A DNA stretch of 64,000 bases from the sequence record MW825358.1, one strand, 5' to 3'. Both the position numbers and the translations under genes were made by a program. How positions within the stretch are numbered: position 1 is the stretch's first letter; each line of letters starts with the position of its first letter. Under the pieces are notes generated by a model, which saw only the letters and a list, made by a program, of their open reading frames with translations, made no database searches and had not been told where the DNA came from. Of this stretch, positions 1-64,000 are shown one piece after another.

Positions 1-126
1 GCAGAAGAGCAACAAGAAACGCTTTCATGGAACGAAACTCCGGCAGTAAGGTTATCTATACGATACGACGTAAATGATTACAGGCATTTGTGAATGATGT
101 GTCTATTACCGTTTACGTGAGTCGTC

Positions 127-873
127 ATGAGCAGTCACCAGCCCTCTGGGCATTTCATTGTTATCGAGGGCCCGGACGGCTCAGGCAAGACCACGCAGCT
201 CAAGCTTCTAAAGGACTGGCTGGAAAACGCCGGTCATGAGGTCGTGGTAGCCCGCGAGCCAGGCGGGACCAAGTGGGGGATGGAAATCCGCCGGATCTTC
301 CTGGAAGGTCAAGGTGAGCTAGACCCCATGGCCGAGGTCATGTTGCTGTTGGCTGCCAAGGCACAGGTATTACGCGAGGTGATCTATCCGGCCTACAACA
401 CCGGCAAGATCGTGCTCATGGATCGCTACAGCGACTCCCTGCTGGCCTACCAGGGCGGTGGTCGCCAGTTGGGACTGCGTGTCCTCCAGGACGTCCTAAG
501 GGCCGCTGAGTTGAACTTCCCTCCGACCTTGTCAATCTACATTGACACGACCCTGGAGACCTGTATGCAGCGCATCTCAATGCGCCCAGGCGCGGAGAAC
601 AACTCCATCGATGCATTAGGCACGGCCTATCATCAGCGAGTGCATCGGGTGTATCACCAACTGGCAGAAGATGCCCGACTGTGTGGTCGTCCCTACGCGG
701 TGGTCGATGGAGGTTCTTCGGCAGAGGATGTTCATCTTGATGTCCTATCGCATCTACCTAATGCATTGCACAAGCACTCTCCAGTGCGGGCTATGCAAGG
801 GCGTGGAAGCTTTGGAGGCGTCTTTCAGGTTATCGAAGAAAGTCCTGTGTGTGAGGTAGCGCTGCGTGACTGA
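127..873 (+). CDS. tmk: Thymidylate kinase
   Basis: IEGPDGSGKTT P-loop, REPGGT and DRY motifs. Confidence 0.95.
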   Translation: MSSHQPSGHFIVIEGPDGSGKTTQLKLLKDWLENAGHEVVVAREPGGTKWGMEIRRIFLEGQGELDPMAEVMLLLAAKAQVLREVIYPAYNTGKIVLMDRYSDSLLAYQGGGRQLGLRVLQDVLRAAELNFPPTLSIYIDTTLETCMQRISMRPGAENNSIDALGTAYHQRVHRVYHQLAEDARLCGRPYAVVDGGSSAEDVHLDVLSHLPNALHKHSPVRAMQGRGSFGGVFQVIEESPVCEVALRD

Positions 874-1387
874 ACTGACCAACAAACAATTGCTGACCGA
901 GCTGGAACAAAAGATGCGCCTGGGCGATAACGACCGGGACTATCTAATCAACCAGCTCATGATCCTGACGGCGGTCTTAAGTCATGTCAAAGACAAGGAC
1001 ACCGGATTAGGCCGTGCTGCGCTGGGTGGGATCCACTACTGCGTGAACCGCCTGCGTATCCTTTGGCGTGAACCCGAAGCGCCTGAGGGCAAGTCGTTAG
1101 AGGAGCTAGAAGAGATCTATGCCAAGATCGAACTGGGTCGCTTTGCGCAAAGTGAGGTCGAGCTGCGCAAGGCCGCGCTTAAGTACAAGGACGGCTATGT
1201 CTTAGTGCGCGCCCACAAGATCGAAGTCCAAGACCGGACCTTCTATCTGTTAAGTAGTGCCAAGGACCAGACCACTTCGGAGGGTAGACGCTTAACCACC
1301 GGCGAGTTGCTGGAGACAAGCGACCCTGGCGTGCCAAACTTTCAACGCGTATTGCAGGAGCTGCAGTCCGCTCACCAAGGATCTTGA
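866..1387 (+). CDS. Hypothetical protein
   Basis: 173-aa ORF overlapping the tmk stop. Confidence 0.7.
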   Translation: MTELTNKQLLTELEQKMRLGDNDRDYLINQLMILTAVLSHVKDKDTGLGRAALGGIHYCVNRLRILWREPEAPEGKSLEELEEIYAKIELGRFAQSEVELRKAALKYKDGYVLVRAHKIEVQDRTFYLLSSAKDQTTSEGRRLTTGELLETSDPGVPNFQRVLQELQSAHQGS

Positions 1388-1390
1388 TGC

Positions 1391-2293
1391 ATGAGCAGTA
1401 ATGTTGTCTGTCTCTACCACGATGATTGCTACGATGGACTCGGTGCGGCCTGGGCCTTGTTCAAACGCTTCCCAGACGCTGAGTTCATCAGTGTCCGCTA
1501 TAAGGAAGCCCCGCCTTCGTCTTTGAAAGGCAAGGTGGTGTATATCGTGGACTTTTGCTACCCCTTTGATGACTTGATGTCTATTCTGTTCCAAGAGCCA
1601 GAAGAGCTGTTCATCTTGGATCATCACAAGGGCATGGACACCACGATCCACCGCTTTAACTTGGCAGTGTGGTTGTTTGGACTGGACCCCACGCGCTTTC
1701 GCGGTCTGTTCGATGCCACCCGTTCAGGTGCGCTGATCACATGGGAGACCTTGCATCCTGACTTGCCGGTTCCGCAGATCATTCGCCATATCAGCGATCG
1801 CGACCTGTGGCGCTTTGAGCTGGACGGGACCAAGGAAGTGATGGCCGGACTGGGAAGCTACCAGATGGACCTTCAGACCTGGGACCGGCTGTTTCGCTGG
1901 ACGCCTGACTATGATCCAGAAGATTCAGGTGACCCGCATTTTGCCGCCATTGACTCGTTTGAGTCAGACGGCTATCCGATCTTGCGTAAGTTGCAGATTG
2001 ATATCGATCGGGTCAAAGCCTTGACCCAGCGGCAGATCACCTTAGGAGACTATACCGTTCCTTTGGTCAATGTCCCGCGCATGATGGCCAGTGAGGCTTT
2101 GGAACAACTGGCTCTGGGTCAGCCCTTTGCGGTGGGGTATTTTGACACGGCAGATTACCGCGAATACAGCCTGCGCTCGACCAAAGGCGTGGGAGCTGAT
2201 GTTATTGAAATCGCCAGGCTTCATGGGGGCGGTGGCCATCCAAATGCTGCTGGGTTCCGCGTTCCGCGCGATCACCCATTAGCACAACTTTAA
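1391..2293 (+). CDS. DHH/DHHA1 family phosphoesterase
   Basis: YHDDCYDG, LDHH and C-terminal GGGGHPNAAGF motifs. Confidence 0.9.
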   Translation: MSSNVVCLYHDDCYDGLGAAWALFKRFPDAEFISVRYKEAPPSSLKGKVVYIVDFCYPFDDLMSILFQEPEELFILDHHKGMDTTIHRFNLAVWLFGLDPTRFRGLFDATRSGALITWETLHPDLPVPQIIRHISDRDLWRFELDGTKEVMAGLGSYQMDLQTWDRLFRWTPDYDPEDSGDPHFAAIDSFESDGYPILRKLQIDIDRVKALTQRQITLGDYTVPLVNVPRMMASEALEQLALGQPFAVGYFDTADYREYSLRSTKGVGADVIEIARLHGGGGHPNAAGFRVPRDHPLAQL

Positions 2294-2312
2294 ATCACTA
2301 GGGGAACAACTC

Positions 2313-2939
2313 GTGTTGACCAATCTACCGCTGCTGTGGGCCAGCGTCAAAGCCTACTACGCACATCTGCTGTTGCCGTTGAGTTTCATCGTCTTTATCG
2401 CCTTGGTTCACGACTTGTTTCCCAGCTCGCCCGGATATCTTTGGGCGCTGATCCAAACGGCCATCGTGTTGGTTGCCTTCCAGTACAAGCACCTGCGTCA
2501 GCAGCGGTTGGAAGATGTCATCATCCAACTTTCAGAACAGATCGAAGTCCAGCTGACACATTTGGACAAACTGAAAAGCGACAAACGTGCGGTACTGATC
2601 AGTAACGATCAGCTCTCTAGCTGTTTGAAGCAGCTGGAAAAAGAAAGCCGAATGACCCAGCAGTACGGGCAGGTCTTGGCATTACTGCAAAAATACCCAG
2701 ACAGTCACGGCTGGCGGCTGGAGACCTTTGGCAATCCCGGTGAGATCCCTAGCCTGTTTGTCTATATCGACACACCGTGCGGACAGCTGGTATTTGACGT
2801 GGGCCTGAACTTCAGGCGTTACACTCCTCAAGAACTGCCGGAGTATGAGAAGCAGCGCTTGAACTTCTTGCCCAGTGAGAATGAGCGCATTCTTGGGGAG
2901 CTTGAAGCATTGGAGACTGCCGATGCCCTCCCCGCCTGA
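2313..2939 (+). CDS. Membrane protein with N-terminal TM segments and a coiled coil
   Basis: Hydrophobic N-terminus, GTG start, upstream of endolysin. Confidence 0.65.
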   Translation: MLTNLPLLWASVKAYYAHLLLPLSFIVFIALVHDLFPSSPGYLWALIQTAIVLVAFQYKHLRQQRLEDVIIQLSEQIEVQLTHLDKLKSDKRAVLISNDQLSSCLKQLEKESRMTQQYGQVLALLQKYPDSHGWRLETFGNPGEIPSLFVYIDTPCGQLVFDVGLNFRRYTPQELPEYEKQRLNFLPSENERILGELEALETADALPA

Positions 2940-3153
2940 AACTGATAAGGCCGACACAGAGACCAAACGGTTCTTGTGTTTGTTGGCCTGGATCTACGCC
3001 AATGCTGGCCTGGCAGTCATTGCGCACTGGCTGGGCTTTATCGTCTTGCGTGGGTTCTTTACGCTGGCCTCGGTAGGGTGCTTTATTGCCTTTGCGTTCA
3101 TGCTTGAGTATTTGGACGGACAAATGTCCAAAGAGCTACCGCCTGAAGAATGA
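2923..3153 (+). CDS. Small two-TM membrane protein, holin candidate
   Basis: GGAGA RBS; two hydrophobic segments with charged termini; directly upstream of endolysin. Confidence 0.5.
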   Translation: MPSPPETDKADTETKRFLCLLAWIYANAGLAVIAHWLGFIVLRGFFTLASVGCFIAFAFMLEYLDGQMSKELPPEE

Positions 3154-3160
3154 GCTAACC

Positions 3161-3187
3161 GCCCCTCCCGAAAGGGAGGGGCTTATG
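3161..3187. terminator. GC-rich hairpin followed by TTATG (member of dispersed family)
   Basis: GCCCCTCCC-GAAA-GGGAGGGGC-TTATG. Confidence 0.7.
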
Positions 3188-3229
3188 GGGCCATCCTATG
3201 TGTGTATTATTTTACGTAGGAGAACCCCC

Positions 3230-4045
3230 ATGTTGCTCAAACTGAACGATCGCGGTGATGCGGTCAAAGATATCCAGGCCAAACTCGGTCTGACAGCAGA
3301 CGGGTTCTTTGGCCCGAAAACTGAGGCAGCCGTCAAAGCCTTCCAGCAGAAGAATGGACTGGGCGCTGATGGTATCGTCGGTCCGGCCACGCTGACCAAG
3401 TTGGGTCTGCAAGAAGAGAAGGTTGTCTCGGCCCGCACGTTGACCAAGGAAGATTACGTCTACGGCGGTGAGTTTTTGAAGTGCCATCCGGGTATGGTCC
3501 ATGCTCTGGCCATGAAGGAAACCAATGGCGCGGCGTTCTTGTCTGATGGTCGTACCAAGATCTTGTTTGAACGTCACCAGTTCTACAAGCGCTTTCCGAT
3601 TGTGCGCAAGCCCGGTCAAACCCAGGCAGGTCTGTTGGCCGAACGCAACACCATTGCTGCTGCCAATCCTGATATCTGTAACGCCACCCGTGGCGGCTAT
3701 AAGGGCGGGGCGGCCGAGTATGACCGACTGGCACGTGCCCAGAAGTTCTCAGACACGGCGGCTTTGGAATCGGCCAGCTGGGGACAGTTCCAGGTCATGG
3801 GGTTTAATGCCGTTCCGATCGGCTACCCCACCGTCCAAGAATTTGCCCGACTGATGCAGCAGGGTGTGGACCAGCACTTGATTGCCCTGTGCCGTTTCAT
3901 CCAGGCCACCCCGAAGGCCCTAAAGGGCATTCGGACGCAAGACTTTGCGATGCTGGCAGGAGCCTATAACGGTCCGGCCTATCATGAGAACAAGTACGAC
4001 ACGGATCTGAAGAAGTACTTTGATCAGGTCAAGGGTCAGTACTAA
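3230..4045 (+). CDS. Modular endolysin: peptidoglycan-binding domain + N-acetylmuramidase (DUF3380-like)
   Basis: DGFFGPKT and DGIVGPAT PG-binding repeats; ILFERH and SWGQFQVMGFN catalytic motifs; AGGAG RBS before ATG 3230. Confidence 0.92.
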   Translation: MLLKLNDRGDAVKDIQAKLGLTADGFFGPKTEAAVKAFQQKNGLGADGIVGPATLTKLGLQEEKVVSARTLTKEDYVYGGEFLKCHPGMVHALAMKETNGAAFLSDGRTKILFERHQFYKRFPIVRKPGQTQAGLLAERNTIAAANPDICNATRGGYKGGAAEYDRLARAQKFSDTAALESASWGQFQVMGFNAVPIGYPTVQEFARLMQQGVDQHLIALCRFIQATPKALKGIRTQDFAMLAGAYNGPAYHENKYDTDLKKYFDQVKGQY

Positions 4046-4047
4046 GC

Positions 4048-4086
4048 GCATAAATGGCCCCTCCCGTTTTGGGAGGGGCTGTATGC
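4048..4086. terminator. GCATA..hairpin..TATGC element
   Basis: GCATA-aatg-GCCCCTCCC-GTTTT-GGGAGGGGC-tg-TATGC after endolysin stop. Confidence 0.7.
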
Positions 4087-4158
4087 TGGCCACGCGTAAT
4101 TTTCGACGTCAGCGAACCATTTATTGTTACCCTCATCTTGCCTTCGGAATTTTGCGCC

Positions 4159-4497
4159 ATGAACACCCTTGCCCCTGCTACGTCAAAACCGGAAGGACCC
4201 GATCCGACGGACCTGATGAGCTACTTGCAAAAAGCATACGCCCAGATGGAAAAGACACCACACCTTCCGGTTTCCAGTGAAGGTACGCTGTTGCGTCTAC
4301 CGGTGGTGGAGGCTGTTTTCATCAAAGCACCTAGCGAGTGGCCCTGGGAGAAACAACTCACCGCCAACGTCGTAGAGCGCAGCTTACTGGCCAAACCTGA
4401 ACTGCGCCATCTGTCTGTTTTGCCCTACGGGTGTATGTGGTACAAGATGGGCTGGCGCACTGTCAGTATGCCGTCTCCTGCCCCTGGGGCGCAATAA
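4159..4497 (+). CDS. Hypothetical protein
   Basis: ORF whose stop overlaps the next start. Confidence 0.6.
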   Translation: MNTLAPATSKPEGPDPTDLMSYLQKAYAQMEKTPHLPVSSEGTLLRLPVVEAVFIKAPSEWPWEKQLTANVVERSLLAKPELRHLSVLPYGCMWYKMGWRTVSMPSPAPGAQ

Positions 4498-5108
4498 TGA
4501 GTACCGGTCGTTGGTGGTCACACCGCGGCCGGCGCTTTATGGCCGGTATTGGTACACGCGAACCTCCTACCGAATTAATCCCGATGATTCAAGACATCGG
4601 AGAATGCCTCTGTGATGATCTGGTGGCCATCACCAGTGGCGATGCACAAGGATGCGATGAACACTTCGTGGCAGGCGCTATGCGCTCTTCTAAGTGGCCT
4701 TCTATCGGGGCACGCGTCTTCCTGCCTTGGAATGGGACCAAGCGTCACGATGACACTCGTCGCTATGAAGACGGGAAGATCTACTTTGATGCTTCTAAGT
4801 TTGAGAACTGGCAAGAAGCCCACGATCTTGCCTTGGCCGCACGCGGGAGTTGGGAAGGACTCGGTCGTGGCGGTATTGCCCTGCAAAGCCGTAACCCCTA
4901 TCAGGTACTTTTAGACGACCTGCGCTCACCCGTAGGTGGGGTGGTGTGCTATGCAAAACCCATTGGCAAGAAGGGTAACGTAAAAGGCGGCACTAACACC
5001 GCGGTGCGTCTTGCCCTGGACAGGAACATCGAAGTCATTAATTTGGCCACCGATGAAGGCATGGAGCGGGCCTTGAAGTACTTACGCAAACACAATAAGC
5101 CTTACTAA
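4497..5108 (+). CDS. SLOG-superfamily (DprA/YspA-like) protein
   Basis: AGIGTRE, SGDAQGCD and GGTNTAV motifs. Confidence 0.75.
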   Translation: MSTGRWWSHRGRRFMAGIGTREPPTELIPMIQDIGECLCDDLVAITSGDAQGCDEHFVAGAMRSSKWPSIGARVFLPWNGTKRHDDTRRYEDGKIYFDASKFENWQEAHDLALAARGSWEGLGRGGIALQSRNPYQVLLDDLRSPVGGVVCYAKPIGKKGNVKGGTNTAVRLALDRNIEVINLATDEGMERALKYLRKHNKPY

Positions 5109-5122
5109 GAAGGAGAGGGGTC

Positions 5123-5455
5123 ATGTCTGAAGTCGTCAACTGGGGACAGCTGGGACTGCGCGATCGCTACATCGATCTGCTGGCACGACAGTTAATTGCC
5201 AGCTGGGTGCTGGCAGTGTTCTTTGGTATTGGGGTGATAGGGTTTGTACTGTGGGTTTTCTATCGACCCACTCCGGCCATCTTCGTGTGTCTTGCTATTT
5301 TCGCCATCGGTGTGGTGACAGGCGGCTGGACCTTATCTGTCATCAACCGACATTTGCGTGCCATCGAGGTCTACCTCAATTTCTACGAACGCCGCCATGC
5401 GGTACGTCACCAAGTGTTCTGCCAGAAATGGTGGCACTGCTTTGGGACCCACTGA
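5123..5455 (+). CDS. Two-TM membrane protein
   Basis: Hydrophobic segments; GGAG RBS. Confidence 0.65.
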   Translation: MSEVVNWGQLGLRDRYIDLLARQLIASWVLAVFFGIGVIGFVLWVFYRPTPAIFVCLAIFAIGVVTGGWTLSVINRHLRAIEVYLNFYERRHAVRHQVFCQKWWHCFGTH

Positions 5456-5471
5456 CCTATCGTGATTGGCC

Positions 5472-5651
5472 ATGATCTTCACTGACGAACAAATGCTCAC
5501 CACCACGTTAGTGGAGCGCTTGGCGCTATACCCCTATCCGCATCATCCGCAGTCGATCAAGCTGATGGCTTGTGTCAATCCACGCGATCCTGTCGTGCTG
5601 ATGTTCCTGAGCGGTGAGCCTGTCTCTACACCCCTACCCCAGGTCGCCTGA
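5472..5651 (+). CDS. Small hypothetical protein
   Basis: 59-codon ORF in gene run. Confidence 0.45.
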
Positions 5652-5716
5652 TACCAATTGGTGCCTGTCTCCGTCCATGTTGCCATGCGCGACTAATTAC
5701 TAAACCACCAACACAC

Positions 5717-6889
5717 ATGAAAGAATACCTCGATTTACTACGCGATGTCCGCACCAACGGAAAGTACAAGCTCGACCGCACGGGCGTGGGCTGCTATTCG
5801 GTCTTCGGTCGTCAGATTCGCTTTGACCTGTCCAAGGGCCTGCCGGCGGTAACCACCAAGAAGCTGTTCTTCCGTGGCATCACTGAAGAGCTGCTGTGGA
5901 TCATCGCAGGCTCCACCAACAACGAAGACCTGGTCACCAAGAACGTCCATATCTGGGACGAATGGGCGCTGAAGGAAGACGAAACTGAGGCAGTGCGGCT
6001 CGATGACCAAGAACGCTTGGAGCTTTACGCCAAGCACTTGGGTTTGTCCACAGCTCGTGTGGCCGGCGAGCATCTCACTGGACTTTATCAGCAAGTGCGC
6101 GATCATTCCAAGTACTACGACATGTCCGCTGCGGAAAAGCATGGGCATGCGGTAATGGATGAGGCAGGGATTCCTCGCGAAAAGTCAGTGGTGGTACGAC
6201 CTAAGGGTGACCTCGGTCCGATCTACGGCAAGCAGTGGCGTGCCTGGGAAGGTAAGTCAGGCAAGGTCTATGACCAGCTGGCTGATGCCATTGCGCTGCT
6301 GAAGAAAGACCCGGCCTCGCGTCGCAACGTGATCTCGGCCTGGAACGTGGACGATCTGGCGCAGATGTCGCTCAACCCCTGCCATTCGTTCTTCCAGTTC
6401 TATGCTGAAGAGTTGACCTACGAAGAACGCCGGATGTTGGTCGTGGATAACTACGAGAAATGGGATATCTTTTTCGGGATTGCCTTCGATGATGACGACC
6501 GTTCTGGTCCAGAATTCAAGGACGAACACATCGAGTGGATGGATGAACATGGTGTTCCCAAGCACCGTCTGTCTTGCCAGCTCTATCAGCGCAGCGCGGA
6601 TATCTTCCTGGGCGTGCCCTTCAACATCACCAGCTATGCCATGCTGACCTACATGGTGGCACAGGTCGTGGGGATGGCGCCAGGTGAGTTCGTGCACACC
6701 TTCGGCGATCTGCACATCTATGCCAACCATCTGAAGCAGGTCGATCTGCAGTTGACCCGCGAACCGCTGCCGCTGCCCACTCTGCTGCTCAATCCTGCAA
6801 TCCAGAACATCGATGACTTCAAGATGGAAGACATCAAGATTGTGGGCTACCAGAGCCACGGAAAGATCGAGGGCGAGGTTGCCGTATAA
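5717..6889 (+). CDS. thyA: Thymidylate synthase with two in-frame insertions
   Basis: [50 protein letters not shown]. Confidence 0.97.
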
Positions 6890-6932
6890 GAGTGCGATTA
6901 CCTTGGGTACTCTCACATAAGGAAAAATTCTC

Positions 6933-7076
6933 ATGCTGTTCTTAGCAGGTATTATCGCCGCGGCATTGTTGATCTGTGGACTTCTCTCGGCACAACTTGA
7001 TTGTGTTCCACCAGGGATTGACACAGACCCACCTGACACAGACAAGATGCCAGTCGGCGGTAAACGCGGCTGGTAA
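6933..7076 (+). CDS. Small membrane protein (47 aa)
   Basis: AAGGA RBS; MLFLAGIIAAALLICGLLS hydrophobic N-terminus. Confidence 0.55.
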   Translation: MLFLAGIIAAALLICGLLSAQLDCVPPGIDTDPPDTDKMPVGGKRGW

Positions 7077-7084
7077 AGGATACC

Positions 7085-7948
7085 ATGGACACCATTGAAA
7101 CAAATGCTCTGTTGATAGCCCATCGTCAAGTACACCATGCGCTTTTGGAAACAGAGTATCATCACGGTACTTCGCCTTCTGGCTACATTCGAGAGTACCT
7201 TGATGTCATCGAAGGCCTTAAGACAAACGATGTCGCAGAGATCCCGCTTCCGTTACCGCGATCCATCCATAGGTCATTGCCCAAACACCTGCTTGAGTTG
7301 TTCATCATGTTCTACCGCCGCGGCCTGAAGGCCGAGGTGGTGTGTGATTACAAACGACCTTCGGATCGTGATGATGAACAACACAGTCTCAACCTTTTTA
7401 TCCGCGTGGAGCGAGACGAGAGTCTCCAACCTACCTACTGGGCCTATGGTCTTGATGATGGCCTGACCGTGCTCAAGAAAATCGACCATGGGAGTGAGCA
7501 CGTGGAGGACTACGAGGCACTGTGGTTGTTGATTGACCGGTTCGGTAACAAGTTGGATGACATCATGGCCACATACGAGCTGGTGAGAGATTTGTCTGAA
7601 GGCGCGTTATTTTGCTCTTACAACGAGGACGACATCCGGCAGATGTGGTTGGACGGTACGTTGAACGAGTATATCAAGAATCTAGATCATTTGGAACTGG
7701 AGCGCTTTAAAAGTCAGCTTGGGTCAAACTTCTGCGAGGACGGCGATTACGAGGCTTTACTCACAAAGCGCATTGCTACAATCAACGGCTGGCCAACCCA
7801 GTGGTCCTATGGTCCTAACGACCTGGATCCACTGACCATCCCGGAGCGATTGAAGGTACTTCCTCTTTTGTTGGAAACCCAAGGCAGCCTGGAGAGAGCT
7901 TTAAACCAGTACTGCGATCTTAAGGCCGAGTTAGAAAAACGGTTGTAG
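7085..7948 (+). CDS. Hypothetical protein
   Basis: 287-aa ORF with AAGGA RBS. Confidence 0.75.
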   Translation: MDTIETNALLIAHRQVHHALLETEYHHGTSPSGYIREYLDVIEGLKTNDVAEIPLPLPRSIHRSLPKHLLELFIMFYRRGLKAEVVCDYKRPSDRDDEQHSLNLFIRVERDESLQPTYWAYGLDDGLTVLKKIDHGSEHVEDYEALWLLIDRFGNKLDDIMATYELVRDLSEGALFCSYNEDDIRQMWLDGTLNEYIKNLDHLELERFKSQLGSNFCEDGDYEALLTKRIATINGWPTQWSYGPNDLDPLTIPERLKVLPLLLETQGSLERALNQYCDLKAELEKRL

Positions 7949-8008
7949 AGGATTTAAGGAGACGCCGTCACTCCCCCTTGGCGGTATTTGCAATCACAGG
8001 AATCCACA

Positions 8009-8593
8009 ATGGAAACCACAGAACGCATGCTGCACCCAAGCTATAGTGCCAAACGGACCTACCAACAAATCGTCGATGAGTCGGTGAAGGTGGTGGACTA
8101 TGTTGCCATGTTTGAGATGATGCTCAAGCATCGTGAGATGCATCAGCGTTGGTTAGAGAATCACAGTGACGCTCAAACCAATATCACTCAACTACTGGAC
8201 TTCAATTTTTACCAGATCACCGGTCCTCGGCAAACGGGTAAGACCTTGGCCATCCAGGCTATGGCTACCGAACCGACGGACCTGGTCTTTGTGTTGGATG
8301 AATACCGCAGGGCGAACTTCAGACACCGCACGCCGAATCCTGAGAGCCCTGCGCTGGTGGTAGGGACTCATCTGGGTTTGAAAAACGAGATGCGGAGTAA
8401 CTTTGAAAGAATCTCCGCCTTACGCCTTGAAGGCAAGCTACACACCCACTGTATCCCTGAAGGATTCATCCCCAAGCGCATCTTCGTAGATGATGCCACG
8501 CTGACCTTTGAATCCTACTACGATCCTCGCACGATCTTCCGCTGGGCCCGTGCACGCTTTCAGCACGACCCGATCATCATTGCCGTAGGTTAG
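8009..8593 (+). CDS. P-loop-containing protein
   Basis: GPRQTGKT Walker A; IFVDD Walker-B-like. Confidence 0.7.
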   Translation: METTERMLHPSYSAKRTYQQIVDESVKVVDYVAMFEMMLKHREMHQRWLENHSDAQTNITQLLDFNFYQITGPRQTGKTLAIQAMATEPTDLVFVLDEYRRANFRHRTPNPESPALVVGTHLGLKNEMRSNFERISALRLEGKLHTHCIPEGFIPKRIFVDDATLTFESYYDPRTIFRWARARFQHDPIIIAVG

Positions 8594-8595
8594 AT

Positions 8596-8919
8596 ATGCA
8601 CTATCAACGCCTGAAAGACTTTCTCTACAACCTGCGCTTTTACGAAGCCACCCATGCACTGTTGGTCACGGTCTACCTCCTCGCAGCCGTAGGGGTCATT
8701 GCCCAAATACTCTATTTGATCAAAACACCACCAACGCCGCTGTGGTTGAACATCATTTGGGGTCTATCGATCTTCGGTCAAATGTTCCTCCTAAGATGCC
8801 TGGGTGAAATGGGAACTCGCTGGCGTATCTATTTAGACGCCTACGCAAATGGCACGATTAAGCCCCAATACGCCCCGCGTGGTAAAGGGGTACCTGTAAA
8901 GGAAAGTATTTCCTGGTAA
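8596..8919 (+). CDS. Two-TM membrane protein
   Basis: Hydrophobic segments; tight coupling to previous gene. Confidence 0.6.
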   Translation: MHYQRLKDFLYNLRFYEATHALLVTVYLLAAVGVIAQILYLIKTPPTPLWLNIIWGLSIFGQMFLLRCLGEMGTRWRIYLDAYANGTIKPQYAPRGKGVPVKESISW

Positions 8920-9002
8920 ATTCCCCGACCTAGTTATTCCTGCTGTCCAGATTCAAACCTGGACAGCAGTTGTTTCAACCCTACCTCCTAAAGGAGAGAC
9001 CC

Positions 9003-10145
9003 GTGTCAACTTCGAAAATAGCAATCCTTACTGCCCAGATCGCAGGCCCGAATCAAAACAACCCTACCCCACACATTCGCTATATTCGGTGGGAGGGTGC
9101 CGATAAAAGATCGACCGCGTTGTTGCGGTATAGCAACAAGTTACCAGATCATTTCCTGATGGGACTCACCGTCAGAGCCAGCATGCGACAACTGCGCGTT
9201 CCCACGCAGGTAGAGCGCTTGCAGGACAATGGTTGGTCGATCAAGGCCCAAAACACGGCCGTACGTATGGACCAAGAACTCCATCTGATCCATCTGGGTG
9301 ATTTTGGCGAATACGCTTGTTACGTTTTACATGCTGCAGATATGCGTCAGACCCCGCACTATCTGTCAGTACGTGAAATGCCGACTTATGGGAAAAGTAT
9401 CGGGGCGGTGGAAGTTGAGCAGGCTACTCCCAAGATCACCGACCAAGGTATCGATACACCTGAAGACTTGGCCTTTGCCACTGAAATGTTCCAGGCATTT
9501 GACACCTGGGTGACCAGTTACCTGCAGCCCTATGTCAAGCAGTATACTGAATCGAAGTTCCAGTCAAGGCCGCCTTTGGCGCCACGCTCGAAAGACCTTT
9601 CGGCTTACTCGCTTGATGTGCGTCAGTTAACCTTCGCCTTGAAGTACTTAAGGCACAGTTTTCCAGACTCAGGTCACCTGGGCTTGTTGGAAGGACTGTT
9701 GAACAACATGCGCGCACAAGACGATCATCACTGTGTCACCTCTCCCATCGAAAGCTATAAGACTAAAGCAGAGTGGATGCGGGCACATCGCACCGTAGTG
9801 CTGCACTTAGGTCGGCAGTCTGGGATATCGTTGTTTGCCCAGATGATGGCCCATTCGAAAACCCTGGTGCTGGCATATGACACCGAGCCCAAGTATATTC
9901 AGTTTTTCAACGGCCCACCTATCGGACCCTACCCCATGGACCCGCGGGTGTATGCAGGACGAGACCAGGCCACGTTCACCTACGACTTTGCCTCGTTTAT
10001 CTTGGAGCTGATCACCAAGCAGTATTCCAGCGTGATTCTCTACAACACCAACAGTTTGACTGAGTTCGAATCGCCCCAACGGGTGATCCAATCGATCTAT
10101 GAGAATTTAAGCGGCGATCTGCCGCGTCTGATCGTATTGAACTAA
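9003..10145 (+). CDS. Hypothetical protein with degenerate C-terminal P-loop
   Basis: AAGGAG RBS before GTG 9003; HLGRQSGIS. Confidence 0.7.
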   Translation: MSTSKIAILTAQIAGPNQNNPTPHIRYIRWEGADKRSTALLRYSNKLPDHFLMGLTVRASMRQLRVPTQVERLQDNGWSIKAQNTAVRMDQELHLIHLGDFGEYACYVLHAADMRQTPHYLSVREMPTYGKSIGAVEVEQATPKITDQGIDTPEDLAFATEMFQAFDTWVTSYLQPYVKQYTESKFQSRPPLAPRSKDLSAYSLDVRQLTFALKYLRHSFPDSGHLGLLEGLLNNMRAQDDHHCVTSPIESYKTKAEWMRAHRTVVLHLGRQSGISLFAQMMAHSKTLVLAYDTEPKYIQFFNGPPIGPYPMDPRVYAGRDQATFTYDFASFILELITKQYSSVILYNTNSLTEFESPQRVIQSIYENLSGDLPRLIVLN

Positions 10146-10265
10146 CCCAATCAACATTTTTACAACCATGTACTATCTGAGTGTACCCGCGTGCACTCAA
10201 AACGTCATACGTCCTGTGGGTGGTACGCCGCCCTCAGGTTCTTTTGTCCTTTCCAAAGAAACCCA

Positions 10266-11072
10266 ATGTCCCAGATCAAAACCCAAATCGACAAGCTCAT
10301 CGCCAATACGAACATTGCGGACCGCTACCGCACGATCCTGGCGCTGTATCCGAAGAACCCGCGCTACAAGGAGCTGCCGTATCACAACGCTGAGCACGTG
10401 CGGGCGGTGCTGAACCTGTTTGAGATCCTGCGCAAGCTTTCGGGCAAGGGCTTTAACAAGCAGCAGCTGAAAAACGTCGAACTGGCCCTGGCCTTCCACG
10501 ACATCAATCACAGCGGCTTTGGTGATGCCCACCAGGACGAAGAGGGTGAGACCAATATCGGTAAAGCCCTTGCTGCCTTCTACGCCTGGCAGGACGATAA
10601 GAAGCTCAGCACTGATGACCGTCACGCCGTGATTGCCTTCATCGAAGCTACGCGCTATCCGCACGACGAGGTGGCCGTGCCTGATGGCAGTCCGGATATC
10701 GATGCGTTGATCGGGCTGGTGCGCGATGCTGACATCCTCTGGGGCATGCTGCCGGGTAATGCAGAGCAGTGCATGATCGGTCTGTGGCTGGAACAGCGCA
10801 ATGCTGGTGCAGAGGTCTCCCAGGATGTCTTTGAGATCCTCAAGCGTCAGCTGCACTTCATCCGCGACTATCAACCCTTCACGGCCGCAGGGCGGACCTT
10901 CAAGAACGCCATGTTTGATCAGGCGACTCTGGCGTGGTCGCAGACAGCACTGGACTATCAGCGTCAGTTGGAACTGGCGGCACAGGTGAAAGACATGCCC
11001 GCAGCCGACATCCAGGCTTTGGCATATGCCTTGGCCAACAAGCACCGACTGGGTCGTTCCAGCTACCCGTAA
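10266..11072 (+). CDS. HD-domain phosphohydrolase with class I cyclic-nucleotide PDE-like signature
   Basis: PYHNAEH ... AFHDINHSG ... VRDAD. Confidence 0.8.
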   Translation: MSQIKTQIDKLIANTNIADRYRTILALYPKNPRYKELPYHNAEHVRAVLNLFEILRKLSGKGFNKQQLKNVELALAFHDINHSGFGDAHQDEEGETNIGKALAAFYAWQDDKKLSTDDRHAVIAFIEATRYPHDEVAVPDGSPDIDALIGLVRDADILWGMLPGNAEQCMIGLWLEQRNAGAEVSQDVFEILKRQLHFIRDYQPFTAAGRTFKNAMFDQATLAWSQTALDYQRQLELAAQVKDMPAADIQALAYALANKHRLGRSSYP

Positions 11073-11076
11073 CCAC

Positions 11077-11113
11077 GGCATAAAGGGAGGGCACGTAGCC
11101 CTCCTGATATGCC
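11077..11113. terminator. GGCATA..hairpin..TATGCC element
   Basis: GGAGGGC-ACGTA-GCCCTCC flanked by GGCATA/TATGCC. Confidence 0.65.
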
Positions 11114-11134
11114 TTTTCCTGGAATTGTTCAAAG

Positions 11135-11347
11135 ATGAAAACACGTGACCTTTCAGCCGGCATGTTCGGGTTCCTACTGATCACCAGTGGGGCTTTGCTC
11201 CTGTCGTGTCTGATCATGATGATCTGGGCGTTGGAGCTACTCTCCCAGGCCACCCCGGCTGCGGCATGGATGGCATTAGGAGTGGCGGCTCTCCAAGGCG
11301 CCATCGGTGTTGGGCTGGGGTACTACTTGGTTCACCGACTGCGCTAG
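11135..11347 (+). CDS. Small two-TM membrane protein
   Basis: 70 aa, two hydrophobic helices. Confidence 0.6.
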   Translation: MKTRDLSAGMFGFLLITSGALLLSCLIMMIWALELLSQATPAAAWMALGVAALQGAIGVGLGYYLVHRLR

Positions 11348-11390
11348 AGTCAATCCGCAGTAGATTTTTACCCACCTGCATTAGGTTGTA

Positions 11391-11525
11391 GGAGAACAGT
11401 CAGAGTAGCAAAACTGGATACAGATCGACGAGGTATGTATCAACCAGAGGATGCGGTGGGACCTTCTTGCCTGGCGGCTTGGGTCCTCACGCATAGAGAC
11501 CTGGTGTTGCTCTGACTGTTGCTCC
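11391..11525 (+). ncRNA. Candidate three-way-junction structured RNA
   Basis: 16-bp closing helix 11395-11410/11505-11520 with G-U pairs and two internal hairpins; no ORF. Confidence 0.5.
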
Positions 11526-11615
11526 CTTTCATTCAAAGTAAGTGCCTTCTTCTACTCTTCTTTTAAGAGGGGGAAATAGAGGAGGCGCACTTAACGTTTC
11601 TCGTTTTTAAGCAGG

Positions 11616-11701
11616 GCCCAAGTGGCGTAATGGCAGCCGCGGCAGACTCAAAATCTGTTGGTAGTGATACCGTGTCGGTTCGAGTCCGACCTTGGGCACC
11701 A
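11616..11701 (+). tRNA. tRNA-Leu(CAA)
   Basis: GCCCAAG/CTTGGGC acceptor, CT-CAA-AA loop, long variable arm, TTCGAGT T-loop, encoded CCA. Confidence 0.95.
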
Positions 11702-11718
11702 TTGCTTGACCGTTTCTT

Positions 11719-11894
11719 GAACGAGTGTCGTGTAGGTCTAGGCCGGACCTACGATTGATCTAACAGAGGCTCACGATAGACCTTTAGCACAGCTTGGTCA
11801 TTTATAGCACCAGATATCGAACCTCGAGTTCACTGTGTGGTCGACAATAACAGCGCCGTGAGGACAGAGAGTGAAATCCTCTCCTCGTTCACCA
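11719..11894 (+). ncRNA. tRNA-ended RNA with about 140-nt internal domain
   Basis: GAACGAG/CTCGTTC acceptor, U8, GAGAG-TGAAATC-CTCTC T-arm, A-CCA end. Confidence 0.6.
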
Positions 11895-11906
11895 TTTAGT
11901 AGCAAA

Positions 11907-11994
11907 CCGCGGGTGGTCAAATTAGGTAAAGGCAGCGGACTTAAAATCCGCCGGTGGAAACACCTTGAGGGTTCAAGTCCCTCTCCGCGGACCA
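11907..11994 (+). tRNA. tRNA-Leu(TAA)
   Basis: CCGCGGG/TCCGCGG acceptor region, CT-TAA-AA loop, variable arm, TTCAAGT T-loop, CCA. Confidence 0.95.
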
Positions 11995-12025
11995 TTCAAA
12001 ATTCCAGCCACCCGTGAGGTGTTCC

Positions 12026-12229
12026 ATGTTCGATTTCGACAGCCAAACGGATCTACCTACGCAACCGGGTTGGTATAACGTACTCATTGAAGGCGTCAGT
12101 AGTTTCATGCCGATCTATTTCCACTTTGATGGAGAGGAATGGCATCCTGATTTCTTCGAAGACGAAATTCGTGCAGGTAGAAAGTTTACGTGGTTTGAAG
12201 GAACGCGCCGTGACACACGTCCGTCCTGA
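12026..12229 (+). CDS. Small hypothetical protein within the tRNA cluster
   Basis: GAGGT RBS; 67 aa. Confidence 0.6.
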   Translation: MFDFDSQTDLPTQPGWYNVLIEGVSSFMPIYFHFDGEEWHPDFFEDEIRAGRKFTWFEGTRRDTRPS

Positions 12230-12509
12230 TTCACCACTATGTTCATCGGAGGGACTGGCGCGACAGGTCATTGAGGTCCCTGAGGACAAGTTCCTCTATA
12301 GCGACGTGATCCTTGAAAAGGTCAAGTCTTTTTTCGAAGCGCAGTCGGAAAGTAAAGCCATGGTGATTGGGGTCGACGTGTGTGGGTTTCTGTCTCGCCG
12401 CGAGGAAGGAAAATTGTTTGCCGCGTTGAGCGCGGAAGGCTTTGGTTGGACCATGGTAACATGGGATCCGAAGTCCAAGTTCACCGGGTTGTTGATTACC
12501 CGAAAGTAA
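12210..12509 (+). CDS. Hypothetical protein
   Basis: GAAGGA RBS before GTG 12210. Confidence 0.55.
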   Translation: MTHVRPDSPLCSSEGLARQVIEVPEDKFLYSDVILEKVKSFFEAQSESKAMVIGVDVCGFLSRREEGKLFAALSAEGFGWTMVTWDPKSKFTGLLITRK

Positions 12510-12550
12510 CACCTCAGTTGTGGACCGTTGCCGAAAGGCGAGAAGTTAAG

Positions 12551-12714
12551 TCAGTTTGTCGAGTGGTGGAATAGGTATACACGTGTTGGATCCCTCAGGG
12601 GTGAAGGTGCAGCCGGGAAGGGTACATCGCTCCCCGGTGCCTGACAGTGGGTGCGGCCTTAGGCCATAAGCGGGTTCGAGTCCCGCCTCAGAGTGCACTG
12701 TCCATACAAACTGA
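12551..12714 (+). ncRNA. tRNA-Leu-like RNA with expanded anticodon domain and altered acceptor
   Basis: Leu-type D-arm GTGGAATAGGTATACAC, GGCC-TTA-GGCC variable arm, GCGGG-TTCGAGT-CCCGC T-arm, outer helix TCAGTTTGT/ACAAACTGA. Confidence 0.55.
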
Positions 12715-12719
12715 TTTAA

Positions 12720-13100
12720 TGAAGTGTCCATGATCTGATGTGGTAATTCCAAGTGTAGCTGAGGGTGCAGGCTTGGATGGTCGAGACTTAAAGAACGCAG
12801 CGCCGCCAGTCTCCGACGTGATAAACCCTTGAGATCCCCCGATGACCACCGATGGTCTTGATGCCGGCTGCGGCCGGACAGAGATTAGTAGCAATCGGTG
12901 TAGGGGGTCTCTAAATTTGAATCCCTGACCAACCGTATGGCGAGGTAGGCCTCGTCACAAACCTGGGAACCTGAAGGTGGATTACCGGGCGTGCCAAACC
13001 TTTGAACTAGTGGTGTACTGTTAGCAAGACATTTGGTCGGGGCTTTGAGTGTTACCCCTACGATGGCACTGATCTTGCGATGTACTCCAAACCTTCACCC
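12720..13100 (+). ncRNA. Candidate large structured RNA
   Basis: About 380 nt with no sense ORF; several hairpins and long-range helices. Confidence 0.4.
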
Positions 13101-13123
13101 GCCGTTTTAGCTCAGTTGGCAGC
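13101..13123 (+). pseudogene. 5' fragment of an interrupted tRNA-Thr gene
   Basis: GCCGTTT-TA-GCTC-AGTTGG; acceptor strand complementary to AAACGGC at 13801-13807. Confidence 0.85.
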
Positions 13124-13144
13124 TTTTGGAATAGGATAGGTGGA

Positions 13145-13684
13145 ATGATCATTGATCTTGAAGAACCTTTCAAGTCAGTCTATTCAAAAGGCTACCTGAG
13201 AGTTGAAAGTGATGGTCGAAAATATGTGAGTCTCTACAATTGTGCAGGCGATCAAAGGTCAATCAGTTACGCGAGATATTTGTACAGCGTTCGCATGGGA
13301 TATGAGATTCCCGGTGACATTGAGATTGACCATAGAGACGGAGATAAGTCTAACGATAGTTTCGACAACCTCCGACCGATGACAATCCAAATGCATCGAG
13401 ATAAGACTTATTTCGAGCGACTGAACAAAGATTGGGTTGATCTCGTTTGTCCTTGCTGTACAGAAACTTTCCGAAGGTCTTCTCGCTATCTTAGAGATAA
13501 GAGAAGTCAGGGTCAGGTCGAGTTTTATTGTAGTCGCAGTTGCTCCACCAAAATGAACACCCCCATGAAAAAACCGCTGGAAGTGATCGAGCAGATTAGA
13601 GAACTAAAGGCTGAAGGAAAATCATCTTACTTTATTGCTAGCGCTTTAGGTGTAGCTAGAAACACGGTGATGAAGCACTGGTAA
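13145..13684 (+). CDS. HNH homing endonuclease with Zn finger and C-terminal HTH
   Basis: EIDHRDGDKSNDSFDNL HNH motif; CPCC/CSRSC; IASALGVARNTV. Confidence 0.9.
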   Translation: MIIDLEEPFKSVYSKGYLRVESDGRKYVSLYNCAGDQRSISYARYLYSVRMGYEIPGDIEIDHRDGDKSNDSFDNLRPMTIQMHRDKTYFERLNKDWVDLVCPCCTETFRRSSRYLRDKRSQGQVEFYCSRSCSTKMNTPMKKPLEVIEQIRELKAEGKSSYFIASALGVARNTVMKHW

Positions 13685-13686
13685 TT

Positions 13687-13769
13687 GCTGGGATGGCTGA
13701 GTGGCCGAAAGCACCAACCTTGTAAGTTGGTATACCACATCGTCAGTTCGAATCTGACTCCCAGCACCA
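13687..13769 (+). tRNA. tRNA-Thr(TGT) with class-II-like body
   Basis: GCTGGGA/TCCCAGC acceptor, CCAAC-CTTGTAA-GTTGG anticodon arm, TTCGAAT T-loop, A-CCA. Confidence 0.88.
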
Positions 13770-13772
13770 TCG

Positions 13773-13811
13773 ATCAGTAGGTCCTCGGTTCGATTCCGAG
13801 AAACGGCACCA
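13773..13811 (+). pseudogene. 3' fragment of an interrupted tRNA-Thr gene
   Basis: ATCAGT-AGGTC-CTCGG-TTCGATT-CCGAG-AAACGGC-A-CCA. Confidence 0.88.
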
Positions 13812-13823
13812 ATTGTTTTAAAC

Positions 13824-13943
13824 GGACCAGCAGCTCGCCCGGCGAGAGCGCAGGTACAGACGCGGAAGTAGTGTGGGTTCGATTCCCATGTCGCTTGGAC
13901 GCAATCCCCTCCCTGAGGTTAGGTTCGAATCCTATCTGGTCCA
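13824..13943 (+). ncRNA. tRNA-like RNA or pseudo-tRNA with a second T-arm nested in the anticodon position
   Basis: GGACCAG/CTGGTCC acceptor, GCTC/GAGC D-stem, terminal TAGG-TTCGAAT-CCTA and internal GTGGG-TTCGATT-CCCAT. Confidence 0.55.
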
Positions 13944-13958
13944 TCAGTGTTGTAAAAC

Positions 13959-14048
13959 GGAGAGTTGGCCGAGAGGATTAAGGCACCGGTCTTGAAAACC
14001 GACGTAGGGGAAACCCTGCCGTGAGTTCGAATCTCACACTCTCCGCCA
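13959..14048 (+). tRNA. tRNA-Ser(TGA)
   Basis: GGAGAGT/ACTCTCC acceptor, CT-TGA-AA loop, long variable arm, G-CCA. Confidence 0.95.
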
Positions 14049-14210
14049 ATTTCGTTGCGGTGACTTGATGTAGTGGGCAAACACCCGAGTGTACAAGCGC
14101 TAGAGCGGTCAGAACTCTAGCGCTTGTACTCATGGTGAGTATAAGGAGACTTAACTAACATTACTTGTTAGTCTCTCAAATCTACCTCAACACTATCGAG
14201 GAGTTTTACA

Positions 14211-15173
14211 ATGAATAACATCAACGATCAGCTGGTCGAATACCTCAGTCACCCTCTGAACATCGGTGTTGCCCGCGCACCCTTTTCGGACATGGTCTGT
14301 ACGGTACCTGGATCAGAACTTGACAAGCTATGGGATCATCCCACCGGTTACCCTGTCGGATTGCTCGAACTGAGCTATAACGAACTGACTGCGATCTTCT
14401 TTACGGGACAAGTCTTCGGCAACAATAATCGTTCTCTGTGTCATGTCTCTCAGGGCGAGAACGGTCGCGTGGAGGACCATGTCTCATGTGACGTTCGAAG
14501 CGACAAGCGTGAAGGGATGAAAGTGTCCTTTCGAGTAACGCGCCGGCTTGAACAAGGTTGGTGTAATTACGGGCTCAGTGCAAGACAGTTGGTTGTCGAG
14601 GAGGCTAACCGCACGAGCTTGAAAAACCGGATGACTTTCCGCCCCTTTATGGATAAAGAAGGCAAACCGCAGTGGCAGTTGATGCGTCGTGAGATTCTTC
14701 AGATCGAATCTTATCCACCGGCGGAAGATACCGTTCCGGCCTATCTCAACTATCTCTACAAGAATCTCGAGCGCACCATCGGGGATGCCTTGAAGGTGAA
14801 TGAGGATGGGTACTTGGTCGAGACCGGTGTTGATGGTGAGATCCAGTGCTGGTGGGAAGACGTAGTGGCCGAGATGATCGAGACGGGTCTGCAACACCAC
14901 CCGTTGGGCGTGTACAACTACATTCCTACTGATCCGAGCTTGATTGACTGGTTCTTCGAGGTTAAGGCTCAAGCCGCCAATGGTGCGTTTGATCACACCA
15001 CCAGCAGCATTGAAACGGTGTCCAAGCGCATTGCCGATGTCGGTACACGGTTTGCTGAACTGACTGAACCTTTCGTTCAGAAAGCGGCACGCGAAAATCG
15101 AGCACTAGCACGTGAGATCAAGCAGCAGGACGAGCATGGTTCTCCGTTGGACGAAGAAGATCTGGTAGACTAA
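14211..15173 (+). CDS. Hypothetical protein
   Basis: 320-aa ORF with GAGGAG RBS. Confidence 0.8.
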   Translation: MNNINDQLVEYLSHPLNIGVARAPFSDMVCTVPGSELDKLWDHPTGYPVGLLELSYNELTAIFFTGQVFGNNNRSLCHVSQGENGRVEDHVSCDVRSDKREGMKVSFRVTRRLEQGWCNYGLSARQLVVEEANRTSLKNRMTFRPFMDKEGKPQWQLMRREILQIESYPPAEDTVPAYLNYLYKNLERTIGDALKVNEDGYLVETGVDGEIQCWWEDVVAEMIETGLQHHPLGVYNYIPTDPSLIDWFFEVKAQAANGAFDHTTSSIETVSKRIADVGTRFAELTEPFVQKAARENRALAREIKQQDEHGSPLDEEDLVD

Positions 15174-15184
15174 GTTGTAAAGAC

Positions 15185-15216
15185 TACAGCCCCGCCTTTG
15201 TGGGCGGGGCTGTATG
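15185..15216. terminator. GC-rich hairpin + TATG
   Basis: TACAGCCCCGCC-TTTGTG-GGCGGGGCTGTA-TG. Confidence 0.7.
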
Positions 15217-15362
15217 TTGCTGTCCAATCTCGACACCATCCCCAGTGAACGCCAGTGCTAGGCTAGACTTAAAACACCAGTAAGCCGCCCTAAGTGTTGA
15301 ACTGTAGTTTCTTTTTACCTAACGTGCTGACTGTGTGTAGGAGGCAGTCGGCTTCACCTACA

Positions 15363-15406
15363 GTTGGAGATAGACTCCAGCTTCACTTACCACGATAGGA
15401 ACTATC
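15363..15406 (+). promoter_or_regulatory. Twin-hairpin translational leader (ATAGA loop + GGAA loop)
   Basis: TGGAG-ATAGA-CTCCA then GATAG-GAA-CTATC abutting ATG. Confidence 0.55.
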
Positions 15407-16498
15407 ATGGACACGCAACACGATTACCTTGTTTTCATTGGTCGCTTTGAACCCTTCCACAACGGACACATGGCAGTGGCGCGTCGGGCTTTGCAGCTCG
15501 GCAAGAAACTGATCGTTTTGATTGGCTCGGCCCACAAGCCGCGCTCCATCAAGAACCCTTGGATCGCTGAGGAACGGTCAGTGATGATCCGCACCGCTCT
15601 GGCTGAGCACCAAGATCGCTTGATCATCGGTCAGCTGCGCGATCACCTGTACAACGAAGACCAGTGGATCGCTGATGTGCAACGGGCCGTGCGTGAGGCT
15701 GTGGTCGACTTTGACGGCCGCATGAGCTTTGACAAACAGTCCATTCGCATGATCGGTCAGAACAAGGATGAGTCAAGCTACTACCTGCAGATGTTTCCGC
15801 AGTGGCCTGCCATTGACGTCAGTCACACGGCAGTGCAATCGGCCACCGATCTGCGCAACTACTTGTTCGATGCTGGACGGGTGGAAACGCACGGGGGTAT
15901 GAACATGATCCGCGCCAACGTACCGCGGCCTGTGTTTGAAATGATCGATGCCTTCCGCCACAGCTCGCCAGACTTTAATCAGCTCGTGCGTGAGCACAAG
16001 TTCATCAAGGACTATAAGTCAGGCTGGGACACCGCGCCGTACGCGCCGACCTTTACCACCACCGATGCGGTTGTGACCTACTCTGGTCATGTCTTGTTGG
16101 TGCGACGTAGGGCCGAGCCGGGGAAAGGACTGTGGGCACTTCCGGGTGGGTTTGTAAACCCCAAAGAAAGTATCTACGATTCGTGTATCCGCGAGTTGCG
16201 TGAGGAGACCCGACTGCGGATTCCCGCATCGATCCTCAAGGGTTCTCTCAAGGCCAAAGAAGTCTTCGATCATCCTGACCGCAGTCTGCGTGGACGCACC
16301 ATCACCCACGCGTTCCACTTCCACTTTGCCGCAGGTGAACTCCCGCCGGTCAAGGGAGGGGACGATGCTGATAAGGCCCGCTGGGTCCCGATCAGTGAAG
16401 TGCTGGAAATGGGGCCGCGTCTGTATGAGGATCATCTCGACATCATCGAGTTCTTCCTGGGCCAAACCGCCAGTCAGCGGCAGTCGTTGATCGACTAA
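15407..16498 (+). CDS. nadM: Bifunctional NMN adenylyltransferase / ADP-ribose pyrophosphatase (NadM-NUDIX)
   Basis: GRFEPFHNGH nucleotidyltransferase motif; GGFVNPKESIYDSCIRELREET Nudix box. Confidence 0.95.
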   Translation: MDTQHDYLVFIGRFEPFHNGHMAVARRALQLGKKLIVLIGSAHKPRSIKNPWIAEERSVMIRTALAEHQDRLIIGQLRDHLYNEDQWIADVQRAVREAVVDFDGRMSFDKQSIRMIGQNKDESSYYLQMFPQWPAIDVSHTAVQSATDLRNYLFDAGRVETHGGMNMIRANVPRPVFEMIDAFRHSSPDFNQLVREHKFIKDYKSGWDTAPYAPTFTTTDAVVTYSGHVLLVRRRAEPGKGLWALPGGFVNPKESIYDSCIRELREETRLRIPASILKGSLKAKEVFDHPDRSLRGRTITHAFHFHFAAGELPPVKGGDDADKARWVPISEVLEMGPRLYEDHLDIIEFFLGQTASQRQSLID

Positions 16499-16509
16499 CT
16501 GACCACACC

Positions 16510-16558
16510 CCGGCGGATAGACCGCCGGTTCTCAACCCGACTTGAAGGAACTTCAGTC
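16510..16558 (+). promoter_or_regulatory. Twin-hairpin translational leader (second copy)
   Basis: CCGGCGG-ATAGA-CCGCCGG then TGAAG-GAA-CTTCA upstream of ATG. Confidence 0.55.
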
Positions 16559-17959
16559 ATGCTGTACAACAATCTGATTCTCAACACCGATAGTTACAAA
16601 GCCAGTCACTGGACCCAGTATCCGGCCAACACCGAAACGACGTTCTTCTACGCCGAATCGCGTGGTGGGGTACATGACCAGACCGTGTTCTTCGGCCTGC
16701 AGACGATCTTGATGGATTATCTGAGCCGACCGATCACCCATGCTGATGTGGATGAAGCCCGTGACCTGTTTGCAGGTCATGGTGAACCGTTCAATGAAGC
16801 AGGCTGGCGGTACATCGTTGATACCCATGGTGGCTTTCTGCCTGTGCGCATCCGCGCTGTGGCTGAAGGGACGGTCGTGCCGACGCATAACGCGCTCTAC
16901 ACGGTCGAGTCCACCGATCCGGCTTGCTACTGGGTCCCTTCGTACCTGGAAACCTTGCTCATGCGCACCTGGTACACCACCACGGTGGCTACTGTGAGCT
17001 GGGCGTGCAAACAAGTGATCTCCAAGCACCTGTACAAGACCTGCGATGCCCCCGAAGAACAGCTGCCGTTTAAGCTGCACGACTTCGGCGCCCGTGGTGT
17101 GTCCAGCACAGAGTCCTCGGCCTTAGGTGGTCTGGCTCATCTGGTCAACTTCCAAGGCACTGACACCGTGCTGGCCTTGGTGGCTGCCCGTCGCTATTAC
17201 CACTGTGAGATGGCAGGCTATTCGGTTCCGGCCGCAGAGCACGCCACGATCACCCCGTGGGGTCGCGCCGGTGAGGTTGAGGCCTACCGGAACATGCTGA
17301 AGCAATTTGGCCGTGAAGGTGGGATCGTCTCGGTGGTGTCAGACAGCTATGATATCTTCAACGCCGTCTCTAAGATCTGGGGCAATGCCCTGCGTCAAGA
17401 GGTGATCGACTCAGGGGCCACCTTGGTCATTCGTCCGGATTCGGGCGAGCCGGTGGAGATCGTGCTGGAATGTCTGGAGCGGATCGATGCGGCTTTTGGC
17501 CACACCATCAACGCCAAGGGCTTTAAGGTCTTGAACCAAGTCCGTGTCCTGCAAGGTGATGGGATTGATCCGGCCATGCTGGAAAAGATCCTGGAGGCTT
17601 CCACGGCACAAGGCTACTCAGCTGAGAACCTGGTGTTTGGGATGGGCGGCGGGTTGCTGCAAAAGGTCAACCGTGATACGCAAAAGTTCGCACTCAAGTG
17701 TTCGGCGGCGTTGGTGAACGGACAGTGGATCGATGTCTACAAGGACCCGATCACCGACAGTGGGAAGCGCTCCAAGCGCGGACGCCTGTCGCTGTTCCGT
17801 CATCGCGAATACGGCACTTATCGGACCTTGCGTTTGGACGAGCCGACCCCGGCTGGCTTTGACGATGTCATGGTCACGGTGTGGGAGAACGGTAAGCAAT
17901 TGGTGCATCAGACGTTGGCCGATATCCGGCTGCGTGCCGATGCGCTGCGTAGGAAGTAA
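16559..17959 (+). CDS. nadV: Nicotinamide phosphoribosyltransferase (NAMPT)
   Basis: TDSYKASH, LHDFGARG, PAAEH, SVVSDSYD, IRPDSG, QGDG, FGMGGGLLQ. Confidence 0.95.
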   Translation: MLYNNLILNTDSYKASHWTQYPANTETTFFYAESRGGVHDQTVFFGLQTILMDYLSRPITHADVDEARDLFAGHGEPFNEAGWRYIVDTHGGFLPVRIRAVAEGTVVPTHNALYTVESTDPACYWVPSYLETLLMRTWYTTTVATVSWACKQVISKHLYKTCDAPEEQLPFKLHDFGARGVSSTESSALGGLAHLVNFQGTDTVLALVAARRYYHCEMAGYSVPAAEHATITPWGRAGEVEAYRNMLKQFGREGGIVSVVSDSYDIFNAVSKIWGNALRQEVIDSGATLVIRPDSGEPVEIVLECLERIDAAFGHTINAKGFKVLNQVRVLQGDGIDPAMLEKILEASTAQGYSAENLVFGMGGGLLQKVNRDTQKFALKCSAALVNGQWIDVYKDPITDSGKRSKRGRLSLFRHREYGTYRTLRLDEPTPAGFDDVMVTVWENGKQLVHQTLADIRLRADALRRK

Positions 17960-18224
17960 TACCACTTGTGAACCATCCGAATGATCAGCCCCTGATCTGA
18001 TCGGTAGATGTGTTTCGCAACACCCGGAAAACTGTAGGTGGATCACCGGGCCGTGGCAGTAAGAGACCGGCATCAATCCCGGCTCCCAGATATAACGAGT
18101 GGTTGGTTGTTAGACAGGATTCATGGGTAACTGGTTGCCGCCCCCTGCCGATGCCAACGGAACCTTCATCATTTTGTTTATCTTCCATCCGGCCGCAGTT
18201 AGGGCCTCCAAAGAAGTGATCCAC

Positions 18225-18704
18225 ATGAGCATCTTAGCAGGATTGAAGCGTTACGAACTTGCACCCGCCGAATGGCCCAAGGTCCGCCCCAGAATTCCAG
18301 CTGTACAATTGGAAGAAGGTAGTGAGGTACTGTATCTCCCGGGCGCTGCCGTATTTGTCCTAGCTGCATTCGATTCTGCTTTCAGCACAGGGAAAATTGT
18401 CGAGCAATTGAGACTTTACTGGCCTATCCCCGTGGATGTGAAGGTCAAAGAAGATGAACTACTGCGGTTCTTTGAGAACCAAGTGGAGCTGTTCAATGCG
18501 CAATTGACTCATTTGCCAGAACTGAGGGTCTGTGGTTTCGACCAGACTCGTCGTCAGTCAGACCCAGACGGCGGCTACCGCTATGTCACCAGGCGTTACT
18601 CGTGCCCACTCACGCCCTTTGAAAAGGTGTTCCGAAATGACCATGAGGGCCTCGGCGGTCCTTACGGCATGTTCATGAAACCAGTAAAACCAAATTCAAA
18701 CTGA
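18225..18704 (+). CDS. Hypothetical protein
   Basis: 159-codon ORF. Confidence 0.65.
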   Translation: MSILAGLKRYELAPAEWPKVRPRIPAVQLEEGSEVLYLPGAAVFVLAAFDSAFSTGKIVEQLRLYWPIPVDVKVKEDELLRFFENQVELFNAQLTHLPELRVCGFDQTRRQSDPDGGYRYVTRRYSCPLTPFEKVFRNDHEGLGGPYGMFMKPVKPNSN

Positions 18705-18705
18705 T

Positions 18706-18965
18706 GGTACGTCGGTAATATCCGCCGCTTGCGGCAGTGAGCATGCCGACGTATTGCAGTCCCCACACCGCCCGTTACGATGGTTCCGCAATTTACCACT
18801 CAGCGGGAGTAGTCGGTTTACAACGCTTATTGCACTTAGAGGTCAAGGTAGGGTCAGGAGGAGTCCTGATGTCCCCCAAGACTTGGGTCAATACGCTGGA
18901 CCTAACGTGAGCGGTTGGTGGGTGTTTATTAAGGCAAGGACGTATCATGTACGTCCTTTCTTTCC
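18706..18965 (+). ncRNA. Candidate structured RNA ending in an intrinsic terminator
   Basis: TACGTCGG/CCGACGTA, CCCACACCGC/GCGGTTGGTGGG, AAGGACGTA/TACGTCCTT + pyrimidine tail. Confidence 0.45.
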
Positions 18966-18978
18966 TTGTGAGAATCTA

Positions 18979-19278
18979 ATGGCACTTCCCCGTCGCTTTA
19001 AGCCACAGCGACTTGACCGGCTAGAAGAGGTTGTTCTGCCCGGCTGTAGTTACGCTGAACAGATCGTGCAGGCAACCGTGGCGTTGTTTAACGATGACCC
19101 GAGCGCTACCAAGCAACTGGTGGCCATTGACCTGATGGCCCTGACCAAGCTGGGCACTGACCGGACTGAGGAGAACAAACTCCACAGTCTGTTCAAAGAC
19201 GCCGGCTACAGTTTCCAGATTGTCCGCTTCGGTGGTAAGACCGGACAAGACATCGGCGTGCTGGTGACCAAGGATTAA
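18979..19278 (+). CDS. Hypothetical protein
   Basis: 99-codon ORF. Confidence 0.65.
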   Translation: MALPRRFKPQRLDRLEEVVLPGCSYAEQIVQATVALFNDDPSATKQLVAIDLMALTKLGTDRTEENKLHSLFKDAGYSFQIVRFGGKTGQDIGVLVTKD

Positions 19279-19283
19279 GTCCC

Positions 19284-19520
19284 ATGGACAGCGGCGATAA
19301 GGCACGCTTGCTCAGCGCGCTGGATAAGGTCACCGATGTCACCTTGCCGGTGACGGATAAACTCAAAATTCAACTGGACCCACCGATTGTGGATCCAACG
19401 CTCAAACCTGCAGCACTGGCAGCGACTTTCAAGCTCAATGCCCAGCTGTCCAAAACCCTAAGTGCCGGACTCTCACGTAACGGTGAGAACTGGCAACTAA
19501 AGGTCACAAAGAAGTTCTAA
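19284..19520 (+). CDS. Hypothetical protein
   Basis: 78 aa, AAGGA upstream. Confidence 0.6.
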   Translation: MDSGDKARLLSALDKVTDVTLPVTDKLKIQLDPPIVDPTLKPAALAATFKLNAQLSKTLSAGLSRNGENWQLKVTKKF

Positions 19521-19850
19521 GTGTTCCCCGCAAGGGGATCTGCACCGGAGTTAGTTCCTCCGAGGTCAATCGCAGGGCGAGCCCTTTTCGACTTTACACG
19601 CCACTCGTACAGTCCCAGATGGGGCGGAGTTGCGTGACTTGGTGCCTACGCATTGAGGTGTTGACTTGATCTGGCTTGGGTACCGACTAAAAGAACGCTA
19701 ACACTTCGGGCTTATTGTCCGGGTGGGAAGAGACAAGCAGGCGTGCACACCTGCCGAGGTTCTTACCTCTGATCTTCTTGGATTGGTCTCCTTAGCCTGT
19801 AGCATGCATGCGTTTCGACCAAACGCGAGCGTGCTATGGGGTAAGTGATC
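19521..19850 (+). ncRNA. Candidate structured RNA
   Basis: About 330 nt, no ORF on either strand in the track, dense hairpins including a GCAA tetraloop. Confidence 0.45.
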
Positions 19851-19853
19851 TAT

Positions 19854-19880
19854 AGGGATGTCGTCAAGTGGTCTAAGGAT
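19854..19880 (+). pseudogene. 5' fragment of an interrupted tRNA-Gln gene
   Basis: AGGGATG-TC-GTC-AAGTGGTCTAAG-GAT; acceptor strand complementary to CATCCCT at 20421-20427. Confidence 0.85.
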
Positions 19881-19885
19881 GCTAG

Positions 19886-20308
19886 ATGGGTGATATAAGT
19901 CCTCAGTTAAGCCAATACCGTCGAAGAATAGAGACTTTCAAAGAAGTCCTTGGCGGAAAGTGTTGTCGATGTGGCGGAACTGTCAATCTAGAGTTCGACC
20001 ATCGCGACCCCAATGAGAAGTATTTTACACTCACCATGGGTGTGGCCCGAAGTTATCCAGCTGAAGTACTTTTGAGTGAACTAGAAAAATGTCAGTTGCT
20101 ATGTGAGGACTGCCATCTTCAAAAAACTTTAGATGAGAGCGGCAGAGCCGAGCATGGTAGCGCTGGGATGTATCGACATCACGGTTGTCGATGTAACGTT
20201 TGTTGTGAGGCCAATAGAGAGTACTTGAGAAACTACTACGCTCAAAAAACGGCCGATAACCCAAACTACCGGCGTGAACAACGACAACGTCTGAGATTAA
20301 AACAATAG
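19886..20308 (+). CDS. HNH endonuclease
   Basis: CCRCG...LEFDHRDP...CQLLCEDCH; C-terminal HGCRCNVC. Confidence 0.9.
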   Translation: MGDISPQLSQYRRRIETFKEVLGGKCCRCGGTVNLEFDHRDPNEKYFTLTMGVARSYPAEVLLSELEKCQLLCEDCHLQKTLDESGRAEHGSAGMYRHHGCRCNVCCEANREYLRNYYAQKTADNPNYRREQRQRLRLKQ

Positions 20309-20315
20309 TTTTTAC

Positions 20316-20387
20316 AGGGGATTGGCCAAGCGGTAAGGCATCGCCCTTTGACGGCGACATGCGTTGGTTCGAATCCAACATCCCCTA
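20316..20387 (+). tRNA. tRNA-Gln(TTG), CCA not encoded
   Basis: AGGGGAT/ATCCCCT acceptor, GCC-AAGCGGTAA-GGC D-arm, TCGCC-CTTTGAC-GGCGA, GTTGG-TTCGAAT-CCAAC. Confidence 0.9.
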
Positions 20388-20394
20388 TTCCTTG

Positions 20395-20431
20395 AGGGCA
20401 TTCGCAGGTTCAAATCCTGCCATCCCTGCCA
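20395..20431 (+). pseudogene. 3' fragment of an interrupted tRNA-Gln gene
   Basis: GAGGG-CATTC-GCAGG-TTCAAAT-CCTGC-CATCCCT-G-CCA. Confidence 0.85.
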
Positions 20432-20719
20432 CTGTAATAAAAGAAGATGAGTGCACCAGTGAAGGGGTGGCACTACTAGCGAGTTGATGGCTATAAACCG
20501 TATCGCAACCTGCAACGTCCGACCAGCGTATCTTCTTTTTTTTTGTATCTCCCAGGTCTAAGACGGGAGAAGAGTGAACAAAGGAGTGTGGGAGGTAAGG
20601 CTCTGGAAGAGCCGGCGCGTGTTTGAGGTCACCGTGCCCACGGGATCTTAAGCATTGCGAAGTGTGAGCCCGGGACCAGACAATTGTGTCTGGCCCAAAC
20701 TTACGGAGTGAATTGAAGT

Positions 20720-21016
20720 ATGAAGACCACCACGATCTCTGATCTGAACCGCCCCGCTGACCTGGCCGCCCTCGGGATCACTCCCGATAACGCGAACTCA
20801 CTCCAGCTCGTCAGTGTTCAGCTCAAGGATGGACGGAACGTCGACGTCAATCGCAACTTCGCATCTGTCGGTAACAACGACAAACAGATGGTTGCCAACT
20901 ACAACCACAACGGCCAGGACTTCCGCTTCGTTGCGGATACCACCAGCCGCCAGGTCTCGTTGGAGAACTATCAGGAAAGCGATATCACCGGTTACACCCT
21001 TGGTATCACCGCATAA
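20720..21016 (+). CDS. Hypothetical protein
   Basis: 98 aa, GGAG upstream, followed by hairpin. Confidence 0.75.
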   Translation: MKTTTISDLNRPADLAALGITPDNANSLQLVSVQLKDGRNVDVNRNFASVGNNDKQMVANYNHNGQDFRFVADTTSRQVSLENYQESDITGYTLGITA

Positions 21017-21082
21017 CCCCTTGATCCACCCCTGACCGGTCGGCCATGCTTCGGCGTGGCCGACTTAAGGCCCTTGAGACTC

Positions 21083-21322
21083 ATGAGCGCACCAACTGGT
21101 AAAGAAAGCTACAACCCGCACTTTTGGCACGATGGCCTTGCAGGCCCTGCCAATATCGTCACCTACAACGGTGAGGACATCCGCGGGGTGAGTTACGTTG
21201 CAGATGATCGCGCCCGGCGCTTGATCATTGAAAAGCACAATAAGATCGTCCGTGAGTTGATGGCAGAGTGCGAGCGCATGGCGCGCCAGCCTCAGTTGGA
21301 AATTTTTACACCCGCACCCTAG
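21083..21322 (+). CDS. Hypothetical protein
   Basis: 79-codon ORF. Confidence 0.6.
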   Translation: MSAPTGKESYNPHFWHDGLAGPANIVTYNGEDIRGVSYVADDRARRLIIEKHNKIVRELMAECERMARQPQLEIFTPAP

Positions 21323-21366
21323 GTTGTGTAGATCCGCCTCCGTCCACTTCCTACGTGCCAAACACC

Positions 21367-21552
21367 ATGTCTAATCACAAGAAATACTACGATGGTCTTG
21401 ATAAGCTCACCGGCCAGGGAATGACGCCGCGGGTGGCCAACGACGTACTGTTTCTGCGCACCCAAAGCCATCACACTCCTGAGTTGGAACAAAAGTTCAT
21501 TCAGGAATCGGCCAAGGGTGAGGTTCCGGATATCACCAAGTTTGGCAAGTAA
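21367..21552 (+). CDS. Hypothetical protein
   Basis: 61-codon ORF. Confidence 0.55.
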   Translation: MSNHKKYYDGLDKLTGQGMTPRVANDVLFLRTQSHHTPELEQKFIQESAKGEVPDITKFGK

Positions 21553-21633
21553 CTGCTTCACCAAAATTCATTAGTCTGGTTGCACGGGTTTCGGCTCGTG
21601 CAACTATGACGCTTATGTATACAGAGGAACTAG

Positions 21634-22146
21634 ATGAGCAGTCCCAAGGTATTGACCTACCATCAACCGCTGGACCTGGCCACCTTAGGCCTGATTGTCC
21701 AACAGGTGGTAGCAGAAGGTTCGGTGTTCATTGAGAGTGATTACCTGACAATCAAAGACACCCGGATCTTACGCTTGATGCTGCAAGGTTCGGGCTATGA
21801 CACGTATATGGCCGTCGCCGTGGCCGCGCTGGAGCCTTGTGTGTATCTGGCAGCCCGCCGTGTCATTACCCAGAGCCAGTTAGAGTCAGACCAGACCTTG
21901 GATGCGGCCCAAGAACAAAGCATCGCCAATTTCTATGATCGCATTTACTTAGAGTCCGTCCTGCCCACCGGCGGTAGCGTCGCTGTAGAGGGGCACCTTC
22001 TTTCTGCAGCATTGCGCAATCACACCAAGATTGGACAGGCCTGGCGCGAGGCCATCAGTGCATCGATCATTAGTGCCGGTGGAGACTTAGAGGTCGCTCA
22101 GACGGCCGCAGCTCGTTTGGTCCGGAATTTCGCCAGCCCGAGATAA
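21634..22146 (+). CDS. Hypothetical protein
   Basis: 170 aa, GAGGA RBS. Confidence 0.75.
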   Translation: MSSPKVLTYHQPLDLATLGLIVQQVVAEGSVFIESDYLTIKDTRILRLMLQGSGYDTYMAVAVAALEPCVYLAARRVITQSQLESDQTLDAAQEQSIANFYDRIYLESVLPTGGSVAVEGHLLSAALRNHTKIGQAWREAISASIISAGGDLEVAQTAAARLVRNFASPR

Positions 22147-22153
22147 TCCTGTC

Positions 22154-22984
22154 ATGATTACGTCCTTTCGCACCAATGTCATGCAAGTGTGGCATGAGGA
22201 CTCTCCTGGAATGCGTGTGTTTGTACGCCGCAATTGGCTTATGCGCCTGTTGCGTAACAAACACTTTGCCGGTGTAGGAGAACGTCACTTGAAGCCTGAG
22301 GATATGGGGGACGTAGAGATACTGGCGCTTCAACTGGCGCTAGTCTTTCATGGCCTGTATGAGCAATACGCCCCACGCTTTGGGTATAACACTCAAAAAG
22401 AAACACGTGTCTTTGATCCACGTTCCCCTAATGGCCTTCTGATGAAGAAGGTTGCTTTGGAGATATTGACAGGAGGGTTTAAATTGTCCGACGAAGAGAC
22501 AGCTGGTGAATCAGCATCGACCATTGTGTCGCGTCTTAACCTCATGCCCATCTTGATCTATCAAACTGCCGATCTTTCCCAGCCAGTGACGGACGAACCG
22601 CCACAAGCCACGTTATCGATGCAGGTTGTCGAGTGTGCAGAGGATGCCTCGTTTATCTTGACAATGAACGATGGCCAGCAGGTGTGTATCCAGATCGAGC
22701 CTAACAATTACTCTTTCTCTCCTTCAGAGATGAGTCGTATTGGCCGTGAGTTGTCGGACTACCTCAATGCACAGCTGTTCGTCCTGAAGATGCCCTTGCG
22801 GGTGTTTTGGGCCGAATACAGCTGGACGGAGGAAACCGAGCATCTGGGTACACTCCTTCAAAAGTCCAAGATGTCCATCCCCCGCTCGGTGTGGGAAAAC
22901 ACCCTGGCCCACCCGGCCTATGCGGTGAGTGCCTCGGTGATGCGTCCTGAGAAGAAATCAGGCGAACTGCACCTGGGTGAGTGA
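22154..22984 (+). CDS. Hypothetical protein
   Basis: 276-aa ORF. Confidence 0.75.
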   Translation: MITSFRTNVMQVWHEDSPGMRVFVRRNWLMRLLRNKHFAGVGERHLKPEDMGDVEILALQLALVFHGLYEQYAPRFGYNTQKETRVFDPRSPNGLLMKKVALEILTGGFKLSDEETAGESASTIVSRLNLMPILIYQTADLSQPVTDEPPQATLSMQVVECAEDASFILTMNDGQQVCIQIEPNNYSFSPSEMSRIGRELSDYLNAQLFVLKMPLRVFWAEYSWTEETEHLGTLLQKSKMSIPRSVWENTLAHPAYAVSASVMRPEKKSGELHLGE

Positions 22985-23034
22985 AATAAGCTAACTCTAT
23001 GGGACTATCCCCCAATCCCATGAGGAGGCTAAGT

Positions 23035-23259
23035 ATGTTTGATCTGTTTCGCTTTTTGCTGGAGCTGGCAGGCTGCGTGGCGATTTTGTTCTCGCTCTTT
23101 GTCCTGTACCACATCGTGCGTCCTCAGGACCCGCCGGCTGACACCAGCAATCGAATCAACAAGATCCGACTGTTGTGGTTCTGTTTGACCCGGGAGGCGC
23201 TCTTTACCAAGACCTTCCCTTGGCTCAAGCACGACGAGCTGGATAACGTGTCTAAGTAA
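23035..23259 (+). CDS. Small membrane protein
   Basis: GAGGAGG RBS; N-terminal TM. Confidence 0.7.
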   Translation: MFDLFRFLLELAGCVAILFSLFVLYHIVRPQDPPADTSNRINKIRLLWFCLTREALFTKTFPWLKHDELDNVSK

Positions 23260-23333
23260 ATAGCAGTACACACCCCTCCCTGCCCGCAAAGGTAGGGAGG
23301 GGTTTATACATCCTTTTCTTGTCTGGAGACTTT

Positions 23334-23825
23334 ATGCGCATTGCAGTTGAACGTCAATTTGTGGTGGATTGCGAATACAACAACCCGACCCATCAATTGA
23401 TCTCAATGGCGATTGCTCCGCTGTGGCCCACCGATGGGTATTTCTTTCATCCACAAGAAAGCCCAGACAAGGAGTTCTACGAGGTCATCGGTCCGTTCCC
23501 CAGTGAGATCGATCCATGGGTGGTTGAGAACGTCATTCCACATCTGAAGAAAGAGCCGATCTCCTACTCGTTGTTTCAGAAAAAGCTCGGCGAGTTCCTC
23601 TTGAAGCATCGCGTGCAAGAGTTGCACTATGATTGGTGTGATGATATTGCCTATTTCAACCGGGCCCTCATTACCGGCCCTGGCGAGCGCCTGAGCATGC
23701 CGTGTGAGTTCCTCAGCCATACCCACCACCCTGACATCGAAGTGGCCTCTAAGGTGGCCCACAACGCCTTACACGATGCCAGGGCCATTGCCGCCGCCAT
23801 TAGGCAACGTTTGGTTCTCAAGTAA
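23334..23825 (+). CDS. DEDDh 3'-5' exonuclease family protein
   Basis: VVDCEY ... DIAYF ... HNALHDARA. Confidence 0.85.
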   Translation: MRIAVERQFVVDCEYNNPTHQLISMAIAPLWPTDGYFFHPQESPDKEFYEVIGPFPSEIDPWVVENVIPHLKKEPISYSLFQKKLGEFLLKHRVQELHYDWCDDIAYFNRALITGPGERLSMPCEFLSHTHHPDIEVASKVAHNALHDARAIAAAIRQRLVLK

Positions 23826-23839
23826 CGCGATTTGATCGA

Positions 23840-23854
23840 TATACTATCCAAGTG
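23840..23854 (+). promoter_or_regulatory. Putative phage-RNAP promoter box
   Basis: TATACTAT-CCA-AGTG. Confidence 0.55.
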
Positions 23855-23888
23855 ACGATCAACCCCGCCTGTCTGCTAGGGAACCTAT

Positions 23889-24095
23889 ATGTCTGACTCG
23901 CTGCGTGCTGGATTTGAGTTTTTCAATTTCATTGTAATACTTGTAATGGCACTGACCTGCGCAGTGCAGTCCTTCAGTCGCATGATGGCTGTGTTGGAAC
24001 TGAAAAGCTGCGAGATCCCTGTCCTGACCATGCGGTTAGTGTATCAAACAGCACTGACTTACCGGAACGCTTCTTTCTTCATGCGGGTACGGTGA
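23889..24095 (+). CDS. Membrane protein; frame stays open past TGA to 24281
   Basis: Hydrophobic ORF with a hydrophobic 61-codon in-frame continuation. Confidence 0.55.
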   Translation: MSDSLRAGFEFFNFIVILVMALTCAVQSFSRMMAVLELKSCEIPVLTMRLVYQTALTYRNASFFMRVR

Positions 24096-24347
24096 TGGGT
24101 TGTGTTGTTACGCAAGACCTGGCCGCATCTATTCTTATTTGCGGCCTTGTGTCTAACCCTTCCCCTTCGCTGGTATGAGTGGCTCTATGGCGGGGTGCTA
24201 GTACATGCCCTGTGGACCCACCTACAACTCCACCGCACCACCTTAGCGTTGGTGCCTGACCCTACAAGGATTGCCCTGTGATCTTTACCATCGAACACCA
24301 CACTTCGGTTCTTGGACGATATTTACGTCCATCACCGGAGTCCCACG

Positions 24348-24680
24348 ATGTCCCGCACCACCCGTCGCAACAACCCGTATCTCCTCGATCGCTACATCGG
24401 CACCAGGGCTGAGTTCTGCAACGATTCCTGGCAGATCTACAAGGCCGAAAAGAAAGGCCTGACGCTGGAGAAAGCGTATCAGCAGCGCCTGCACTGGTTT
24501 TCCCGTGACCACCGCTCTGGCCGCTTTGGCGTGCCGGCCTGGTACCGCAGGCTCCACGGTGCCCATCTGATTCGCCGCCACGAGGCGGCTAAGCTGCACA
24601 AGCACTTGCGTGAAGATAGTTGGGAGGTCCACCAGCCGGACAGTCGCTTCCGCGATTCGATGTATTACTGGTGGTACTAG
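24348..24680 (+). CDS. Small basic hypothetical protein
   Basis: GGAG RBS; Arg/His/Trp-rich. Confidence 0.7.
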   Translation: MSRTTRRNNPYLLDRYIGTRAEFCNDSWQIYKAEKKGLTLEKAYQQRLHWFSRDHRSGRFGVPAWYRRLHGAHLIRRHEAAKLHKHLREDSWEVHQPDSRFRDSMYYWWY

Positions 24681-24741
24681 AGTCCATATGCCCCGGACCT
24701 AAAGTCCGGGGCTTTATATCAATCTTTTGGAGCACTGCACC

Positions 24742-24924
24742 ATGTACGACTTGTATGATGAATCAACGGAAGGCAACTACGGCTCTTTTGCGGTGCGCCA
24801 GAAGACCAACCGCAATCAGTGGGACTGTTACGATAGCAGTGATTACAAGTATGTCGGCGTTGTCGACGATTTCGGGGTGGTGACGATGCTGCCCGGCACC
24901 TTGGTCAACATGCGCGAATACTAA
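24742..24924 (+). CDS. Small hypothetical protein
   Basis: GGAG RBS; 60 aa. Confidence 0.6.
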   Translation: MYDLYDESTEGNYGSFAVRQKTNRNQWDCYDSSDYKYVGVVDDFGVVTMLPGTLVNMREY

Positions 24925-24936
24925 GGAGCCACCACC

Positions 24937-25080
24937 ATGATCCGTTCTGATCTGTATTTGGGAATCCCCGATGCGCTCGTGGCCGCCAAAGCCAAAGAGT
25001 ACCCGCCGCAAGAACTTCAACCCAGCCCGCCGCTGATTCGTATGTACGGGGATCGTCACGGTCCGCGCGAAAACAGCTAA
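24937..25080 (+). CDS. Small hypothetical protein (47 aa)
   Basis: AAGGAG RBS; MIRSDLYLGIPDALV... Confidence 0.55.
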   Translation: MIRSDLYLGIPDALVAAKAKEYPPQELQPSPPLIRMYGDRHGPRENS

Positions 25081-25175
25081 CGCCTCGGAGCCACCATGAC
25101 AACCTCCTGCCTCGGTTCGATCATACGCAGCCCCTGCACGCAAGGTGCAGGGGGCGTGGATCAAAGGAACCGCAG

Positions 25176-25430
25176 ATGTCTTCTCGTGCCCAACGCCGTC
25201 ACCACTATCAGCGCATGATCGTCAAACGCACCAAGCAAGATGCCCGCTTTGGGGTTGGTGCGCTCAACGAAGTGCAATGGCGTTTTAAACATGCTCGTGT
25301 GTGCGCACGCACGGGTGCCTTGTGCTCATGCAGTATGTGTGGAAACCCGCGCCGTCACTATGGCAACTCTCAGTCGGTCCTGACCCGTCAGGAGTTGCAT
25401 TCGAATCTGACCTGGCGCGAGGACGCGTAA
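25176..25430 (+). CDS. Small basic protein with CSCSMCGNPR motif
   Basis: AAGGA RBS; possible Zn-binding Cys cluster. Confidence 0.7.
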   Translation: MSSRAQRRHHYQRMIVKRTKQDARFGVGALNEVQWRFKHARVCARTGALCSCSMCGNPRRHYGNSQSVLTRQELHSNLTWREDA

Positions 25431-25483
25431 ACACTCACCCCTCCTGCCTGATGGTGGGAGGGGTTTATGCCCTAGAGGACATC

Positions 25484-25999
25484 ATGAGTTACATCAACGC
25501 TTACTATCCCGATCCGTCTCAGCAACGACCGCGGATGATCAAAGAAGAGCTGGACTTTCTGGCCGAGCACCGGGCCATGGAACAAGCCGGCACGCTGACT
25601 CCCGACCAACAGTTGTATTTCCAACAGCTCATGGCCAAATACGCCGAGCTGGACCCTGAGGAGTTCGCTCGGTTTGAGAACTATCTGGGTAGCACCCCGG
25701 TGGCCCTGAAAGATACACCCTGGGGCGGGATGTCCCAGATGGAACGTATTCGCTGGATGGCCCAGCAATACGGTGGGATCGATGGTGAAGACCATCAAAA
25801 GTGGTTGGTCAACCAGATCCTGCGCTTGACCTACAACGCCACCATCACTGCCTGTGTGCACCGCTGGCGCACAGGAGAGGAAGAGTACCATTACACCATC
25901 GGCACCTCTCCTGAATACGATGCTTATATCTACTCCTTGTTTGAAAATGAGGAGATCGATGCGCAGCAACTAGCTGACCTCGAAGGCATTGCCCCTTAA
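25484..25999 (+). CDS. Hypothetical protein
   Basis: GAGGA RBS. Confidence 0.7.
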   Translation: MSYINAYYPDPSQQRPRMIKEELDFLAEHRAMEQAGTLTPDQQLYFQQLMAKYAELDPEEFARFENYLGSTPVALKDTPWGGMSQMERIRWMAQQYGGIDGEDHQKWLVNQILRLTYNATITACVHRWRTGEEEYHYTIGTSPEYDAYIYSLFENEEIDAQQLADLEGIAP

Positions 26000-26024
26000 C
26001 CTCTTTTCCATAGCGAGACTTTCC

Positions 26025-26621
26025 ATGCGTTATAACGTCGGCGATACTTCTCTGTTCATCTTCCTGGATTTCACCCCTGCCCACTGGCGCTTTGGTAATC
26101 TCTACATTCCCTGGCAGGATACGCTCAATGAAATGATCATCCTGGAAGCTGCCTGTATCGAGCACCATCGCGTTGCCGGGGAATGGGACGATGAGATCCA
26201 GTATGACGGGTTTATCTTCCAAGACACGCAAGGTCAGCGTTGGCACAATCAGTATCCGCGCGCCGCCTATGGGCAGCTGGATGACAGTAACGATCATCGT
26301 ATTCACCGCGCGATCGGTGAAGAAGAATGCGCTCAAGTGAAAGACGATCGTGCAGCATCGGCGGTCATGCTGCGAAACTACGAAGATGTCCGCGAGTTTT
26401 TGCGCCGGATCATTCGTACCGAAAATCCCGACTATGCAAAAGAACTGGAGCAATCTCATCTTCAGGCGCTGCAAGATCACTACGCCCAAGTGGTCAAGGC
26501 CATTGAAGAAAAGGGCTACAGCGTCAAGCGCAAAACACATATTTTCCGTTACACCAATGGTCGCCCTGATGAGGAAGCACCGCCGTACTTTGATCGGGTG
26601 GTGATCACCAAAAACAGCTAA
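26025..26621 (+). CDS. Hypothetical protein
   Basis: 198-codon ORF. Confidence 0.7.
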   Translation: MRYNVGDTSLFIFLDFTPAHWRFGNLYIPWQDTLNEMIILEAACIEHHRVAGEWDDEIQYDGFIFQDTQGQRWHNQYPRAAYGQLDDSNDHRIHRAIGEEECAQVKDDRAASAVMLRNYEDVREFLRRIIRTENPDYAKELEQSHLQALQDHYAQVVKAIEEKGYSVKRKTHIFRYTNGRPDEEAPPYFDRVVITKNS

Positions 26622-26716
26622 TTTCACCTGCTATACACCAATTAGTAAATCTTCACATTTCGTACTAACATAGTGTCGGAGGAACTTATTACTCCGATCC
26701 CCTAAAGGAGTCTATC

Positions 26717-27349
26717 ATGGACATCAATGAAGCATTGAAACTCGGCGCACAGCGCGCAGCTAAGCCCGGCGCCTCCGCCAACAACGAGCTGATCAAGGAC
26801 GTCCAGGCCTTGCCGACTGTTTCCAAAAAGACAGCAGCAGCTCCCGCCAAGGTCAAGGTCATCGACGATACCCCGCCCTGGCGCACCACTCCGGTGACAA
26901 CCAAGCCGGTGCCGCCGGCTGTCCAGCAGGTGATGACCCAGCAGCCTGAAGACAAGGATACCCGCCTGGCCCTGCGCGATACTGAAACCGGTGAGTTCGT
27001 CTCCACCGAAGAGGCGATCAAGCATCCGGAGACGGTGGCCACCGACTATATCTCCACCAATGCCAAGCCGGCTGTCAAGAAAGCTGCTCCGGCCAAGAAG
27101 GCGGTGAAGAAGGTTGCCAAGTTGCCGGCCAAGGCGCAGAAGGCTGTGGTCAAGGCCAGTGCTGCCAAGCCTGAGAAGGTGGTTCAGAAAGTGGTCAAGG
27201 CGGCGACCCCGAAATCGGCCAAAGGTGATGAGAAGAAGATCACCGTGCGCATCCCCAAAGATGCCGTGGTCACACTCAAGCCCGCCACCAAGGCTGTAAA
27301 GAAAGCCCCTGCCAAAGTCGCCAAGAAGACGGCTAAGGCAAAGAAGTAA
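26717..27349 (+). CDS. Histone-H1-like Lys/Ala/Pro-rich protein
   Basis: AAGGAG RBS; repeated KKAAPAKK/AVKK segments in the C-terminal half. Confidence 0.8.
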   Translation: MDINEALKLGAQRAAKPGASANNELIKDVQALPTVSKKTAAAPAKVKVIDDTPPWRTTPVTTKPVPPAVQQVMTQQPEDKDTRLALRDTETGEFVSTEEAIKHPETVATDYISTNAKPAVKKAAPAKKAVKKVAKLPAKAQKAVVKASAAKPEKVVQKVVKAATPKSAKGDEKKITVRIPKDAVVTLKPATKAVKKAPAKVAKKTAKAKK

Positions 27350-27388
27350 GTAGACCTGTAAAAGGTTGAAAGAACCAACTTTCAAACC

Positions 27389-27403
27389 TATACTACCGTG
27401 GTG
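27389..27403 (+). promoter_or_regulatory. Putative phage-RNAP promoter box
   Basis: AAACC-TATACTAC-CGT-GGTG with A-rich upstream. Confidence 0.6.
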
Positions 27404-27446
27404 AAGAGGAGTCCTTCTTCATTAACTACTACATGGAGTTACTTCA

Positions 27447-27689
27447 ATGTCAGTTCGTTTCAGTGGTCGTGGCGCCTTCTTGAAAACCCTCATCGCCAAC
27501 GGTGAGGTGACCAAGCCTGTGAAGGTCAAAGTCAAGAAGCCTGCAAGGATGACGCGTCACTACAATGCTCTGGAAGAGCCCGAACCGAACTACACGGTGG
27601 AGGACTCCATGGGTCTGCTTGCCGATTCGGAAGAATCGGAAGGCTACGGCTCATTGCGCGCAAGCGATGAGTTTAAATTCGAAGATTAA
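27447..27689 (+). CDS. Hypothetical protein
   Basis: GGAG RBS; 80 aa. Confidence 0.7.
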   Translation: MSVRFSGRGAFLKTLIANGEVTKPVKVKVKKPARMTRHYNALEEPEPNYTVEDSMGLLADSEESEGYGSLRASDEFKFED

Positions 27690-27719
27690 TCCCCATTGCT
27701 TGTTTGGAGACTCAACGTC

Positions 27720-27890
27720 ATGATGACGGAAATCCGCTCTGAAGGTTTACTCAAAGGCAATGTCGATATCACCGATGAAGCCCAAGCCCAGCTGTCTGCG
27801 GTCTTGGCTGAAAAGGAGATGTTGGCATTGTTTCCTGAGTTCTTCGCGTTCCAGTCAACTGCTGTAGTTGTACCTTCCCTTTCTTCTTAA
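27720..27890 (+). CDS. Small hypothetical protein
   Basis: GGAGA RBS. Confidence 0.5.
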   Translation: MMTEIRSEGLLKGNVDITDEAQAQLSAVLAEKEMLALFPEFFAFQSTAVVVPSLSS

Positions 27891-27905
27891 AATCGAGGTG
27901 TTACC

Positions 27906-28262
27906 ATGGCTTACCTTTTCTATCTGCTGCTCATCTTCCTTGCCAGCTTCTTCATCGCCGCCTCCCTGGTGGGTCGCAGCAAGGTGCTCAAGAGCGAGTT
28001 CAATCACCGCACCGTGAACATCGCGCTGCGCTACACCCAGTCCCTGCGTACGGGCGGTTTCTGGAAGTTCATGTACTGGGCCGCCCCGGTGGGCGTGTTC
28101 CTGTTCTCGAGCCTCTGGGGCGGCCTGGCCCTGATCCTGGCGGCCTTTGCAGGCCTGTCCTTCAACAAGGCCTGGTTGCGTTGCACCCCGCAGGTACAGA
28201 GCGCTCCGGCACCGCAAGGTGATGTGGCCATCGAACGCCTGCTGGAAGAACAGCGCCTGTAA
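27906..28262 (+). CDS. Three-TM membrane protein
   Basis: GAGGT RBS; hydrophobic segments. Confidence 0.75.
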   Translation: MAYLFYLLLIFLASFFIAASLVGRSKVLKSEFNHRTVNIALRYTQSLRTGGFWKFMYWAAPVGVFLFSSLWGGLALILAAFAGLSFNKAWLRCTPQVQSAPAPQGDVAIERLLEEQRL

Positions 28263-28279
28263 AGCTGACCTGAACAGAG

Positions 28280-28313
28280 AAAGAACGGGGACCTTCGGGT
28301 CCCTTTTCTTTTT
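28280..28313 (+). terminator. Intrinsic terminator
   Basis: GGGACC-TTCG-GGTCCC followed by TTTTCTTTTT. Confidence 0.85.
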
Positions 28314-28350
28314 GTGCCGTCAATTCCCTTTTCTACCAAGGAGACCTCCC

Positions 28351-29022
28351 ATGAGCAACCGCCCTGCTACCCAACACCAACAGATCGTCATTTTCTGTCA
28401 ATTGGTCGAACAGCTATCGGACCTGAAGGCCAAGTACCATCATCAATCCCTGCAGCCCTTTCCTTTTATCGAACAAGGAACTCAGGAAAGTACCCTGGAA
28501 CCGGGCTTCTATGACTATTACGTCAATGGTCATGAGGACTTCGGTCGTGGCCGTATTCTGGTGCTCCACCGTCCCAGCGGATTTGCTGCTCCGACGGAAA
28601 ATGAAGAACCTCAATATCTTCAGGTCCTGATCAGCGGTCCGTTTGCAGGTGGTCGTGCGCTTCCGGAAACGTTGGTCAGCTCCAGCACCAACCTGGTTAA
28701 CAGCCGGCTGTCTTTGGGCACTCACCCTCAGACCTGGTCGAGCCTGGGTGATCTCAAGCCATGGATCGAGTCCTTGGAAACCATGTTGCTCGATCTTCAA
28801 GTGCGACTGGGGCAACTGCGTAAGGAGCAGGCTGCGTCCAACAGCCTGAGCATGCTCCTGCGTGAGGTCGCCGACAAGCTCGATGCTCGTACCGAGATCA
28901 CGCGTGAAGAAGCCGAGCTGGTGACTGGGTTTGTGACCAGTTTCCTCAGTCAGTCCGGTGAGGAGCGTCGTCGCGCCTGCATGCAGCTGGCAAAGACGGC
29001 TTTGCAACGCGCTGATCAGTAA
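28351..29022 (+). CDS. Hypothetical protein
   Basis: AAGGAG RBS before ATG 28351. Confidence 0.75.
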   Translation: MSNRPATQHQQIVIFCQLVEQLSDLKAKYHHQSLQPFPFIEQGTQESTLEPGFYDYYVNGHEDFGRGRILVLHRPSGFAAPTENEEPQYLQVLISGPFAGGRALPETLVSSSTNLVNSRLSLGTHPQTWSSLGDLKPWIESLETMLLDLQVRLGQLRKEQAASNSLSMLLREVADKLDARTEITREEAELVTGFVTSFLSQSGEERRRACMQLAKTALQRADQ

Positions 29023-29135
29023 GTAACACGCCTCCCTTCCCAAACGGGAAGGGAGGCTTATGCCCGTCTTTTCTTTTTGTCCTTACAGGCGGCATAAATA
29101 CCCCTCCCAAAGCGGAGGGGTAATCGGGAGGTGTG

Positions 29136-29648
29136 TTAGTTCGGTTCGTAGATCAATCCATTGAGTTGATTGTTGGCAATGGCCATAGTGAGATCCATCT
29201 TGGTCTTAAACAACTTGACATCTGCTGCATCGATAAAAATAAGCGAGTCAGCCTTGGCGGTGATTGTCAGAGTGTGCTCTTCATCGACCACGTTGGCCCA
29301 AGTGGGAAACTCGGAGATGGTGTAGTCATCACTGGTCAGATTAATCCCGTAGAGTGAATTAATCGCTGAGATGACATCGTCTACGTTGGTTAACAGATCT
29401 GTCTTTTCTACCGCCGCTGTTTTAGTGGCAAAGACCTCGGCCATACTCAGTCGGTCATAGTAAATCTTAGGGCTGCCAGTAAAACGGCCACTGACTGTAG
29501 GTGTCAGGACTACTGAGGTATTAGCCGGTTCGGTTTCTACGGCCACAGAACCAAAATCTACTTCGGTGGCCAGTAGGTTCAATCCAGGATTGGCAACGTT
29601 GATCAGATCGATAATGATCTGCTTAGGTGCTTTGGTGAAATCAGACAT
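29136..29648 (-). CDS. Putative virion structural protein (shared N-terminal module family)
   Basis: MSDFTKAPKQIIIDLIN...YYDRLSM...INSLYGINL, same pattern as neighbouring fibre N-termini. Confidence 0.7.
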   Translation of the reverse strand: MSDFTKAPKQIIIDLINVANPGLNLLATEVDFGSVAVETEPANTSVVLTPTVSGRFTGSPKIYYDRLSMAEVFATKTAAVEKTDLLTNVDDVISAINSLYGINLTSDDYTISEFPTWANVVDEEHTLTITAKADSLIFIDAADVKLFKTKMDLTMAIANNQLNGLIYEPN

Positions 29649-29734
29649 GTTTGTGTCCTTTAAACAGGTGGGGTGCAACATAGCATTAGAGCTATTCTAT
29701 GCCTCCCTCTTCTAGTGTTTGTAAGGAGTAAGTC

Positions 29735-30190
29735 ATGTCAAGCGATTTGACGCTTACCCCCAAGGCCGGGTTATTGGCCTTGATCAATCAGAACACCTCC
29801 GTTCCGGTAACTGAGAATGATCTGTTGAATCTGTTTCCCCCTGAGGTTATCACCGATGCGTTAGCAGGTGAGCCCAATACACGCATTACTGCACGGACGA
29901 CGTTGACCTTCAGTCATGCCGGACGTGCGACGTTTGAGTACCACCGCATTGATTTGGCCAACTTGACACCCTATGCGATGTCCGTAGAGATCAGCGCTGC
30001 GGCCACACTGGATCAGTATTTGGCAGCGCTTGCTGAGCGCTATGGTCTTTATCTGAGCACCAGTGACCTGGAACCTGCTGTGCCTTTTGACATCAGTACA
30101 GGTCAAACTGAATACGACTTGACTTTCAATGCCAAGCCGGGTTCACTGATGTATGTCGGGTCAGGACAGTTCAAGGCCAAGATCGTTTAA
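29735..30190 (+). CDS. Putative virion structural protein (shared N-terminal module family)
   Basis: LLALINQN...EYHRIDL...LAERYGL. Confidence 0.7.
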   Translation: MSSDLTLTPKAGLLALINQNTSVPVTENDLLNLFPPEVITDALAGEPNTRITARTTLTFSHAGRATFEYHRIDLANLTPYAMSVEISAAATLDQYLAALAERYGLYLSTSDLEPAVPFDISTGQTEYDLTFNAKPGSLMYVGSGQFKAKIV

Positions 30191-30220
30191 AATCCAAGTC
30201 TGTCTTAAAAGGTTACCAGT

Positions 30221-32710
30221 ATGCACTTGAACAAACCCAGTGATGAGCTGGTACTTGAGCTGATCAATCAAGCGAACGATCGTTCCTTTACGTTTGATCA
30301 AATCGACATTGCCAGTCCCACACCCGTAGATCATAACGGCAGAAACACCCAAGCCACCGTGACTGCCCTAGGTGGTGGTTACACCGGAACTCAGTTGATC
30401 TTCTATAATCGACTGGATCTTGCATTAGCGCTGCCAAACAACAGTCAAGATGGACTGGAGCTGGTCATCCCCAACGACGGATTTGTCGATAGTACCGAGG
30501 TGTGTGATCGACTGAACTTGATGTTCCAATATCAGTTAAGTCCGGAAGATGTCGTGGTAGAGGCCGTGGACGTGAGTGTCCTGCCGGCGACCTACACCCT
30601 CAAAGCTGCAACACCGTCATTGGCCTGGATTGGACAGAAGACGCTGACCATCGACACCGGCCGTCCTTTGTGGGTTGACACCTTTAGCTCCTTAGAGTTA
30701 GCTGGCTTCTTGCCAGCCGATGTTTCCTCACTGACCGAACCGGTCACGCTGTATAACCAAAACTCGGTCTTGGCCACCGCGCAAAACCGCTTGCCCTTTG
30801 ATGCCGGATATCCTTCTCCGAATGTGTCAATGACCAGCAATAGCGAACTGCAGATGGAGTTGAGTGCTCGCCGCGGTGACGGTTCGGTCTCAGTGGTCCC
30901 TGACGCCAACAGCACCTACACACTCAATGTCGGAAACGAATCGACCTGGTCTTTGCTGGTTTCAGGAAAGTTGCCGGCCGGACAAGTGGTGGGCGATCGG
31001 TATGTGATGAGTTTGAATATCACCTGCCCGGACAATGCCCAGGCGGTGTTCCAAATCGAACGGGTCAACGGCGTCTATACCCTGATCAATGATGATCTTG
31101 CAGTGCGCGTGCCGTTCAGCTATAACGCCGCAGATGGCAGTGCATTTCAGATGCTACTTGAGATCACCTATCTGCTCGATGCCATGGGTGAGCTGTCGCT
31201 GGCCAACACCAATGCCAACAACGCTCCCATCGGTACTTACTTGATTGAACTGCAGGCCCGCCGTAAGAACAGCGTAACCCCACGCCTGCTGGCCACGATG
31301 ACGGTCAATGCCATCAATACGGCCGCAGCAGCCGATACGTCGCTGATCACAGAGTACCAAAACGCGCAGGAACTGACCTTTAGCTGGGCCAACCTGACAG
31401 GCTGGACCAACACCCATCTGACGGTCAGTAACAACCGGGTGTTAGGAAATGCCTCCGGCAGTGGCACCTCGTGCTATGCGGCTTATCCTTTCACTGTACA
31501 AGCCAATGAATCGGCAGTACTACACGGTGAGGTGATGGCAGGTACCGGACAGACTTCAGCGCTGTATTTCGGATTCTCCTTTGGCGAAGACCCGATCAAC
31601 ACAATCTCCACCAAGACAGGTCTGGCAGGTGTGGGTGGTGCGAACAATACCCCGTATGCTTACATTGGTACAGAGTTTACAGAAGGTGCAGGTGTTAATG
31701 CGCTGGACGGTGCCGCTCAGGCTGCAGGTGCCTACCGCATCACGGTGGCAGTGGACCCTGAAAACATTTCCTTTGTAGTGCGCAGTGCAGACGGTACCAA
31801 GGAATGGTCCAAGTCGATTCCCCGCTCGGCTGCTCCTAATGGCGGTGTGGTCACCAGCATCCGCATCTGGAATGGCTCTACTTCTGCCAGCACGGCTCGC
31901 TACTTGAGTGTCTTGGGTGTGCGCAAGTCCTTCACGCCCTTTAGGACCAAGACCAACGCGGCTGGTACTATCGAAGGTTCCACCGAGCGAGTGATTCATC
32001 GGACCGTGACCGATGGCTGGCGCATTCAGTTCCCCAAGACGATGAATGGTAACCAAGCCACCCCGGTGGTGATGTTCTTCCATCAGGCCCAAACTGGTGA
32101 TCGTACCGATGTGATGACCGAAGCGCGTTGGACAGCATTGCGTCAGTCTTTGAGCAATAAGGGATATATCCTGCTCACAGCCGATGACCAAGGGGATCGT
32201 TGGGGTAATCGTGCCTCCATTCGTAACCATGCTAACTTACTGCGCTGGCTACGTCAGCGGGTGAACATCGGTAAAGTCTTTGTCATGGGCTATTCGATGG
32301 GCGGTCTGACCGCGTTGAATGCGATTGCCAATCGTGCCTTAGGCCCGGTGGCCGCAGCAGCCTTGCTCTCACCGGTATGCGATTTGGTGGCCATGCGCGA
32401 TCCGACCTTTACGGCCACGATCGATGCGATGTGGGGCAGTAACAGTGCTGCATCCTTAACGCAGTTGTCAAAGGGGTTCAACCCTGTTTTGACCTCACCT
32501 GTTAAGTTTGCTCGCATTCCTTACATCTTCAATGTCTCCACCGGCACCACCGATACGATCACACCTACCGCAGTTCATGCGGCAGTGTTTGAAGCCTTGG
32601 TGCGACCCTATGCTAAGTCCACTGCCTTTAATGTGGCAGGGACAGGGCATGGTCCAAGTGAAGCGTGGAATGCCACCTGGATCACTGGGTTGTTTGACGC
32701 TAACCTGTAA
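30221..32710 (+). CDS. Putative tail fibre with C-terminal alpha/beta-hydrolase domain
   Basis: Shared N-module (ELVLELINQAN...YNRLDL); GYSMGG nucleophile elbow; C-terminal TDT...GH. Confidence 0.75.
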   Translation: MHLNKPSDELVLELINQANDRSFTFDQIDIASPTPVDHNGRNTQATVTALGGGYTGTQLIFYNRLDLALALPNNSQDGLELVIPNDGFVDSTEVCDRLNLMFQYQLSPEDVVVEAVDVSVLPATYTLKAATPSLAWIGQKTLTIDTGRPLWVDTFSSLELAGFLPADVSSLTEPVTLYNQNSVLATAQNRLPFDAGYPSPNVSMTSNSELQMELSARRGDGSVSVVPDANSTYTLNVGNESTWSLLVSGKLPAGQVVGDRYVMSLNITCPDNAQAVFQIERVNGVYTLINDDLAVRVPFSYNAADGSAFQMLLEITYLLDAMGELSLANTNANNAPIGTYLIELQARRKNSVTPRLLATMTVNAINTAAAADTSLITEYQNAQELTFSWANLTGWTNTHLTVSNNRVLGNASGSGTSCYAAYPFTVQANESAVLHGEVMAGTGQTSALYFGFSFGEDPINTISTKTGLAGVGGANNTPYAYIGTEFTEGAGVNALDGAAQAAGAYRITVAVDPENISFVVRSADGTKEWSKSIPRSAAPNGGVVTSIRIWNGSTSASTARYLSVLGVRKSFTPFRTKTNAAGTIEGSTERVIHRTVTDGWRIQFPKTMNGNQATPVVMFFHQAQTGDRTDVMTEARWTALRQSLSNKGYILLTADDQGDRWGNRASIRNHANLLRWLRQRVNIGKVFVMGYSMGGLTALNAIANRALGPVAAAALLSPVCDLVAMRDPTFTATIDAMWGSNSAASLTQLSKGFNPVLTSPVKFARIPYIFNVSTGTTDTITPTAVHAAVFEALVRPYAKSTAFNVAGTGHGPSEAWNATWITGLFDANL

Positions 32711-32713
32711 CCG

Positions 32714-32751
32714 GCATAACCCCCTCCCCGTTTGGGGAGGGGGCTTTATGC
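32714..32751. terminator. Bidirectional GCATA..hairpin..TATGC element between convergent genes
   Basis: CCCCCTCCCC-GTTT-GGGGAGGGGG. Confidence 0.75.
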
Positions 32752-32754
32752 TGC

Positions 32755-35700
32755 TTAGTTCTTCAGATACGCTTCGCGGTTGAAATACGAGTAGTACTCG
32801 GTGAACAAGCCCTTCTTGTACTTACCGTAAACGCCCTGACCATCGCCGTTGGGCACCAGTACCGGCATGCAGACCTTGTTGTCATTGACAGAGGAGATCT
32901 GATCCAGCGTCCGGGTCTTAGTCCACACACCGGTGCCATTGGTATTGGGTGCATCCCACTGTTCCAGCGTGGAGAGCGAGCCGTCATAGGCATTGGAGTT
33001 GGACACGATCATCCGAGGATTGGTCGTTCCCACCAACACCTTACGCGCACGCCCCATCACCCGGATCGAACCGGCCGGCGGGTAGATATTGCAGACCTTG
33101 GTGGTGGTCCAGCTGGCGGCCAGATGAGGCTGGGTCGTGTTGGTCAGGTACGAGTAGTACAACTCACCAAAGTTACCGGTGCTGTTGTAGATACCAAACC
33201 AATGCGAGGTCTTATCCGCACCCCAGAAGGCAATACGGTCTTGTCCCTGAGTCTGGTAAGTCGCCGGAGACTGGATCTGCGCCCACTGCGACTCATAGTC
33301 GGTGTAGGTGTCAGGATTGTTACTGAAGTTATTCAGCTCCACTCCATTGGAAGTCAGCACGCCCGTTTCCACATTCAGATCAGCCACCCGAATTGCATTG
33401 GTGCTTGAGTCTGAATTCTTAAAGCAGTAGAAACGCACGGTCTTCCCATCGTCCAACACGACCGGACTGAGGTAGAACTGATCCGGGCAACCCACCAAAC
33501 GCCATGACACATATCCACCAGCGGCGAACTGTCCATCATCGGCCGCAGAGGACACCAACAGTTCCCACAACCACGGCAACCCGCCACCGTTGATATTGCG
33601 TGTCAGGATACAGGTCTTACCACCAGCAGTGAACGCATTAGCGTAGGCCGTAGTACCACGTGCATTGACAGAACCAATGACCAACGAGTTCGGATCGGTG
33701 CTGGTACCACGGGCAATCTTGACACTGGCCGAAGTACTATGGCCGGCGTAGGTTGCAAACAACTTACCCGACGGAGTCAGACACATCGCCACCGGGGCGT
33801 GGTCATCCATACCGCCAGCGACACCCAGGCTGACATATTGCTCAACCTCGCCAGTGGCCTTGTTCAGCTGTGCCACGTTATTGCGACCAGTGTGCGAGAC
33901 ACTACCCGAAACGACCTTATTGCCAATGACCAACATCATTGGTTCGTTCTGGTAGGTCCAGCTGGCATCGGGGATGTCCATCTGGAGTTCGCTACCAAAG
34001 AACGCGGCATGCTGCCCTGTAATCTTAGCCTGCAGACCATTGTCCAAATTGGCGCGAGTCAACAAGAACTCATGAACCACTGCGCCATGGGTCACATTCA
34101 AAGTTGCACTGGAAGGAACTGTTTCACTTGAGACACCGCCAGCGGTATAGTAGGTATCACGCGCGTGCTGTGGCGTGGTTGCACCATCCTGCCAAATCCG
34201 CAGATAACCATTGGTATAATCAAGCAAACCAATGATTTTCATCGAGGGCTTGAACAACAACTGTCCATTACTGGTTGAGTTGGTGTTGGATTCTGGGTTT
34301 GGTGGACTACCGTCCAGCTTACGGCCTTGCAAACCCCAACCAAGAGGCGTCTTGGTGCGGAACAGATAACGTGCCTGGGATGTGGAGGAGCCCGCAGCGA
34401 CCTTAACTGTAAAGACTTCGCCAGACTGTTGCTTAGGCGCGTTAGAGATGATCAATGCCGCCGCAATGCCCGAAACACCGCTGAGTTTACCCAATGCAGA
34501 AGTAGTGGCGCTTTGGTTGATACCACGCGACAGACCACCCCAACGACCTTGGCTCTTGACCACTCGCATGTTCGGACTACCGCCCACGACCTCACCGTTG
34601 TTGAACTGGTCATAGACCTTGGTGACATCACCAATGCCGCCGTTCAAGAACGACTCAATTTCCGTATCAGGCGTGTAGACCTGCAACACTGCCGCATCGG
34701 CCAGTCGGGTGATTTCAAACAGCGGACCGGTGTAGGTACCCGTCAGTCGATGGAACGCCCAACCGGTAGCCATCGAAGACTCAACACCGTTGTAGGGATA
34801 CACCACCGGCGGAACGTCATTGTCCGTGATCGTAGCCGTGGCCGAAATCGTGCCGCCGAGCTTATAGCCGGTACCTGCCAACAGCGTAGCGATGACCGTC
34901 TCGCTAGATTCCACTTCGGTATCATCGATCGTGGCAATCGTCAGATTGACAGTTGTACCACCCACGCCGATGTTCAAGGAGTTGGGGGCGTTGTAATCAC
35001 TACCACGGGTAGCCGTACCGGAGTACTGTGCACCGATGGTCAGTGCCGCCTTGGTCGCCTTGTTCAGACTGACCGTCAAGACCAAGCTGGAGCCTTCCAC
35101 ACCGGATGGGCTACCGCTGATGGTGACTTCAGGCAGAATGTAATCGGTGAACGTACCGGTGGCTGAAGCCGTACCGACAGTATAGCCAGAGCCACTGCCG
35201 ATCGTAGCAATCAGGCTATGGTTACCGTCCTCCACCAGATCCAACTTACCCGGCACCGTCAGGGCCACACTGGTTTGACCAGCAGCAATGGTAACGCTGG
35301 CCGGGGCATTGGCGTAGTGGGTGTTGTTGACAGCCGTGCCGCTATAGGTGGCCGGAACCACCACGTTGTACGGCACCGGACGGTTCAAGCTAACCGTGAA
35401 GGTCAGGCTCCCACCTTCTTCCACAGAAGGCGTCCCACTGATGCTCGCCACCGGCGGTGCATCGCCCAGGATTGTTCCTGTGGCAGAGGCATTCACGCCC
35501 AAGGTGTAATCGCCCGCGCCGGTGACGATGGTAATCTCAATCGTCTCATCGCCTTCAAAGACATCATCGGTCAAAGTCTGGATCACCAACGAGGCGCTCG
35601 AGGCACCTGCAGCGATCAACACACTCGAAGGAGCGGTGTAGTCAAGATTGCGCGTAGCGCTACCGGAATAGGACAGCTCCACCTGCGTATCGATCACAGC

Positions 35701-36555
35701 GGCCTTGTTCAACATGATCGTAAAGGCCAGGCTCTCACCTTCCACCGCAGTGGGGGCGCCTGTGATATTGACCACCGGCGGGACATGATCAATGATCACG
35801 CCTTCCAACACCGGCGCGCCACCGACCACGTAATCGCCGGCGGCAATGGCCACCGTCACGGTCTTGTTGCTACCTGAGGCTTGAACAAAGTGCGTGGCCA
35901 CCCGGAAGTCTACCGTGGTCTGACCGGCCAGCAGCGTCACGCTATCAGGTGCGGTATAGTCCGTCCCACGTACAGCTGTACCGCCATAAGTCAGCCCCAT
36001 GACCAGATCTGAATCACTGACCTTGTTGGAGGTGATGGTAAAGGCCATCTCCTGACCTTCTTCGGTATTGCTGCCACCGGCCAGCGCGACCACCAACGGC
36101 GGTTCGGGCAGTTCAGCTTCCGGGTCCAGAATAACCACTTCAGCCGAGCCGATATAGGCTAAACTGGTGGCCTTAGTCGCCAGGGTAATGGTCACCGGAT
36201 AATTGGCAGGATCCACTTCAATGGAGGAGACCTCGATGTCATCCTCAGAGATTCCAAAGCCGTAACGGGTATTGATCAGCTCGACCAGGTCCAGCGTGGA
36301 ACCAATGGTTTCAGGATCGTTAAAGCTCAGACCCACGCTCTGAAAGATACGCGTGAGGTCCAAGCGGGTGTAATGGGCCAGTTCCTTTTTCCCATCCGGG
36401 TATTGGATACTGACTGTGGTGTTATAGGCGGTACCTGCAATGGGTGCAGGGGTTCCGAAGATCAAATCGGTTTCAGTGTAATCGGTTTGCTTAAGGTCAT
36501 TGACCAATTGCACTAAAAGCGATTTGCTTCCTTGACTGAAGTCGGTATTTGACAC
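32755..36555 (-). CDS. Large putative tail fibre with Calx-beta-like repeats and a BNR/propeller-like C-terminus
   Basis: MSNTDFSQGSKSLL N-module; four repeats of EG..L.FTV.L...Y.GTA..G.DY; DDH/GH motif region. Confidence 0.75.
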   Translation of the reverse strand: MSNTDFSQGSKSLLVQLVNDLKQTDYTETDLIFGTPAPIAGTAYNTTVSIQYPDGKKELAHYTRLDLTRIFQSVGLSFNDPETIGSTLDLVELINTRYGFGISEDDIEVSSIEVDPANYPVTITLATKATSLAYIGSAEVVILDPEAELPEPPLVVALAGGSNTEEGQEMAFTITSNKVSDSDLVMGLTYGGTAVRGTDYTAPDSVTLLAGQTTVDFRVATHFVQASGSNKTVTVAIAAGDYVVGGAPVLEGVIIDHVPPVVNITGAPTAVEGESLAFTIMLNKAAVIDTQVELSYSGSATRNLDYTAPSSVLIAAGASSASLVIQTLTDDVFEGDETIEITIVTGAGDYTLGVNASATGTILGDAPPVASISGTPSVEEGGSLTFTVSLNRPVPYNVVVPATYSGTAVNNTHYANAPASVTIAAGQTSVALTVPGKLDLVEDGNHSLIATIGSGSGYTVGTASATGTFTDYILPEVTISGSPSGVEGSSLVLTVSLNKATKAALTIGAQYSGTATRGSDYNAPNSLNIGVGGTTVNLTIATIDDTEVESSETVIATLLAGTGYKLGGTISATATITDNDVPPVVYPYNGVESSMATGWAFHRLTGTYTGPLFEITRLADAAVLQVYTPDTEIESFLNGGIGDVTKVYDQFNNGEVVGGSPNMRVVKSQGRWGGLSRGINQSATTSALGKLSGVSGIAAALIISNAPKQQSGEVFTVKVAAGSSTSQARYLFRTKTPLGWGLQGRKLDGSPPNPESNTNSTSNGQLLFKPSMKIIGLLDYTNGYLRIWQDGATTPQHARDTYYTAGGVSSETVPSSATLNVTHGAVVHEFLLTRANLDNGLQAKITGQHAAFFGSELQMDIPDASWTYQNEPMMLVIGNKVVSGSVSHTGRNNVAQLNKATGEVEQYVSLGVAGGMDDHAPVAMCLTPSGKLFATYAGHSTSASVKIARGTSTDPNSLVIGSVNARGTTAYANAFTAGGKTCILTRNINGGGLPWLWELLVSSAADDGQFAAGGYVSWRLVGCPDQFYLSPVVLDDGKTVRFYCFKNSDSSTNAIRVADLNVETGVLTSNGVELNNFSNNPDTYTDYESQWAQIQSPATYQTQGQDRIAFWGADKTSHWFGIYNSTGNFGELYYSYLTNTTQPHLAASWTTTKVCNIYPPAGSIRVMGRARKVLVGTTNPRMIVSNSNAYDGSLSTLEQWDAPNTNGTGVWTKTRTLDQISSVNDNKVCMPVLVPNGDGQGVYGKYKKGLFTEYYSYFNREAYLKN

Positions 36556-36645
36556 GGCAGGGGTTTCCTTCTTATTACAGGGAAAGGCATACGATAGGGC
36601 AGCATAAACCCCACTCCTGTGAGGGAGTGGGGGCTATGGTCCTTC

Positions 36646-38745
36646 TTAACCAATTCGTTCCAGAACCAAAATACTCAGATAAGCGTAAATGGTACTGTCG
36701 CTGCCGGAGGAGGTCAGCGCAAATTCCAACTCGCCAGATGAGTTGGGGGTCCAATCGGTTTGTTCAAAGCGCCACTGATTCGTCCCGGCGGTCTTGGCAC
36801 TGGCCGCATCGTAGCTACCGCCCGTACCAGAGCCCTTGGTGACTGCCACGTTGGTGATACGGTTGGTGGCCGACATATTCGTGTCAGCGCGCAACGACGC
36901 CAGCACTACGCGATAAGCACCTCCCGGAGCCAATCCTGAGAATTGCATCCTCACCGGCACGCTACCACGGATATAGGCAAATCCGCTCAAGTCATTTGCG
37001 TAGATGTCCGGCTCGTAGTGACGATCTGTCCCGCCATCCGCACTACCACCAAAGTAAGAACCTCGGGTATCACGGTTGGTCAGGGTCAACACCACACCGG
37101 TGGGTTCACCTGCGGTGGTCAGTGCGTTACTCAACAGGACCGAACCAATCGGGCGGTCTGAACCGCTTGAGTTGGTGGCGACCTTGTTCACACCCGGAGT
37201 GCTGGCCTTGCTAGAAAGACCGAATGACGCACGGATCTTATCGCCTACATCAAAGCTATCGACCGGAGGTGAGGTGTCACCGGCATCGGTGTAGGTACCT
37301 GTGGCACTAAAAGTTGCGCCACGCACGTAACCATCGCCAGTAGTGTTAACGCTCACGATCAGAGTCTTATCGCCATCTGCGGCACCATCGGCCAGACCTT
37401 GAACCGAGAACGTCGTACTGGTTTGATTGGCCGGGATAGTGACCTCAGAGGGTCCTGCGACATAGTCTGTTCCCACCGTCGCAGTACCGCTGTACTGCAA
37501 GGTGACACGGCACGGCCAAGGCACTGCTGCGTCCAAAGTTACCGTGTACTGCAAGGCACCGTTCTCAGCCACAGGTGTGTTGACCACAGCGATCGTAGCG
37601 GCCGGCCTTGGGATATATGGGTTCTTGGCAATCCGTGCAGGCGCCACACCGGTTCGGCCGGGAATGGCAACGGTATCTGCAATGTGCCTCCAGTAACCGG
37701 TCACACCTGCAGGGAGGTTGTGGATGTTATCGGGCTGAAGCCAGATGACATTGTTATTGTAGGTCAAGGGGTAAGACTCAGACCAAGGCTTGTTTGTCCC
37801 TGCGAACAAGTACTTACCACGGGCTGCATTGATGACATCGATGATGTGTTCGTTGTAGGGCAACGAGCCTGCGGCCTCATTGGCGTAGGTCGTATTGTCA
37901 TAGTCACGGAAGGTGGCATCTGACAACATCACATCGTAGCCTTCAGCTTCCAGCTGATCCCAAATGTAATTCAAGTCTGCCTTAACGGAAGCCACATACG
38001 TGGATTCTTGCGCACTGGTGTAGGGACGACGATCGGTTACATCGTTACCGATGATCGAGCCAATCCAAACCTTGGTGCTCTTGTTAGAGGGGAACCCTGC
38101 GGCCTTGATCGCTGCAATTTTGGTGGCGATATTAGCGCGCAAGTTAGACGTGCGTGCACCGCCATCTGCCAATTCCAACAAACCAGGTCGGAACCCGGTG
38201 GCCGCCTCAACGCGATCCAAGAAGGCAGTCTTATTGGCAGCCGGAGATAACGCATAATCTTCCAGACTTGCGCCGAGGATTACCAGGTTCTCCAAAGGAA
38301 CAAAGTCTGATAATGCCGTCAGCGTCAATGCCGACTGTCCGATATAAGCCAGGCTGCTTGAAAGTGCAGTCATGGTGACTTGCGCTGGATGCTGTATGTT
38401 GCCAAAATCGAGCTGACTCAAACTCACATCTTCAACACCCAGGCTAAAACCAAAGCGTTGGTTGATCAGATCTAACACATCCTGAGTCTCTACGAGATTT
38501 TCAGGATCAACAAAAGACATGTCTAGCGTTTCAAACAAGCGTTCCAAGTCTAGTCGAGTGTAGTACGCCTGCTCTGCATAATGATCGGGGTACTGGACAC
38601 GCACAACTGTGTTGTACGAATCACCCACTACAGGCGCAGGTTGACCAAAGAGCAAGTCTTGTTCGGTATAGGTGGTTTGTTTGAGATTGTTGATGAGCTG
38701 GACTAGAAGTGATTTACTTCCCTGACTGAAGTCAACATCTGACAT
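36646..38745 (-). CDS. Putative tail fibre with SGNH/GDSL-like esterase and one Calx-beta-like repeat
   Basis: MSDVDFSQGSKSLL N-module; ILGASL, GND, DNIHN. Confidence 0.75.
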   Translation of the reverse strand: MSDVDFSQGSKSLLVQLINNLKQTTYTEQDLLFGQPAPVVGDSYNTVVRVQYPDHYAEQAYYTRLDLERLFETLDMSFVDPENLVETQDVLDLINQRFGFSLGVEDVSLSQLDFGNIQHPAQVTMTALSSSLAYIGQSALTLTALSDFVPLENLVILGASLEDYALSPAANKTAFLDRVEAATGFRPGLLELADGGARTSNLRANIATKIAAIKAAGFPSNKSTKVWIGSIIGNDVTDRRPYTSAQESTYVASVKADLNYIWDQLEAEGYDVMLSDATFRDYDNTTYANEAAGSLPYNEHIIDVINAARGKYLFAGTNKPWSESYPLTYNNNVIWLQPDNIHNLPAGVTGYWRHIADTVAIPGRTGVAPARIAKNPYIPRPAATIAVVNTPVAENGALQYTVTLDAAVPWPCRVTLQYSGTATVGTDYVAGPSEVTIPANQTSTTFSVQGLADGAADGDKTLIVSVNTTGDGYVRGATFSATGTYTDAGDTSPPVDSFDVGDKIRASFGLSSKASTPGVNKVATNSSGSDRPIGSVLLSNALTTAGEPTGVVLTLTNRDTRGSYFGGSADGGTDRHYEPDIYANDLSGFAYIRGSVPVRMQFSGLAPGGAYRVVLASLRADTNMSATNRITNVAVTKGSGTGGSYDAASAKTAGTNQWRFEQTDWTPNSSGELEFALTSSGSDSTIYAYLSILVLERIG

Positions 38746-38816
38746 AGTGGATTTTCCTGGGGAAAGGTGTGTGATAAGACCCGGGCTTTCAACAAAGCCC
38801 GGGTCTGTGCTGCTAA

Positions 38817-40586
38817 TTAAGACAATCTTTCCAATGCCACAAATGCCAGATAAGCAAAGCCAGCCCCACCTGTGGGAGCAACCTTAATCTGGATTATGTT
38901 GTCCACCGGCTGAATGGTCTGATCATAGTACCAGTTGTTGGTTCCTTCCGTCTTGGCACTGGCCGCGTCAAACATGCCGCTTGGACCCACACCCTTAGTG
39001 ATGGACACATCCGCACGGCGATTGGTCGCGGTCATACTCGTGTCGCTGCGCAAACCGCCCAAGACGACCCGATAGTTACCGGCAGGCAGGTTTTCAAAGG
39101 CCACCTCGATATAACCGGCGTTTTGAACATACCAGCTAATGAAAGCATCGTCGCCTTGCACATACGGCAGGAACTCACGCCGCACACCTGTGTAGCTGCC
39201 TGACTGCGGAGCTTTGATCATACGTGCCAAGGCATAGGTGAGTTCGCCATCGGTGTTGAACACGTCTTGCTTGATCAAGGTTCCGCTTGGGATACCGCCC
39301 GGTGTGACCGCATTGGCGTTGGCCAACAAGTTGCTGCCCGGTGAGGGGACCTTGTCCTGGAAACCCAAACTAAACCGCAGCATCTTTCCAACGTTCAAGC
39401 CGTTGGGATTGATAACAGGCACCAGGTCTCTTGCCGTAGGTGCCACGCCGGTGACCCAAGGGGTCAGCAAACGATCCACCAAGCGCTGGCGCCACTCGAC
39501 ACGTCCAGGGTCGGCAATGGGGTGAATGTTGTCCACACCAAACCAACGCTCGTAGTTCAAGCGCGTCCACGTATAGTAGTCCGCCCACGGCGTACCGTCG
39601 CTGTACAAGAACTTCCCACCAGCCCGCTCGGAGATAATCGGCTTGATCACCGCCTCGTTCCACGGCAATGAACCGTTTTGCGGATAGGCCACAGTGGTGT
39701 TGTCATAGTCGCGGAAAGAAGTCGTCACCAACTGCCATTCCCAGCCACGGGCCTGGATCTTATCGATCAAGGTATTGAGCTGTGCCTTAAACGTAGCAAC
39801 CTTACTTGCGTGGGTGGTGGCGTTATAAGGACGGTTGTCAGTAACATCATTGCCCAGCGGGTGCAACAAGACCTTGGTGGAGGCATCATTGAGGACCGAG
39901 GCGGGAAGCGTGGCGATCTTAGCATCAAAATCATTGTAGATATTGATCAGGTTCGCACCTGAGTCAGCCAGCTCGTAAACCTCAATGGTTTGTCCGGTTT
40001 GATCTAAGACCCGCTGCTTCACCGCCGCGATTCCATCGCTTTGGAACATGGCATCTTCAATGCTGGCGCCTAAGATGACCAAGTTCTTCATTGGGGTAAA
40101 GGTGGGGACTTCAGGCTCGGGTTCCGGGTCCGGATCAGGGACAATCACCACGGGCGCGGTAAGGGTCAGGGTGGATTGTCCAATATATGCCAGACTGGTC
40201 GGCAGGGCCACCAGTGGAATCAAGGCGGGGTATTGCAGATTACCCAGATCCGTCTCAGGGGTCTCTACGTCTTCGATCCCCAGGCCGTAACCGAAACGCT
40301 GGTTAATCAAGTCCAACAGGTCCTGTGTCTGCCCGAGTGTCTCAGGGTCTGTAAAGGACATATCGGCAGTTTCAAACAGCCGCTCTAAATCCAGTCGTGT
40401 GTAGTGCGCCTGTTCTTCATTCAGATCAGGGTATTGAATGCGCACGGTGGTATTGAACGAGTCACCTGTTGCCGGAACAGGGGTACCGAAAGTCAGATCC
40501 TGTTCACTGTAGGTGGTCTCCTTAAGGAGGTTGACCAGTTGGGTGAGCAAAGACTTACTTCCTTGAGAATAATCAACCTCTGACAT
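38817..40586 (-). CDS. Putative tail fibre with SGNH/GDSL-like esterase
   Basis: MSEVDYSQGSKSLL N-module; ILGASI, GND, DNIHP. Confidence 0.75.
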   Translation of the reverse strand: MSEVDYSQGSKSLLTQLVNLLKETTYSEQDLTFGTPVPATGDSFNTTVRIQYPDLNEEQAHYTRLDLERLFETADMSFTDPETLGQTQDLLDLINQRFGYGLGIEDVETPETDLGNLQYPALIPLVALPTSLAYIGQSTLTLTAPVVIVPDPDPEPEPEVPTFTPMKNLVILGASIEDAMFQSDGIAAVKQRVLDQTGQTIEVYELADSGANLINIYNDFDAKIATLPASVLNDASTKVLLHPLGNDVTDNRPYNATTHASKVATFKAQLNTLIDKIQARGWEWQLVTTSFRDYDNTTVAYPQNGSLPWNEAVIKPIISERAGGKFLYSDGTPWADYYTWTRLNYERWFGVDNIHPIADPGRVEWRQRLVDRLLTPWVTGVAPTARDLVPVINPNGLNVGKMLRFSLGFQDKVPSPGSNLLANANAVTPGGIPSGTLIKQDVFNTDGELTYALARMIKAPQSGSYTGVRREFLPYVQGDDAFISWYVQNAGYIEVAFENLPAGNYRVVLGGLRSDTSMTATNRRADVSITKGVGPSGMFDAASAKTEGTNNWYYDQTIQPVDNIIQIKVAPTGGAGFAYLAFVALERLS

Positions 40587-40614
40587 ACTTTCCTCAAGTT
40601 AAAAGAGAATCATA

Positions 40615-40651
40615 GCATAAGCCCGCCCCTAAACAGGGGCGGGTCTTATAC
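40615..40651. terminator. GCATA..hairpin..TATAC element
   Basis: CCCGCCCCT-AAAC-AGGGGCGGG. Confidence 0.7.
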
Positions 40652-40656
40652 GGTCG

Positions 40657-42729
40657 TTAGGTAAAACAGCTCAGTTCCAGCTCCTCATCTAAGAACTCAT
40701 TTAACGCCGATTCAAAGCTGATTACGTTATCGCGATCATCATCGTGCTGAGATTCCATCGAGGCCACATAGCTGTCCATCAACTTCGCAGCTTCTGTATC
40801 ATAGTCAGAGCCCATGATCGCCGCCACCTGTTGTTTGGACCATTCCAAGATGTCATTGGAACGGGTGGAGATATTAGGCTCATCTCCTGTGTCTAGCAAG
40901 ATGAACACAAACTTCACTGGAGTGTCTTGACCCAGACGATCCACACGGGCCTTGGCCTGTGTCAGCTCGTGGGTACGGAAAGGCGAGTTCAGAAAAATCT
41001 CTTGATCGGCCATGACCAGTGGGACTGCGGTGGACAGTGAAGGGTAGGTGGCTACCAACGGATTGACCGAGGCATCATCTTCAAAGGCCCCCACGTTGGA
41101 CACCAGGTGTTTGTTGGTTTCCCCGTAGACCAACATCGGGGTATGCCCACCCTTACGTAGCTGTGCATCCAACTGCTTGACCACCTCCACATAGGAGGTA
41201 AAGATCACCGTCTTTTTCTCAGCCTCTTCCATGATCTTGTCAAAGGGGATATGCGGGAGCATGTCCACATGCACTTGACTGCGGGCCTTACCCAGCACCG
41301 AGCCCAGCGCCTCACCCATGACTTTCAAGTTCACGTACTTGATCACTGACTTGGCGCCCTTGAAGGCTTTACGGTCAGCCAGAGACAAGGTAGGCATGAT
41401 CACCTTTTCCTCGTACTGGTTACAGAACTTCATCTGATCGCCAGTAAAGCGCGGATCAGGGGTGCGCTTGACCACAGCGACTTGACGACGGTACTCGCCA
41501 AAGGAAGCCTTGTCCTTGCTGTCTTTAAGGGTGGCCTCAAAGTGGGACAGACAGCCTTCGTAGATGTCCTCGTAGGTCTTGTAGTTTTTCTTGTAATAGG
41601 CTGTACGTTCTGAGATAAAAGCCGTCATGCGCTGACGCACTGCATCCAGGGTATAGTCACCTCCGTTGGGGATCTTCACCCGGATCGTGCGCTCGGTAGG
41701 CTTGTTATCGACCACCGCAGTCTTTTCGACCTTAAAGGTGATAAAGCCCATGCGGTTTTTCAAGATGTCTAAGGCACGCTGTGCATTGATACCAAAGATC
41801 TGACGGAAGCGGGCTTCGGCCTTGGCATCAAACAATGGGTCAATCGTCTTGAGCAGCGGAATGCACTCCCCACCTAGGGCTTTGATCGGTGTACCTGAGG
41901 CCCAGATCACATTTTCAGACTTAGTGATCTCACACAGCTCAATAAACAGCTGGGTGCGTTGAGACTTAATCTCATTGAAGTTGTGGGACTCATCTAAGAT
42001 CACCGTGACCTTACCGTTGAGCTTGCGCGCCTCCACCAACAATCTGGCCATACCTTCATAATGGGTCAGCAAGAACCGCTCGCCCTTGTACGGCTTGTCC
42101 TCACCTGCAATCCAGATCGACTGCGGCTCTCGATACTCACGCTTAGAGTTACCAGCAATAGCTTCATGCCACACGCGATAGACCGCGTTGTTAGGACTGA
42201 CGATCACTACAAAGTCAGAGTGGACCATCTCGGCCAACATCAGATCCATCAACGTCTTACCGCTACCGGCTGCCGCAGAGAGCAGATAACCCTTCAACCC
42301 CAAGGCTGTGCGGCCATACTCGTAGAGATTAAAGAAGTCCAACTGATGGGGTAAGGGGGTCTTGAAGAACAGCTTGAGCCGGCTGCGGTCCAAAACCTTA
42401 GGATGTTCTACGTCGGGCTTGAGATTGGCCAACCAGGTGTTGTCCTCCAGCTGCTTGATCGCCGATTGAATGGCAGACTTGCTGGTCCAGTTCCGGCGGT
42501 TCTTCAGCAACTGCTGGAGCATGTAATGGACTTCCAGTGCAAAGAACAACTGGAACTCGATTAGGCGCCGACCAAACTGGGCGAACATGTTGGCCACAAT
42601 CTTGGAGGTGCCCCAATGGTTTTGGATATCCCGAGACAGGGAATCGGTGGCCACACCGCCAATTTGAATCAGGTCATTCTTTTGCTCCACGTGAATGATT
42701 CCGAGGAGTCGTTTAAACAGTTGTCCCAT
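40657..42729 (-). CDS. Superfamily 2 (SNF2/DEAD-like) helicase
   Basis: SAAAGSGKT, ILDESH, ASGTP, QAKARVDRLGQ. Confidence 0.9.
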   Translation of the reverse strand: MGQLFKRLLGIIHVEQKNDLIQIGGVATDSLSRDIQNHWGTSKIVANMFAQFGRRLIEFQLFFALEVHYMLQQLLKNRRNWTSKSAIQSAIKQLEDNTWLANLKPDVEHPKVLDRSRLKLFFKTPLPHQLDFFNLYEYGRTALGLKGYLLSAAAGSGKTLMDLMLAEMVHSDFVVIVSPNNAVYRVWHEAIAGNSKREYREPQSIWIAGEDKPYKGERFLLTHYEGMARLLVEARKLNGKVTVILDESHNFNEIKSQRTQLFIELCEITKSENVIWASGTPIKALGGECIPLLKTIDPLFDAKAEARFRQIFGINAQRALDILKNRMGFITFKVEKTAVVDNKPTERTIRVKIPNGGDYTLDAVRQRMTAFISERTAYYKKNYKTYEDIYEGCLSHFEATLKDSKDKASFGEYRRQVAVVKRTPDPRFTGDQMKFCNQYEEKVIMPTLSLADRKAFKGAKSVIKYVNLKVMGEALGSVLGKARSQVHVDMLPHIPFDKIMEEAEKKTVIFTSYVEVVKQLDAQLRKGGHTPMLVYGETNKHLVSNVGAFEDDASVNPLVATYPSLSTAVPLVMADQEIFLNSPFRTHELTQAKARVDRLGQDTPVKFVFILLDTGDEPNISTRSNDILEWSKQQVAAIMGSDYDTEAAKLMDSYVASMESQHDDDRDNVISFESALNEFLDEELELSCFT

Positions 42730-42834
42730 GGCCGTAAATCCACAAAGTCGATGTTAAGAAGTATACATAAGATCGGCATAAACCCCCGCCGCTTTGGCGG
42801 GGGCTGTGTGGTCCATTGAAAGAAAAGTCAACGC

Positions 42835-42849
42835 TATATTACTCTATTG
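42835..42849 (+). promoter_or_regulatory. Putative phage early promoter
   Basis: TATATTAC (identical to the phiKZ early consensus)-TCT-ATTG with AAAGAAAAG upstream. Confidence 0.65.
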
Positions 42850-42885
42850 AGCTGTCACTCAACAAACTAACATTGGAGTTAACTA

Positions 42886-43500
42886 ATGTCCACCCAGGCT
42901 AGCCTGCAATCCCCGCCTTCAAAGTCCCTTGCCCAGTGGCAGGACCTGTTTAGCAAAATAGATCTACTGAGCCATTATCGCTTGCGCAAACAACACATCG
43001 CGCAAGTGGGGTTTCCGATCGTGACCTTAGAAGTGCTGCGGGCCTTGACGGTGTTCTTGCGTGGACGCAAGGTTCTGGACGTCGGTGCCGGTACAGGGTA
43101 TCTGGCGCGACTACTGAGTGATCGACATATCAACATCCGTGCTGTGGATAACTTCACTGGGGTCTACGAGGGTGCTAACTGGGAGCAGCATCTGTACTTT
43201 GATGTGGAGAAGGTCAACGCACTGACCCTGCCCGAACTGTCTGACCCGCAGACGGTCATCATCATGTCCTGGCCGCCCTACGAGGACCCCTTCGCCTACC
43301 AGGTCGCACAAGCAATGAGCGCAGGGCAGTTCCTGATCTATCAGGGTGTCTGGCGTGGTTGTACGGGCGATGAAGATTTCCATACCCTGCTGGAAACGCA
43401 GTTCCATCGGTTGGAGTCCCCTGCGCTTCAGGAAGGCCATATCAACTTCCAAGGGATTTTCGATACCTGGACGATCTTCTGCAAGAAACCCTCACCTTAA
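42886..43500 (+). CDS. Class I SAM-dependent methyltransferase
   Basis: VLDVGAGTGY motif I; IIMSWPPY. Confidence 0.8.
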   Translation: MSTQASLQSPPSKSLAQWQDLFSKIDLLSHYRLRKQHIAQVGFPIVTLEVLRALTVFLRGRKVLDVGAGTGYLARLLSDRHINIRAVDNFTGVYEGANWEQHLYFDVEKVNALTLPELSDPQTVIIMSWPPYEDPFAYQVAQAMSAGQFLIYQGVWRGCTGDEDFHTLLETQFHRLESPALQEGHINFQGIFDTWTIFCKKPSP

Positions 43501-43523
43501 CCCATCAGCCACAAAGGACCTGT

Positions 43524-43943
43524 ATGTCGTCTCTACCCTATCCGGTCAATACCCTCCAGCAGGACCTGGCCTTGTTGTGCAAGAACCACTATCCCAATGA
43601 GCATCTCAGTCGCGTCGATGCTGCACGGGTGGTGATCGCCTTCCACGTTCTGCACGATGTGTCTCGCTTCAGTGTGGAAGCTGCCGCCCATTGGATGGTC
43701 AAGGAATTCATCGTCGATGGAATCGTCCTGACCAAACGCAGTGAGCTGGCGCGTTTCCTGATGGAATTCGGACGTTACGCCAAGGAAGACGCCTCCTACC
43801 ACGTCACGTTGGTGGAGGAGATCTGGTCGCGGGTTGCATTGACCCGTGCCTATGACGGAGAGCGTTACTTGCTCCCCTTCGAGTGGGTCGCGCCTGATCC
43901 GAACATCGTCACTGCTCTGGAGACTTACCGTGGCGCATCTTGA
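43524..43943 (+). CDS. Hypothetical protein
   Basis: AAGGA RBS; 139 aa. Confidence 0.7.
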   Translation: MSSLPYPVNTLQQDLALLCKNHYPNEHLSRVDAARVVIAFHVLHDVSRFSVEAAAHWMVKEFIVDGIVLTKRSELARFLMEFGRYAKEDASYHVTLVEEIWSRVALTRAYDGERYLLPFEWVAPDPNIVTALETYRGAS

Positions 43944-44175
43944 AGCTGAACGTGCAAGACTGAATCGGCGCATCCGGATCCTGCCCAAAGACGTGGCAAG
44001 GGCCTTGCGCAACTACCGCAACCACGTCACCAAGGCAGGTAAGACGCCTGACATTGCCATGACCTTCGTCCCCCGCGGTAACGCGGGGTTCTTTGAACCT
44101 GCCGATGTGGTCCAGCGCTGCCACGCCTTTTTGGACCAGCACAACATCGCACCCTGCCAGGAGGCAGATACTTAA
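43930..44175 (+). CDS. Hypothetical protein
   Basis: GGAG RBS before GTG. Confidence 0.55.
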   Translation: MAHLEAERARLNRRIRILPKDVARALRNYRNHVTKAGKTPDIAMTFVPRGNAGFFEPADVVQRCHAFLDQHNIAPCQEADT

Positions 44176-44233
44176 GTTCCTCTAACCTGTCGATGTAATA
44201 AAGGTCAACCTTTATCTTTTCTAAGGACACTAC

Positions 44234-45667
44234 ATGAAAGTCGGTATCTTGGGCCTGCGCCCCCGCCAGATCGCAGAGCTGCAAAAGCAAAAGCTCAACG
44301 GCAACGTTTCGTTTTACAACGAGAAGACTCCTGGGGTCATCTCTGTGTTGGCCTTTGTGCGGGATATGGACATGCTGTTTGTCCAATCCCATGGACTGCC
44401 CAAGCGCGTTTATGACGCCATCCCCCACGGTGAGAATCGTTACTTCAATACCTCCGGCAGTGTCAGTTCGCTGTTGCGGGAAATGGAGCGGGTCTATGCC
44501 AAACACGAGATGGAGCTTTATACCCAACCTGTCGAGCCTGTCCCAACCAAGTCGGACAAGAAAGGCACCGCACCCGCACCCGCAGCAAAACCGAGGAAGT
44601 ACGAACCCGGTTACGTACCGGCCCCACGGGTGGTGCCGGCGACCATAGGGGACCTGCTCATCAACGCCCTTCAGGCACGCGGGGGTCAGCTTTCAGAGAT
44701 CATCCCGGAAGGCAAGACCAGTGAATACACCCGACCTGAACAGGAGTTGGTGATCCACACGGTCGATCCTTCCGGTACCACGGAAAGTTACGTGGAGACA
44801 CTGAAGAAGGCACAGATCGGACAGCCGGTGCGCTTTGAACGCCCACCGATTGACTTTTCTGAGTGGACCGATGAGATCCGGGCCTTGATCTATCACCTGC
44901 TGATGCGTCACGACGTGGATCTGGAGGCACACTTCTACACCAACTACGTGGATCTGCAACTGATGCGGGAGCAACAGCTTTCCTCGGTGACGATGTACAA
45001 AGTCAAGGCAGCGCCGGAGGCGGTGATTCCCAGCGATTCGATCCCGCCGCTGCGGGCCTCAGATATCCCTCGGGGACACGTGCCACGTTACCGCTATCCG
45101 GGTAACGATCTGACGATCCACCAGCCCAACGCAAATGGTGCGCACGGGTATGGAGTCATCGAGCAGGCATCATCTGGGATGGTGGTGCGTCTGGCACATC
45201 CGGCAGGTGTATCACTGGCTGTGTGGCGTGTGCGTCTGGCTGCCATGCGCTCCTACCTCAAAAAGCGCAGTGGGATTGTGGTCGAAACCTATTACTACGA
45301 TGGGTTTGCTGATCTGATGGTGCACTCATGGAAGAGCCTTCGCGCTCTGCCTGTTGCTGCACCGCTCACTTCTCCGGCTCCGGTGGAGACGACACCAGTA
45401 CCTGTTGTGGTAGAACGAGTGCCGGTGGAAAAGACGTCAGTCCAATCTGCACCGATCGAGGAAACTGTGGATGACCATCCTCAGGGCGATACGTCCTTGG
45501 ATATGGATCGCACGCTACCTTCAGATCCTTTTGCTGATGCAGATGAGGAGGATCGGAAGTTCTGGTCAAGTGTGTATGTGGCAGTAGTGGCCGGTTCTAA
45601 AGATGCTGATGAAGCAGCGCTGCAAGCTGACCGCGCTTTGGCGCAGTTCCGGACTCGCTTTGGTTGA
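44234..45667 (+). CDS. Hypothetical protein with an internal domain duplication
   Basis: 477 aa; AAGGA RBS; two related 80-90 aa units. Confidence 0.8.
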   Translation: MKVGILGLRPRQIAELQKQKLNGNVSFYNEKTPGVISVLAFVRDMDMLFVQSHGLPKRVYDAIPHGENRYFNTSGSVSSLLREMERVYAKHEMELYTQPVEPVPTKSDKKGTAPAPAAKPRKYEPGYVPAPRVVPATIGDLLINALQARGGQLSEIIPEGKTSEYTRPEQELVIHTVDPSGTTESYVETLKKAQIGQPVRFERPPIDFSEWTDEIRALIYHLLMRHDVDLEAHFYTNYVDLQLMREQQLSSVTMYKVKAAPEAVIPSDSIPPLRASDIPRGHVPRYRYPGNDLTIHQPNANGAHGYGVIEQASSGMVVRLAHPAGVSLAVWRVRLAAMRSYLKKRSGIVVETYYYDGFADLMVHSWKSLRALPVAAPLTSPAPVETTPVPVVVERVPVEKTSVQSAPIEETVDDHPQGDTSLDMDRTLPSDPFADADEEDRKFWSSVYVAVVAGSKDADEAALQADRALAQFRTRFG

Positions 45668-45753
45668 CCGACATAGCCCCTCCCCGTTTCCGGGGAGGGG
45701 CGTCTATGCTGGTTGTTCTTTTTCAAAGGGTCGATTCAAAAGAAACTCAGACC

Positions 45754-45768
45754 TATAGTACCATAGTG
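45754..45768 (+). promoter_or_regulatory. Putative phage-RNAP promoter box
   Basis: AGACC-TATAGTAC-CAT-AGTG with AAAAGAAA upstream. Confidence 0.6.
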
Positions 45769-45820
45769 AACACTGACACAAATCAATTATCTTTCCCACC
45801 CTCTGATAGACTAAACGGTC

Positions 45821-46180
45821 ATGATCAAAGTCCTTTCCAAATCTCACTCTGTCAAGATGACACAAAACCACAAGGAAGCGCTGGAGGTCATGACCTATGT
45901 CGATGACAGCGACGCTATCCCACGTACGTTGAACCGTCTGCGTAACAAGGAACTTTACTACGCCGATGGTCGGGCGTACGAGAAGCTCCTTGGGATGCCA
46001 GTCTACCTGCGCAAGGTCAAACCTTTCAATCGCGTGTTTGTCCAAGCTCCTAACGGAACTTGGGTGGACGTAACGGAAGCGACCTACCAGGAACTGCATA
46101 ACGTAGCAGTTGGAGAACTAGGCGTTCCTGTGATCGGCGAAAGTTGGTGGGGACGTGTGGTTCGTGCTTTACATTTCTAA
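45821..46180 (+). CDS. Hypothetical protein
   Basis: 119-aa ORF. Confidence 0.65.
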   Translation: MIKVLSKSHSVKMTQNHKEALEVMTYVDDSDAIPRTLNRLRNKELYYADGRAYEKLLGMPVYLRKVKPFNRVFVQAPNGTWVDVTEATYQELHNVAVGELGVPVIGESWWGRVVRALHF

Positions 46181-46195
46181 ACAAAGGAGCTTTAA

Positions 46196-46600
46196 ATGAA
46201 CCGCATCACTATCGACAAGATCCTTAGCGAGATCGATAAGGGTGGAGACTACAGCGCTGTAGATACGGCTGTACTCGAACAGGAACTGCGTAAGCTCATG
46301 AACTTCATGAAAGTACGGGATCGCTATATCGTCCTTAAGTACTTCGGTCCGGCTGATGATCGTCTTACGTTGAAACGGCTTGGCGCTATCTTTGGCTTGT
46401 CCGTTACCAGCATTGCAACGTTTCGAAATCGAAGCTTACGCCGTATGAGCCATCCTGCTCGAAGTGAGGCGCTTTTCAGCCTGGCTGCTCGGGTGGAGAA
46501 AGTCGATGTACCTGAACTTGAATTTACCCGACCAGAAAAACCTATGTTCCTGCTCACTCGGAGGGCCCTTGCTCGTGCCGAAAGACTCAAACAAAACTGA
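46196..46600 (+). CDS. Stand-alone sigma70 region-4-like protein
   Basis: RDRYIVLKYFG...TLKRLGAIFG...RSLRRMSHPARSEAL parallels RpoD region 4; AAGGAG RBS. Confidence 0.8.
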   Translation: MNRITIDKILSEIDKGGDYSAVDTAVLEQELRKLMNFMKVRDRYIVLKYFGPADDRLTLKRLGAIFGLSVTSIATFRNRSLRRMSHPARSEALFSLAARVEKVDVPELEFTRPEKPMFLLTRRALARAERLKQN

Positions 46601-46734
46601 AGACTTCAAGTTCGAATGTGCCTCCACCGGTCATGCCGGTGCGGACTTTCTCCTCGGACTGTTCGGCTGTGTGGCCGAGGCAGTCATCAACACCGGTCTG
46701 GAACGCAACCGCCAGGCCCAACAGGAAACCTCAA

Positions 46735-47058
46735 ATGACGAGTCCTGATACACCCTACCCGATCGTGACCCCGGCTCTGGCCAAGGATCTGCATCGGTTC
46801 AAGCAAGTGATGTCCAGCGAGCAAGACCGCTGGCTCAAGCACCTGAACACCGCCATCGTTCAGCTGGTGATGTTGAACGGCTTTACCGGACTGGTCCAAC
46901 CGCCCCTGGTCGTGCGCAGGCAACTGTCCACAGAGTTCATCGAAGGGCTGGCTGAGTGCCTGCGCCGAGATGGCGGTTGGACGGTCTCCTGGGTCTTAGA
47001 TGACCGCAGTGCCACCAACTTCGAATACCGCTACATCTTCTCCCTCTCAGCACCATAG
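46735..47058 (+). CDS. Hypothetical protein
   Basis: AGGA RBS. Confidence 0.65.
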   Translation: MTSPDTPYPIVTPALAKDLHRFKQVMSSEQDRWLKHLNTAIVQLVMLNGFTGLVQPPLVVRRQLSTEFIEGLAECLRRDGGWTVSWVLDDRSATNFEYRYIFSLSAP

Positions 47059-47097
47059 CCCATCCACCTTCTGCTCACTATTAATAGGAGATCTCCC

Positions 47098-47382
47098 ATG
47101 GCCGCACGTCTGATGACGCAGCTGTCTGTCAATGCCGTTTCCAAGTTCCACGCCACCACCATTGGCGATACGATCGATGTCATGCACATCGAACAGCTCA
47201 ATCGCGTCGAGCAAGATGTGCCGTTCAAGGCGATCTTCAACCACGCCCCGGCCGTGGGGATCATGACCGCTCGCGGTCTGGCCCTGGTCTATGCAGATGT
47301 GCGTCGCGGTAAGGTCTATGGTGACCTGGACGCCAGCTGCTCGTGGGATGCGATGGAACGTATCCAGCAATCGCTCAACTAA
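47098..47382 (+). CDS. Hypothetical protein
   Basis: AGGAGA RBS. Confidence 0.75.
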   Translation: MAARLMTQLSVNAVSKFHATTIGDTIDVMHIEQLNRVEQDVPFKAIFNHAPAVGIMTARGLALVYADVRRGKVYGDLDASCSWDAMERIQQSLN

Positions 47383-47473
47383 GAGCTTAAACCTAGCGCC
47401 TTGGCAACAGGGCGTTACAATGTAAGCTTTTCAAATCCACCACCCAACACCACTTTCCACAAGGAGCGTTACC

Positions 47474-47791
47474 ATGAACCTGTTCACTTCCGCTGACATG
47501 TATTTCGCCGCTTGCTTTGCCTTTGCCACCGTGCTGTGCAGCCTCGGCCTGATGTCCTCCACCAACAAGCTGGCCCGGGCGGTCTATGCCTCCCAGCTGC
47601 GTAGCAACATCATTAACGGCTTTGCCCAGCTGATCACTTTCGTGGTTCTGCTGGCTCTGGCCGCCACTTTCCACATCATGGACTTTGTCTACAGCGCCGC
47701 CGCCCTGGTGGCGATGGCCGTGCTGGTGACCTTCCTGCTGCGCCGCCACAGTCTGCATGCGCAGACCAAGCTGCGCCGTCTGGGTTACTAA
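47474..47791 (+). CDS. Multi-TM membrane protein
   Basis: AAGGAG RBS; three hydrophobic helices. Confidence 0.75.
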   Translation: MNLFTSADMYFAACFAFATVLCSLGLMSSTNKLARAVYASQLRSNIINGFAQLITFVVLLALAATFHIMDFVYSAAALVAMAVLVTFLLRRHSLHAQTKLRRLGY

Positions 47792-47900
47792 GACACACCT
47801 TCAGCCCCTGGCCTCTTCGGAGGCCAGGGGCTTATGGCCGGATCTTTTTCTTTTGAGCTATGGTATAGAAACGGCAGTATCCTCGCAACGGAGTCCTGTA

Positions 47901-48578
47901 ATGCCTACCATTGATCTCACCAAATTACTCAAGCTGCTCTTGAACCCCAAGAGTTGGCTGTACATCCTCGGTCTTGTTGTCGTGTTAGTGGTGGCTTACA
48001 AGGGCTACAACTGGGTTTATGACCGCGGCGCTGCGGCTAAGGAAAAAGAACTAATTGCCCTTGTCAACAGCAAAGAAGCTGAGCGCAAGGAGGCGGTGGA
48101 TAACTATAACCGCTATAAGGGCGAGTACGATGCTTGGGTGGGTAATACCAAGAAAGCCCAAGAGCAGTACCTGAAAGAACAACTGGCCGATCTGGCCGAG
48201 CGTCAGCGCCGGCTGGAAGAGGCTGAGAAAGCTGCCCGCAACAAACCTACCACGATCAAAGAGGTGATCAAATATGTTCCGGCCGAAGTGGATGCTACTT
48301 ATCGCCTTCCTGTTGGTCTTGTGCGGTTGTACGGGGAAACTCTGCAAGGACAACCCGCCCCCGGTTCCAGCGCTGAGCTTTCCGGAGGCAACGCCATCAA
48401 TGTTGGCGCCCCGTCCGGTCTTGCGGTGTCCCAATTCGGATACATCGCAGCTTTCAACAACGCCGAATGTGTCGTGCGTGGAGAAGTGATTGCCGAGTGG
48501 CAGGACTGGTATCGAGTTAACAAAGCTAAGTTTGACAAGATTCAAGCTGAGCAAAAGGCCAACGGTCCTACCCCGTAA
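47901..48578 (+). CDS. Inner-membrane spanin (Rz-like)
   Basis: N-terminal TM, long coiled coil, embedded lipoprotein ORF. Confidence 0.7.
   Translation: MPTIDLTKLLKLLLNPKSWLYILGLVVVLVVAYKGYNWVYDRGAAAKEKELIALVNSKEAERKEAVDNYNRYKGEYDAWVGNTKKAQEQYLKEQLADLAERQRRLEEAEKAARNKPTTIKEVIKYVPAEVDATYRLPVGLVRLYGETLQGQPAPGSSAELSGGNAINVGAPSGLAVSQFGYIAAFNNAECVVRGEVIAEWQDWYRVNKAKFDKIQAEQKANGPTP
48274..48489 (+). CDS. Outer-membrane lipoprotein spanin (Rz1-like), embedded in another frame
   Basis: GAGGTG RBS; signal peptide with LVLCG-C lipobox; Pro-rich mature part. Confidence 0.7.
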   Translation: MFRPKWMLLIAFLLVLCGCTGKLCKDNPPPVPALSFPEATPSMLAPRPVLRCPNSDTSQLSTTPNVSCVEK

Positions 48579-48665
48579 AACGCATATAGCCCCTGCCGTA
48601 AAAAACGGCAGGGGTCTTATGTTGTGAAGTAGTTTCTCTTTACGCAGCACAACTGGGGATTCACC

Positions 48666-49373
48666 GTGGAACGCATCGAAGCCGAAGCCAAGCTCAAACA
48701 CTACCACGCCGACTACGGCGACTGGGTGTATACGACCAATCCGCAAGCGGCCCGTCAGCGTGCTGTGGAGTACCGCAACGATGCCATGGACATTGCCCTG
48801 GATAATCAATCTGAGCGGCGCTTGAAACTGCTGGTCAAGGCCGTGCATTACGATGCGGTGGCTGACTGTCTAGAGACCTTGGGTGAGAACGTCCCGGCCG
48901 CACCAGGGGAGCCCTACCCTGAAAACGTGTGCTCCTTAATTGATTTCAAAGAGCGCAAGGCCAGTGAACCGCTGGATATCGAGTTTGTGGGAGAAGGTGA
49001 ATCCTTCGAGCGCGAAGGGGCTGATCCAGATGAGTATTACGAGGACGATGAGCCGGAGATCTTTACCTTGATGCAGCTACGTCATTGCGCCAAGCCGCGT
49101 TTTGCCATTGGCGACCCGGCCTGGATTGCAGACTACGGTGACGTCGAGGTCAAGCCCGGTGATCCAGAACCGCCCGTGGTTGGCTACGTGCCCGTGACCA
49201 TCGTGGGAATGGAACTGTACCCAGATGAGATCTTGTACATGTTTGGCGAGTATGATCAAGAAGATGGTGAGGTCCTGACCAACTTTGAGACTTTGCCAGA
49301 TGAGGCCTTCTTCGTCGAACCGCCAGATATCAAGCCGGTGCGCCCGCGTCCTCAGCTTTCCATCGTACGTTAA
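48666..49373 (+). CDS. Acidic hypothetical protein ending in an SspB-like ClpX-binding tail
   Basis: GTG start; C-terminus RPRPQLSIVR. Confidence 0.7.
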   Translation: MERIEAEAKLKHYHADYGDWVYTTNPQAARQRAVEYRNDAMDIALDNQSERRLKLLVKAVHYDAVADCLETLGENVPAAPGEPYPENVCSLIDFKERKASEPLDIEFVGEGESFEREGADPDEYYEDDEPEIFTLMQLRHCAKPRFAIGDPAWIADYGDVEVKPGDPEPPVVGYVPVTIVGMELYPDEILYMFGEYDQEDGEVLTNFETLPDEAFFVEPPDIKPVRPRPQLSIVR

Positions 49374-49474
49374 TCTAGAGCCCTCCTCGTCAAAGCGGGG
49401 AGGGCTTTATGCCGTTAAACCGTATTTCAGACCCATACTACTCTGATGAAGCCCGCCTACCTATAAGAGTAATT

Positions 49475-49873
49475 ATGCATCCACCCATCTTGTCAAAGGC
49501 TGAAGTCTTGCGTATCCGCCGGGAAGTGTTTCAGCGAAATGAAGCCATCATGGGCGTGTTATCGCGCCGGGCAGCCAAGATCTTGGGGAATACGGCCGCC
49601 CACTACGAGGACATCATCCGTGATTACGTCAATCTCCATAGTCCTGAGGAGATCACGGCGCGTCGTCGGGTCGCAGCGATGACCCAGCTCATCGAGGTCT
49701 TGGAGGAGCACGAGGATCGTGAAGCTGAGATCTACCAGGTCGTTTTAAAAGGTCAAACCCCACTTGAGCGGGTAAGCCTGGTGCGCAAACACTTCGGTAT
49801 GACCGTGGCACCTGCGAGTTTGCTGGTGCGTTTGATGAATCACCTGGACCCCATTGAGCTGCCTGAGGCATAA
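49475..49873 (+). CDS. Hypothetical protein
   Basis: Open frame; start uncertain. Confidence 0.6.
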   Translation: MHPPILSKAEVLRIRREVFQRNEAIMGVLSRRAAKILGNTAAHYEDIIRDYVNLHSPEEITARRRVAAMTQLIEVLEEHEDREAEIYQVVLKGQTPLERVSLVRKHFGMTVAPASLLVRLMNHLDPIELPEA

Positions 49874-49874
49874 A

Positions 49875-49910
49875 CTAGCTGTGCCCTCCTGCAAAGGAGG
49901 GCACAGCTAG
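49875..49910. terminator. Bidirectional hairpin between convergent genes
   Basis: 16-bp stem CTAGCTGTGCCCTCCT-GCAA-AGGAGGGCACAGCTAG. Confidence 0.8.
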
Positions 49911-49929
49911 GCTGGGCATTTTATTTTGC

Positions 49930-50169
49930 TCAACGGGAAAAGCGCTTGCGCGAGGGCTTGACCATCAAGTCCTCCACCGGATAGTTCTCGATAAAGGTGA
50001 CCATTTCACCTTCGGTCTTAAACGAGGCCAACACGACCCCGGTGCGGGTTTTGACCACCCGATGCGGTAACTGACTGGCGGGGGCGTGCTCGATGGTCAG
50101 ATACTTCTTTTTTATCTTGGCATTTTCCTTGGCAAGGGCAATGACACATGGACGTACAGCGGTGGACAT
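49930..50169 (-). CDS. Small basic hypothetical protein
   Basis: 79 aa, converges on the hairpin. Confidence 0.6.
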   Translation of the reverse strand: MSTAVRPCVIALAKENAKIKKKYLTIEHAPASQLPHRVVKTRTGVVLASFKTEGEMVTFIENYPVEDLMVKPSRKRFSR

Positions 50170-50280
50170 GGACGAAAATCCCTGATAGTAAAGCTAAGTG
50201 CTTGGAAAGGTTAGGAAAGTGGTCGAGACAGTACCCCATCTCACATGATGTACGTATTTTTTAACATAGAGAAGTGATGA

Positions 50281-50870
50281 TGTGGTGAAGGCCGGCGAAC
50301 CGATTCAGCTTACAGTTTCGACTGGAGTCTAGTAGCCCGTGGCACCAAGCGCCAGTTCATTCCTTGAACGGTTCGGTGCACTTTCTTGATATCTCCCACG
50401 CCAGTCCTTTTGAGGGCTCAGGCTGCACGACGCTACGTCGAATCCTAGGCAGACTCAGCGTCTGTCTCTTGAGAAAGTGCACCACTTCTTCGTGTTGAGA
50501 GTTTTCCCTCAGGCCGTTTTCCGGTCCGTCGCTAACTCTTTACAAAGCACTGCCGGACTTACGGTGTACCGGATCTCCAGTGCCTAGTTGGATAGCCACC
50601 CTGTGCGAAAGGGCATGCCTATCTGAAACCGTGTGTTCACCTATCGCAAGGTGGAAAGTTGTACGCGGCTTGTAGAACCTCGTAAGCTAGTCCAACAGGG
50701 CAGCGTTCGGGAAAGGCAGGATGTGGTGGACGCGTAAGCGACCGCAGTTCTGCTCGCCCGTGAAGCGAGTCAAAGTTTAGCAGCGTTACGTGTGCAGCCT
50801 ACAATGGCTTCTCTCGACGGAAGTGCACCTGTCCAGTTGAGGTCATTGTGGGAAGTGCAGGTAGGAAAGG
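50281..50870 (+). ncRNA. Candidate large structured ncRNA
   Basis: About 600 nt with no ORF in the track; many helices, UUCG and GNRA loops, a long-range pairing. Confidence 0.6.
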
Positions 50871-50934
50871 GGTGTGAGAGCCAGGGCTGGGCGGCCCTGG
50901 CTCTTATGCTGTCGATTCGTATAGGTTTGAAACC

Positions 50935-50949
50935 TGTATTATCTCAATG
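50935..50949 (+). promoter_or_regulatory. Putative phage-RNAP promoter box overlapping an ATG
   Basis: AAACC-TGTATTAT-CTC-AATG. Confidence 0.5.
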
Positions 50950-51255
50950 AGCACCACCCTCAGCAAAAGGGCCTTTATGCAGTATTTCGACCAGACCCTG
51001 CCTGTTCCGCGTACCGAAGTTGAAAAGATAAGAATCAATCAGTGGCGCGATGCACAGGCCCAAGGAAGAAAGCTTCACGCCAGCCTTGAGCGCGTTGCCT
51101 TCCATCAACACCTTACCATCCCAGGTCTTCAAACCGGACAGTGGTATCCTTTGTTGTTGACTGAGCTAGATCTGGTTGAACTGATTGTGGAAGGCAAGAC
51201 GTATATCCTGTCCTACCTCTATATCACCCGTTTCTTTAAGGTCGAGGTCCGGTAA
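50947..51255 (+). CDS. Hypothetical protein
   Basis: 102-aa ORF. Confidence 0.6.
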   Translation: MSTTLSKRAFMQYFDQTLPVPRTEVEKIRINQWRDAQAQGRKLHASLERVAFHQHLTIPGLQTGQWYPLLLTELDLVELIVEGKTYILSYLYITRFFKVEVR

Positions 51256-51319
51256 AGTCTTTTTTAACACACCAGGTAAATGGAGTGAGAGCCATGGCGG
51301 CTTGACCCTACCCTGGAGA

Positions 51320-51574
51320 ATGATCGTGTCAGAACAACCGGTTTCAAAACTGGAACTTTACAAAGTCCACATCACCTTAAGCTTACGTGCTCGTTTTAAT
51401 GGCGATAACGTTGAAGAAACGCGTCAACTAGAAACCATGGATGATTTGTGGTATGACATGACATCATCTGAACGTGCAGCTATCGTCCCTTGGATAGGTG
51501 AATACCTGCGCCCGCATATGGAAACTGGTGGTAAGATGCGGTCCTTGCCGCCTGAGTACACCCCCAACTCGTGA
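51320..51574 (+). CDS. Hypothetical protein
   Basis: GGAGA RBS. Confidence 0.6.
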   Translation: MIVSEQPVSKLELYKVHITLSLRARFNGDNVEETRQLETMDDLWYDMTSSERAAIVPWIGEYLRPHMETGGKMRSLPPEYTPNS

Positions 51575-51581
51575 GTATGAA

Positions 51582-52148
51582 ATGATCGTTCTCCCCAAGC
51601 CCGCCAGCTTCACCGAAAGCTACTTCGTACACCTTATCTACGCACTCATTGGTTGGATTGAAAGCAACGGCTTTGATCCGTATCTGACGGTCGATACCAC
51701 CGCACCGGGGCTGAAGCTTCCGGAGCACATGTTCAAAGATCCGATCGCTTCTCTCAATATGGCCGGCCGTGCCATCCGGAACCTGACGATCACGGAAACC
51801 GAAATTGCTTTTAACACACGGTTTAGTGGCAAAGACTTTCGTGTGGTGGTACCTATCCCAGCCACCAAGATCTTGTGGGCCAATGGCTCACCTGAGACAG
51901 TGGGTTGGCCTGTTCCCCATCTCAACACGATTTGCCATTGCAAGCCGGTGATGGACGAACAAGGTGAAGTGAGGCTGGTGGAAGAGGACAAGCTTCCGCC
52001 ACCACCGCCGGACACAGTGGTCCCCACCCAGACGCATGCGTTCAGTGCAGATGCTGTGCAGCCTAGCCAGTCCAGCGCACCTGTAGTGCCCACCGCCTCG
52101 GTCAGCAGTATGGCCGACTTCCGTGCCCGCCGTAAGCCCAGCAGCTAA
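51582..52148 (+). CDS. sspB: SspB (ClpXP adaptor) homologue
   Basis: LIYALIGWIESNGFDPYLTVD..PG...SLNMAGRAIRNL....IAFNTRFSG matches the SspB core; disordered tail. Confidence 0.85.
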   Translation: MIVLPKPASFTESYFVHLIYALIGWIESNGFDPYLTVDTTAPGLKLPEHMFKDPIASLNMAGRAIRNLTITETEIAFNTRFSGKDFRVVVPIPATKILWANGSPETVGWPVPHLNTICHCKPVMDEQGEVRLVEEDKLPPPPPDTVVPTQTHAFSADAVQPSQSSAPVVPTASVSSMADFRARRKPSS

Positions 52149-52151
52149 CCA

Positions 52152-52189
52152 GCATAAAAGCAGGAGCCCCTAGGGGCTCCTGCCTATGC
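52152..52189. terminator. GCATA..hairpin..TATGC element between convergent genes
   Basis: GCAGGAGCCCC-TA-GGGGCTCCTGC. Confidence 0.75.
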
Positions 52190-52195
52190 CGTCTC

Positions 52196-52585
52196 CTACA
52201 AACGTACCATCGTCAGTCCAATGAAGATGAGGTAGGCAAACACGTGGAAAGTGCGCAACAGGCTAATCCACATGAGGTAAATAGGTGGGTCTAGGTCGTA
52301 GAGTTTAATGCGTCGGGCCACACACCCGGCGTTGACATGGACCAGAAAATCCGCTGCTGCAAACGTCATGGCGTAGAGGCAACCTACAAACTTCCCAAAG
52401 ATAAGCCACGTGCCTATCGCACCTATGGCCGCAGCCATCAATACCGCCAAATACCACCGTCGTTCACGGAACATTCGTTGAAACCACCGCGTATGGGCTA
52501 ATCGCTTAACGCCCATGTGCTTCACAGCGCAGCTGATCAGCATCAAGGCAGCTAAAGCCCAAGGTGGCAGCTGCTCAAAGAGCAT
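52196..52585 (-). CDS. Multi-TM membrane protein
   Basis: GGAGAAGG RBS on minus strand; hydrophobic helices. Confidence 0.7.
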   Translation of the reverse strand: MLFEQLPPWALAALMLISCAVKHMGVKRLAHTRWFQRMFRERRWYLAVLMAAAIGAIGTWLIFGKFVGCLYAMTFAAADFLVHVNAGCVARRIKLYDLDPPIYLMWISLLRTFHVFAYLIFIGLTMVRL

Positions 52586-52679
52586 GTCACCTTCTCCTGC
52601 AGCGAGGTCCTTTCCTCATAAGGATGGGTAATTTTTGATATCAACCCCTTATTTCTTGACCTAGAATTCACATCCCACT

Positions 52680-53102
52680 ATGACCAACGAATATACGGAT
52701 CAGCCCCAGTCCCCCAGTCGCGTCTTGGTCGTGGATGATCACACCATGGATTCGAGCGCTTTTACGGAGATCAAACAAAAGGCCGAAGAACAAGGCTTCC
52801 TTGTCGTGGGGGCTTCACAGACGGTAACAGGTAACAGACCTCGCGTGAGTCTCGGTGGAACCTCGAGCTTGATCTTGGCCCTGCTCGATAAATTGTCCAA
52901 GCAGGTCTATGACATCGAGACGATCCAGGACAAGCCTTTCGAGGTCATGGTCGAAACCGCAGAAGAGTTACCTCCGCCGAAGTATCTCAAGCGCGAGCCC
53001 AAGCAAACACCCAAGCACTTCAATCAACACGTTAAGAACAAGATGGGAAGTGCCAAACGGCAGTTCTCCCAGATTCGTCCCCCGCGTCGAGGTGGCAGGT
53101 AA
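52680..53102 (+). CDS. Hypothetical protein with basic C-terminal tail
   Basis: 140 aa. Confidence 0.7.
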   Translation: MTNEYTDQPQSPSRVLVVDDHTMDSSAFTEIKQKAEEQGFLVVGASQTVTGNRPRVSLGGTSSLILALLDKLSKQVYDIETIQDKPFEVMVETAEELPPPKYLKREPKQTPKHFNQHVKNKMGSAKRQFSQIRPPRRGGR

Positions 53103-53329
53103 TGTGTCGTCGCAGTTCCAATGAACATCTCCAAGCTGCTGCCCGTGACTTCCAGATTGTCTGCCTGGTCTTTACGATCGGCATCTTACTTACAGGTCCC
53201 TGGTGGGTAGGCCACTACGAGTGGCGCTATCTCCAGAAAGTCACCTCTATGCCCATGGTGCAAAAGAAGCTCCATGCGCTGTGCCATCAATTGCCACGCT
53301 GCGTGATCCCGAATCTGCAAGGTGCTTAA
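53102..53329 (+). CDS. Small membrane protein
   Basis: TAATG coupling; one TM. Confidence 0.55.
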   Translation: MCRRSSNEHLQAAARDFQIVCLVFTIGILLTGPWWVGHYEWRYLQKVTSMPMVQKKLHALCHQLPRCVIPNLQGA

Positions 53330-53331
53330 AA

Positions 53332-53973
53332 ATGATCCTGATCCAGAATAAAGAATACAACGTGGACGTGCGTCTGTTTGGCAAAGCCCATATCGACAAT
53401 CGTCACCTGAGTACGGATCACACCAGACTCAATACCAATATCGATGTCCCTTATCGCAAGTTTAAAAACGGGATGGGCCTGCCTAAGGTCTTGCATGTAG
53501 AGTCTTTCAAGATCGAAGAAGATCAGGAGCTAACCGGGGCCTATCGCATCGAGTTGGACTACTTCGGCCCGGATTTTCATAGTCGCTCTAAGTTGACCAT
53601 GCTCGACTTGATCGAACAGTATCTCACCTTGGAAGTCCCTCTACCCTTTGCCCAGTGGTTGCAACTGTTGCCTCAGCTCAGCCCCAATGCCACCTTCGAG
53701 GCCCCTGGGTTGTTCATGAATGCCCGCGGCGGGTTACTGCTGGTGTATGTGTGCCGCCGGTTACTGCATGTGACGGTTATTCCCTTGGGGACTTTTCTGC
53801 TGCGTCAAGGTCAGCTGTACACGCTGGAAGAAATCGGCGAACGCATGCTTGCCGATAGTCGTAAACGCCTGCAAGAGGACGAGGAGTTCTTAAGCAAGCT
53901 CAATCCTGACTCCATTCAACTGGGTGAGACGCTAGACCAGTCGCGCCTGTTGTCCTTTGTTCCTCACCGCTAA
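53332..53973 (+). CDS. Hypothetical protein
   Basis: 213-codon ORF. Confidence 0.7.
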   Translation: MILIQNKEYNVDVRLFGKAHIDNRHLSTDHTRLNTNIDVPYRKFKNGMGLPKVLHVESFKIEEDQELTGAYRIELDYFGPDFHSRSKLTMLDLIEQYLTLEVPLPFAQWLQLLPQLSPNATFEAPGLFMNARGGLLLVYVCRRLLHVTVIPLGTFLLRQGQLYTLEEIGERMLADSRKRLQEDEEFLSKLNPDSIQLGETLDQSRLLSFVPHR

Positions 53974-53982
53974 AGAAGACCC

Positions 53983-54747
53983 ATGTCCGATAAACACCAT
54001 TTTCATCTGAACGCTGCTGTCAACTTCCTGGTGGGTAACCTGCCGCTGGACGACACCGACCCCAACTACCTGAAAGTTGCTTTGAAGCAGCTGAACCTGA
54101 TCGCCGATGAATTCGAAGAACTCGAAGAAGGTGTGCGGACGCTGAACATCAAGGAAGTCCGTGACGGGCTGGGCGATGTCGTGGTGACCGTGGACGGACT
54201 GTACTACCGTCTGGGGATTCGCCCGCTCATGCCCTTGCAGGGCAATTTCGATGACGGTGCTGAATTGTCGTATCCGTTGAACAATATCCGCACTGCGTTG
54301 AAGGAACTGCGCGAGCTGTTTGAGCCGGATAACAACATGCCGTACTGCTGGGATATCACGTCCCAGGAGTGGCGTGATGAGGTCACCGACAAGATCCATG
54401 TGATGATGACAGCCTGCTACTTGCTCGCCGCCCGTTGTCAGATCGATCTGCAGCAGGACCAGGAGGCAATCTACGCCTCGAACATGTCCAAGTTCGATAC
54501 GGATAAGGACGTGGCCTACAAGGGCGTGCTCAAGTACCTGGCACTGGGAGTGCGCACCGCGTTGTTCCCCAACTCGATCGAGGACACCACCTATCTGGTG
54601 ATCAAGTCCATCGAAGACCAGGTGGGTTCAGATGGCAAGAAGTACCCGGCCGGCAAGTTCCTCAAGTCGGTGCTGTTCCAGGAGCCGGAGTTTGCCCCGC
54701 TGGCCCCGGATGCTCGCATCATCCAAATCTTTGCGCGTAGCGCATAA
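53983..54747 (+). CDS. MazG-like / all-alpha NTP pyrophosphohydrolase
   Basis: IADEFEELEE, EVRDGLGDVVV, IYASNMSK, GKFLKS. Confidence 0.85.
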   Translation: MSDKHHFHLNAAVNFLVGNLPLDDTDPNYLKVALKQLNLIADEFEELEEGVRTLNIKEVRDGLGDVVVTVDGLYYRLGIRPLMPLQGNFDDGAELSYPLNNIRTALKELRELFEPDNNMPYCWDITSQEWRDEVTDKIHVMMTACYLLAARCQIDLQQDQEAIYASNMSKFDTDKDVAYKGVLKYLALGVRTALFPNSIEDTTYLVIKSIEDQVGSDGKKYPAGKFLKSVLFQEPEFAPLAPDARIIQIFARSA

Positions 54748-54819
54748 CCCCATACCCCTTCCACTTCGGTGGGAGGGGTTTATGCCCGTTAGGAGGGCTT
54801 TTATCTAGGAGACCTTAAA

Positions 54820-54957
54820 ATGATCAAGAATATCTTTGCCACGATCGGTGTGTTGGTGTGTGCCAAGTACGCTTGGGAAATGATGGAAAAGGTCATCGAG
54901 TACAAGGCGCAAGAGCGGGCCGAAGAGCTGGTCCGCGCTGCGCGCCAGACCGCGTAA
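54820..54957 (+). CDS. Small protein (45 aa)
   Basis: AGGAGA RBS; hydrophobic N-terminus. Confidence 0.55.
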   Translation: MIKNIFATIGVLVCAKYAWEMMEKVIEYKAQERAEELVRAARQTA

Positions 54958-55049
54958 GGGGCCTTTGGGGGTGGAAGGGAACTCTGCCCCCAAAGTGTTT
55001 TCTTACTGTGAAAGCTGATCTATTGACCCGTGCTTAAAGGTAGTGCCTT

Positions 55050-55271
55050 ATGTCTCACAACATCCCGACCCTGACGATACCCGCCACCCGGGTCAATGAG
55101 TTCATGGCGCAGTACGATCCCAAGTTGGGCCTGCGACTGGGGCAGGCCTTTTATCAGTTCATGGCCCTTGAGAAAATCACCACCGACAGTGCGTGGTGTG
55201 AAGCGCTCTACCAAGCAGACGGCCAGAGAGCCTTGGCCATGATCCAAACCATCACCGATTACCAGAACTAA
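55050..55271 (+). CDS. Hypothetical protein
   Basis: 73 aa; LRLGQAFY. Confidence 0.65.
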   Translation: MSHNIPTLTIPATRVNEFMAQYDPKLGLRLGQAFYQFMALEKITTDSAWCEALYQADGQRALAMIQTITDYQN

Positions 55272-55274
55272 CCC

Positions 55275-56111
55275 ATGTCCATCCTCTCCGATACCACCCT
55301 CTGCTCGCTGTGCGAGCTGCCCGAGACGTTCTTTGATGAACGCCAGTATCACAAGCTGGTCTCCCAGCGCGCCACGTGGCCGCTGGCCCGACACGCAGTG
55401 GAGAATATCAAGGCGGACATGCGGCAGCAGGCTACCCGCGCCTATACGCAAGAAGAGCGCGACGCTTTCACGCCAATGATCGCGCCGTTCCATCCTCAGC
55501 TGATTCGGCAGCTGGAAGGGTCCTTGGTGCCGTATGGGGACTGCCAGATTTCCAGCGTCGGACCTGATGGTGAGGTCCACAGCGAACAAGCCATGCTCCG
55601 TGTGGGCGCGCGCAAGATCATCTCCAAGGGTCTGACCTCTTACGGCTATGATGTCAGCCTGCAGGAAGATGAGTGCTGGGTGTTTACCAACATCCATTCA
55701 GGTACGATCGATCCTAAGCGCTTTGATCCGGAAAAGTGTCTGACACGCATGACGGTGCATACCGATCACGAAGACGGTGCTAAGTACGTGATCATGCCAC
55801 CTAACAGTTACATGCTGGCGCGCACGGTGGAGTACTTCCACATCCCGCGCGACATCATGGTGATTTGTCTGGGTAAGTCCACCTATGCCCGATGCGGTGC
55901 CATTGTCAACACCACCCCGATTGAGCCTGGCTTTGAGGGCAATGTCGTGATCGAAATCGGTAATGCCACCAACTCGCCGATGCGTATCTACCTGGATGAG
56001 GGGATTGCCCAGTTCCTGTTCTTCCGTGGTGATCAGCCTTGCGGTGTCTCCTACGGGGACCGCGGTGGGAAATATCAAGGTCAGACCGGCGTTCAACTTC
56101 CAAAGGTCTAA
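55275..56111 (+). CDS. dcd: dCTP deaminase with N-terminal insertion
   Basis: [38 protein letters not shown]. Confidence 0.95.
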
Positions 56112-56113
56112 GC

Positions 56114-56608
56114 ATGAATACAGATCCTCATTCCAAAATCGAATATGAGTTGGCACTACGTGCGCCACAGCTCGGTGGTTTTGGGTTTGTCATCCGGTGG
56201 GAGTGGTCGTACACCGAAGATGAGCACCAGATTTACCAGGTCGACGCCAAATGCTATCGGTGTGAGGCGGCGGTTAAGTTTGATGATCAAGGGCTGCCCA
56301 CTGCACCATTCCAGTTTTCCGGAACAGACATCCTGAAGAGCTTACGCCCTGTTCAGTCGAACGAATTGGACCGGATTAATCCGGTCCTTAATATCTCCCT
56401 GAAATGGGACGGGTGCTCCAACAATTGGTTGCCCTCGTACATCCATCTGTGCGAGCCCGACCACCTGATCCATCTAGCTGATCTGATCAAGTACGTCATC
56501 AGAAAGGCCGTGGCCACTATGGAGGACAGTGCCGCTTTTAGTGAAGCCGAACTCACTGAAGGAGATCTTCAATACCTTCCCTCCATCCCTTACGTCCCTC
56601 AGAGCTAG
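56114..56608 (+). CDS. Hypothetical protein
   Basis: Coupled to dcd stop. Confidence 0.7.
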   Translation: MNTDPHSKIEYELALRAPQLGGFGFVIRWEWSYTEDEHQIYQVDAKCYRCEAAVKFDDQGLPTAPFQFSGTDILKSLRPVQSNELDRINPVLNISLKWDGCSNNWLPSYIHLCEPDHLIHLADLIKYVIRKAVATMEDSAAFSEAELTEGDLQYLPSIPYVPQS

Positions 56609-56698
56609 ATCGACATGGGTATTGAGTACGAAGATATTGGTGCGGTACTCGCCGGTGATGTCAAGCAATATCTGCTGCGCAACGCGTGAGGTGATTAC

Positions 56699-57226
56699 AT
56701 GTCGATGAATTTCGGTGTTCGGTTATTTGCACCACTCCTGCCCGATCAGGTTGGGTTGATAACAGCACTGTCCTTGTATAACAGCATGGATGAAACCGCC
56801 GGCCATCCTGTGATCGAAGCACTGGCCAAACTGCGTCCGGTGGCCACGACCTATTTCCAATTCGAGGTGGATAACCAAGGGCGAGAGCTTGCTGAGCCAG
56901 ATGAGTATGAACTGTCGATCTACACAGACACTCAAGGACAGCAGTATTTCAACGGGTACTTTTCTGTCAACGCCAGGCGGTTTTCAACGTTCCCTGTCTT
57001 GATCTCGGCCCTGACGCCTTTCATCCAAGCCACTGCTGAGGAACAAGCAATTGCCTGGACGCAGTATGAGGAGAATCGTGGCTACGGCCCTTACGGTGAC
57101 TTACATCGTGCTGAGGTGTTTTATATCCAGTCTGCGGCCGAGGGTCAACCGACGGTAGTGAAGAAGGATCTGAACATCGACATTCGTTTTGACCTTCAAG
57201 GAGCATCTTTCCGTGCCGATTCGTAA
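56699..57226 (+). CDS. Hypothetical protein
   Basis: GAGGTG RBS. Confidence 0.7.
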   Translation: MSMNFGVRLFAPLLPDQVGLITALSLYNSMDETAGHPVIEALAKLRPVATTYFQFEVDNQGRELAEPDEYELSIYTDTQGQQYFNGYFSVNARRFSTFPVLISALTPFIQATAEEQAIAWTQYEENRGYGPYGDLHRAEVFYIQSAAEGQPTVVKKDLNIDIRFDLQGASFRADS

Positions 57227-57563
57227 ATACAAAGCCTTCTGCTTCATCGATCTTAATGATGGCAGCGGGTGCTTGCGGATGGAGACGCTGTACTTTAAAG
57301 CCGCCAATGGAAGAGAGGCTGAAGAGATTGCAAACTCTGACCCGGCCAAATATGGGGACCGCCCTCATGTGATGTCCGCCAGCTCCCAGGGCACTGCCAG
57401 CAGGGAAATGAAACAGGCGATCGCCATGCAATTGCGCTTTGGCAATGACCCCATCCCTTTTCATCTGATCTATAGCCAGAAAGGCCGTAAGCGTCGGCGC
57501 AAGCAATACCACGCCCCTAAACCTGCGGCCATGTCTTTGCACCATCACGAGTTGGAAGTGTGA
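57213..57563 (+). CDS. Hypothetical protein
   Basis: AAGGAG RBS before GTG. Confidence 0.65.
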   Translation: MPIRKYKAFCFIDLNDGSGCLRMETLYFKAANGREAEEIANSDPAKYGDRPHVMSASSQGTASREMKQAIAMQLRFGNDPIPFHLIYSQKGRKRRRKQYHAPKPAAMSLHHHELEV

Positions 57564-57799
57564 TGTTTACCAAATACCGACCCAATGGTTCAGAGCAAAA
57601 CGTGTATGTGTTCCAAGGTCCTGCTACGGAAGGTGGGATTATGGAAAATGCGCTCAAGCACGCCAAGGCCAAAGGCTACAAGTTCCAGTACAAGCGCGTG
57701 GCCATTCCGCTCAAGGCGGTCTTTGAGATCACCGTGGAGCCAGAGGAACTGAAGCGACTGCAAGAGTACGTGGTCGACTACATGAACCCCACTTCCTAA
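57563..57799 (+). CDS. Hypothetical protein
   Basis: TGATG coupling. Confidence 0.65.
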   Translation: MFTKYRPNGSEQNVYVFQGPATEGGIMENALKHAKAKGYKFQYKRVAIPLKAVFEITVEPEELKRLQEYVVDYMNPTS

Positions 57800-57901
57800 G
57801 CAAAGTACTTGGGAGCACCTTTCTCCCTTGCTTTGTTAGCTGTTCCCCTCCTGCTGGTGCAGGAGGGGTGTATGCTCCCCTCCCCACTAAGGAATAACGT
57901 C

Positions 57902-58180
57902 ATGGCCTGGCAAGATACCGACGAACCCTCTCGTGAGCAAACGCAAGATGATCTCGTGGCCGAAAACGGGATCTTGCGCAGGCTATTGGCCGCCCGGGTC
58001 GGACAGAGCTTTCTCTACACCGATGATGGTGAACTCCAAGACAACAGCACTCTGCCCACGATCGACTTCATCCGTGATCGGGCAGAGGACATTGAAATCA
58101 AGTTAAACGAACGCGGACGTCTGCGCTTGCAGATGCTGCTGGCTTCTGAGGAAGCCGAACAAGCCAACCTGCGAGGGTAA
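57902..58180 (+). CDS. Hypothetical protein
   Basis: AAGGA RBS. Confidence 0.7.
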   Translation: MAWQDTDEPSREQTQDDLVAENGILRRLLAARVGQSFLYTDDGELQDNSTLPTIDFIRDRAEDIEIKLNERGRLRLQMLLASEEAEQANLRG

Positions 58181-58181
58181 G

Positions 58182-58559
58182 ATGTCAGCTGTATTTGAAA
58201 TTTCCTGTAGCTTTTTAAACATGTGGTCCAACGAAACCCACGGTCTGCATGTGGGACACTACGTCTTCCGGCATAAGGGAAAGAAGCGCAAAGGTAGGCC
58301 CAATTATCCGCCCTTCCGTTCGCCCCTGCGCCGCTCAGCCCGCTACTGCAACAAGCCTAACCGCGGCCAGCGCAAACGCGACAAGCCACACAGTCGCCTG
58401 ATCGAGCGCACTTTCACCAAGGCGCTCAAGGCGCACAATAAGGCACGGCGTCAGGATAAGCTGATTGAGCAGTCCAGCAACGTCTTCCGGCTTCCCGGTT
58501 CGATGTTCCCCACCACCACCCGTGCAGTTCGCAGTGGCGCCTGGCGTCCAGAACCTTAA
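58182..58559 (+). CDS. Basic Arg/Lys-rich hypothetical protein
   Basis: 125 aa. Confidence 0.6.
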   Translation: MSAVFEISCSFLNMWSNETHGLHVGHYVFRHKGKKRKGRPNYPPFRSPLRRSARYCNKPNRGQRKRDKPHSRLIERTFTKALKAHNKARRQDKLIEQSSNVFRLPGSMFPTTTRAVRSGAWRPEP

Positions 58560-58572
58560 GGAAACCCAAACG

Positions 58573-59034
58573 ATGGAACTTGCAAAGATCACCGATGCAG
58601 AAGAGTTGTGGGCCGGCCACCATTACGTGGATTGCTACATGCTGGTCTACAACGCCTTTAAGGACCACATCGATTTAGGTGGGGCTGAGTACATGGCTCA
58701 CCTGCTATATGTCTCTGAACGGCAACCCACCGCTGTGGGGCGTGTTCTGGGACTGCTGCACGATCTGATCGAAGACACGGCTATCACCCCAAATTGGCTG
58801 CGTCAGTGGGGCATGCCGGAAGCCATTGTTCAGCGCCTTGAACTGCTGAGTCGCCGGCCTGAGCAGGATTACGATGATTATATCGTGCAGTTGCTCACAG
58901 ACCGGTACACCAAGGCCGTCAAGAAGGTAGACCTGGAACACAACATGCAGGTCCATCGTCTGAGCAAGCTCACTCCTGGTATTTTCAAACGCCTGGAAAA
59001 ATACCATCGCGTCTACGCCTACTTCAAGGACTAG
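58573..59034 (+). CDS. HD-domain hydrolase of the RelA/SpoT-hydrolase (Mesh1-like) type
   Basis: YMAHL..V, LLHDLIEDT, VKKVDLEHN. Confidence 0.8.
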   Translation: MELAKITDAEELWAGHHYVDCYMLVYNAFKDHIDLGGAEYMAHLLYVSERQPTAVGRVLGLLHDLIEDTAITPNWLRQWGMPEAIVQRLELLSRRPEQDYDDYIVQLLTDRYTKAVKKVDLEHNMQVHRLSKLTPGIFKRLEKYHRVYAYFKD

Positions 59035-59035
59035 A

Positions 59036-59389
59036 ATGAACACGCCCCCATGTCCGAAGTCTCCGCTGTATTACCTGCTCGACCTGGTCGGGGAGGAATG
59101 TAACGAGGTTGCCGAGGCAGCCTTAAAGATCGGTAAGGTGCTCTCCAAAGCCAGTCGCTTTGGTCTGCTCGATCAGCGGCCTGGCAGCGGGGTCACTAAC
59201 CTTGAGGCTTTGCAAGGAGAGGTCAGTGATCTGATCGGCTCTTTGCGTTTGCTCAATGCACAACTTCTCAAAGCAGGTCTTGCACCTATCGTCTTGGATG
59301 ACGAAAGCGCCATCGAAAAGAAAATGGAAAAGGTGCGCCGCTTTGCCCATCGCTCAATGACCAATGAGCGCTTGACCGAACTATTCTAA
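59036..59389 (+). CDS. MazG-like pyrophosphohydrolase
   Basis: GEECNEV...LQGEVSDL. Confidence 0.75.
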   Translation: MNTPPCPKSPLYYLLDLVGEECNEVAEAALKIGKVLSKASRFGLLDQRPGSGVTNLEALQGEVSDLIGSLRLLNAQLLKAGLAPIVLDDESAIEKKMEKVRRFAHRSMTNERLTELF

Positions 59390-59403
59390 TAAGAAGGACT
59401 TGT

Positions 59404-59952
59404 ATGATTGACACCCCCCGTCTACTCAGCCTGGAAGAACGGATCTTGCTGGGACTAAAGTTCCACGCAATCCCGACCCTGCGCGATGAGTTGCTCGAGA
59501 CGCTTCAGAAAACCCTCAAAGACCCGGATAAGGTCCGCCGGATGAATGCACTGCTCAACCAGCATTTCGTTCCGGCCCTGTCTACCGAACTGGTCGATGA
59601 GCAAGTGCAGTATCTGGCTGAAGACCTCGAGCAATCCCAGATCCCCAAGGTTGTGGGTGGGAACGAGGTGCCAGTCAATTGGACCGAAGAAATCGATGTC
59701 ATGGCCCTGTGTGATCCTGCACTGAGCTTTGTCCCTCGGGTCGTGCGGCAGTTCATCCTTCCAGCCTCGGTTCGTGACGAGCGCATCCCTTTGCGTTTGT
59801 TTGTGACCGTGGAGGGGATACGCTACCGCGTCATTGGAATCACCGTCACCGGCACGTTCCAACTAAGCACCTCGCTGGAGCGCGGTGAGATTTACGATGC
59901 GACTCTCACCTTTGATCCCCACCAGTTCAAGGACTGGTCACAGAGCCCTTAA
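59404..59952 (+). CDS. Hypothetical protein
   Basis: AAGGA RBS. Confidence 0.7.
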   Translation: MIDTPRLLSLEERILLGLKFHAIPTLRDELLETLQKTLKDPDKVRRMNALLNQHFVPALSTELVDEQVQYLAEDLEQSQIPKVVGGNEVPVNWTEEIDVMALCDPALSFVPRVVRQFILPASVRDERIPLRLFVTVEGIRYRVIGITVTGTFQLSTSLERGEIYDATLTFDPHQFKDWSQSP

Positions 59953-59953
59953 A

Positions 59954-60235
59954 ATGTCTGAACCCATTTTGGTGTTTTTCAAGATCGCCGTGTTGATCAG
60001 CGTGTGGGCCATGTGCGCCCGCATGCTGTATCTCAACGAAATACGGTTAGACGTACAAGACCGCATTTGCATGAATCCCGAAACCCTTGCGGTCCTGTGT
60101 CTGATCTGGCCGCTATGGATGATCACACTGGTCTTGATGCTGATCGGGACCTTACTCGGCGGAGTCCTGTTTTGGTTCCAGCACGCCCTGCGCAAGACCC
60201 ACCGCCGCACCCACCGGATAATGAAACTCCCATGA
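59954..60235 (+). CDS. Membrane protein
   Basis: Hydrophobic segments; LIWPLW. Confidence 0.65.
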   Translation: MSEPILVFFKIAVLISVWAMCARMLYLNEIRLDVQDRICMNPETLAVLCLIWPLWMITLVLMLIGTLLGGVLFWFQHALRKTHRRTHRIMKLP

Positions 60236-60858
60236 GCACCCCTGAAAACGAAAACCTGATGTCCGGTGAAGAAAGCGCCCAGGTCCTGGGCGGGCTGACG
60301 CAAACCCTGGAGGCCACCACACCACAGGTCCAGCTCCCGTGGGACAAGCGTAGCTTGCACATCGATGAGTTTCTCGATGCGACCTATGAGATCGCCTCGC
60401 GCCCTGAACTGGAGTACCCTCACTTCTTGTTCTCTTTTTGGCGTCAGCCGGCAGCGGTGAAGATCCTGCATGAACCGTTCATGTCCCAGTTCAAGCTCTT
60501 TGTCGATTACGACGGCAAGACCTGGCGTGTGGTGGGTGCAAGCCGGTTGGGGGATGTCTGGTTGACGCAGGACTTTGAATCCACCCACTACCAAAGGCGC
60601 GTGGGTCTGGTGGTTTCGACCTTTGCCAATTGGCGTGCGCAGGCCGATCGTCCTTTGACCTGGGTGGAACGGTGCGCGCTGGCCACCAAGTACTACGACC
60701 TGAACTTTTTCACCTCTGAAGATCAGGTCGCCCCGAAGGCCAATCGCACTACCTCACCGATGGCCAAAGCCGGAGTGCCTGTCACCTATCTTGAATGCAC
60801 GATGGAGCACCGCGCCCATCTGGCATTTATGGAAAAGCTCCGCCGAGAACGCCAGTGA
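60232..60858 (+). CDS. Hypothetical protein
   Basis: ATGA overlap with previous stop. Confidence 0.7.
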   Translation: MSTPENENLMSGEESAQVLGGLTQTLEATTPQVQLPWDKRSLHIDEFLDATYEIASRPELEYPHFLFSFWRQPAAVKILHEPFMSQFKLFVDYDGKTWRVVGASRLGDVWLTQDFESTHYQRRVGLVVSTFANWRAQADRPLTWVERCALATKYYDLNFFTSEDQVAPKANRTTSPMAKAGVPVTYLECTMEHRAHLAFMEKLRRERQ

Positions 60859-61523
60859 TGGACACGTCTTTTAGTTTGGCCGAGTTTGACCGTCTGTGCT
60901 GGCTGGCAGCGGTAGGCAACGGGATCTTTACCGAAGACCCAGAGGATAAGAAGAAAGACAATCCCTCCTCTTTGCTGTATATGGCCTTTATCGATGTCAC
61001 GATCGAAGACTACACCGTGGGGGTGGGGATTCAGCACGCCCCCGACAGGGCAGTTCTGACCAGTCGGATGGGTCAGGTGTTAGCCCATGCGGCCATTCAA
61101 GCCCAACGCTCGGTGGCGGCGGTAGATAAGGCGTTTGAGCTGCTGGAAGAACGCGGGCAGGTACCTGAGCGCATCACCGGGGGCGATCATCGTGGACTGA
61201 CTCTGACCATGGCCAAGGACTTGCTGTATTTGCTGGAGAAAGAACTGGTGTCGTTCTGGCCCACGGTTCAGACTTTGGAGGATGGATCTGTTCTGCGCGA
61301 TTGGGTAGTTACGGTGATTTGTAATGACACCTTCTATCACGCTTCTTCAGATTCGACCCACTTGCCTTTTGATCAGATTGCTGTGGTACGTGATTTGGTC
61401 GAGCGCTTTGGCGTAGGTGGTGCCAATGCCTGGTCGGCGCAGCAGCGCAATCAAGAGGTCTTGTGGTTCTGGAATGATGATCAATACCAGGCCGCTAAGA
61501 CCTATCTTTCAACGCAACACTAA
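60858..61523 (+). CDS. Hypothetical protein
   Basis: TGATG coupling. Confidence 0.7.
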   Translation: MDTSFSLAEFDRLCWLAAVGNGIFTEDPEDKKKDNPSSLLYMAFIDVTIEDYTVGVGIQHAPDRAVLTSRMGQVLAHAAIQAQRSVAAVDKAFELLEERGQVPERITGGDHRGLTLTMAKDLLYLLEKELVSFWPTVQTLEDGSVLRDWVVTVICNDTFYHASSDSTHLPFDQIAVVRDLVERFGVGGANAWSAQQRNQEVLWFWNDDQYQAAKTYLSTQH

Positions 61524-61684
61524 TGCAAGGACTCTCAGGCAACGCCATACACCCCTCCTCGCTTCGGCGGGGAGGGGATATGTCCATTTTTATTTTCGAG
61601 CCTTATAACGTGCCACGCACCACGCGTTGGCAGTGTGTACCTTCCCTAGTGTTCTTCGCCCAAAGACTATCTAAAGGAGTACCA

Positions 61685-62026
61685 ATGTATCGTTCCAATC
61701 TCAACGCTGACAACACCACTGCCCAGATCCTCAAGGACAAACAACTCCTTGGGGTGATCGCACAAAACGAAGGCGAATCTGTCAGTGAGACAGCCGCTAT
61801 TCTGACCCAGCACTTGAATAACCCTTTGGAGGACCATCGCGGTTACCAGGTCAGCCAGGTTGGGTTTGGTTTTGTCAGCCTGGAGAATGATGATGACTTC
61901 ATCGAAGGCGAAGAGCCTGCGGTGATTCAAACGGCATTGGGCCAAACTTTGGCCACCGTAGATTGCTTTGCCTCTGGCGTGGCGATCACCAACGAGTTGA
62001 ACCGCAAACTCTCCCGGCATCACTAA
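61685..62026 (+). CDS. Hypothetical protein
   Basis: AAGGAG RBS. Confidence 0.7.
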   Translation: MYRSNLNADNTTAQILKDKQLLGVIAQNEGESVSETAAILTQHLNNPLEDHRGYQVSQVGFGFVSLENDDDFIEGEEPAVIQTALGQTLATVDCFASGVAITNELNRKLSRHH

Positions 62027-62120
62027 CCCCTCCCCTGCTAGCCCCCTGCCTTCGCGCAGGGGGTTTATAGTGCTTTTTTTACCCCATCGGCTTATTTAGT
62101 GTCCAAAGGAAATATAAACC

Positions 62121-62135
62121 TACACTATCTAAGTG
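62121..62135 (+). promoter_or_regulatory. Putative phage-RNAP promoter box
   Basis: AAACC-TACACTAT-CTA-AGTG with AAAGGAAA upstream. Confidence 0.6.
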
Positions 62136-62159
62136 TAGTCCATTAACACTGAGACATTT

Positions 62160-64000
62160 ATGGCCGCCACTCACGAACAGTACTTGGCTCTGCGCACGCA
62201 AGTGCAGCAAGCCCAGGTCGATTATCACACCCATGATGCACCCACGATCTCTGATGCCGACTACGATGCCTTACTGGCCTCGCTGCGGCAATTAGAGGCG
62301 GATCATCCAGAATGGGTGGAAGGTCAGTCTGTGACCGAACAGGTCGGTGCGCATATCAAGCGCGGTTTGTATCCGGTCACCCACCGCACTCCAATGCTTT
62401 CGCTGGACAACGTCTTTGACCTGCCCGAGCTGGCAGAGAAGTACTTGCGACTGTGGAAGACGCCGGACTTTCATACCTCTTTTAAGTACGACGGGCTGGC
62501 ATGTGAGCTGACCTATGTCAATCGCGTGCTGTTCGAAGCTGCTACCCGCGGTGATCGCTATACTGGCGAGAGCATCTTGCATAACGTGCAAGGCTTTGAC
62601 ACGATTCCTAAGGGTCTGCCGCGCGGCGCGCCCGATGACCTGCGCGTGCGGGGCGAACTGGTCATGTTCAATGATGAGTTCGAGCGCTACAACCAGGCCT
62701 TGATCGCCGCTGGGGAAACACCCAAGGTCAATCCACGCAACGCCGCCTCAGGGATTGCCAGACGCCTGCGCAGTGACAAACACATCGGGGCGCAGTTGGT
62801 GTTCTTTCCCTACGATGTCCTGTTCCCAGATGGCGAAGGTCCCAAGACCTACGGGGAGAAACTCGAGCTAATCAGCACGTGGGGTTTTCAGTTCCCTTGG
62901 CTGCCGGAGCAATCCAAACCCTCCTACCCGCTGAACCATTACCTCAACGATCGTCAAGCCGAACGGGCCACCTTGCCCTTTGGGATCGACGGGCTGGTCT
63001 TGCGTATCAACGACCTGGCCCACTGCGAGCGTTTGGGCTATACCTCGCGCGCCCCGCGCTTTGCAGTGGCCTACAAGTTCCCGCCTGAGGAAAAGACCAC
63101 GGTGGTGCGCAAGATCCGTCTGCAGATCGGACGCACTGGCAACGCCACGCCTGTAGCAGAGGTCGATCCGGTGGTCGTAGGTGGTGTCACGGTGACCAAT
63201 GCGACCTTGCACAACGAAGATCACATCAAGCGTTTGGATCTGGCCATTGGCGATACGGTCATGATTCGCCGCGCCGGTGACGTAGTGCCAGAGATCTCGG
63301 CGGTGGTCAAGCGCCCGATTGATCGGCAAGAGTGGTTCTTCCCGCAGTTTTGCGAATGCGGTGGTGAGCTGGTGCGTCCTGCCGGCCAGGCCAATCACGT
63401 GTGCATCGGGGAAGGGTGTATCTTCCAGACCCAGCGGGCCTTAGAGCATTTCGTATCCCGCAACGCCATGGACATTGAAGGACTGGGTGAGGAGCTGTTG
63501 GCCAAACTGATCTTGGTGGGCAAGGTGCGGTGGTTTCCAGATATCTACAAGCTCGATGAGAAAGACATCTTGGAAGTCACCAGTGACACCTCGACCCGCT
63601 ATGCCGAGGTGATCATCCAGGCCATTAACAAGAGCCGTAACACGACCGTGCAGCGCTTCTTAAATGCATTGGGTATTCCCATGTCCGGAGAAGGAACCTC
63701 CAAGCGTTTGTATGAGTGGTTCGGCTCTATCGAACTGATCCGCAAGGCCTCAGTTCGGATGTTGATGGCCGTCCCGGATATTGGTCCGACGGTAGCCCGC
63801 AGTATCCATGACTATCTGCACGGCACGCGCAATACCCAGTGGTTGGATGAGTTCTTGGTGCGAGACCAGGCGTTGGTCTTTACCGATGCCATGGGTCCGT
63901 GCGCGGACTTTGCCAAGTACATTGATCTGGAGCAGTTGCTGGATCTGTCAGGGATCAAGGGGATCAATGGAAAGAAGCGCCCCCAGGTCGTGCAGTGGTT
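62160..64000 (+). CDS. ligA: NAD-dependent DNA ligase (runs off the window end)
   Basis: ISDADYD, MLSLDN, KYDG, VRGE, NPRNAASG, DGLV, AVAYKF, IGRTG, ATLHN, RAGDVVP. Confidence 0.97.
   Translation, partial: MAATHEQYLALRTQVQQAQVDYHTHDAPTISDADYDALLASLRQLEADHPEWVEGQSVTEQVGAHIKRGLYPVTHRTPMLSLDNVFDLPELAEKYLRLWKTPDFHTSFKYDGLACELTYVNRVLFEAATRGDRYTGESILHNVQGFDTIPKGLPRGAPDDLRVRGELVMFNDEFERYNQALIAAGETPKVNPRNAASGIARRLRSDKHIGAQLVFFPYDVLFPDGEGPKTYGEKLELISTWGFQFPWLPEQSKPSYPLNHYLNDRQAERATLPFGIDGLVLRINDLAHCERLGYTSRAPRFAVAYKFPPEEKTTVVRKIRLQIGRTGNATPVAEVDPVVVGGVTVTNATLHNEDHIKRLDLAIGDTVMIRRAGDVVPEISAVVKRPIDRQEWFFPQFCECGGELVRPAGQANHVCIGEGCIFQTQRALEHFVSRNAMDIEGLGEELLAKLILVGKVRWFPDIYKLDEKDILEVTSDTSTRYAEVIIQAINKSRNTTVQRFLNALGIPMSGEGTSKRLYEWFGSIELIRKASVRMLMAVPDIGPTVARSIHDYLHGTRNTQWLDEFLVRDQALVFTDAMGPCADFAKYIDLEQLLDLSGIKGINGKKRPQVVQW

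What the first reader, a model, noticed from the sequence alone, without database searches (positions are those of the whole stretch)
11719..11894. 176-nt RNA with tRNA ends and CCA but no D-arm or anticodon arm
It has a 7-bp acceptor stem GAACGAG/CTCGTTC, U8, a 5-bp T-stem with a variant loop (TGAAATC), discriminator A and encoded CCA. It sits between two Leu tRNA genes, so RNase P and 3' maturation should release it. The about 140-nt interior begins with a GTAGGTC/GACCTAC hairpin and has no anticodon loop. It lacks the G3-U70 and tag frame of tmRNA. Inference: an aminoacylatable or uncharged tRNA mimic, for example a decoy for tRNA-sensing or tRNA-cleaving defences, or a scaffold RNA. tRNA scanners would likely miss it.
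Basis: partly seen in the sequence, partly recalled or inferred. Interest (0 to 1): 0.75.

Follow-up and report, generated by a model that had tools for sequence, protein, structure and literature searches.

The report
Anticodon-less tRNA-ended phage RNA gene
Between two leucine tRNA genes of the giant Xanthomonas phage LucasX lies an unannotated 176-base gene whose two ends fold like the top half of a tRNA, so the cell's tRNA-trimming enzymes should cut it out, while its middle is not a tRNA; it is built like the long-known, still unexplained "species 1" RNA of phage T4, and its job is unknown.

Summary
Window 11719-11894 (phage vB_XciM_LucasX, unannotated) has a perfect 7-bp acceptor stem, U8, a perfect 5-bp T stem with loop UGAAAUC, discriminator A and encoded CCA. 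It fills the gap between tRNA-Leu(CAA) and tRNA-Leu(UAA). None of 20,000 shuffled spacers has such a module.

It is not a tRNA and not a tmRNA. Unlike the tRNA wrecks nearby, it matches no tRNA in 50,697 phage records, and no single internal deletion turns it into a tRNA.

The body is one 9-bp hairpin plus about 110 weakly structured bases. The two syntenic relatives lack it, and no copy was found in other genomes. The only other public run holding it, guessed to be RNA, has a 168-nt contig of just this element with two changes and none of its flanks.

Best reading (0.5): a stable RNA cut out by tRNA-processing enzymes, like T4 RNAC. Phage XacN1 has oversize tRNA-ended elements too. The selected part seems to be the CCA-tipped minihelix; the role is unknown. 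Main rival (0.28): the scar of a destroyed tRNA-like gene.

The scan noted a comparable CCA-tipped mini-tRNA end on other DNA (phage AR9/PBS1).

The parts
11616..11701 (+). tRNA-Leu(CAA) with encoded CCA; upstream neighbour in the same transcript direction
   Evidence: ARAGORN; Rfam tRNA 54.6 bits
11702..11718 (+). 17-nt spacer. It would be the 5' leader of the element, and it ends in U at position -1.
   Evidence: sequence. The contig of run X2 aligns from 11715, so it includes at least 4 nt of this leader.
11719..11894 (+). the whole 176-nt tRNA-ended element (proposed mature RNA)
   Evidence: A 168-nt contig of run X2 covers 11715-11871 with two changes.
11719..11725 (+). acceptor stem, 5' strand GAACGAG, followed by U8 at 11726
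   Evidence: 7/7 Watson-Crick pairs with 11884-11890; pair probability 0.97-0.99
11731..11753 (+). 9-bp hairpin (7 Watson-Crick and 2 G-U pairs, loop AGGCC) at the place where a D-arm would sit
   Evidence: z -2.5 against shuffles. The X2 variant G11745A turns the loop-closing U-G pair into U-A.
11754..11866 (+). body of about 110 nt, no more structured than shuffled sequence. It holds the frame ARAGORN proposes at relaxed thresholds (11769-11807).
   Evidence: z -0.15; frame; no complementarity to local start regions or phage tRNAs
11867..11883 (+). T-arm GAGAG-UGAAAUC-CUCUC. G53-C61, U54, R57 and A58 are kept. Positions 55 and 56 are G and A instead of U and C.
   Evidence: pair probability 0.95-0.96
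11884..11894 (+). acceptor 3' strand CUCGUUC, discriminator A, encoded CCA
   Evidence: Four of the five LucasX tRNAs also encode CCA.
11895..11906 (+). 12-nt spacer to the next tRNA
11907..11994 (+). tRNA-Leu(UAA) with encoded CCA; downstream neighbour

Best explanation
It is a real, unannotated gene for a tRNA-ended RNA.

Proposed mechanism, all inferred:
- It is transcribed with the two flanking tRNA-Leu genes as one precursor.
- Its ends fold into a perfect 12-bp acceptor/T-arm minihelix with A73 and CCA.
- Host RNase P cuts before G11719.
- 3' trimming stops at the encoded CCA at 11894.
- This releases a stable RNA of about 176 nt.

The minihelix is the part that looks selected. It serves as the processing and stability handle, and it is the only part that proteins reading the acceptor end could engage. 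The body is a D-arm-positioned hairpin plus about 110 loosely folded bases. It carries no anticodon and no T-loop/D-loop elbow, so the ribosome cannot decode with it.

In build and genomic setting it is the same kind of thing as T4 RNAC (species 1 RNA), and it resembles in outline the oversize tRNA-ended elements of phage XacN1.

The biological role is not established. My ranking within this reading: acceptor-end mimic about 0.2, cargo acting by pairing about 0.15, no role beyond being made about 0.25.
For: Shown:
- Every structural feature is present and non-random.
- It lies on the same strand as the tRNAs, with tRNA-like spacing.
- U at -1, G at +1 and ACCA match what is known of bacterial RNase P substrates (my own knowledge).
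- It has no sequence similarity to any tRNA gene in 50,697 phage records, whereas the neighbouring wreck region hits 559 records.
- No single internal deletion yields an ARAGORN-callable tRNA at default thresholds (0 of 1,860 variants). LucasX 13824-13945 and three XacN1 elements give 10 to 379.
- The T-loop differs from the canonical loop only at positions 55 and 56, the two bases that contact a D-loop, while all 24 stem bases pair.
- The only other public run that holds it is guessed to be RNA. That run has a 168-nt contig over 11715-11871 with two changes, and nothing else from 11300-14300 except matches within or near the tRNA genes (11603-11703 and around tRNA-Ser).
- T4 RNAC sits in a tRNA cluster beside a homing nuclease gene. 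It has a canonical T-arm and a terminal acceptor-like helix and is an experimentally known stable RNA of unknown role (PMC3014915, PMC9697503).
- XacN1 has a 125-nt element made of acceptor stem, T-arm and GCCA, with a weakly structured interior and no cloverleaf in its minimum-energy fold.
Against: - The two syntenic relatives, RTH11 and metagenome contig L013, lack it. No other copy was found in IMG/VR or in 185,579 species' genomes. There is therefore no covariation or conservation evidence.
- The body is no more structured than shuffles and shows no complementarity to the targets tested.
- The X2 contig includes at least 4 nt upstream of G11719 and stops inside the T-arm. The proposed mature ends are therefore not shown, and the run's RNA nature is only a guess.
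- The same region is littered with tRNA wrecks.
- A variant T-loop and a missing elbow should make it a poorer RNase P substrate.
Confidence: 0.5

Rival explanations
1. Scar of a destroyed gene. Under this reading an older tRNA or tRNA-like gene between the two tRNA-Leu genes lost its D and anticodon arms to an insertion or rearrangement, as has happened repeatedly in this phage. Only its two ends are left around junk. It may still be trimmed by chance but has no role.
For: - tRNA wrecks lie 2-9 kb away: 13101-13811, 13824-13945 and about 19854-20431.
- Relative L013 shows one tRNA-Leu sitting inside another.
- Relatives lack the element.
- The body is unstructured.
- Positions 10-22 (UCGU GUAGGUCUA) loosely resemble a D-stem strand plus a GG-containing D-loop. 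The local wrecks break just after that point.
Against: - Real wrecks here keep canonical T-loops and hit hundreds of phage tRNA genes by blastn. This element hits none.
- No single deletion restores a callable tRNA, unlike 13824-13945 and the XacN1 elements.
- There is no nuclease gene and no replacement tRNA between the two ends.
- All 24 stem bases, U8 and CCA are intact, while only T-loop positions 55 and 56 deviate. That is not the pattern of neutral decay.
- The X2 run holds the element but none of the phage sequence flanking it.
Confidence: 0.28
2. Acceptor-end mimic with a specific role. The CCA-tipped minihelix would either soak up host proteins that act on tRNA 3' ends (for example toxins that modify or cut the acceptor end) or be charged and used outside the ribosome.
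For: - The perfect parts are exactly the minihelix, A73 and CCA.
- The decoding and elbow parts are missing.
- Phage tRNAs are known counter-defence tools (cited in 10.1101/2025.08.08.669339).
Against: - No partner has been identified.
- There is no G3-U70 or other minihelix identity element that would predict charging.
- The element is not conserved in relatives.
- The support is purely architectural.
Confidence: 0.12
3. A miniature tmRNA-like RNA: a tRNA-like domain plus an internal tag frame, AHDRPLAQLGHL*.
For: At 80% thresholds ARAGORN calls it a tmRNA, with a resume-consensus match at 11762-11779 and a 12-codon frame. The X2 change T11783C is synonymous in that frame, but that is a single data point.
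Against: - Position 3-70 is A-U rather than G-U.
- No Rfam tmRNA model hits even at E<=10.
- No pseudoknots are predicted.
- The tag does not end in the usual Ala-Ala.
- At the same relaxed thresholds ARAGORN calls tmRNAs on the other tRNA-like ends in this region.
- The real tmRNA of phage XacN1 is found at default thresholds.
Confidence: 0.03
4. Chance inverted repeats in an ordinary intergenic spacer.
For: Modules with relaxed criteria (6/7 acceptor, 4/5 T stem, G-U allowed) are common, appearing in 7% of shuffled spacers.
Against: The strict module appears in 0 of 20,000 shuffles. In 128 kb scanned it is the only non-tRNA hit carrying NCCA, and it exactly fills the gap between two tRNAs on their strand.
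Confidence: 0.01

Closest known systems
Phage T4 RNAC (species 1 RNA, rnaC, 139 nt) and RNAD
   Same: - Encoded inside the phage tRNA cluster, on the tRNA strand, beside a homing-nuclease gene (segB).
- Carries a T-arm followed by a 7-nt strand that pairs with the 5' part. It pairs 5/7 with the very 5' end, or 7/7 with one G-U to an internal CGGAACG.
- Not recognised as a tRNA and not in Rfam.
- A stable RNA whose role is still unknown (PMC3014915, PMC9697503).
   Different: - No sequence similarity (z -1.4).
- T4 RNAC has a canonical UUCGAAU loop, no encoded CCA and a strongly structured interior (z -4.6). Its 3' 91 nt look like a degenerate long-arm tRNA (tRNA-Sec model 17.5 bits).
- The LucasX element has perfect terminal pairing, encoded CCA, a variant T-loop and a loose body.
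Oversize tRNA-ended elements of Xanthomonas phage XacN1 (unannotated; L019 16857-16981, 25298-25445, 10283-10391)
   Same: - 7-bp acceptor stem plus an abutting T-arm, with CCA in two of the three.
- 109-148 nt long, lying in tRNA clusters on the tRNA strand.
- The 125-nt and 148-nt ones have weakly structured interiors (z -0.3 and -0.7) and show no cloverleaf in their minimum-energy folds.
   Different: - They have canonical T-loops.
- One internal deletion makes them callable tRNAs (10 to 379 of 1,860 variants), so they may be tRNAs with inserts.
- They share no sequence with the LucasX element.
- They are unique to XacN1.
tRNA-like domain of tmRNA
   Same: Acceptor stem, T-arm and CCA with no anticodon arm, enclosing a long internal domain.
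   Different: It has no G3-U70, no canonical T-loop, no pseudoknots and no model match. It is about half the size of usual tmRNAs (size from my own knowledge).
tRNA wrecks made by HNH-plus-tRNA cassettes in the same window (13101-13811, 19854-20431)
   Same: The two complementary acceptor strands of one gene are separated by foreign sequence, in the same tRNA region.
   Different: The wrecks contain a nuclease gene and a working tRNA. They keep canonical T-arms and match real phage tRNAs. This element has none of these features.
tRNA-like processing handles: plant mitochondrial t-elements, MALAT1 mascRNA, engineered tRNA scaffolds
   Same: An acceptor/T-arm mimic recruits tRNA-end processing to define or protect RNA ends (PMC1920247 and PMC8457004 from the search lists; tRNA scaffolds from my own knowledge).
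   Different: These are different organisms and contexts. None is a free-standing unit inside a phage tRNA array. This is an analogy of mechanism only.

Membership tests
tRNA (Rfam RF00005 / cloverleaf) | 7-bp acceptor stem with discriminator base and CCA | tested here: met
   7/7 Watson-Crick pairs, A73, encoded CCA
tRNA (Rfam RF00005 / cloverleaf) | T-arm with the canonical T-loop (UUCRANY) | tested here: not met
   The stem is 5/5 but the loop is UGAAAUC. U54, R57 and A58 are kept; positions 55 and 56 are G and A.
tRNA (Rfam RF00005 / cloverleaf) | D-arm and anticodon arm; overall model score | tested here: not met
   No RF00005 hit at E<=10. ARAGORN finds nothing at default settings or with introns allowed. 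0 of 1,860 single-deletion variants is called a tRNA at default thresholds.
tmRNA | G3-U70 alanine identity pair | tested here: not met
   Position 3-70 is A-U
tmRNA | match to the tmRNA covariance models or ARAGORN at default thresholds | tested here: not met
   No tmRNA-clan hit at E<=10. ARAGORN calls it only at 80% thresholds, flagged as a pseudo-call.
tmRNA | tag frame preceded by a pseudoknot, with the tag ending in hydrophobic Ala-Ala | tested here: not met
   The frame AHDRPLAQLGHL* ends in His-Leu. The fold prediction used does not model pseudoknots, so their absence is not shown; by eye, at best a weak 4-bp loop pairing to the start of the frame.
T4 RNAC-type stable RNA of phage tRNA clusters | encoded within a phage tRNA cluster on the tRNA strand, not itself a tRNA | tested here: met
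T4 RNAC-type stable RNA of phage tRNA clusters | T-arm plus a terminal acceptor-like helix enclosing a long non-tRNA interior | tested here: met
T4 RNAC-type stable RNA of phage tRNA clusters | sequence homology to rnaC or rnaD | tested here: not met
   local alignment z -1.4 for both
T4 RNAC-type stable RNA of phage tRNA clusters | accumulates as a discrete stable RNA in infected cells | tested here: inconclusive
   One run guessed to be RNA holds a 168-nt contig of just this element, but the mature ends and the RNA nature of the run are not proven.
tRNA wreck from a nuclease-plus-tRNA cassette | the two ends are recognisable halves of an ordinary tRNA | tested here: not met
   blastn finds no tRNA match, against 559 records for the neighbouring wrecks; deletion test
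tRNA wreck from a nuclease-plus-tRNA cassette | a nuclease gene and/or a replacement tRNA between the halves | tested here: not met
   Only 141 nt lie between the acceptor 5' strand and the T-arm, with no gene in them.
Bacterial Y RNA / YrlA and other catalogued tRNA-like RNAs | match to an Rfam model | tested here: not met
   No hit of any of 4,227 families on 11702-11906 at E<=10

The most novel reading that the evidence does not exclude
A phage-made, anticodon-less acceptor-end mimic. The CCA-tipped minihelix would be produced alongside the phage tRNAs and would be invisible to decoding and to factors that read the tRNA elbow. It would work either as a decoy for host defence enzymes that modify or cut tRNA 3' ends, or as a dedicated aminoacyl carrier for a reaction outside the ribosome. 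Its variant T-loop would also spare its gene from homing nucleases that recognise the GGTTCRANTCC T-arm motif, as T4 SegB does (PMC2330249).
Probability: 0.12. Interest if true: 0.85.

Novelty: new variant of a known kind. Interest (0 to 1): 0.48.

Why it matters
Phage tRNA clusters are now seen as counter-defence loci, yet the non-tRNA RNAs inside them have had no explanation since T4 RNAC and RNAD were described decades ago.

This element, together with the XacN1 elements, suggests that oversize tRNA-ended RNAs recur in unrelated phages and are invisible to standard annotation. The LucasX case is the cleanest of them. Only the acceptor/T minihelix and CCA are perfect, and everything a ribosome would need is gone. 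That points to the acceptor end as the working part.

If the RNA is shown to accumulate, it gives a simple, deletable test case for what such RNAs do. It would also be a natural counterpart of the engineered tRNA scaffold.

Tried and rejected
- **Homologue search.**
  - blastn against 50,697 phage records gave only 25-29-nt chance matches. One of them, in phage Epa43, was checked and is not a tRNA.
  - Exact patterns in IMG/VR gave two chance hits in coding DNA with no tRNA-like fold and no interior match.
  - Two exact 24-mers in 185,579 species' genomes gave nothing.
  - Flanking protein LUCX_147 gave nothing in IMG/VR and one metagenome contig, L013, which lacks the element.
  - LUCX_146 has no homologue.
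  - Exact-protein look-ups found only LucasX itself and what appears to be its own sequencing run (a 3,050-nt contig, as in run X1).
- **Hidden tRNA.** I tried ARAGORN with introns allowed and with relaxed thresholds and exhaustive single deletions. Nothing appears at default thresholds.
- **tmRNA.** Rejected; see the membership test.
- **Similarity to local or other tRNAs and tRNA-like elements.** None.
- **Cargo acting by pairing.** There is no above-background complementarity to 40 local start regions or to the five phage tRNAs, and no long antisense match in the LucasX or RTH11 genomes.
- **Leader-peptide idea**, prompted by earlier scan notes. The only frame has two UUA codons but no start codon or ribosome-binding site, so I dropped it.
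- **Possible inverted T-arm remnant.** GGTTCGATATC on the minus strand at about 11812-11822 has a chance probability of roughly 0.1, so it is not significant.
- **Neighbouring proteins.** Pfam finds nothing for six of them.
- **Promoters and terminators.** The sigma-70 and terminator scans are uninformative.
- **Whole-genome file.** Not available for this window.

Full report
**Where it lies.** The window is part of Xanthomonas jumbo phage vB_XciM_LucasX, MW825358 (window position = record position minus 124,000). The published annotation and paper list five tRNAs and nothing at 11719-11894. All genes around it run on the + strand.

- The sequence shows GAACGAG at 11719-11725 pairing 7/7 with CTCGTTC at 11884-11890.
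- T follows at 11726.
- The T-arm GAGAG-TGAAATC-CTCTC lies at 11867-11883, directly next to the acceptor 3' strand. Then come A and CCA.
- The element fills the gap between tRNA-Leu(CAA) at 11616-11701 and tRNA-Leu(UAA) at 11907-11994, leaving spacers of 17 and 12 nt.
- Both neighbours also encode CCA, and the base before G11719 is U.
- I scanned both strands of the window for the strict module: 7/7 acceptor, 5/5 T stem, 7-nt loop, NCCA. It returned only four true tRNAs and this element. Without the CCA requirement there were six further hits.
- None of 20,000 dinucleotide-preserving shuffles of the 205-nt spacer contains the strict module.
- The minimum-energy fold forms the acceptor stem, the T stem and the 9-bp hairpin at 11731-11753 without any constraint. 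Their pair probabilities are about 0.9 or more, also when the flanking tRNAs are included.

**What it is not.**
- It is not a tRNA. The Rfam tRNA model gives no hit even at E<=10. ARAGORN finds nothing at default settings or with introns allowed.
- It is not a tmRNA. Pair 3-70 is A-U, no tmRNA model hits, and the T-loop is not canonical.
  - ARAGORN calls a tmRNA with tag AHDRPLAQLGHL* only at 80% thresholds. At those thresholds it also calls tmRNAs on the other tRNA-like ends in the region.
  - The genuine tmRNA of phage XacN1 is found at default settings.

**Is it just another tRNA wreck?** The region is full of wrecks.
- Earlier notes of this scan describe HNH-plus-tRNA cassettes inside destroyed tRNA genes at 13101-13811 and 19854-20431. 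I saw the halves myself.
- A further pile of T-arm fragments lies at 13770-13945.
- In metagenome relative L013, one tRNA-Leu sits inside another.

I therefore ran three tests.
1. **blastn control.** The wreck region 13770-13950 matches 559 phage records, the listed matches lying in tRNA genes. The 201 nt around the element match nothing but 25-29-nt chance hits (one was checked).
2. **Exhaustive single internal deletions.**
   - No variant of this element is called a tRNA by ARAGORN at default thresholds (0 of 1,860).
   - LucasX 13824-13945 gives 53, and three oversize XacN1 elements give 10, 303 and 379.
   - T4 RNAC also gives 0.
3. **Pattern of deviation.** All 24 stem bases, U8 and CCA are intact, as are T-loop positions G53-C61, U54, R57 and A58. 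Only positions 55 and 56 differ, and these are the two bases that dock onto a D-loop. Neutral decay should not be this selective.

These results argue against a recently broken ordinary tRNA. They do not exclude an older scar of an unusual tRNA-like gene.

**The body.**
- Positions 36-147 are no more stable than shuffles (z -0.15). Only the hairpin stands out (z -2.5).
- There is no above-background complementarity to 40 local translation start regions or to the five phage tRNAs.
- There is no long antisense match in the LucasX or RTH11 genomes.

**Relatives.**
- Phage RTH11 is the only DNA-level relative among phage records. At the syntenic place it has one tRNA-Leu(CAA) followed by a CYTH gene.
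- Metagenome contig L013 has tRNA-Leu(CAA) followed by tRNA-Ser(GGA).
- Neither has the element or tRNA-Leu(UAA).
- No copy exists in IMG/VR or in the genome collection for the patterns tried.
- The element is therefore lineage-specific, and covariation cannot be assessed.

**A second, independent sighting.** Besides the phage's own sequencing run, one public run (X2) holds words of this stretch. Its type is guessed to be RNA and it comes from another organism label and study.
- When laid on 11300-14300, it gives one 168-nt contig covering 11715-11871 with two changes.
- There is no coverage of the unique phage sequence on either side. The only other matches lie within or near the tRNA genes: a low depth in the tRNA-Leu(CAA) bin, and pieces 12-16 letters different around tRNA-Ser.
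- G11745A converts the loop-closing U-G pair of the hairpin into U-A. T11783C lies in the loose body.
- A contig that almost coincides with the element and has empty flanks is what an abundant small RNA would give in a thin metatranscriptome. A randomly placed DNA fragment would do so only about 2-5% of the time by my estimate.
- Caveats: the library type is a guess, contigs have no direction, the contig includes at least 4 nt of leader, and it stops inside the T-arm. The mature ends are not shown.

**Closest known.**
- T4 encodes RNAC (139 nt) and RNAD (119 nt) directly after tRNA-Arg, next to the homing nuclease gene segB.
- RNAC ends in a canonical T-arm plus a 7-nt strand. That strand pairs with the 5' end (5/7) or with an internal CGGAACG (7/7 with one G-U).
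- RNAC is in no Rfam family. Its role is still called unknown (PMC3014915, PMC9697503).
- Running my module scan on the tRNA region of the unrelated Xanthomonas phage XacN1 turned up three unannotated oversize tRNA-ended elements. One is 125 nt long, with acceptor stem, T-arm, GCCA, a weakly structured interior and no cloverleaf in its minimum-energy fold.
- None of these shares sequence with the LucasX element, and the 125-nt XacN1 element is unique to XacN1.
- The kind recurs, but each instance is idiosyncratic.
- T4 SegB recognises the T-arm motif GGTTCRANTCC (PMC2330249). A variant T-loop would make such a gene a poor target for nucleases of that type. This is a possible reason for the loop's divergence, but it is only an inference.

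**Verdict.** This is a real, unannotated, tRNA-ended element.
- Most likely (0.5) it is excised by tRNA-processing enzymes as a stable RNA of the T4 RNAC kind, with the CCA-tipped minihelix as the selected part.
- Its role is unknown.
- The main rival (0.28) is a scar of a destroyed tRNA-like gene.
- Shown here: the structure, its non-randomness, the lack of tRNA and tmRNA membership, its absence from relatives, and the second sighting.
- Inferred: transcription, RNase P cleavage, the CCA end, stability and any function.

Noticed in passing
window 13812-13945: A second acceptor-closed oversize element: GGACCAG/CTGGTCC, 122 nt, with a D-arm and a T-arm (TTCGAAT loop, one U-U mismatch) and no CCA. 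It encloses the T-arm and acceptor 3' strand of yet another tRNA (GTGGG-TTCGATT-CCCAT, then GTCGCTT). One internal deletion makes it a callable tRNA (53 of 1,860 variants). It looks like a nested pile of tRNA wrecks next to the already noted cassette at 13101-13811.
   Followed up: partly
window 12557-12700; RTH11 locus L002 about 7190-7340: A conserved structured RNA of about 145 nt lies downstream of LUCX_147 and is shared by LucasX and RTH11. Two sequences already give 4 compensatory pairs. It is absent from metagenome relative L013 and has no Rfam hit. It carries a tRNA-Leu-like D-arm (GGUGGAAUAGGUAUAC) and a canonical T-arm, but its closing helix is not in tRNA geometry.
   Followed up: partly
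L019 (XacN1 AP018399.1 record 20000-66000): 10283-10391, 16857-16981, 25298-25445, 17202-17622: Three unannotated oversize tRNA-ended elements (109, 125 and 148 nt) and an unannotated tmRNA (tag ANANTFDYALAA, found by ARAGORN at default settings) lie in gene-free gaps of the XacN1 tRNA clusters.
   Followed up: partly
L013 (JACCDR010370640.1) 953-1088: A LucasX-type tRNA-Leu(CAA) sits between the 5' part (CCGGAAGTGGCGGAATTGGTAG) and the last 8 nt (CCGGACCA) of an RTH11-type tRNA-Leu(CAA). No nuclease gene is present, so this is a tRNA-in-tRNA replacement without a visible cassette enzyme.
   Followed up: partly
L002 (RTH11 OQ790161.1) 5906-5990: tRNA-Leu(CAA) is not annotated in RTH11. The annotated CDS WJJ54956 (locus 5708-5956) overlaps it.
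   Followed up: no
window 11380-11530; L002 about 5300-5470; L013 about 510-700: A long hairpin-closed non-coding stretch of about 150 nt lies upstream of the tRNA-Leu gene at the same place in all three relatives. The sequence differs, but each has a long closing stem.
   Followed up: no
L014 (T4 NC_000866) 2911-3001, minus strand: The 3' 91 nt of T4 RNAC can close with a 7-bp acceptor-like helix (CGGAACG/CGUUUCG, one G-U) next to its canonical T-arm. They give a sub-threshold tRNA-Sec model hit (17.5 bits). RNAC may therefore be a degenerate long-arm tRNA with a 46-nt 5' extension.
   Followed up: partly

Follow-up and report, generated by a model that had tools for sequence, protein, structure and literature searches.

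Two HNH nuclease genes of a jumbo phage lie, each with a complete tRNA gene, inside disrupted tRNA genes that appear to be of the same isotype

Results

Anatomy of the tRNA-Thr locus

The window analyzed here is a stretch of 64,000 nt from the genome of the jumbo phage Xanthomonas phage vB_XciM_LucasX (MW825358.1), to which it is 100% identical, and positions refer to this window throughout. Between positions 13101 and 13811, two remnants of a canonical tRNA-Thr gene flank an HNH open reading frame (HNH1) and a complete tRNA-Thr(UGU) gene (Table 1). The outer gene is broken by one insertion, which comprises the HNH and tRNA cassette, and by one short internal deletion. It retains an encoded CCA end, and its acceptor arm is complementary over 7/7 bp (GCCGTTT/AAACGGC). 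No anticodon arm can be built from what is left of it.

Compared separately, the two remnants are colinear with the intact tRNA-Thr(UGU) of E. coli and of Stenotrophomonas phage Marzo. The 3′ remnant gives a 5′-truncated match to the Rfam tRNA model (21.9 bits, E=0.005), and its best match among the tRNAs of E. coli is tRNA-Thr. The first 19 nt of the outer gene are shared by 108 called bacterial tRNA genes, 83 of which are Thr, and nearly all of the best 3′ matches within this set (31/36 identical) are Thr(tgt). Rfam returned no match for the 5′ remnants of either locus when these were run by themselves, as they are too short. We scanned the window for pairs of remnants, defined as a T arm with a 7/7 Watson-Crick acceptor partner and D-arm context at a spacing of 250–3000 nt, and obtained exactly two pairs; 0.037 were expected from 300 shuffles, and two pairs occurred in 0/300 of them.

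Table 1 Positions of the features at the two loci within the 64,000-nt window.
Feature	Position	Strand	Evidence
Outer tRNA-Thr (UGU-type) pseudogene, one part	13101..13811	+	Remnant alignments, Rfam, acceptor pairing, isotype comparison
HNH homing-endonuclease gene LUCX_148 (HNH1), 179 aa, intact; cleavage inferred	13145..13684	+	Pfam, PHROG, conserved residues, fold
Inner complete tRNA-Thr(UGU), 83 nt	13687..13769	+	ARAGORN, Rfam 61.7 bits
tRNA-like debris, uncertain	13824..13946	+	T-arm and acceptor scans
Second outer pseudogene, tRNA-Gln type, one part	19854..20432	+	Acceptor scan, remnant similarity
Second HNH ORF (HNH2), 140 aa, intact	19886..20308	+	phrog_4234, E=9.5e-29
Inner complete tRNA-Gln(UUG)	20316..20387	+	ARAGORN, Rfam 67.3 bits

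HNH1, which is labelled hypothetical in the GenBank annotation and can now be annotated as an HNH nuclease, consists of an N-terminal β-sheet, an HNH motif, four conserved cysteines and a C-terminal helix-turn-helix. It matches HNH_3 in Pfam (30.7 bits, cut-off 24.8), HTH_38 only weakly, and phrog_14913 among the PHROG families (E=1.4e-36). The catalytic residues D62, H63 and N75, together with the four cysteines, are invariant in 14 homologues. An AlphaFold model of the protein (pLDDT 88.6) found I-HmuI (1u3e) as its top fold in the PDB, with a probability of 1.00, E=0.0096, 119 columns and a TM-score of 0.31, a match that is weak globally; a search of solved structures by sequence yielded only spurious helix-turn-helix or repeat matches. 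By motif, residues and fold, HNH1 is thus an I-HmuI-like HNH (His-Me finger) homing endonuclease, whereas its cleavage activity is inferred only because the gene lies within what is presumed to be its target. The ORF has a GC content of 0.43 and a GC3 of 0.43, compared with a GC3 of 0.59–0.74 in neighboring genes.

The inner tRNA-Thr begins 2 nt after the HNH1 stop codon and scores well above the Rfam tRNA gathering score of 29. Its D stem has 3 bp, its variable region is 11 nt long and its CCA is encoded; it carries G1-C72 and C2-G71 plus the UGU anticodon, and has a fold z of −2.8. Pseudomonas phage SYP and Vibrio phage 2.275.O have tRNA genes of the same unusual type, and the three phage genes differ by compensatory changes in three stems. 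The inner and outer Thr genes have diverged, with 12/22 and 20/36 positions identical.

A sequence-only reading of the DNA had described remnants of a tRNA-Thr gene with a perfect acceptor stem around an HNH gene and a complete tRNA-Thr(UGU), an outer gene lacking its anticodon region, and an AT-richer HNH gene. All three claims held: the arrangement was confirmed with ARAGORN, Rfam, Pfam and alignments, the remnants cannot form the missing arm, and the GC3 of the ORF lies below that of its neighbors.

Near the first locus lies a stretch of tRNA-like debris (Table 1), a shell with 7/7 acceptor pairing that starts like a D arm and encloses two T-arm motifs. It was called by neither ARAGORN nor Rfam, folds no better than shuffled sequences and has no homologue that we could find in the phage collection. 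It is possibly the decayed leftover of an older nested event, a reading that remains uncertain.

A second, independent nested case in the same window

The window contains a second, independent instance of this arrangement, in which an HNH ORF and a complete tRNA-Gln(UUG) lie within a dead tRNA-Gln-type gene. Like the outer Thr gene, this gene has suffered a single insertion and a single short internal deletion; it retains an encoded G-CCA end and was identified in the remnant-pair scan with a 7/7 complementary acceptor. Genes for tRNA-Gln(ttg) are the best matches of its 5′ remnant; the 3′ remnant is closest to a Leu gene with a matching T arm, with Gln(ttg) in second place, and gives a truncated match to the tRNA clan (E=0.042). 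The assignment of the outer gene to Gln thus rests on moderate similarity.

HNH2 is absent from the GenBank annotation, and the LucasX record likewise lacks both tRNA pseudogenes. The match of HNH2 to the Pfam HNH model is weak and under the cut-off (16.1 bits), and its D-H and Cys/His columns are invariant. BLASTP detected no significant match between HNH2 and HNH1, and the two families are unrelated in sequence. The GC3 of HNH2 is 0.40; both HNH ORFs lie about 0.2–0.3 under their neighbors in GC3 and are foreign in base composition. The inner tRNA-Gln starts 7 nt after the HNH2 stop codon and differs from the outer Gln gene (13/27 and 13/36 identical).

The LucasX genome has five tRNA genes (PMC9009655), and the inner tRNA-Thr and tRNA-Gln are the only genes of their isotypes in it. 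At the sequence level, both are functional-looking tRNAs, with cloverleafs above thresholds and, for Thr, the compensatory changes described above; that they are charged and used in translation is inferred.

Linkage of the nucleases to tRNA genes and recurrence in other phages

We examined the homologues of both nucleases. Each of the five distinct HNH1 homologues with at least 53% identity (5/5) is followed by a tRNA-Thr(UGU) within 1–8 nt. The two closest are linked to the same rare 83-nt type, their adjoining tRNA-Thr genes being identical to the inner gene of LucasX at 77/83 and 72/83 positions. Homologues that do not exceed 50% identity are linked to tRNAs for Gly, Arg or Met. The HNH1 clade is stably linked to tRNA-Thr(UGU). 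Across the HNH1 family, 21 of 43 homologue loci lie in tRNA arrays, 12 of them with a tRNA starting at the end of the ORF; for the HNH2 family the corresponding numbers are 51 of 83 and 35. Mycobacteriophages and phages of Stenotrophomonas and Streptomyces have HNH2 homologues in their tRNA arrays, frequently with an overlap between the ORF and the following tRNA; the spacing between ORF and tRNA in homologues ranges from 1–8 nt down to overlap.

Cassettes homologous to the Thr cassette of LucasX were found inside interrupted tRNA-Thr genes of two other metagenomic phages (L258/L259 and L260). Over the span that starts with the HNH ORF and includes the whole 3′ remnant, the DNA identity is ~67–69%. 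The outer acceptor arms of the three cassettes, GCCGTTT/AAACGGC, GCTGCCT/AGGCAGC and GCCGGTA/TATCGGC, differ from one another and are each self-complementary, so that the differences are compensatory. The extent of the internal loss in the outer Thr gene also differs between copies, and the flanking ORFs of L258/L259 and L260 have no homologue in the LucasX window. The conserved LucasX noncoding block is, however, also present in L258. This contig may thus be distantly related to LucasX, and vertical descent could account for part of the recurrence. LucasX and L258 also share equal cassette lengths and an equal length of the interrupted gene (707 nt). Three further HNH and tRNA-Thr pairs (L261, L263 and L264) have no detectable outer remnants.

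Additional nested, isotype-matched cases were present in IMG/VR, namely a tRNA-Met within a tRNA-Met gene (L031) and a tRNA-Ala within a tRNA-Ala gene, both with G3:U70 (L027). In another IMG/VR case (L029), a tRNA-Ile(UAU) lies inside a CAU-type gene of which much less of the 3′ remnant is kept, and one-sided cases without a 3′ remnant were also seen (L033, Leu/Leu, and L018). L031, L027, L029 and the one-sided cases are all interrupted in a common region of the tRNA gene. Inner and outer isotypes match in all four assignable nested pairs (4/4), with a chance of ~0.068 per pair. The nuclease is thus tightly linked to a copy of the destroyed gene with the same function, as judged from isotype concordance and the tRNA-Thr clade linkage. 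For the HNH2 family, nested-case candidates among the 83 loci inspected proved to be false positives, leaving no further nested case in that set. The Gln case has no close relatives that we could find, and a tRNA-Val is linked to the closest homologue of HNH2 (50% identity).

Search for uninterrupted alleles

An uninterrupted allele of either outer gene at the same locus was not found among the relatives of the locus, RTH11 and L055. We had sought such relatives through the flanking proteins LUCX_149 and LUCX_147, which led only to RTH11 in the phage collection, to a single contig (L055) in a metagenome scan, and to none in IMG/VR; both relatives lack these tRNA genes altogether. The exact parent, carrying both Thr remnants with an open gap between them, is absent from the viral, genome and metagenome contigs searched, and the Thr 3′ remnant searched alone had no match in viral contigs. 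What was found instead are homologous copies of the cassette in differing flanks and differing outer alleles.

Two candidate empty sites were rejected. The tRNA-Gln of RTH11 is a related type of gene, but its location is not syntenic, the homology between LucasX and RTH11 stopping just upstream of the outer Gln gene. In IMG/VR, the L031 3′ remnant has only one other copy (L057), which is likewise fragmentary and lies in other surroundings.

The sequence-only reading had also proposed a search for further half-tRNA/HNH/tRNA/half-tRNA arrangements of matching specificity, and for an intact tRNA-Thr allele in related phages. The former proved positive (the Gln locus, L031, L027, L258/L259 and L260), the latter did not. 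Its claim that a nuclease and replacement-tRNA cassette has replaced the resident tRNA-Thr gene is supported, with cleavage and the immunity of the inner gene remaining inferred; the immunity of the cargo tRNA in particular rests only on the divergence between inner and outer genes.

Discussion

Comparison with known systems

Nucleases in tRNA arrays are already known from SegB. The nested, self-compensating geometry reported here was not found in the open-access literature searched, and within that limit our results are consistent with the sequence-only reading, which did not recognize it as described. SegB, a GIY-YIG nuclease of phage T4, cuts tRNA genes and homes together with neighboring tRNA genes; its ORF abuts the next tRNA, and therefore processing limits its expression (PMC2330249). 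The F-Tfl HNH nucleases of phage T5 are free-standing homing endonucleases in phage tRNA clusters (PMC13096335), and HNH genes have been implicated in the diversity of tRNA repertoires (PMC5966550). The LucasX nuclease genes resemble SegB and F-Tfl in lying within a tRNA cluster, and SegB in abutting the next tRNA. However, the SegB and F-Tfl genes are located between tRNA genes and their homing leaves no split gene, whereas those of LucasX lie inside a dead isoacceptor gene; nuclease clades of the LucasX type are, moreover, tied to one isotype, and their protein family is not that of SegB.

I-HmuI, the intron-encoded HNH nickase of Bacillus phage SPO1, shares with HNH1 an elongated modular build ending in a helix-turn-helix, but the two proteins are only 16% identical and their global TM-score is 0.31. 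The self-splicing intron of I-HmuI keeps the host gene working, while the LucasX loci have no intron and function is restored there by a second gene. In T-even phages, SegF with gene 56 and MobE with nrdB are free-standing nucleases located beside a resistant allele of their target, with which they are co-converted (see also PMC2790892). In these cases, too, a nuclease is linked to a variant form of its own target gene; however, such targets are protein genes and their conversion requires flanking homology, whereas the LucasX-type pair is nested in its target and has unrelated flanks.

Fractured genes, in which a homing-endonuclease gene lies between two gene halves that are rescued by split inteins (PMC2677866), also combine a splitting nuclease with a device that restores function. 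There, protein trans-splicing rescues the halves; in LucasX, the halves are dead and the cassette provides an entire spare gene. Synthetic cleave-and-rescue drives pair a nuclease with a linked, cleavage-proof copy of the gene it destroys. In contrast to the LucasX element, they are engineered, aim at essential targets and kill non-carriers; the LucasX element is natural, concerns a dispensable tRNA and would copy itself into the break. Elements that integrate into tRNA genes likewise compensate for the damage of their insertion, but they use an integrase and copy only the 3′ portion of the gene, whereas the LucasX insert has no integrase, with both remnants in place and an entire divergent tRNA provided.

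Proposed mechanism

We consider it likely that each locus is a two-gene selfish cassette, composed of an HNH gene and a divergent tRNA gene, which sits within a resident tRNA gene of the same isotype and replaces it. The data show the arrangement and its recurrence, the linkage of nuclease and isotype at the level of clades, the varied outer alleles and flanks, and the foreign composition of the nuclease genes. That the outer allele is cleaved, that the inner gene is resistant and how the break is repaired are inferences. According to this model, the nuclease would be translated from the tRNA-operon transcript, using a ribosome-binding site formed by or beside the 5′ remnant, and its message would terminate where the inner tRNA is excised. 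During mixed infection, it would cut the uninterrupted isoacceptor gene of a cassette-free phage, and the break would be repaired from the cassette-bearing genome. This repair would insert copies of the nuclease gene and the linked tRNA gene, leaving both ends of the cut gene on either side as remnants. We propose that the linked tRNA gene would be spared because it differs in the arms that the nuclease would read, and that it would restore the decoding function lost by the insertion, thereby making the invasion cheap for the phage. That the rescue copy resists the nuclease and that the element gains in frequency are inferences, the only observation being the divergence between inner and outer genes.

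Alternative explanations

An assembly artefact was rejected, the genome having been assembled at 237.7x coverage (PMC9009655). The alternative closest to the data is an old repair scar, in which a nuclease gene and its neighboring tRNA gene were captured once by illegitimate end-joining and have since been inherited only vertically, without mobility. The isotype match would then arise because free-standing nuclease genes normally adjoin a resistant copy of their own target, and the pairs in L261, L263 and L264 without detectable remnants would represent this ordinary home arrangement. The identical lengths of the cassette and of the interrupted gene in LucasX and L258 fit one ancestral event; the two have a noncoding block in common, and no empty site was found among the relatives RTH11 and L055. 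Nevertheless, the three outer alleles vary at several acceptor positions with complementarity kept, which is unexpected for dead DNA diverged by ~33%; the flanking ORFs are unrelated, the internal loss is unequal among copies, and both nuclease ORFs are intact with their catalytic residues conserved. We therefore regard a scar as unlikely. It is more doubtful still that the outer remnants are kept as a working RNA, with the acceptor and T-arm parts pairing across the cassette into a tRNA-like handle for processing or message stability. Such a handle would account for the perfect or near-perfect acceptor pairing and the encoded CCA that three diverged copies maintain through compensatory differences, and tRNA processing is believed to control the expression of T4 SegB (PMC2330249). 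However, repeated entry into different live alleles gives the same pattern, L029 keeps far less of the 3′ remnant while L033 and L018 keep none, a 0.7-kb loop weakens the pairing, and outside the remnants themselves we detected no sign of structure.

There is similarly little to recommend decay independent of the nucleases, through recombination between conserved tRNA segments in a shrinking array in which the nucleases are bystanders. In its favor, LucasX has 5 tRNA genes compared with at least 14 in its relative RTH11, and other tRNA debris is present at 13824–13946 and in RTH11. This account leaves unexplained why two colinear remnant pairs, each from a single gene, lie exactly around a nuclease and a tRNA gene, as well as the isotype concordance, the clade-specific linkage and the foreign composition of the nuclease ORFs alone. 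Finally, a self-splicing intron or an integrase-type element, either of which would leave the outer tRNA gene functional, can be all but excluded. An intron is not far-fetched in this setting, since a tRNA gene of Escherichia phage Turkey5 that lies beside such nucleases contains Intron_gpI (95.1 bits), and integrative elements do leave 3′ copies of tRNA genes, of which the identical 3′ tRNA-Met fragment in L057 is possibly one. Yet the tool that detects the Turkey5 intron gave no match to any Rfam intron family between 10500 and 21000 at E≤1, and the remnants lack an anticodon arm; against an integrase, the HNH gene is the only ORF in the insert, and the locus has a 5′ remnant as well as an entire second tRNA.

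Implications for phage tRNA repertoires

The selfish-cassette model can be extended to a bolder reading, for and against which we see nearly equal grounds, namely that phage tRNA arrays host a class of natural cleave-and-rescue mobile elements. In this reading, homing nucleases would have co-diversified with a linked, cleavage-proof tRNA and would enter the isoacceptor genes of rival phages at one preferred region. Sub-clades of nucleases would each own one isotype and thereby drive the turnover of phage tRNA repertoires, and odd tRNA types such as the 83-nt tRNA-Thr(UGU) would have been spread by such nucleases.

Ordinarily, homing nucleases spare their host genome through self-splicing introns or inteins, or through intergenic seats. 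If the present reading is true, LucasX would provide a third solution, in which the nuclease sits inside the gene it destroys and brings a spare copy, and the logic of cleave-and-rescue drives would be natural and would have arisen at least twice with unrelated nucleases. Selection for escape from nucleases would explain unusual phage tRNA variants, and the same process would explain the tRNA gene fragments that litter phage genomes and confuse their annotation. It would also provide a concrete mechanism for the shuffling of phage tRNA repertoires, which is timely because phage tRNAs counter bacterial defenses that cleave tRNAs (PMC13096335; PMC11464382).

A nuclease gene and a tRNA-Thr gene nested within a dead tRNA-Thr gene

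At 100% identity, the window matches part of the 305-kb genome of Xanthomonas phage vB_XciM_LucasX (MW825358.1), a jumbo phage that infects X. citri; subtracting 124000 from a record position gives the window position. GenBank annotates the region as hypothetical proteins and tRNA-Leu, Leu, Thr and Ser genes, with LUCX_148 (here HNH1) labeled only "hypothetical"; the LucasX paper gives a genome-wide total of five tRNA genes (two Leu, Thr, Ser and Gln) and reports one homing endonuclease, LUCX_172 (PMC9009655). An NAD salvage pair adjoins the tRNA block, comprising genes for NadM-Nudix (NMN adenylyltransferase/ADP-ribose pyrophosphatase) and nicotinamide phosphoribosyltransferase, and its synteny is kept in the related phage RTH11.

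Coordinates of the features discussed (LucasX unless a fetched contig, L-number, is named)
Feature	Position	Basis or remark
Outer tRNA-Thr(UGU)-type gene, dead	13101 and 13811 (outer bounds)	Two remnants aligned to intact tRNA-Thr(UGU) genes
HNH1 nuclease ORF (LUCX_148)	13145-13684	ORF and protein family matches
Inner tRNA-Thr(UGU), complete, 83 nt	13687-13769	ARAGORN and Rfam
Other 83-nt tRNA-Thr(UGU) copies	L009:2501-2583; L010:1448-1530; L258:598-680; L260:2497-2579	
Interrupted tRNA-Thr-like gene	L258:13-719 plus CCA	
tRNA-like shell, 123 nt	13824-13946	
Outer tRNA-Gln-type gene, dead	19854-20432	Second pair from remnant-pair scan
HNH2 nuclease ORF, 140 aa, intact	19886-20308	phrog_4234, weak Pfam HNH; absent from GenBank annotation
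tRNA-Gln(UUG), sole tRNA-Gln of phage	20316-20387	Starts 7 nt past HNH2 stop
Upstream noncoding block	12510-12830; L002:6264-6600; L055:1560-1740; L258:2180-2337	LucasX, RTH11, two metagenome contigs
T-arm-like hairpin of this block	12670-12686	
75-nt noncoding block	19778-19852; L050:725-802	LucasX, RTH11
NAD salvage pair	15407-16498 and downstream	
tRNA-like fragments, RTH11	L050:3700-3990	
Tandem HNH_3 genes	L269:1501-2767	
Group I intron, Turkey5 (PQ471516.1)	L006:1623-1936	
tRNA-Met and repeat, Aszh-1 (MN871442.1)	L004:3524-3951	

The 5' and 3' remnants of the outer Thr gene, compared separately and never joined, both give colinear alignments with tRNA-Thr(UGU) genes that are intact in E. 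coli and in Stenotrophomonas phage Marzo. Its first 19 nt also begin many bacterial tRNA genes (Thr in 83 of the 108 called), and among tRNA genes sharing this start Thr(UGU) accounts for nearly all of those with the closest 3' parts (31/36 identical). Rfam recognizes the 3' remnant as a tRNA truncated at its 5' end (21.9 bits, E=0.005), and the acceptor strands are complementary at 7/7 positions. There is a single break, at which the gene carries one insertion and has lost one short internal stretch, and no anticodon arm can be formed from the remnants. The inner tRNA scores 61.7 bits in Rfam against a gathering score of 29, while HNH1 has a GC of 0.43 and a GC3 of 0.43 versus a GC3 of 0.59-0.74 in neighboring genes. 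The sequence-only reading had described this layout, namely an AT-richer HNH gene and a complete tRNA-Thr(UGU) between two pieces of one tRNA-Thr(UGU)-type gene; the layout and each of these claims held.

Just 3' of the locus lies a tRNA-like shell. Its acceptor strands pair at 7/7 positions, its start resembles a D arm, and two T-arm motifs lie within it. It was not called as a tRNA by any tool, and its fold does not surpass that of shuffles; it may be a decayed leftover of an older nested event.

A parallel structure at a tRNA-Gln-type gene

We scanned the 64-kb window for a T arm that has, 250-3000 nt upstream and in a D-arm-like context, a 7-mer of perfect complementarity. Two remnant pairs were recovered versus 0.037 expected (300 shuffles), and 0/300 shuffles gave two. 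The outer gene of the second pair encodes a discriminator G and CCA and, like the outer Thr gene, has one insertion and lacks one short internal stretch. The closest matches to its 5' remnant are tRNA-Gln(UUG) genes, the RTH11 gene among them; those to the 3' remnant are a Leu gene with a matching T arm in first place and Gln(UUG) genes in second. HNH2 (phrog_4234, E=9.5e-29; GC3 = 0.40) belongs to a different family from HNH1, with no significant similarity between the two. The sole Thr and the sole Gln tRNA genes of the phage thus each follow a foreign-looking nuclease gene, and each such pair is enclosed in a dead gene for the same amino acid. LucasX and RTH11 share a 75-nt noncoding block (81% identity). 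In LucasX it stops just 5' of the outer Gln gene, and in RTH11 a protein gene follows it.

Linkage between nuclease and tRNA isotype

Closer HNH1 relatives (50-66% identity) were retrieved from a large protein collection, and their contigs were fetched and annotated. Five distinct homologues reach 53% identity or more, and in every one a tRNA-Thr(UGU) begins 1-8 nt past the nuclease; in the two closest it is the same unusual 83-nt tRNA, which matches the LucasX inner gene at 77/83 and 72/83 positions. Where identity is 50% or lower, the nuclease is linked to a Gly, Arg or Met tRNA. Each nuclease sub-clade is thus tied to a single tRNA isotype. The 83-nt tRNA is a conserved phage type found in Xanthomonas, Pseudomonas and Vibrio phages and metagenomes; its 3-bp D stem is class-II-like and its variable region spans 11 nt. 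It shows compensatory changes in three stems among LucasX, Pseudomonas phage SYP and Vibrio phage 2.275.O, and no nuclease gene is annotated beside it in the latter two.

More distant homologues of HNH1, at 30-40% identity, are spread over many large phages, including RaK2-like phages, CBB, Yersinia fHe-Yen9, Acinetobacter and N4-like phages; in RaK2, Turkey5 and Totoro, a tRNA gene lies 3-10 nt past the ORF. Location in a tRNA array was observed for 21/43 HNH1-family and 51/83 HNH2-family loci, with a tRNA starting at the ORF end in 12 and 35 of these, respectively. The catalytic D-H...N residues and four Cys of HNH1 are invariant across 14 homologues. Its AlphaFold model (pLDDT 88.6) best matches, among solved structures, I-HmuI, the homing nuclease of phage SPO1 (probability 1.00, E=0.0096, identity 16%); the global TM is low, as expected of a modular protein of elongated build.

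Other tRNA-associated oddities were seen. One contig carries tandem HNH_3 nuclease genes with an 85-nt tRNA-Met(cat) between them. Vibrio phage 1.084.O (L003), Serratia phage Totoro (L005) and RTH11 contain tRNA-like fragments and odd acceptor-paired mini-structures, uncalled by ARAGORN, which surround HNH homologues and also lie within tRNA clusters; such debris seems abundant in phage tRNA arrays. In Aeromonas phage Aszh-1, a complete tRNA-Met is followed ~300 nt later by 50 nt 100% identical to its own 3' part, a one-sided duplication that by analogy resembles the trace left when a tRNA gene takes an insertion.

Recurrence of the nested arrangement

Contigs L258/L259 (HNH 63% identical) hold a nuclease gene and an 83-nt tRNA within an interrupted tRNA-Thr-like gene; DNA homology to LucasX (67%) spans the nuclease start through the end of the outer 3' remnant. 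Contig L260 (HNH 66% identical) likewise has a 3' remnant and a matching 5' remnant. The outer acceptor arms of LucasX (GCCGTTT/AAACGGC), L258 (GCTGCCT/AGGCAGC) and L260 (GCCGGTA/TATCGGC) differ at several positions, with complementarity kept within each pair, and the ORFs flanking the cassette in L258 and L260 have no homologues in the 64-kb window. Dead DNA diverged by about one-third is not expected to keep pairing via double changes; the simplest reading is that homologous cassettes occupy different, formerly functional tRNA-Thr alleles. L258 also holds a copy of LucasX's conserved upstream noncoding block, and on that account may be a distant LucasX relative. This block, 3' of the cassette in L258 and not 5' as in LucasX, has a T-arm-like hairpin followed by two hairpins with five compensatory pairs in three sequences, and no Rfam family match.

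Among HNH1-family loci in IMG/VR, a tRNA-Met(CAU) follows the nuclease gene within an interrupted CAU-type gene without loss of a nucleotide (L031), a tRNA-Ala(GGC) lies within an interrupted tRNA-Ala gene, both with G3:U70 (L027), and a tRNA-Ile(UAU) lies within a CAU-type gene for which Met and Ile2 are indistinguishable (L029). Two loci retain only the 5' remnant before nuclease and tRNA (L018 and L033, the latter Leu/Leu), and several more have a 5' tRNA fragment directly 5' of the nuclease start. The interruption falls in the same tRNA-gene region across these cases. Inner and outer isotypes agree in 4/4 assignable cases (Thr, Gln, Met, Ala), against a chance of ~0.068 per pair (isotype frequencies of 164 phage tRNAs), or ~2e-5 for all four.

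Alternative explanations

The chief rival is that the cassette was captured once, long ago, and has since been passed on only by inheritance. The compensatory differences between outer arms and the unrelated flanks speak against it, but it remains possible and cannot be excluded without cassette-free sister genomes. No uninterrupted allele of either outer gene was found among the relatives and collections searched, and the exact parent tRNA was absent from three large collections (viral, genome and metagenome). RTH11 is the sole relative in the phage collection. Where LucasX has the Thr block, RTH11 has a small ORF and a short stretch of noncoding DNA, and its tRNA cluster, situated elsewhere, contains no Thr gene; metagenome contig L055, with the same upstream gene, likewise lacks the block. 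LucasX-RTH11 homology 5' of the Gln locus stops just short of the outer gene.

An intron is the classical means by which a nuclease-bearing element spares a tRNA gene. No group I intron matched within 10500-21000 at E<=1; the same tool detected a strong one (95.1 bits, E=2.8e-25 in Rfam) in Escherichia phage Turkey5, where it occupies or adjoins a tRNA gene directly 5' of an HNH homologue. RaK2 has the corresponding tRNA-Met without an interruption. For an integrative element there is no integrase, and a 5' remnant with an entire second tRNA inside does not fit. Assembly error is unlikely given two parallel structures in a genome at 237.7x (PMC9009655).

A proposed tRNA-swap mechanism

Free-standing homing nucleases cleave alleles lacking them and are copied in at repair. 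T4 SegB homes in a tRNA cluster, recognizes a tRNA motif and adjoins the next tRNA, so that processing restricts its expression (PMC2330249; PMC13096335), and HNH genes have been implicated in the diversity of tRNA repertoires (PMC5966550, PMC6409571, PMC8421152). The association of nuclease genes with tRNA arrays is known; a nuclease and isoacceptor tRNA nested in the gene replaced was not found described in the open-access literature searched, consistent with the sequence-only reading, which had not recognized it as described.

That reading inferred a tRNA-swap homing element. Its anatomy and recurrence held, and the half-tRNA/HNH/tRNA/half-tRNA order with matching specificity that it suggested seeking in phages was found (Gln, Met, Ala and further Thr); the intact tRNA-Thr that it suggested seeking at this locus in related phages was not, and cleavage of the outer allele and immunity of the inner tRNA remain inferred. 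The data show the anatomy and that it recurs, the linkage of nuclease to isotype, the variety of outer alleles and of flanks, and nuclease genes that are intact and foreign in composition. Under the proposed swap, the nucleases would cleave an ordinary isoacceptor gene in one region, and the break would then be filled by copying the nuclease gene with its linked divergent tRNA (inner versus outer identity 12/22 and 20/36 for Thr, 13/27 and 13/36 for Gln). The linked tRNA would be spared through its differing arms, a resistance that is likewise inferred, and may also compensate for the lost outer gene.

Follow-up and report, generated by a model that had tools for sequence, protein, structure and literature searches.

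The window analyzed here comprises 64,000 nt of the Xanthomonas jumbo phage LucasX (record MW825358.1) and contains two consecutive NAD-salvage genes, nadM and nadV, each preceded by a pair of small hairpins. What does this leader do, and is it recognized by a partner? Depleting NAD+ is a major means of defense against phages, and the pair of Nampt and NMNAT, termed NARP2, is a known phage countermeasure. NARP2 overproduces NAD+ and consumes PRPP (bioRxiv 10.1101/2024.02.11.579819); expression without regulation would therefore be costly.

A twin-hairpin leader at both genes of LucasX

The leaders of nadM and nadV follow the same plan: a first hairpin (H1), a G-poor spacer, a second hairpin (H2) holding the Shine-Dalgarno (SD) sequence, and then AUG (Table 1). 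H1 consists of a variable stem, a G-C closing pair and the pentaloop AUAGA, whereas H2 is a second variable hairpin that has the SD inside and ends at AUG. In the nadM leader, the H1 core TGGAG-ATAGA-CTCCA (15365-15379) lies within a longer stem, and the H2 core GATAG-GAA-CTATC (15394-15406) is followed by the ATG at 15407, the U and G of which are paired in H2. The nadV H1, CCGGCGG-ATAGA-CCGCCGG, begins 11 nt past the nadM stop codon, and the H2 core TGAAG-GAA-CTTCA (16543-16555) precedes the ATG at 16559. Exactly 14 nt lie between the core stems of H1 and H2, at nadM and nadV alike. The distance from H1 to ATG is 27 nt for nadM and 30 nt for nadV, as claimed by an earlier, sequence-only reading of this locus. 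Given the likely terminator after LUCX_149, a new transcript would begin at nadM-nadV. The block conserved upstream of H1 is unique in the window, where its pattern has an expected count of 0; it is possibly a promoter or the 5' end of the nadM-nadV transcript.

Table 1. Features of the nadM-nadV region of LucasX (positions in the 64,000-nt window)
Feature	Position	Strand	Basis
Putative intrinsic terminator, G+C-rich hairpin and T-rich tail, 3' of LUCX_149	15187..15212	+	sequence, terminator scan
Block 5' of H1, conserved in RTH11 and one IMG/VR relative	15313..15341	+	three-phage alignment
nadM H1, 8-bp stem, AUAGA loop 15370-15374, G-C closure	15362..15382	+	sequence, fold, covariance model
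nadM leader spacer, unpaired, G-free	15383..15389	+	fold; G-depletion family-wide
nadM H2, CCA-c-GAUAG / GAA / CUAUC-a-UGG, SD AGGAA enclosed	15390..15410	+	fold
nadM (LUCX_150), bifunctional NMN adenylyltransferase / Nudix ADP-ribose pyrophosphatase	15407..16498	+	Pfam CTP_transf_like and NUDIX; record annotation
nadV H1, 7-bp G+C stem, AUAGA loop 16517-16521, G-C closure	16510..16528	+	sequence, fold, covariance model
nadV leader spacer, unpaired, G-free	16529..16538	+	fold; G-depletion family-wide
nadV H2, GACU-u-GAAG / GAA / CUUC-AGUC, SD AAGGAA enclosed, ends at AUG	16539..16558	+	fold
nadV (LUCX_151), nicotinamide phosphoribosyltransferase (Nampt)	16559..17959	+	Pfam NAMPT_N and NAPRTase

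The twin hairpins with identical ATAGA loops described in that reading are borne out by both sequence and folding. The minimum-energy RNA fold of both leaders consists of the two hairpins (z = -4.2 and -2.9), and it adds to H2 a 3-bp extension of unlike sequence in the two leaders, CCA/UGG versus GAC/GUC. Of the 61 ATAGA occurrences on both strands of the window, only these two are enclosed by a stem of at least 4 bp. A covariance model built from homologous leaders matched the nadV leader at 16506-16561 (40.2 bits, E about 1e-6 in the window) and the nadM leader at 15359-15409 (34 bits, E about 3e-5 in the window). Searching the window and the complete LucasX record of 305,651 bp with this model yielded no further comparable match; the next one scored 19 bits and lacked the hairpin. 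The weak matches at 46153-46198 of the window and in other phage contigs (17-24 bits) have no H1 hairpin and were discarded as false positives.

Hairpins of the H2 type are not unique, since a stem of at least 4 bp surrounds GGA at 16 of the 72 SD-bearing ORF starts in the window. SD-in-loop hairpins with stems of at least 5 bp are enriched at NAD genes (62% versus 18%), yet non-specific, and H2 alone was rejected as a marker. The specific part is H1, and H1 combined with H2, rather than H2 alone.

Conservation across phages and bacteria

The sister phage RTH11, whose NadM is 64% identical to that of LucasX, carries the same leader at both genes, with the loops kept and the stems changed; its H1 sequences are (A)GGGG-ATAGA-CCCC(T) and CCGG(A)AGG-GTAGA-CCTCCGG. 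The RTH11 nadM H2 shows the same arrangement with one G-C to G-U change. The nadV H2 recurs almost unchanged in RTH11, and Xanthomonadales bacteria, whose NadV proteins are 68-70% identical to LucasX NadV, have a homologous hairpin. Furthermore, IMG/VR phage contigs provided 55 distinct leaders of the same architecture from dozens of uncultured phages, and the leader is also present in Roseobacter phage DSS3P8. Across these leaders the stems vary freely, whereas the A-N-A-G-A loop of H1 (26 of 26 non-redundant leaders), its closing pair and the distance to AUG (35-44 nt from the first loop base) are conserved. Loop classes in the family comprise AYAGA, GUAGA, GYAGU, and AGAGA/GGAGA with a C-G closing pair. 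The spacer between H1 and H2 is depleted of G throughout the family.

The sequence-only reading took different stems around the same loops as covariation, and compensatory changes are indeed found across about 100 leaders (98 unique) of phages and bacteria. In a 50-sequence alignment, 84.8% of the cells are paired, against 52% in shuffles, and double-change cells number 197, against 67 in shuffles; registers slid as a control are 25%-44% paired. H2, which played no part in sequence selection, is 88% paired, with AU, UA, GC and CG alternating. Almost all of the 98 unique matches adopt the two-hairpin minimum-energy fold.

For the bacterial search, the covariance model was trained on phage leaders alone, leaving the bacterial nadV loci outside the training set. 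The leader was found in nadM-nadV operons of Xanthomonas, Stenotrophomonas, Lysobacter, Burkholderia and Caulobacter, and Dyella is also among the genera with matches; the check in homologous operons called for at the outset came out positive in many phages and bacteria alike. All 63 bacterial matches are on the gene strand and 5' of nadV or nadM; all matches, phage and bacterial, lie on the coding strand immediately 5' of a start codon. The carriers include alpha-, beta- and gammaproteobacteria and phages, with a G+C content from 18% to 76%. Each whole genome has one to four copies, every one at a NAD-salvage cluster: 1-2 in bacterial genomes of 4.7-8.8 Mb, two in LucasX (305 kb), two in RTH11, and two, two and four in three other large phage contigs. 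Genes for NadM that are kilobases to more than 20 kb away from nadV retain a leader copy of their own. In some phages the leader also stands 5' of small unrelated ORFs, namely phrog_33851 (117-125 aa) and ORFs of 81, 99 and 238 aa, and in one phage contig nadM and two ORFs upstream of it are each preceded by one of three near-identical copies. Scanning the window region together with seven related loci against Rfam turned up no relevant family; the covariance-model comparison with Rfam and genomes, also proposed earlier, returned matches at NAD-salvage loci elsewhere and no Rfam family. We found no account of the element in the literature on nadV/nadM regulation, NAD+ riboswitches and NARP, and the paper on the Nampt of Xcc leaves regulation aside. 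This RNA control element is apparently undescribed.

These data bear on the possibility that the element acts at the DNA level, as an operator of NrtR or another NAD regulator or, in the case of the nadV copy, as a terminator or attenuator after nadM. NrtR controls nadM-nadV and prs-nadV in other bacteria (PMC2330246), and the nadV H1 is G+C-rich and located downstream of the nadM stop codon. However, the arms vary by compensatory change and the conserved part is the central 7 nt. Such free arms around a conserved center fit an RNA hairpin and not the operator of a dimer; the leader does not match the NrtR operator, a 21-bp palindrome marked by conserved arms and by a GT-N7-AC core. Nor does a U-run follow H1 (TTCTCAACCC downstream of the nadV H1, GCTTCACTT downstream of the nadM H1), and neither H1 was picked up in the terminator scan. 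With every match strand-specific besides, a DNA-level element is scarcely credible.

The GGA in the H2 loop had also suggested CsrA/RsmA as the partner: a dimer would occupy this GGA and a second site in H1, repressing translation. An A-GGA in or beside a hairpin loop over the SD is an established type of CsrA site, and H2 displays exactly this. A CsrA protein (PF02599) was found in Xanthomonas (X. translucens) and Lysobacter (L. enzymogenes). However, the conserved A-N-A-G-A loop of H1 (AUAGA in LucasX) contains no GGA, and the two-site A(N)GGA arrangement is missing. A PF02599 search, in which the control genomes scored, detected no CsrA in three motif-bearing genomes, those of Burkholderia lata, Paraburkholderia phenazinium and Caulobacter zeae. 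CsrA thus fails as a general explanation. Moreover, H2-type SD hairpins also occur in leaders devoid of H1, and a global regulator would leave the restriction to nadM and nadV unexplained. We therefore drop CsrA/RsmA as the explanatory partner and consider this reading very improbable; binding of RsmA to the H2 GGA within Xanthomonas itself is possible, and nothing calls for it.

Probable translational control and the candidate partner

Each leader has the SD inside H2, which abuts or overlaps the AUG; H1 is located upstream at the conserved distance, and every cistron has its own copy. This position, together with one copy per cistron, points to a translational operator. The shared RNA operator acting on translation, as envisaged in the sequence-only reading, is further supported by the conserved loops, spacing and SD/AUG position and by strand specificity.

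The distribution of nadM offers a clue to the partner. Among 80 bacterial nadV loci, the motif is present 5' of nadV at 55 of the 57 with an adjacent nadM versus 0 of the 23 without nadM. The NadV tree provides seven independent contrasts, of which six to seven show the motif changing in the same direction and none in the opposite one (sign test, p about 0.02-0.03). In one nadM-less locus, H1 survives as a decayed remnant. The association could be partly mechanical, as deletion of nadM may remove the intercistronic H1, and the motif-bearing cassettes may all share ancestry. A conserved third gene was rejected as the regulator, the neighboring genes being unlike between Xanthomonas and Burkholderia. 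So was phrog_33851, which shares the leader in two phage lineages but is absent from LucasX and the bacterial loci.

Our best explanation, held with moderate confidence, is that the leader is a cis-acting RNA element governing translation initiation of nadM and nadV, with H1 recognized in trans, likeliest by NadM. In this model, H2 would hide the SD, and often the start codon too, in a hairpin abutting the AUG. The A-N-A-G-A loop of H1 and its closing G-C pair would be placed at the 5' edge of the region covered by the 30S subunit, 35-44 nt from AUG, where H1 could serve as the recognition site of a specific trans-acting partner. NadM, an NMN adenylyltransferase with a Nudix domain, would be the likeliest such partner, exerting autogenous feedback on both cistrons. 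Enzyme-bound NAD+ or ADP-ribose could tune this feedback, and the scheme would parallel, at the level of translation, what the Nudix regulator NrtR does by binding DNA. The leader probably sets the amount of NAD-salvage enzymes made. The sequences show its structure, compensatory conservation, confinement to NAD-salvage genes, position and co-occurrence with nadM; translational regulation, its sign and the identity of the partner are what we infer. Between the two candidates put forward in the first reading, the comparative sequence data favor the NadM-Nudix protein over CsrA/RsmA.

More tentatively, NadM may moonlight as an RNA-binding regulator of G-[ANAGA]-C hairpins at nadM and nadV, being bound or released according to the level of ADP-ribose or NAD+. 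If so, bacteria and NARP2 phages would turn on the rebuilding of NAD+ only during its destruction, using an RNA-level analog of NrtR common to hosts and phages. To our knowledge, RNA binding by NadM has not been described, which counts against NadM as the partner. The leaders before small unrelated ORFs in some phages are unpredicted by a purely autogenous loop. We also count against this explanation the absence of a canonical H1 from RSL1, DLP_6, Moby and phiM19, phages that have both NadM and NadV. Among public sequencing runs, this stretch was found in a single DNA run and in no RNA run.

The main rival is a very small riboswitch, in which the leader itself would bind NAD+, NMN, ADP-ribose, nicotinamide or PRPP and thereby shift the stability of H2. 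Association with one pathway across very different genomes, from alpha-, beta- and gammaproteobacteria to phages, is typical of riboswitches. No conserved regulator gene is found among the neighbors, the leader sometimes precedes additional genes that encode no enzyme, and in one phage clade the two hairpins bear the same GUAGA loop. The architecture would also suit an expression platform that sequesters the SD. On the other hand, the conserved part amounts to about 6 nucleotides plus the SD, with no conserved internal loop or junction that could form a pocket, and with no conserved pseudoknot or alternative pairing. In subsets of leaders the AUAGA loop could pair with the 3' arm of H2 (for example CUAUC in LucasX and RTH11 nadM; arms AUAGA / UCUAU), yet not in LucasX nadV or the Xanthomonadales leaders, and loop position 2 varies with no compensating change elsewhere in the leader. 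For these two reasons, a pseudoknot or kissing loop was rejected as a general feature. The Rfam models of NAD+-I and NAD+-II gave no match, with E cut-offs of 10 for the window region and 1 for the seven related loci, nor did other Rfam models. Finally, the motif is missing at all 23 nadM-less nadV loci, where metabolite sensing would be equally useful. A riboswitch is possible, if unlikely.

Alternatively, the leader might be a constitutive structural module with no sensor, H1 shielding the mRNA against RNase E or exonucleases or docking on the 30S subunit as a standby or enhancer element, and H2 only tuning initiation; folding or ribosome contact would then account for the conserved loop. 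The T4-like contigs have a sigma-70-type promoter from which transcription would start 2-4 nt 5' of H1. The G-free unstructured spacer resembles a standby or S1-binding site, the constant AUG distance suits ribosome-related geometry, and a universal partner would suit the broad host range. This reading leaves unexplained the confinement to 1-4 NAD-salvage genes per genome and the loss wherever nadM is missing, and the intercistronic copies lie away from any 5' end. We regard it as rather improbable.

The nadM-nadV operons of Xanthomonadales, Burkholderia and Caulobacter have no described NrtR site. The element is short, sharply defined and present in culturable systems (X. citri/LucasX, Ruegeria pomeroyi/DSS3P8, Stenotrophomonas, L. 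enzymogenes and Burkholderia), and is thus directly testable. Should NadM prove to be the partner, it would be another translation-regulating enzyme, tying the sensing of NAD+ breakdown to resynthesis. If the leader were itself the ligand sensor, it would represent a third riboswitch class of NAD metabolism, and one of the smallest classes overall. In both cases, a single regulatory signal would be common to host and phage.

Comparison with known systems

Several known elements resemble the leader in part. The T4-type PeSL elements consist of many near-identical copies of a promoter plus stem-loop scattered among unrelated early genes, whereas the present leader has two to four copies per phage genome, all at NAD-salvage clusters and with non-identical stems. 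Phage lambda boxB, the site of N, is likewise a short hairpin with a purine-rich R-N-R-N-A pentaloop and G-C closure, and the GUAGA variant even fits GNR(N)A. However, the main loop here begins with A instead of G, and the hairpin is located at a ribosome-binding site, with no boxA/nut and no N-like protein. CsrA/RsmA sites share only the GGA over the SD.

Among riboswitches, the closest architecture is that of guanidine-II (mini-ykkC), which likewise places a pair of small hairpins, conserved in their loops and variable in their stems, beside the SD. Its ACGR loops are identical and pair together, whereas here the ANAGA loop and the SD are not complementary, and the spacer between them is constrained in length. 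NAD+-I (nadA motif) and NAD+-II (pnuC motif) are, like the present element, cis-regulatory leaders of NAD genes, and NAD+-II also hides the SD; they differ in genes, taxa and folds, which comprise internal-bulge domains and a pseudoknot.

The NrtR regulon covers the same genes, nadM-nadV and prs-nadV, and NrtR senses ADP-ribose, the signal proposed here for NadM, through a Nudix fold. Its sites are 21-bp palindromes in double-stranded DNA, with a GT-N7-AC core and arms that are conserved (PMC2330246). NrtR binds them by a winged helix. NadM lacks a DNA-binding domain, and the leader forms an RNA hairpin whose arms vary.

A further parallel is the well-known operator of E. coli thrS. The thrS loops have 7 nt and mimic the tRNA anticodon loop, whereas the A-N-A-G-A loop has 5 nt and no likeness to tRNA; moreover, the present element is repeated before two cistrons and its partner is only a candidate. 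In thrS, bound dimeric threonyl-tRNA synthetase competes with the 30S subunit. Common to both are hairpins with conserved loops and variable stems, set at a fixed place beside the SD on the mRNA of the enzyme itself.

Twin hairpins of the LucasX leaders

The region is 100% identical to Xanthomonas phage vB_XciM_LucasX (MW825358.1, 305,651 bp, host X. citri 306); subtracting 124,000 from a record position gives the window position. Its NadM and NadV form the NARP2 pair of the phage literature (bioRxiv 10.1101/2024.02.11.579819). Pfam and PHROG gave no match for the flanking genes LUCX_149 (14211-15173, 320 aa) and LUCX_152 (18123-18704, 193 aa). Each gene of the pair is preceded by an RNA leader composed of a first hairpin (H1) with an AUAGA loop and a second hairpin (H2) holding the Shine-Dalgarno (SD) sequence, exactly as the twin hairpins were described in the sequence-only reading. 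In both leaders the core stems of H1 and H2 lie 14 nt apart, and the two hairpins constitute the minimum-energy fold of each (z = -4.2 and -2.9). In this fold, H1 of the nadM leader is lengthened to 8 bp, and the H2 stems each gain 3 bp of differing sequence, CCA/UGG and GAC/GUC, the former taking in the U and G of AUG. Counting both strands, the window holds 61 ATAGA pentamers, of which only the two leader copies lie in a stem of at least 4 bp. About 20 nt 5' of H1, a block TTTTACC..CTGAC..TGTGTAGG (15313-15341) occurs once in the window and is kept in the closest phage, RTH11, and in an IMG/VR relative; it may be a promoter or the 5' end of the nadM-nadV transcript in the LucasX jumbo-phage group.

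Features of the NAD-salvage loci (window positions unless a contig is named)
Feature	Position	Sequence or product
Hairpin with T-rich tail	15187-15212	3' of the gene upstream of nadM
H1, nadM leader	15365-15379	TGGAG-ATAGA-CTCCA
H2, nadM leader	15394-15406	GATAG-GAA-CTATC
nadM ORF	15407-16498	bifunctional: cytidylyltransferase-like NMNAT domain + NUDIX
H1, nadV leader	16510-16528	CCGGCGG-ATAGA-CCGCCGG
H2, nadV leader	16543-16555	TGAAG-GAA-CTTCA
nadV ORF	16559-17959	NadV/Nampt
phrog_33851 gene	L078:1544-1894	IMG/VR contig 3300024983_000001
phrog_33851 gene	L218, minus strand, ORF after 3417	

Conservation of the leader in phages and bacteria

R1, a covariance model of the leader, scored the LucasX copies at 40.2 and 34 bits and found no other real match in the window or the whole LucasX record. 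It matched twice in RTH11 and two, two and four times in three other large phage contigs (257-327 kb), every time at the NAD-salvage cluster; the next-best matches (17-24 bits) lacked the H1 hairpin and were dismissed. In RTH11, whose NadM is 64% identical, the nadM leader runs (A)GGGG-ATAGA-CCCC(T), then GATAG-GAA-TTATC-ATG, and the nadV leader CCGG(A)AGG-GTAGA-CCTCCGG, then TGAAG-GAA-CTTCA.

Scanning IMG/VR with NadM and with a NadV alignment yielded 87 loci, from which a simple hairpin scan extracted 55 distinct leaders of the form G-[RTAGA]-C hairpin, spacer, SD-in-loop hairpin and ATG. Their stems are unrelated in sequence and their G+C content ranges from about 20% to 70%, with a constant 35-44 nt from the first loop base of H1 to ATG. 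In a 50-sequence alignment, 84.8% of cells were paired against 52% in shuffles, with 197 double-sided changes against 67, and all slid registers dropped to 25-44% paired; a short H1 stem was a selection criterion, so the inner H1 pairs are partly given, whereas the outer pairs and later model-based matches are not. The sequences were chosen independently of H2, which is 88% paired, with AU, UA, GC and CG exchanged for one another within columns.

Of the named phages compared, Roseobacter phage DSS3P8 carries the canonical leader 5' of nadM as well as nadV, and Synechococcus phage BUCT-ZZ01 has a form with an AAAGA loop; the canonical H1 is absent from RSL1, RsoM2USA, DLP_6, Moby, phiM19 and XacN1. 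In the Ralstonia phage RSL1 (L211), the ATG-abutting hairpin of nadM and nadV itself bears an AGAGA loop (TCC-AGAGA-GGA), with a terminator-like G+C hairpin 5' of it, a rearranged version of the leader. Phage lineages with distant NadM (33-36% identity) show a related G-[GYAGU]-C hairpin before nadM; at L027, L067, L075 and L083 this first hairpin, with a GUAGU or GCAGU loop, lies about 60 nt 5' of the nadM start.

Searching prokaryotes with NadV, one genome per species, gave 80 loci, mostly from Xanthomonadales, plus Burkholderia, Caulobacter and others, with NadV 60-70% identical to that of the phages. The model trained on phage leaders matched 63 sites in these loci, all on the gene strand and either immediately 5' of nadV or, about 1.1 kb farther upstream, in front of nadM. 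In a second search, the same two hairpins were the minimum-energy fold of almost all of 98 unique matches. Whole bacterial genomes gave one or two matches each, always at nadM-nadV; 7 of 41 genomes in a family sample and 2 of 151 in a class sample had matches. Bacterial nadM leaders terminate in GTGAG-GGATT-CTCATG, placing the start codon within the stem. In Xanthomonadales, the nadV leader is composed, in order, of G+C stem, ATAGA/ACAGA, stem, TTCACCC, GACG(C)GAAG-GAG-CTTC-CGTC, ATG; since that of LucasX is very close to it, the phage nadM-nadV cassette and its leader probably derive from a Xanthomonadales host lineage.

The loop occurs as AUAGA, ACAGA or AAAGA, and in phages also as GUAGA, AGAGA or GGAGA. 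In a set of 26 non-redundant leaders, the loop always ends in A-G-A (positions 3-5) and varies freely at position 2; 25 of them have A at position 1, 24 have a G-C closing pair, and G is almost missing from the spacer. Over all variants, positions 1/5 are A/A, G/A or G/U, as if they formed a non-canonical pair closing a Y-A-G triloop.

Association with nadM and putative translational control

The nadV copy of the leader is present in 55 of 57 bacterial operons with an adjacent nadM versus 0 of 23 loci without it, although the NadV proteins of the latter belong to the same subfamily. The NadV tree provides seven independent contrasts on supported branches, and the leader tracks nadM in six to seven of them and never the opposite (p about 0.02-0.03). 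Phage nadM genes distant from nadV retain their own copy, and nadM and nadV are its only constant companions, the neighbours differing between Xanthomonas and Burkholderia. Part of this association could reflect joint deletion of nadM and H1, or common cassette ancestry. In a proteobacterial MAG with nadV but no nadM (L138:2452-2491), H2 is intact and H1 is decayed, its loop changed and its stem partly kept; this looks like erosion of the leader following nadM loss.

Every cistron has one copy, intercistronic copies beginning right after the nadM stop codon, and H2 is predicted to sequester the SD and frequently AUG too. At its fixed distance, H1 would sit at the 5' border of the stretch covered by the 30S subunit, the extent of which on mRNA is well established. 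Because of the per-cistron copies, the SD-holding H2 and the fixed H1 distance, the leader probably governs translation initiation rather than transcription; the shared translational operator proposed in the sequence-only reading gains comparative support. A hairpin whose loop is conserved while its stem varies freely typically marks a protein-binding site. Since nadM accompanies the leader in operons, in tree contrasts and at distant loci, we favor NadM as the putative autogenous regulator, its action perhaps modulated by bound ADP-ribose or NAD+. The main rival, a minimal riboswitch in the leader RNA, would account for the wide host range and for the additional small ORFs that some phages place behind this leader, but the very small conserved core, the lack of conserved alternative pairing and the loss of the leader wherever nadM is missing all weaken it.

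Such ORFs occur in the four-copy contig, where besides nadM and nadV the leader stands 5' of two small ones of unknown function (117 aa, phrog_33851; 81 aa). In two phage lineages the NAD-salvage leader precedes a small protein family, phrog_33851 (117-125 aa, unknown function; conserved core GEDPNCD..G.HYQP.LG.FEG...FW.WGAGGD), which may therefore belong to the pathway without having been recognised as part of it; the family is found neither in LucasX nor in the bacterial loci. On the minus strand of L219, an AT-rich phage contig, three near-identical whole leaders (3694-3647, 3340-3291 and 2558-2509) precede a 99-aa ORF, a 238-aa MORN-like repeat protein and nadM, suggesting that cassette-like copying of the leader is possible.

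Comparison with known regulatory elements

CsrA/RsmA, the partner suggested earlier, does not hold as a conserved one, since the H1 loop has no GGA and the leader-bearing B. lata, P. phenazinium and C. zeae gave no CsrA match in a search that did find it in Xanthomonas, Lysobacter and control genomes. With no U-run after it, H1 does not qualify as a terminator. The leader matched no Rfam family, including both NAD+ riboswitch classes, and no description of it was found in the literature searched. From these comparisons, it appears to be a previously undescribed cis-regulatory RNA family of NAD-salvage (NARP2) genes, common to Proteobacteria and their phages. In NrtR operators, which are DNA palindromes, the arms are conserved (PMC2330246), whereas the arms of the leader vary around a fixed centre, which does not fit an NrtR operator.
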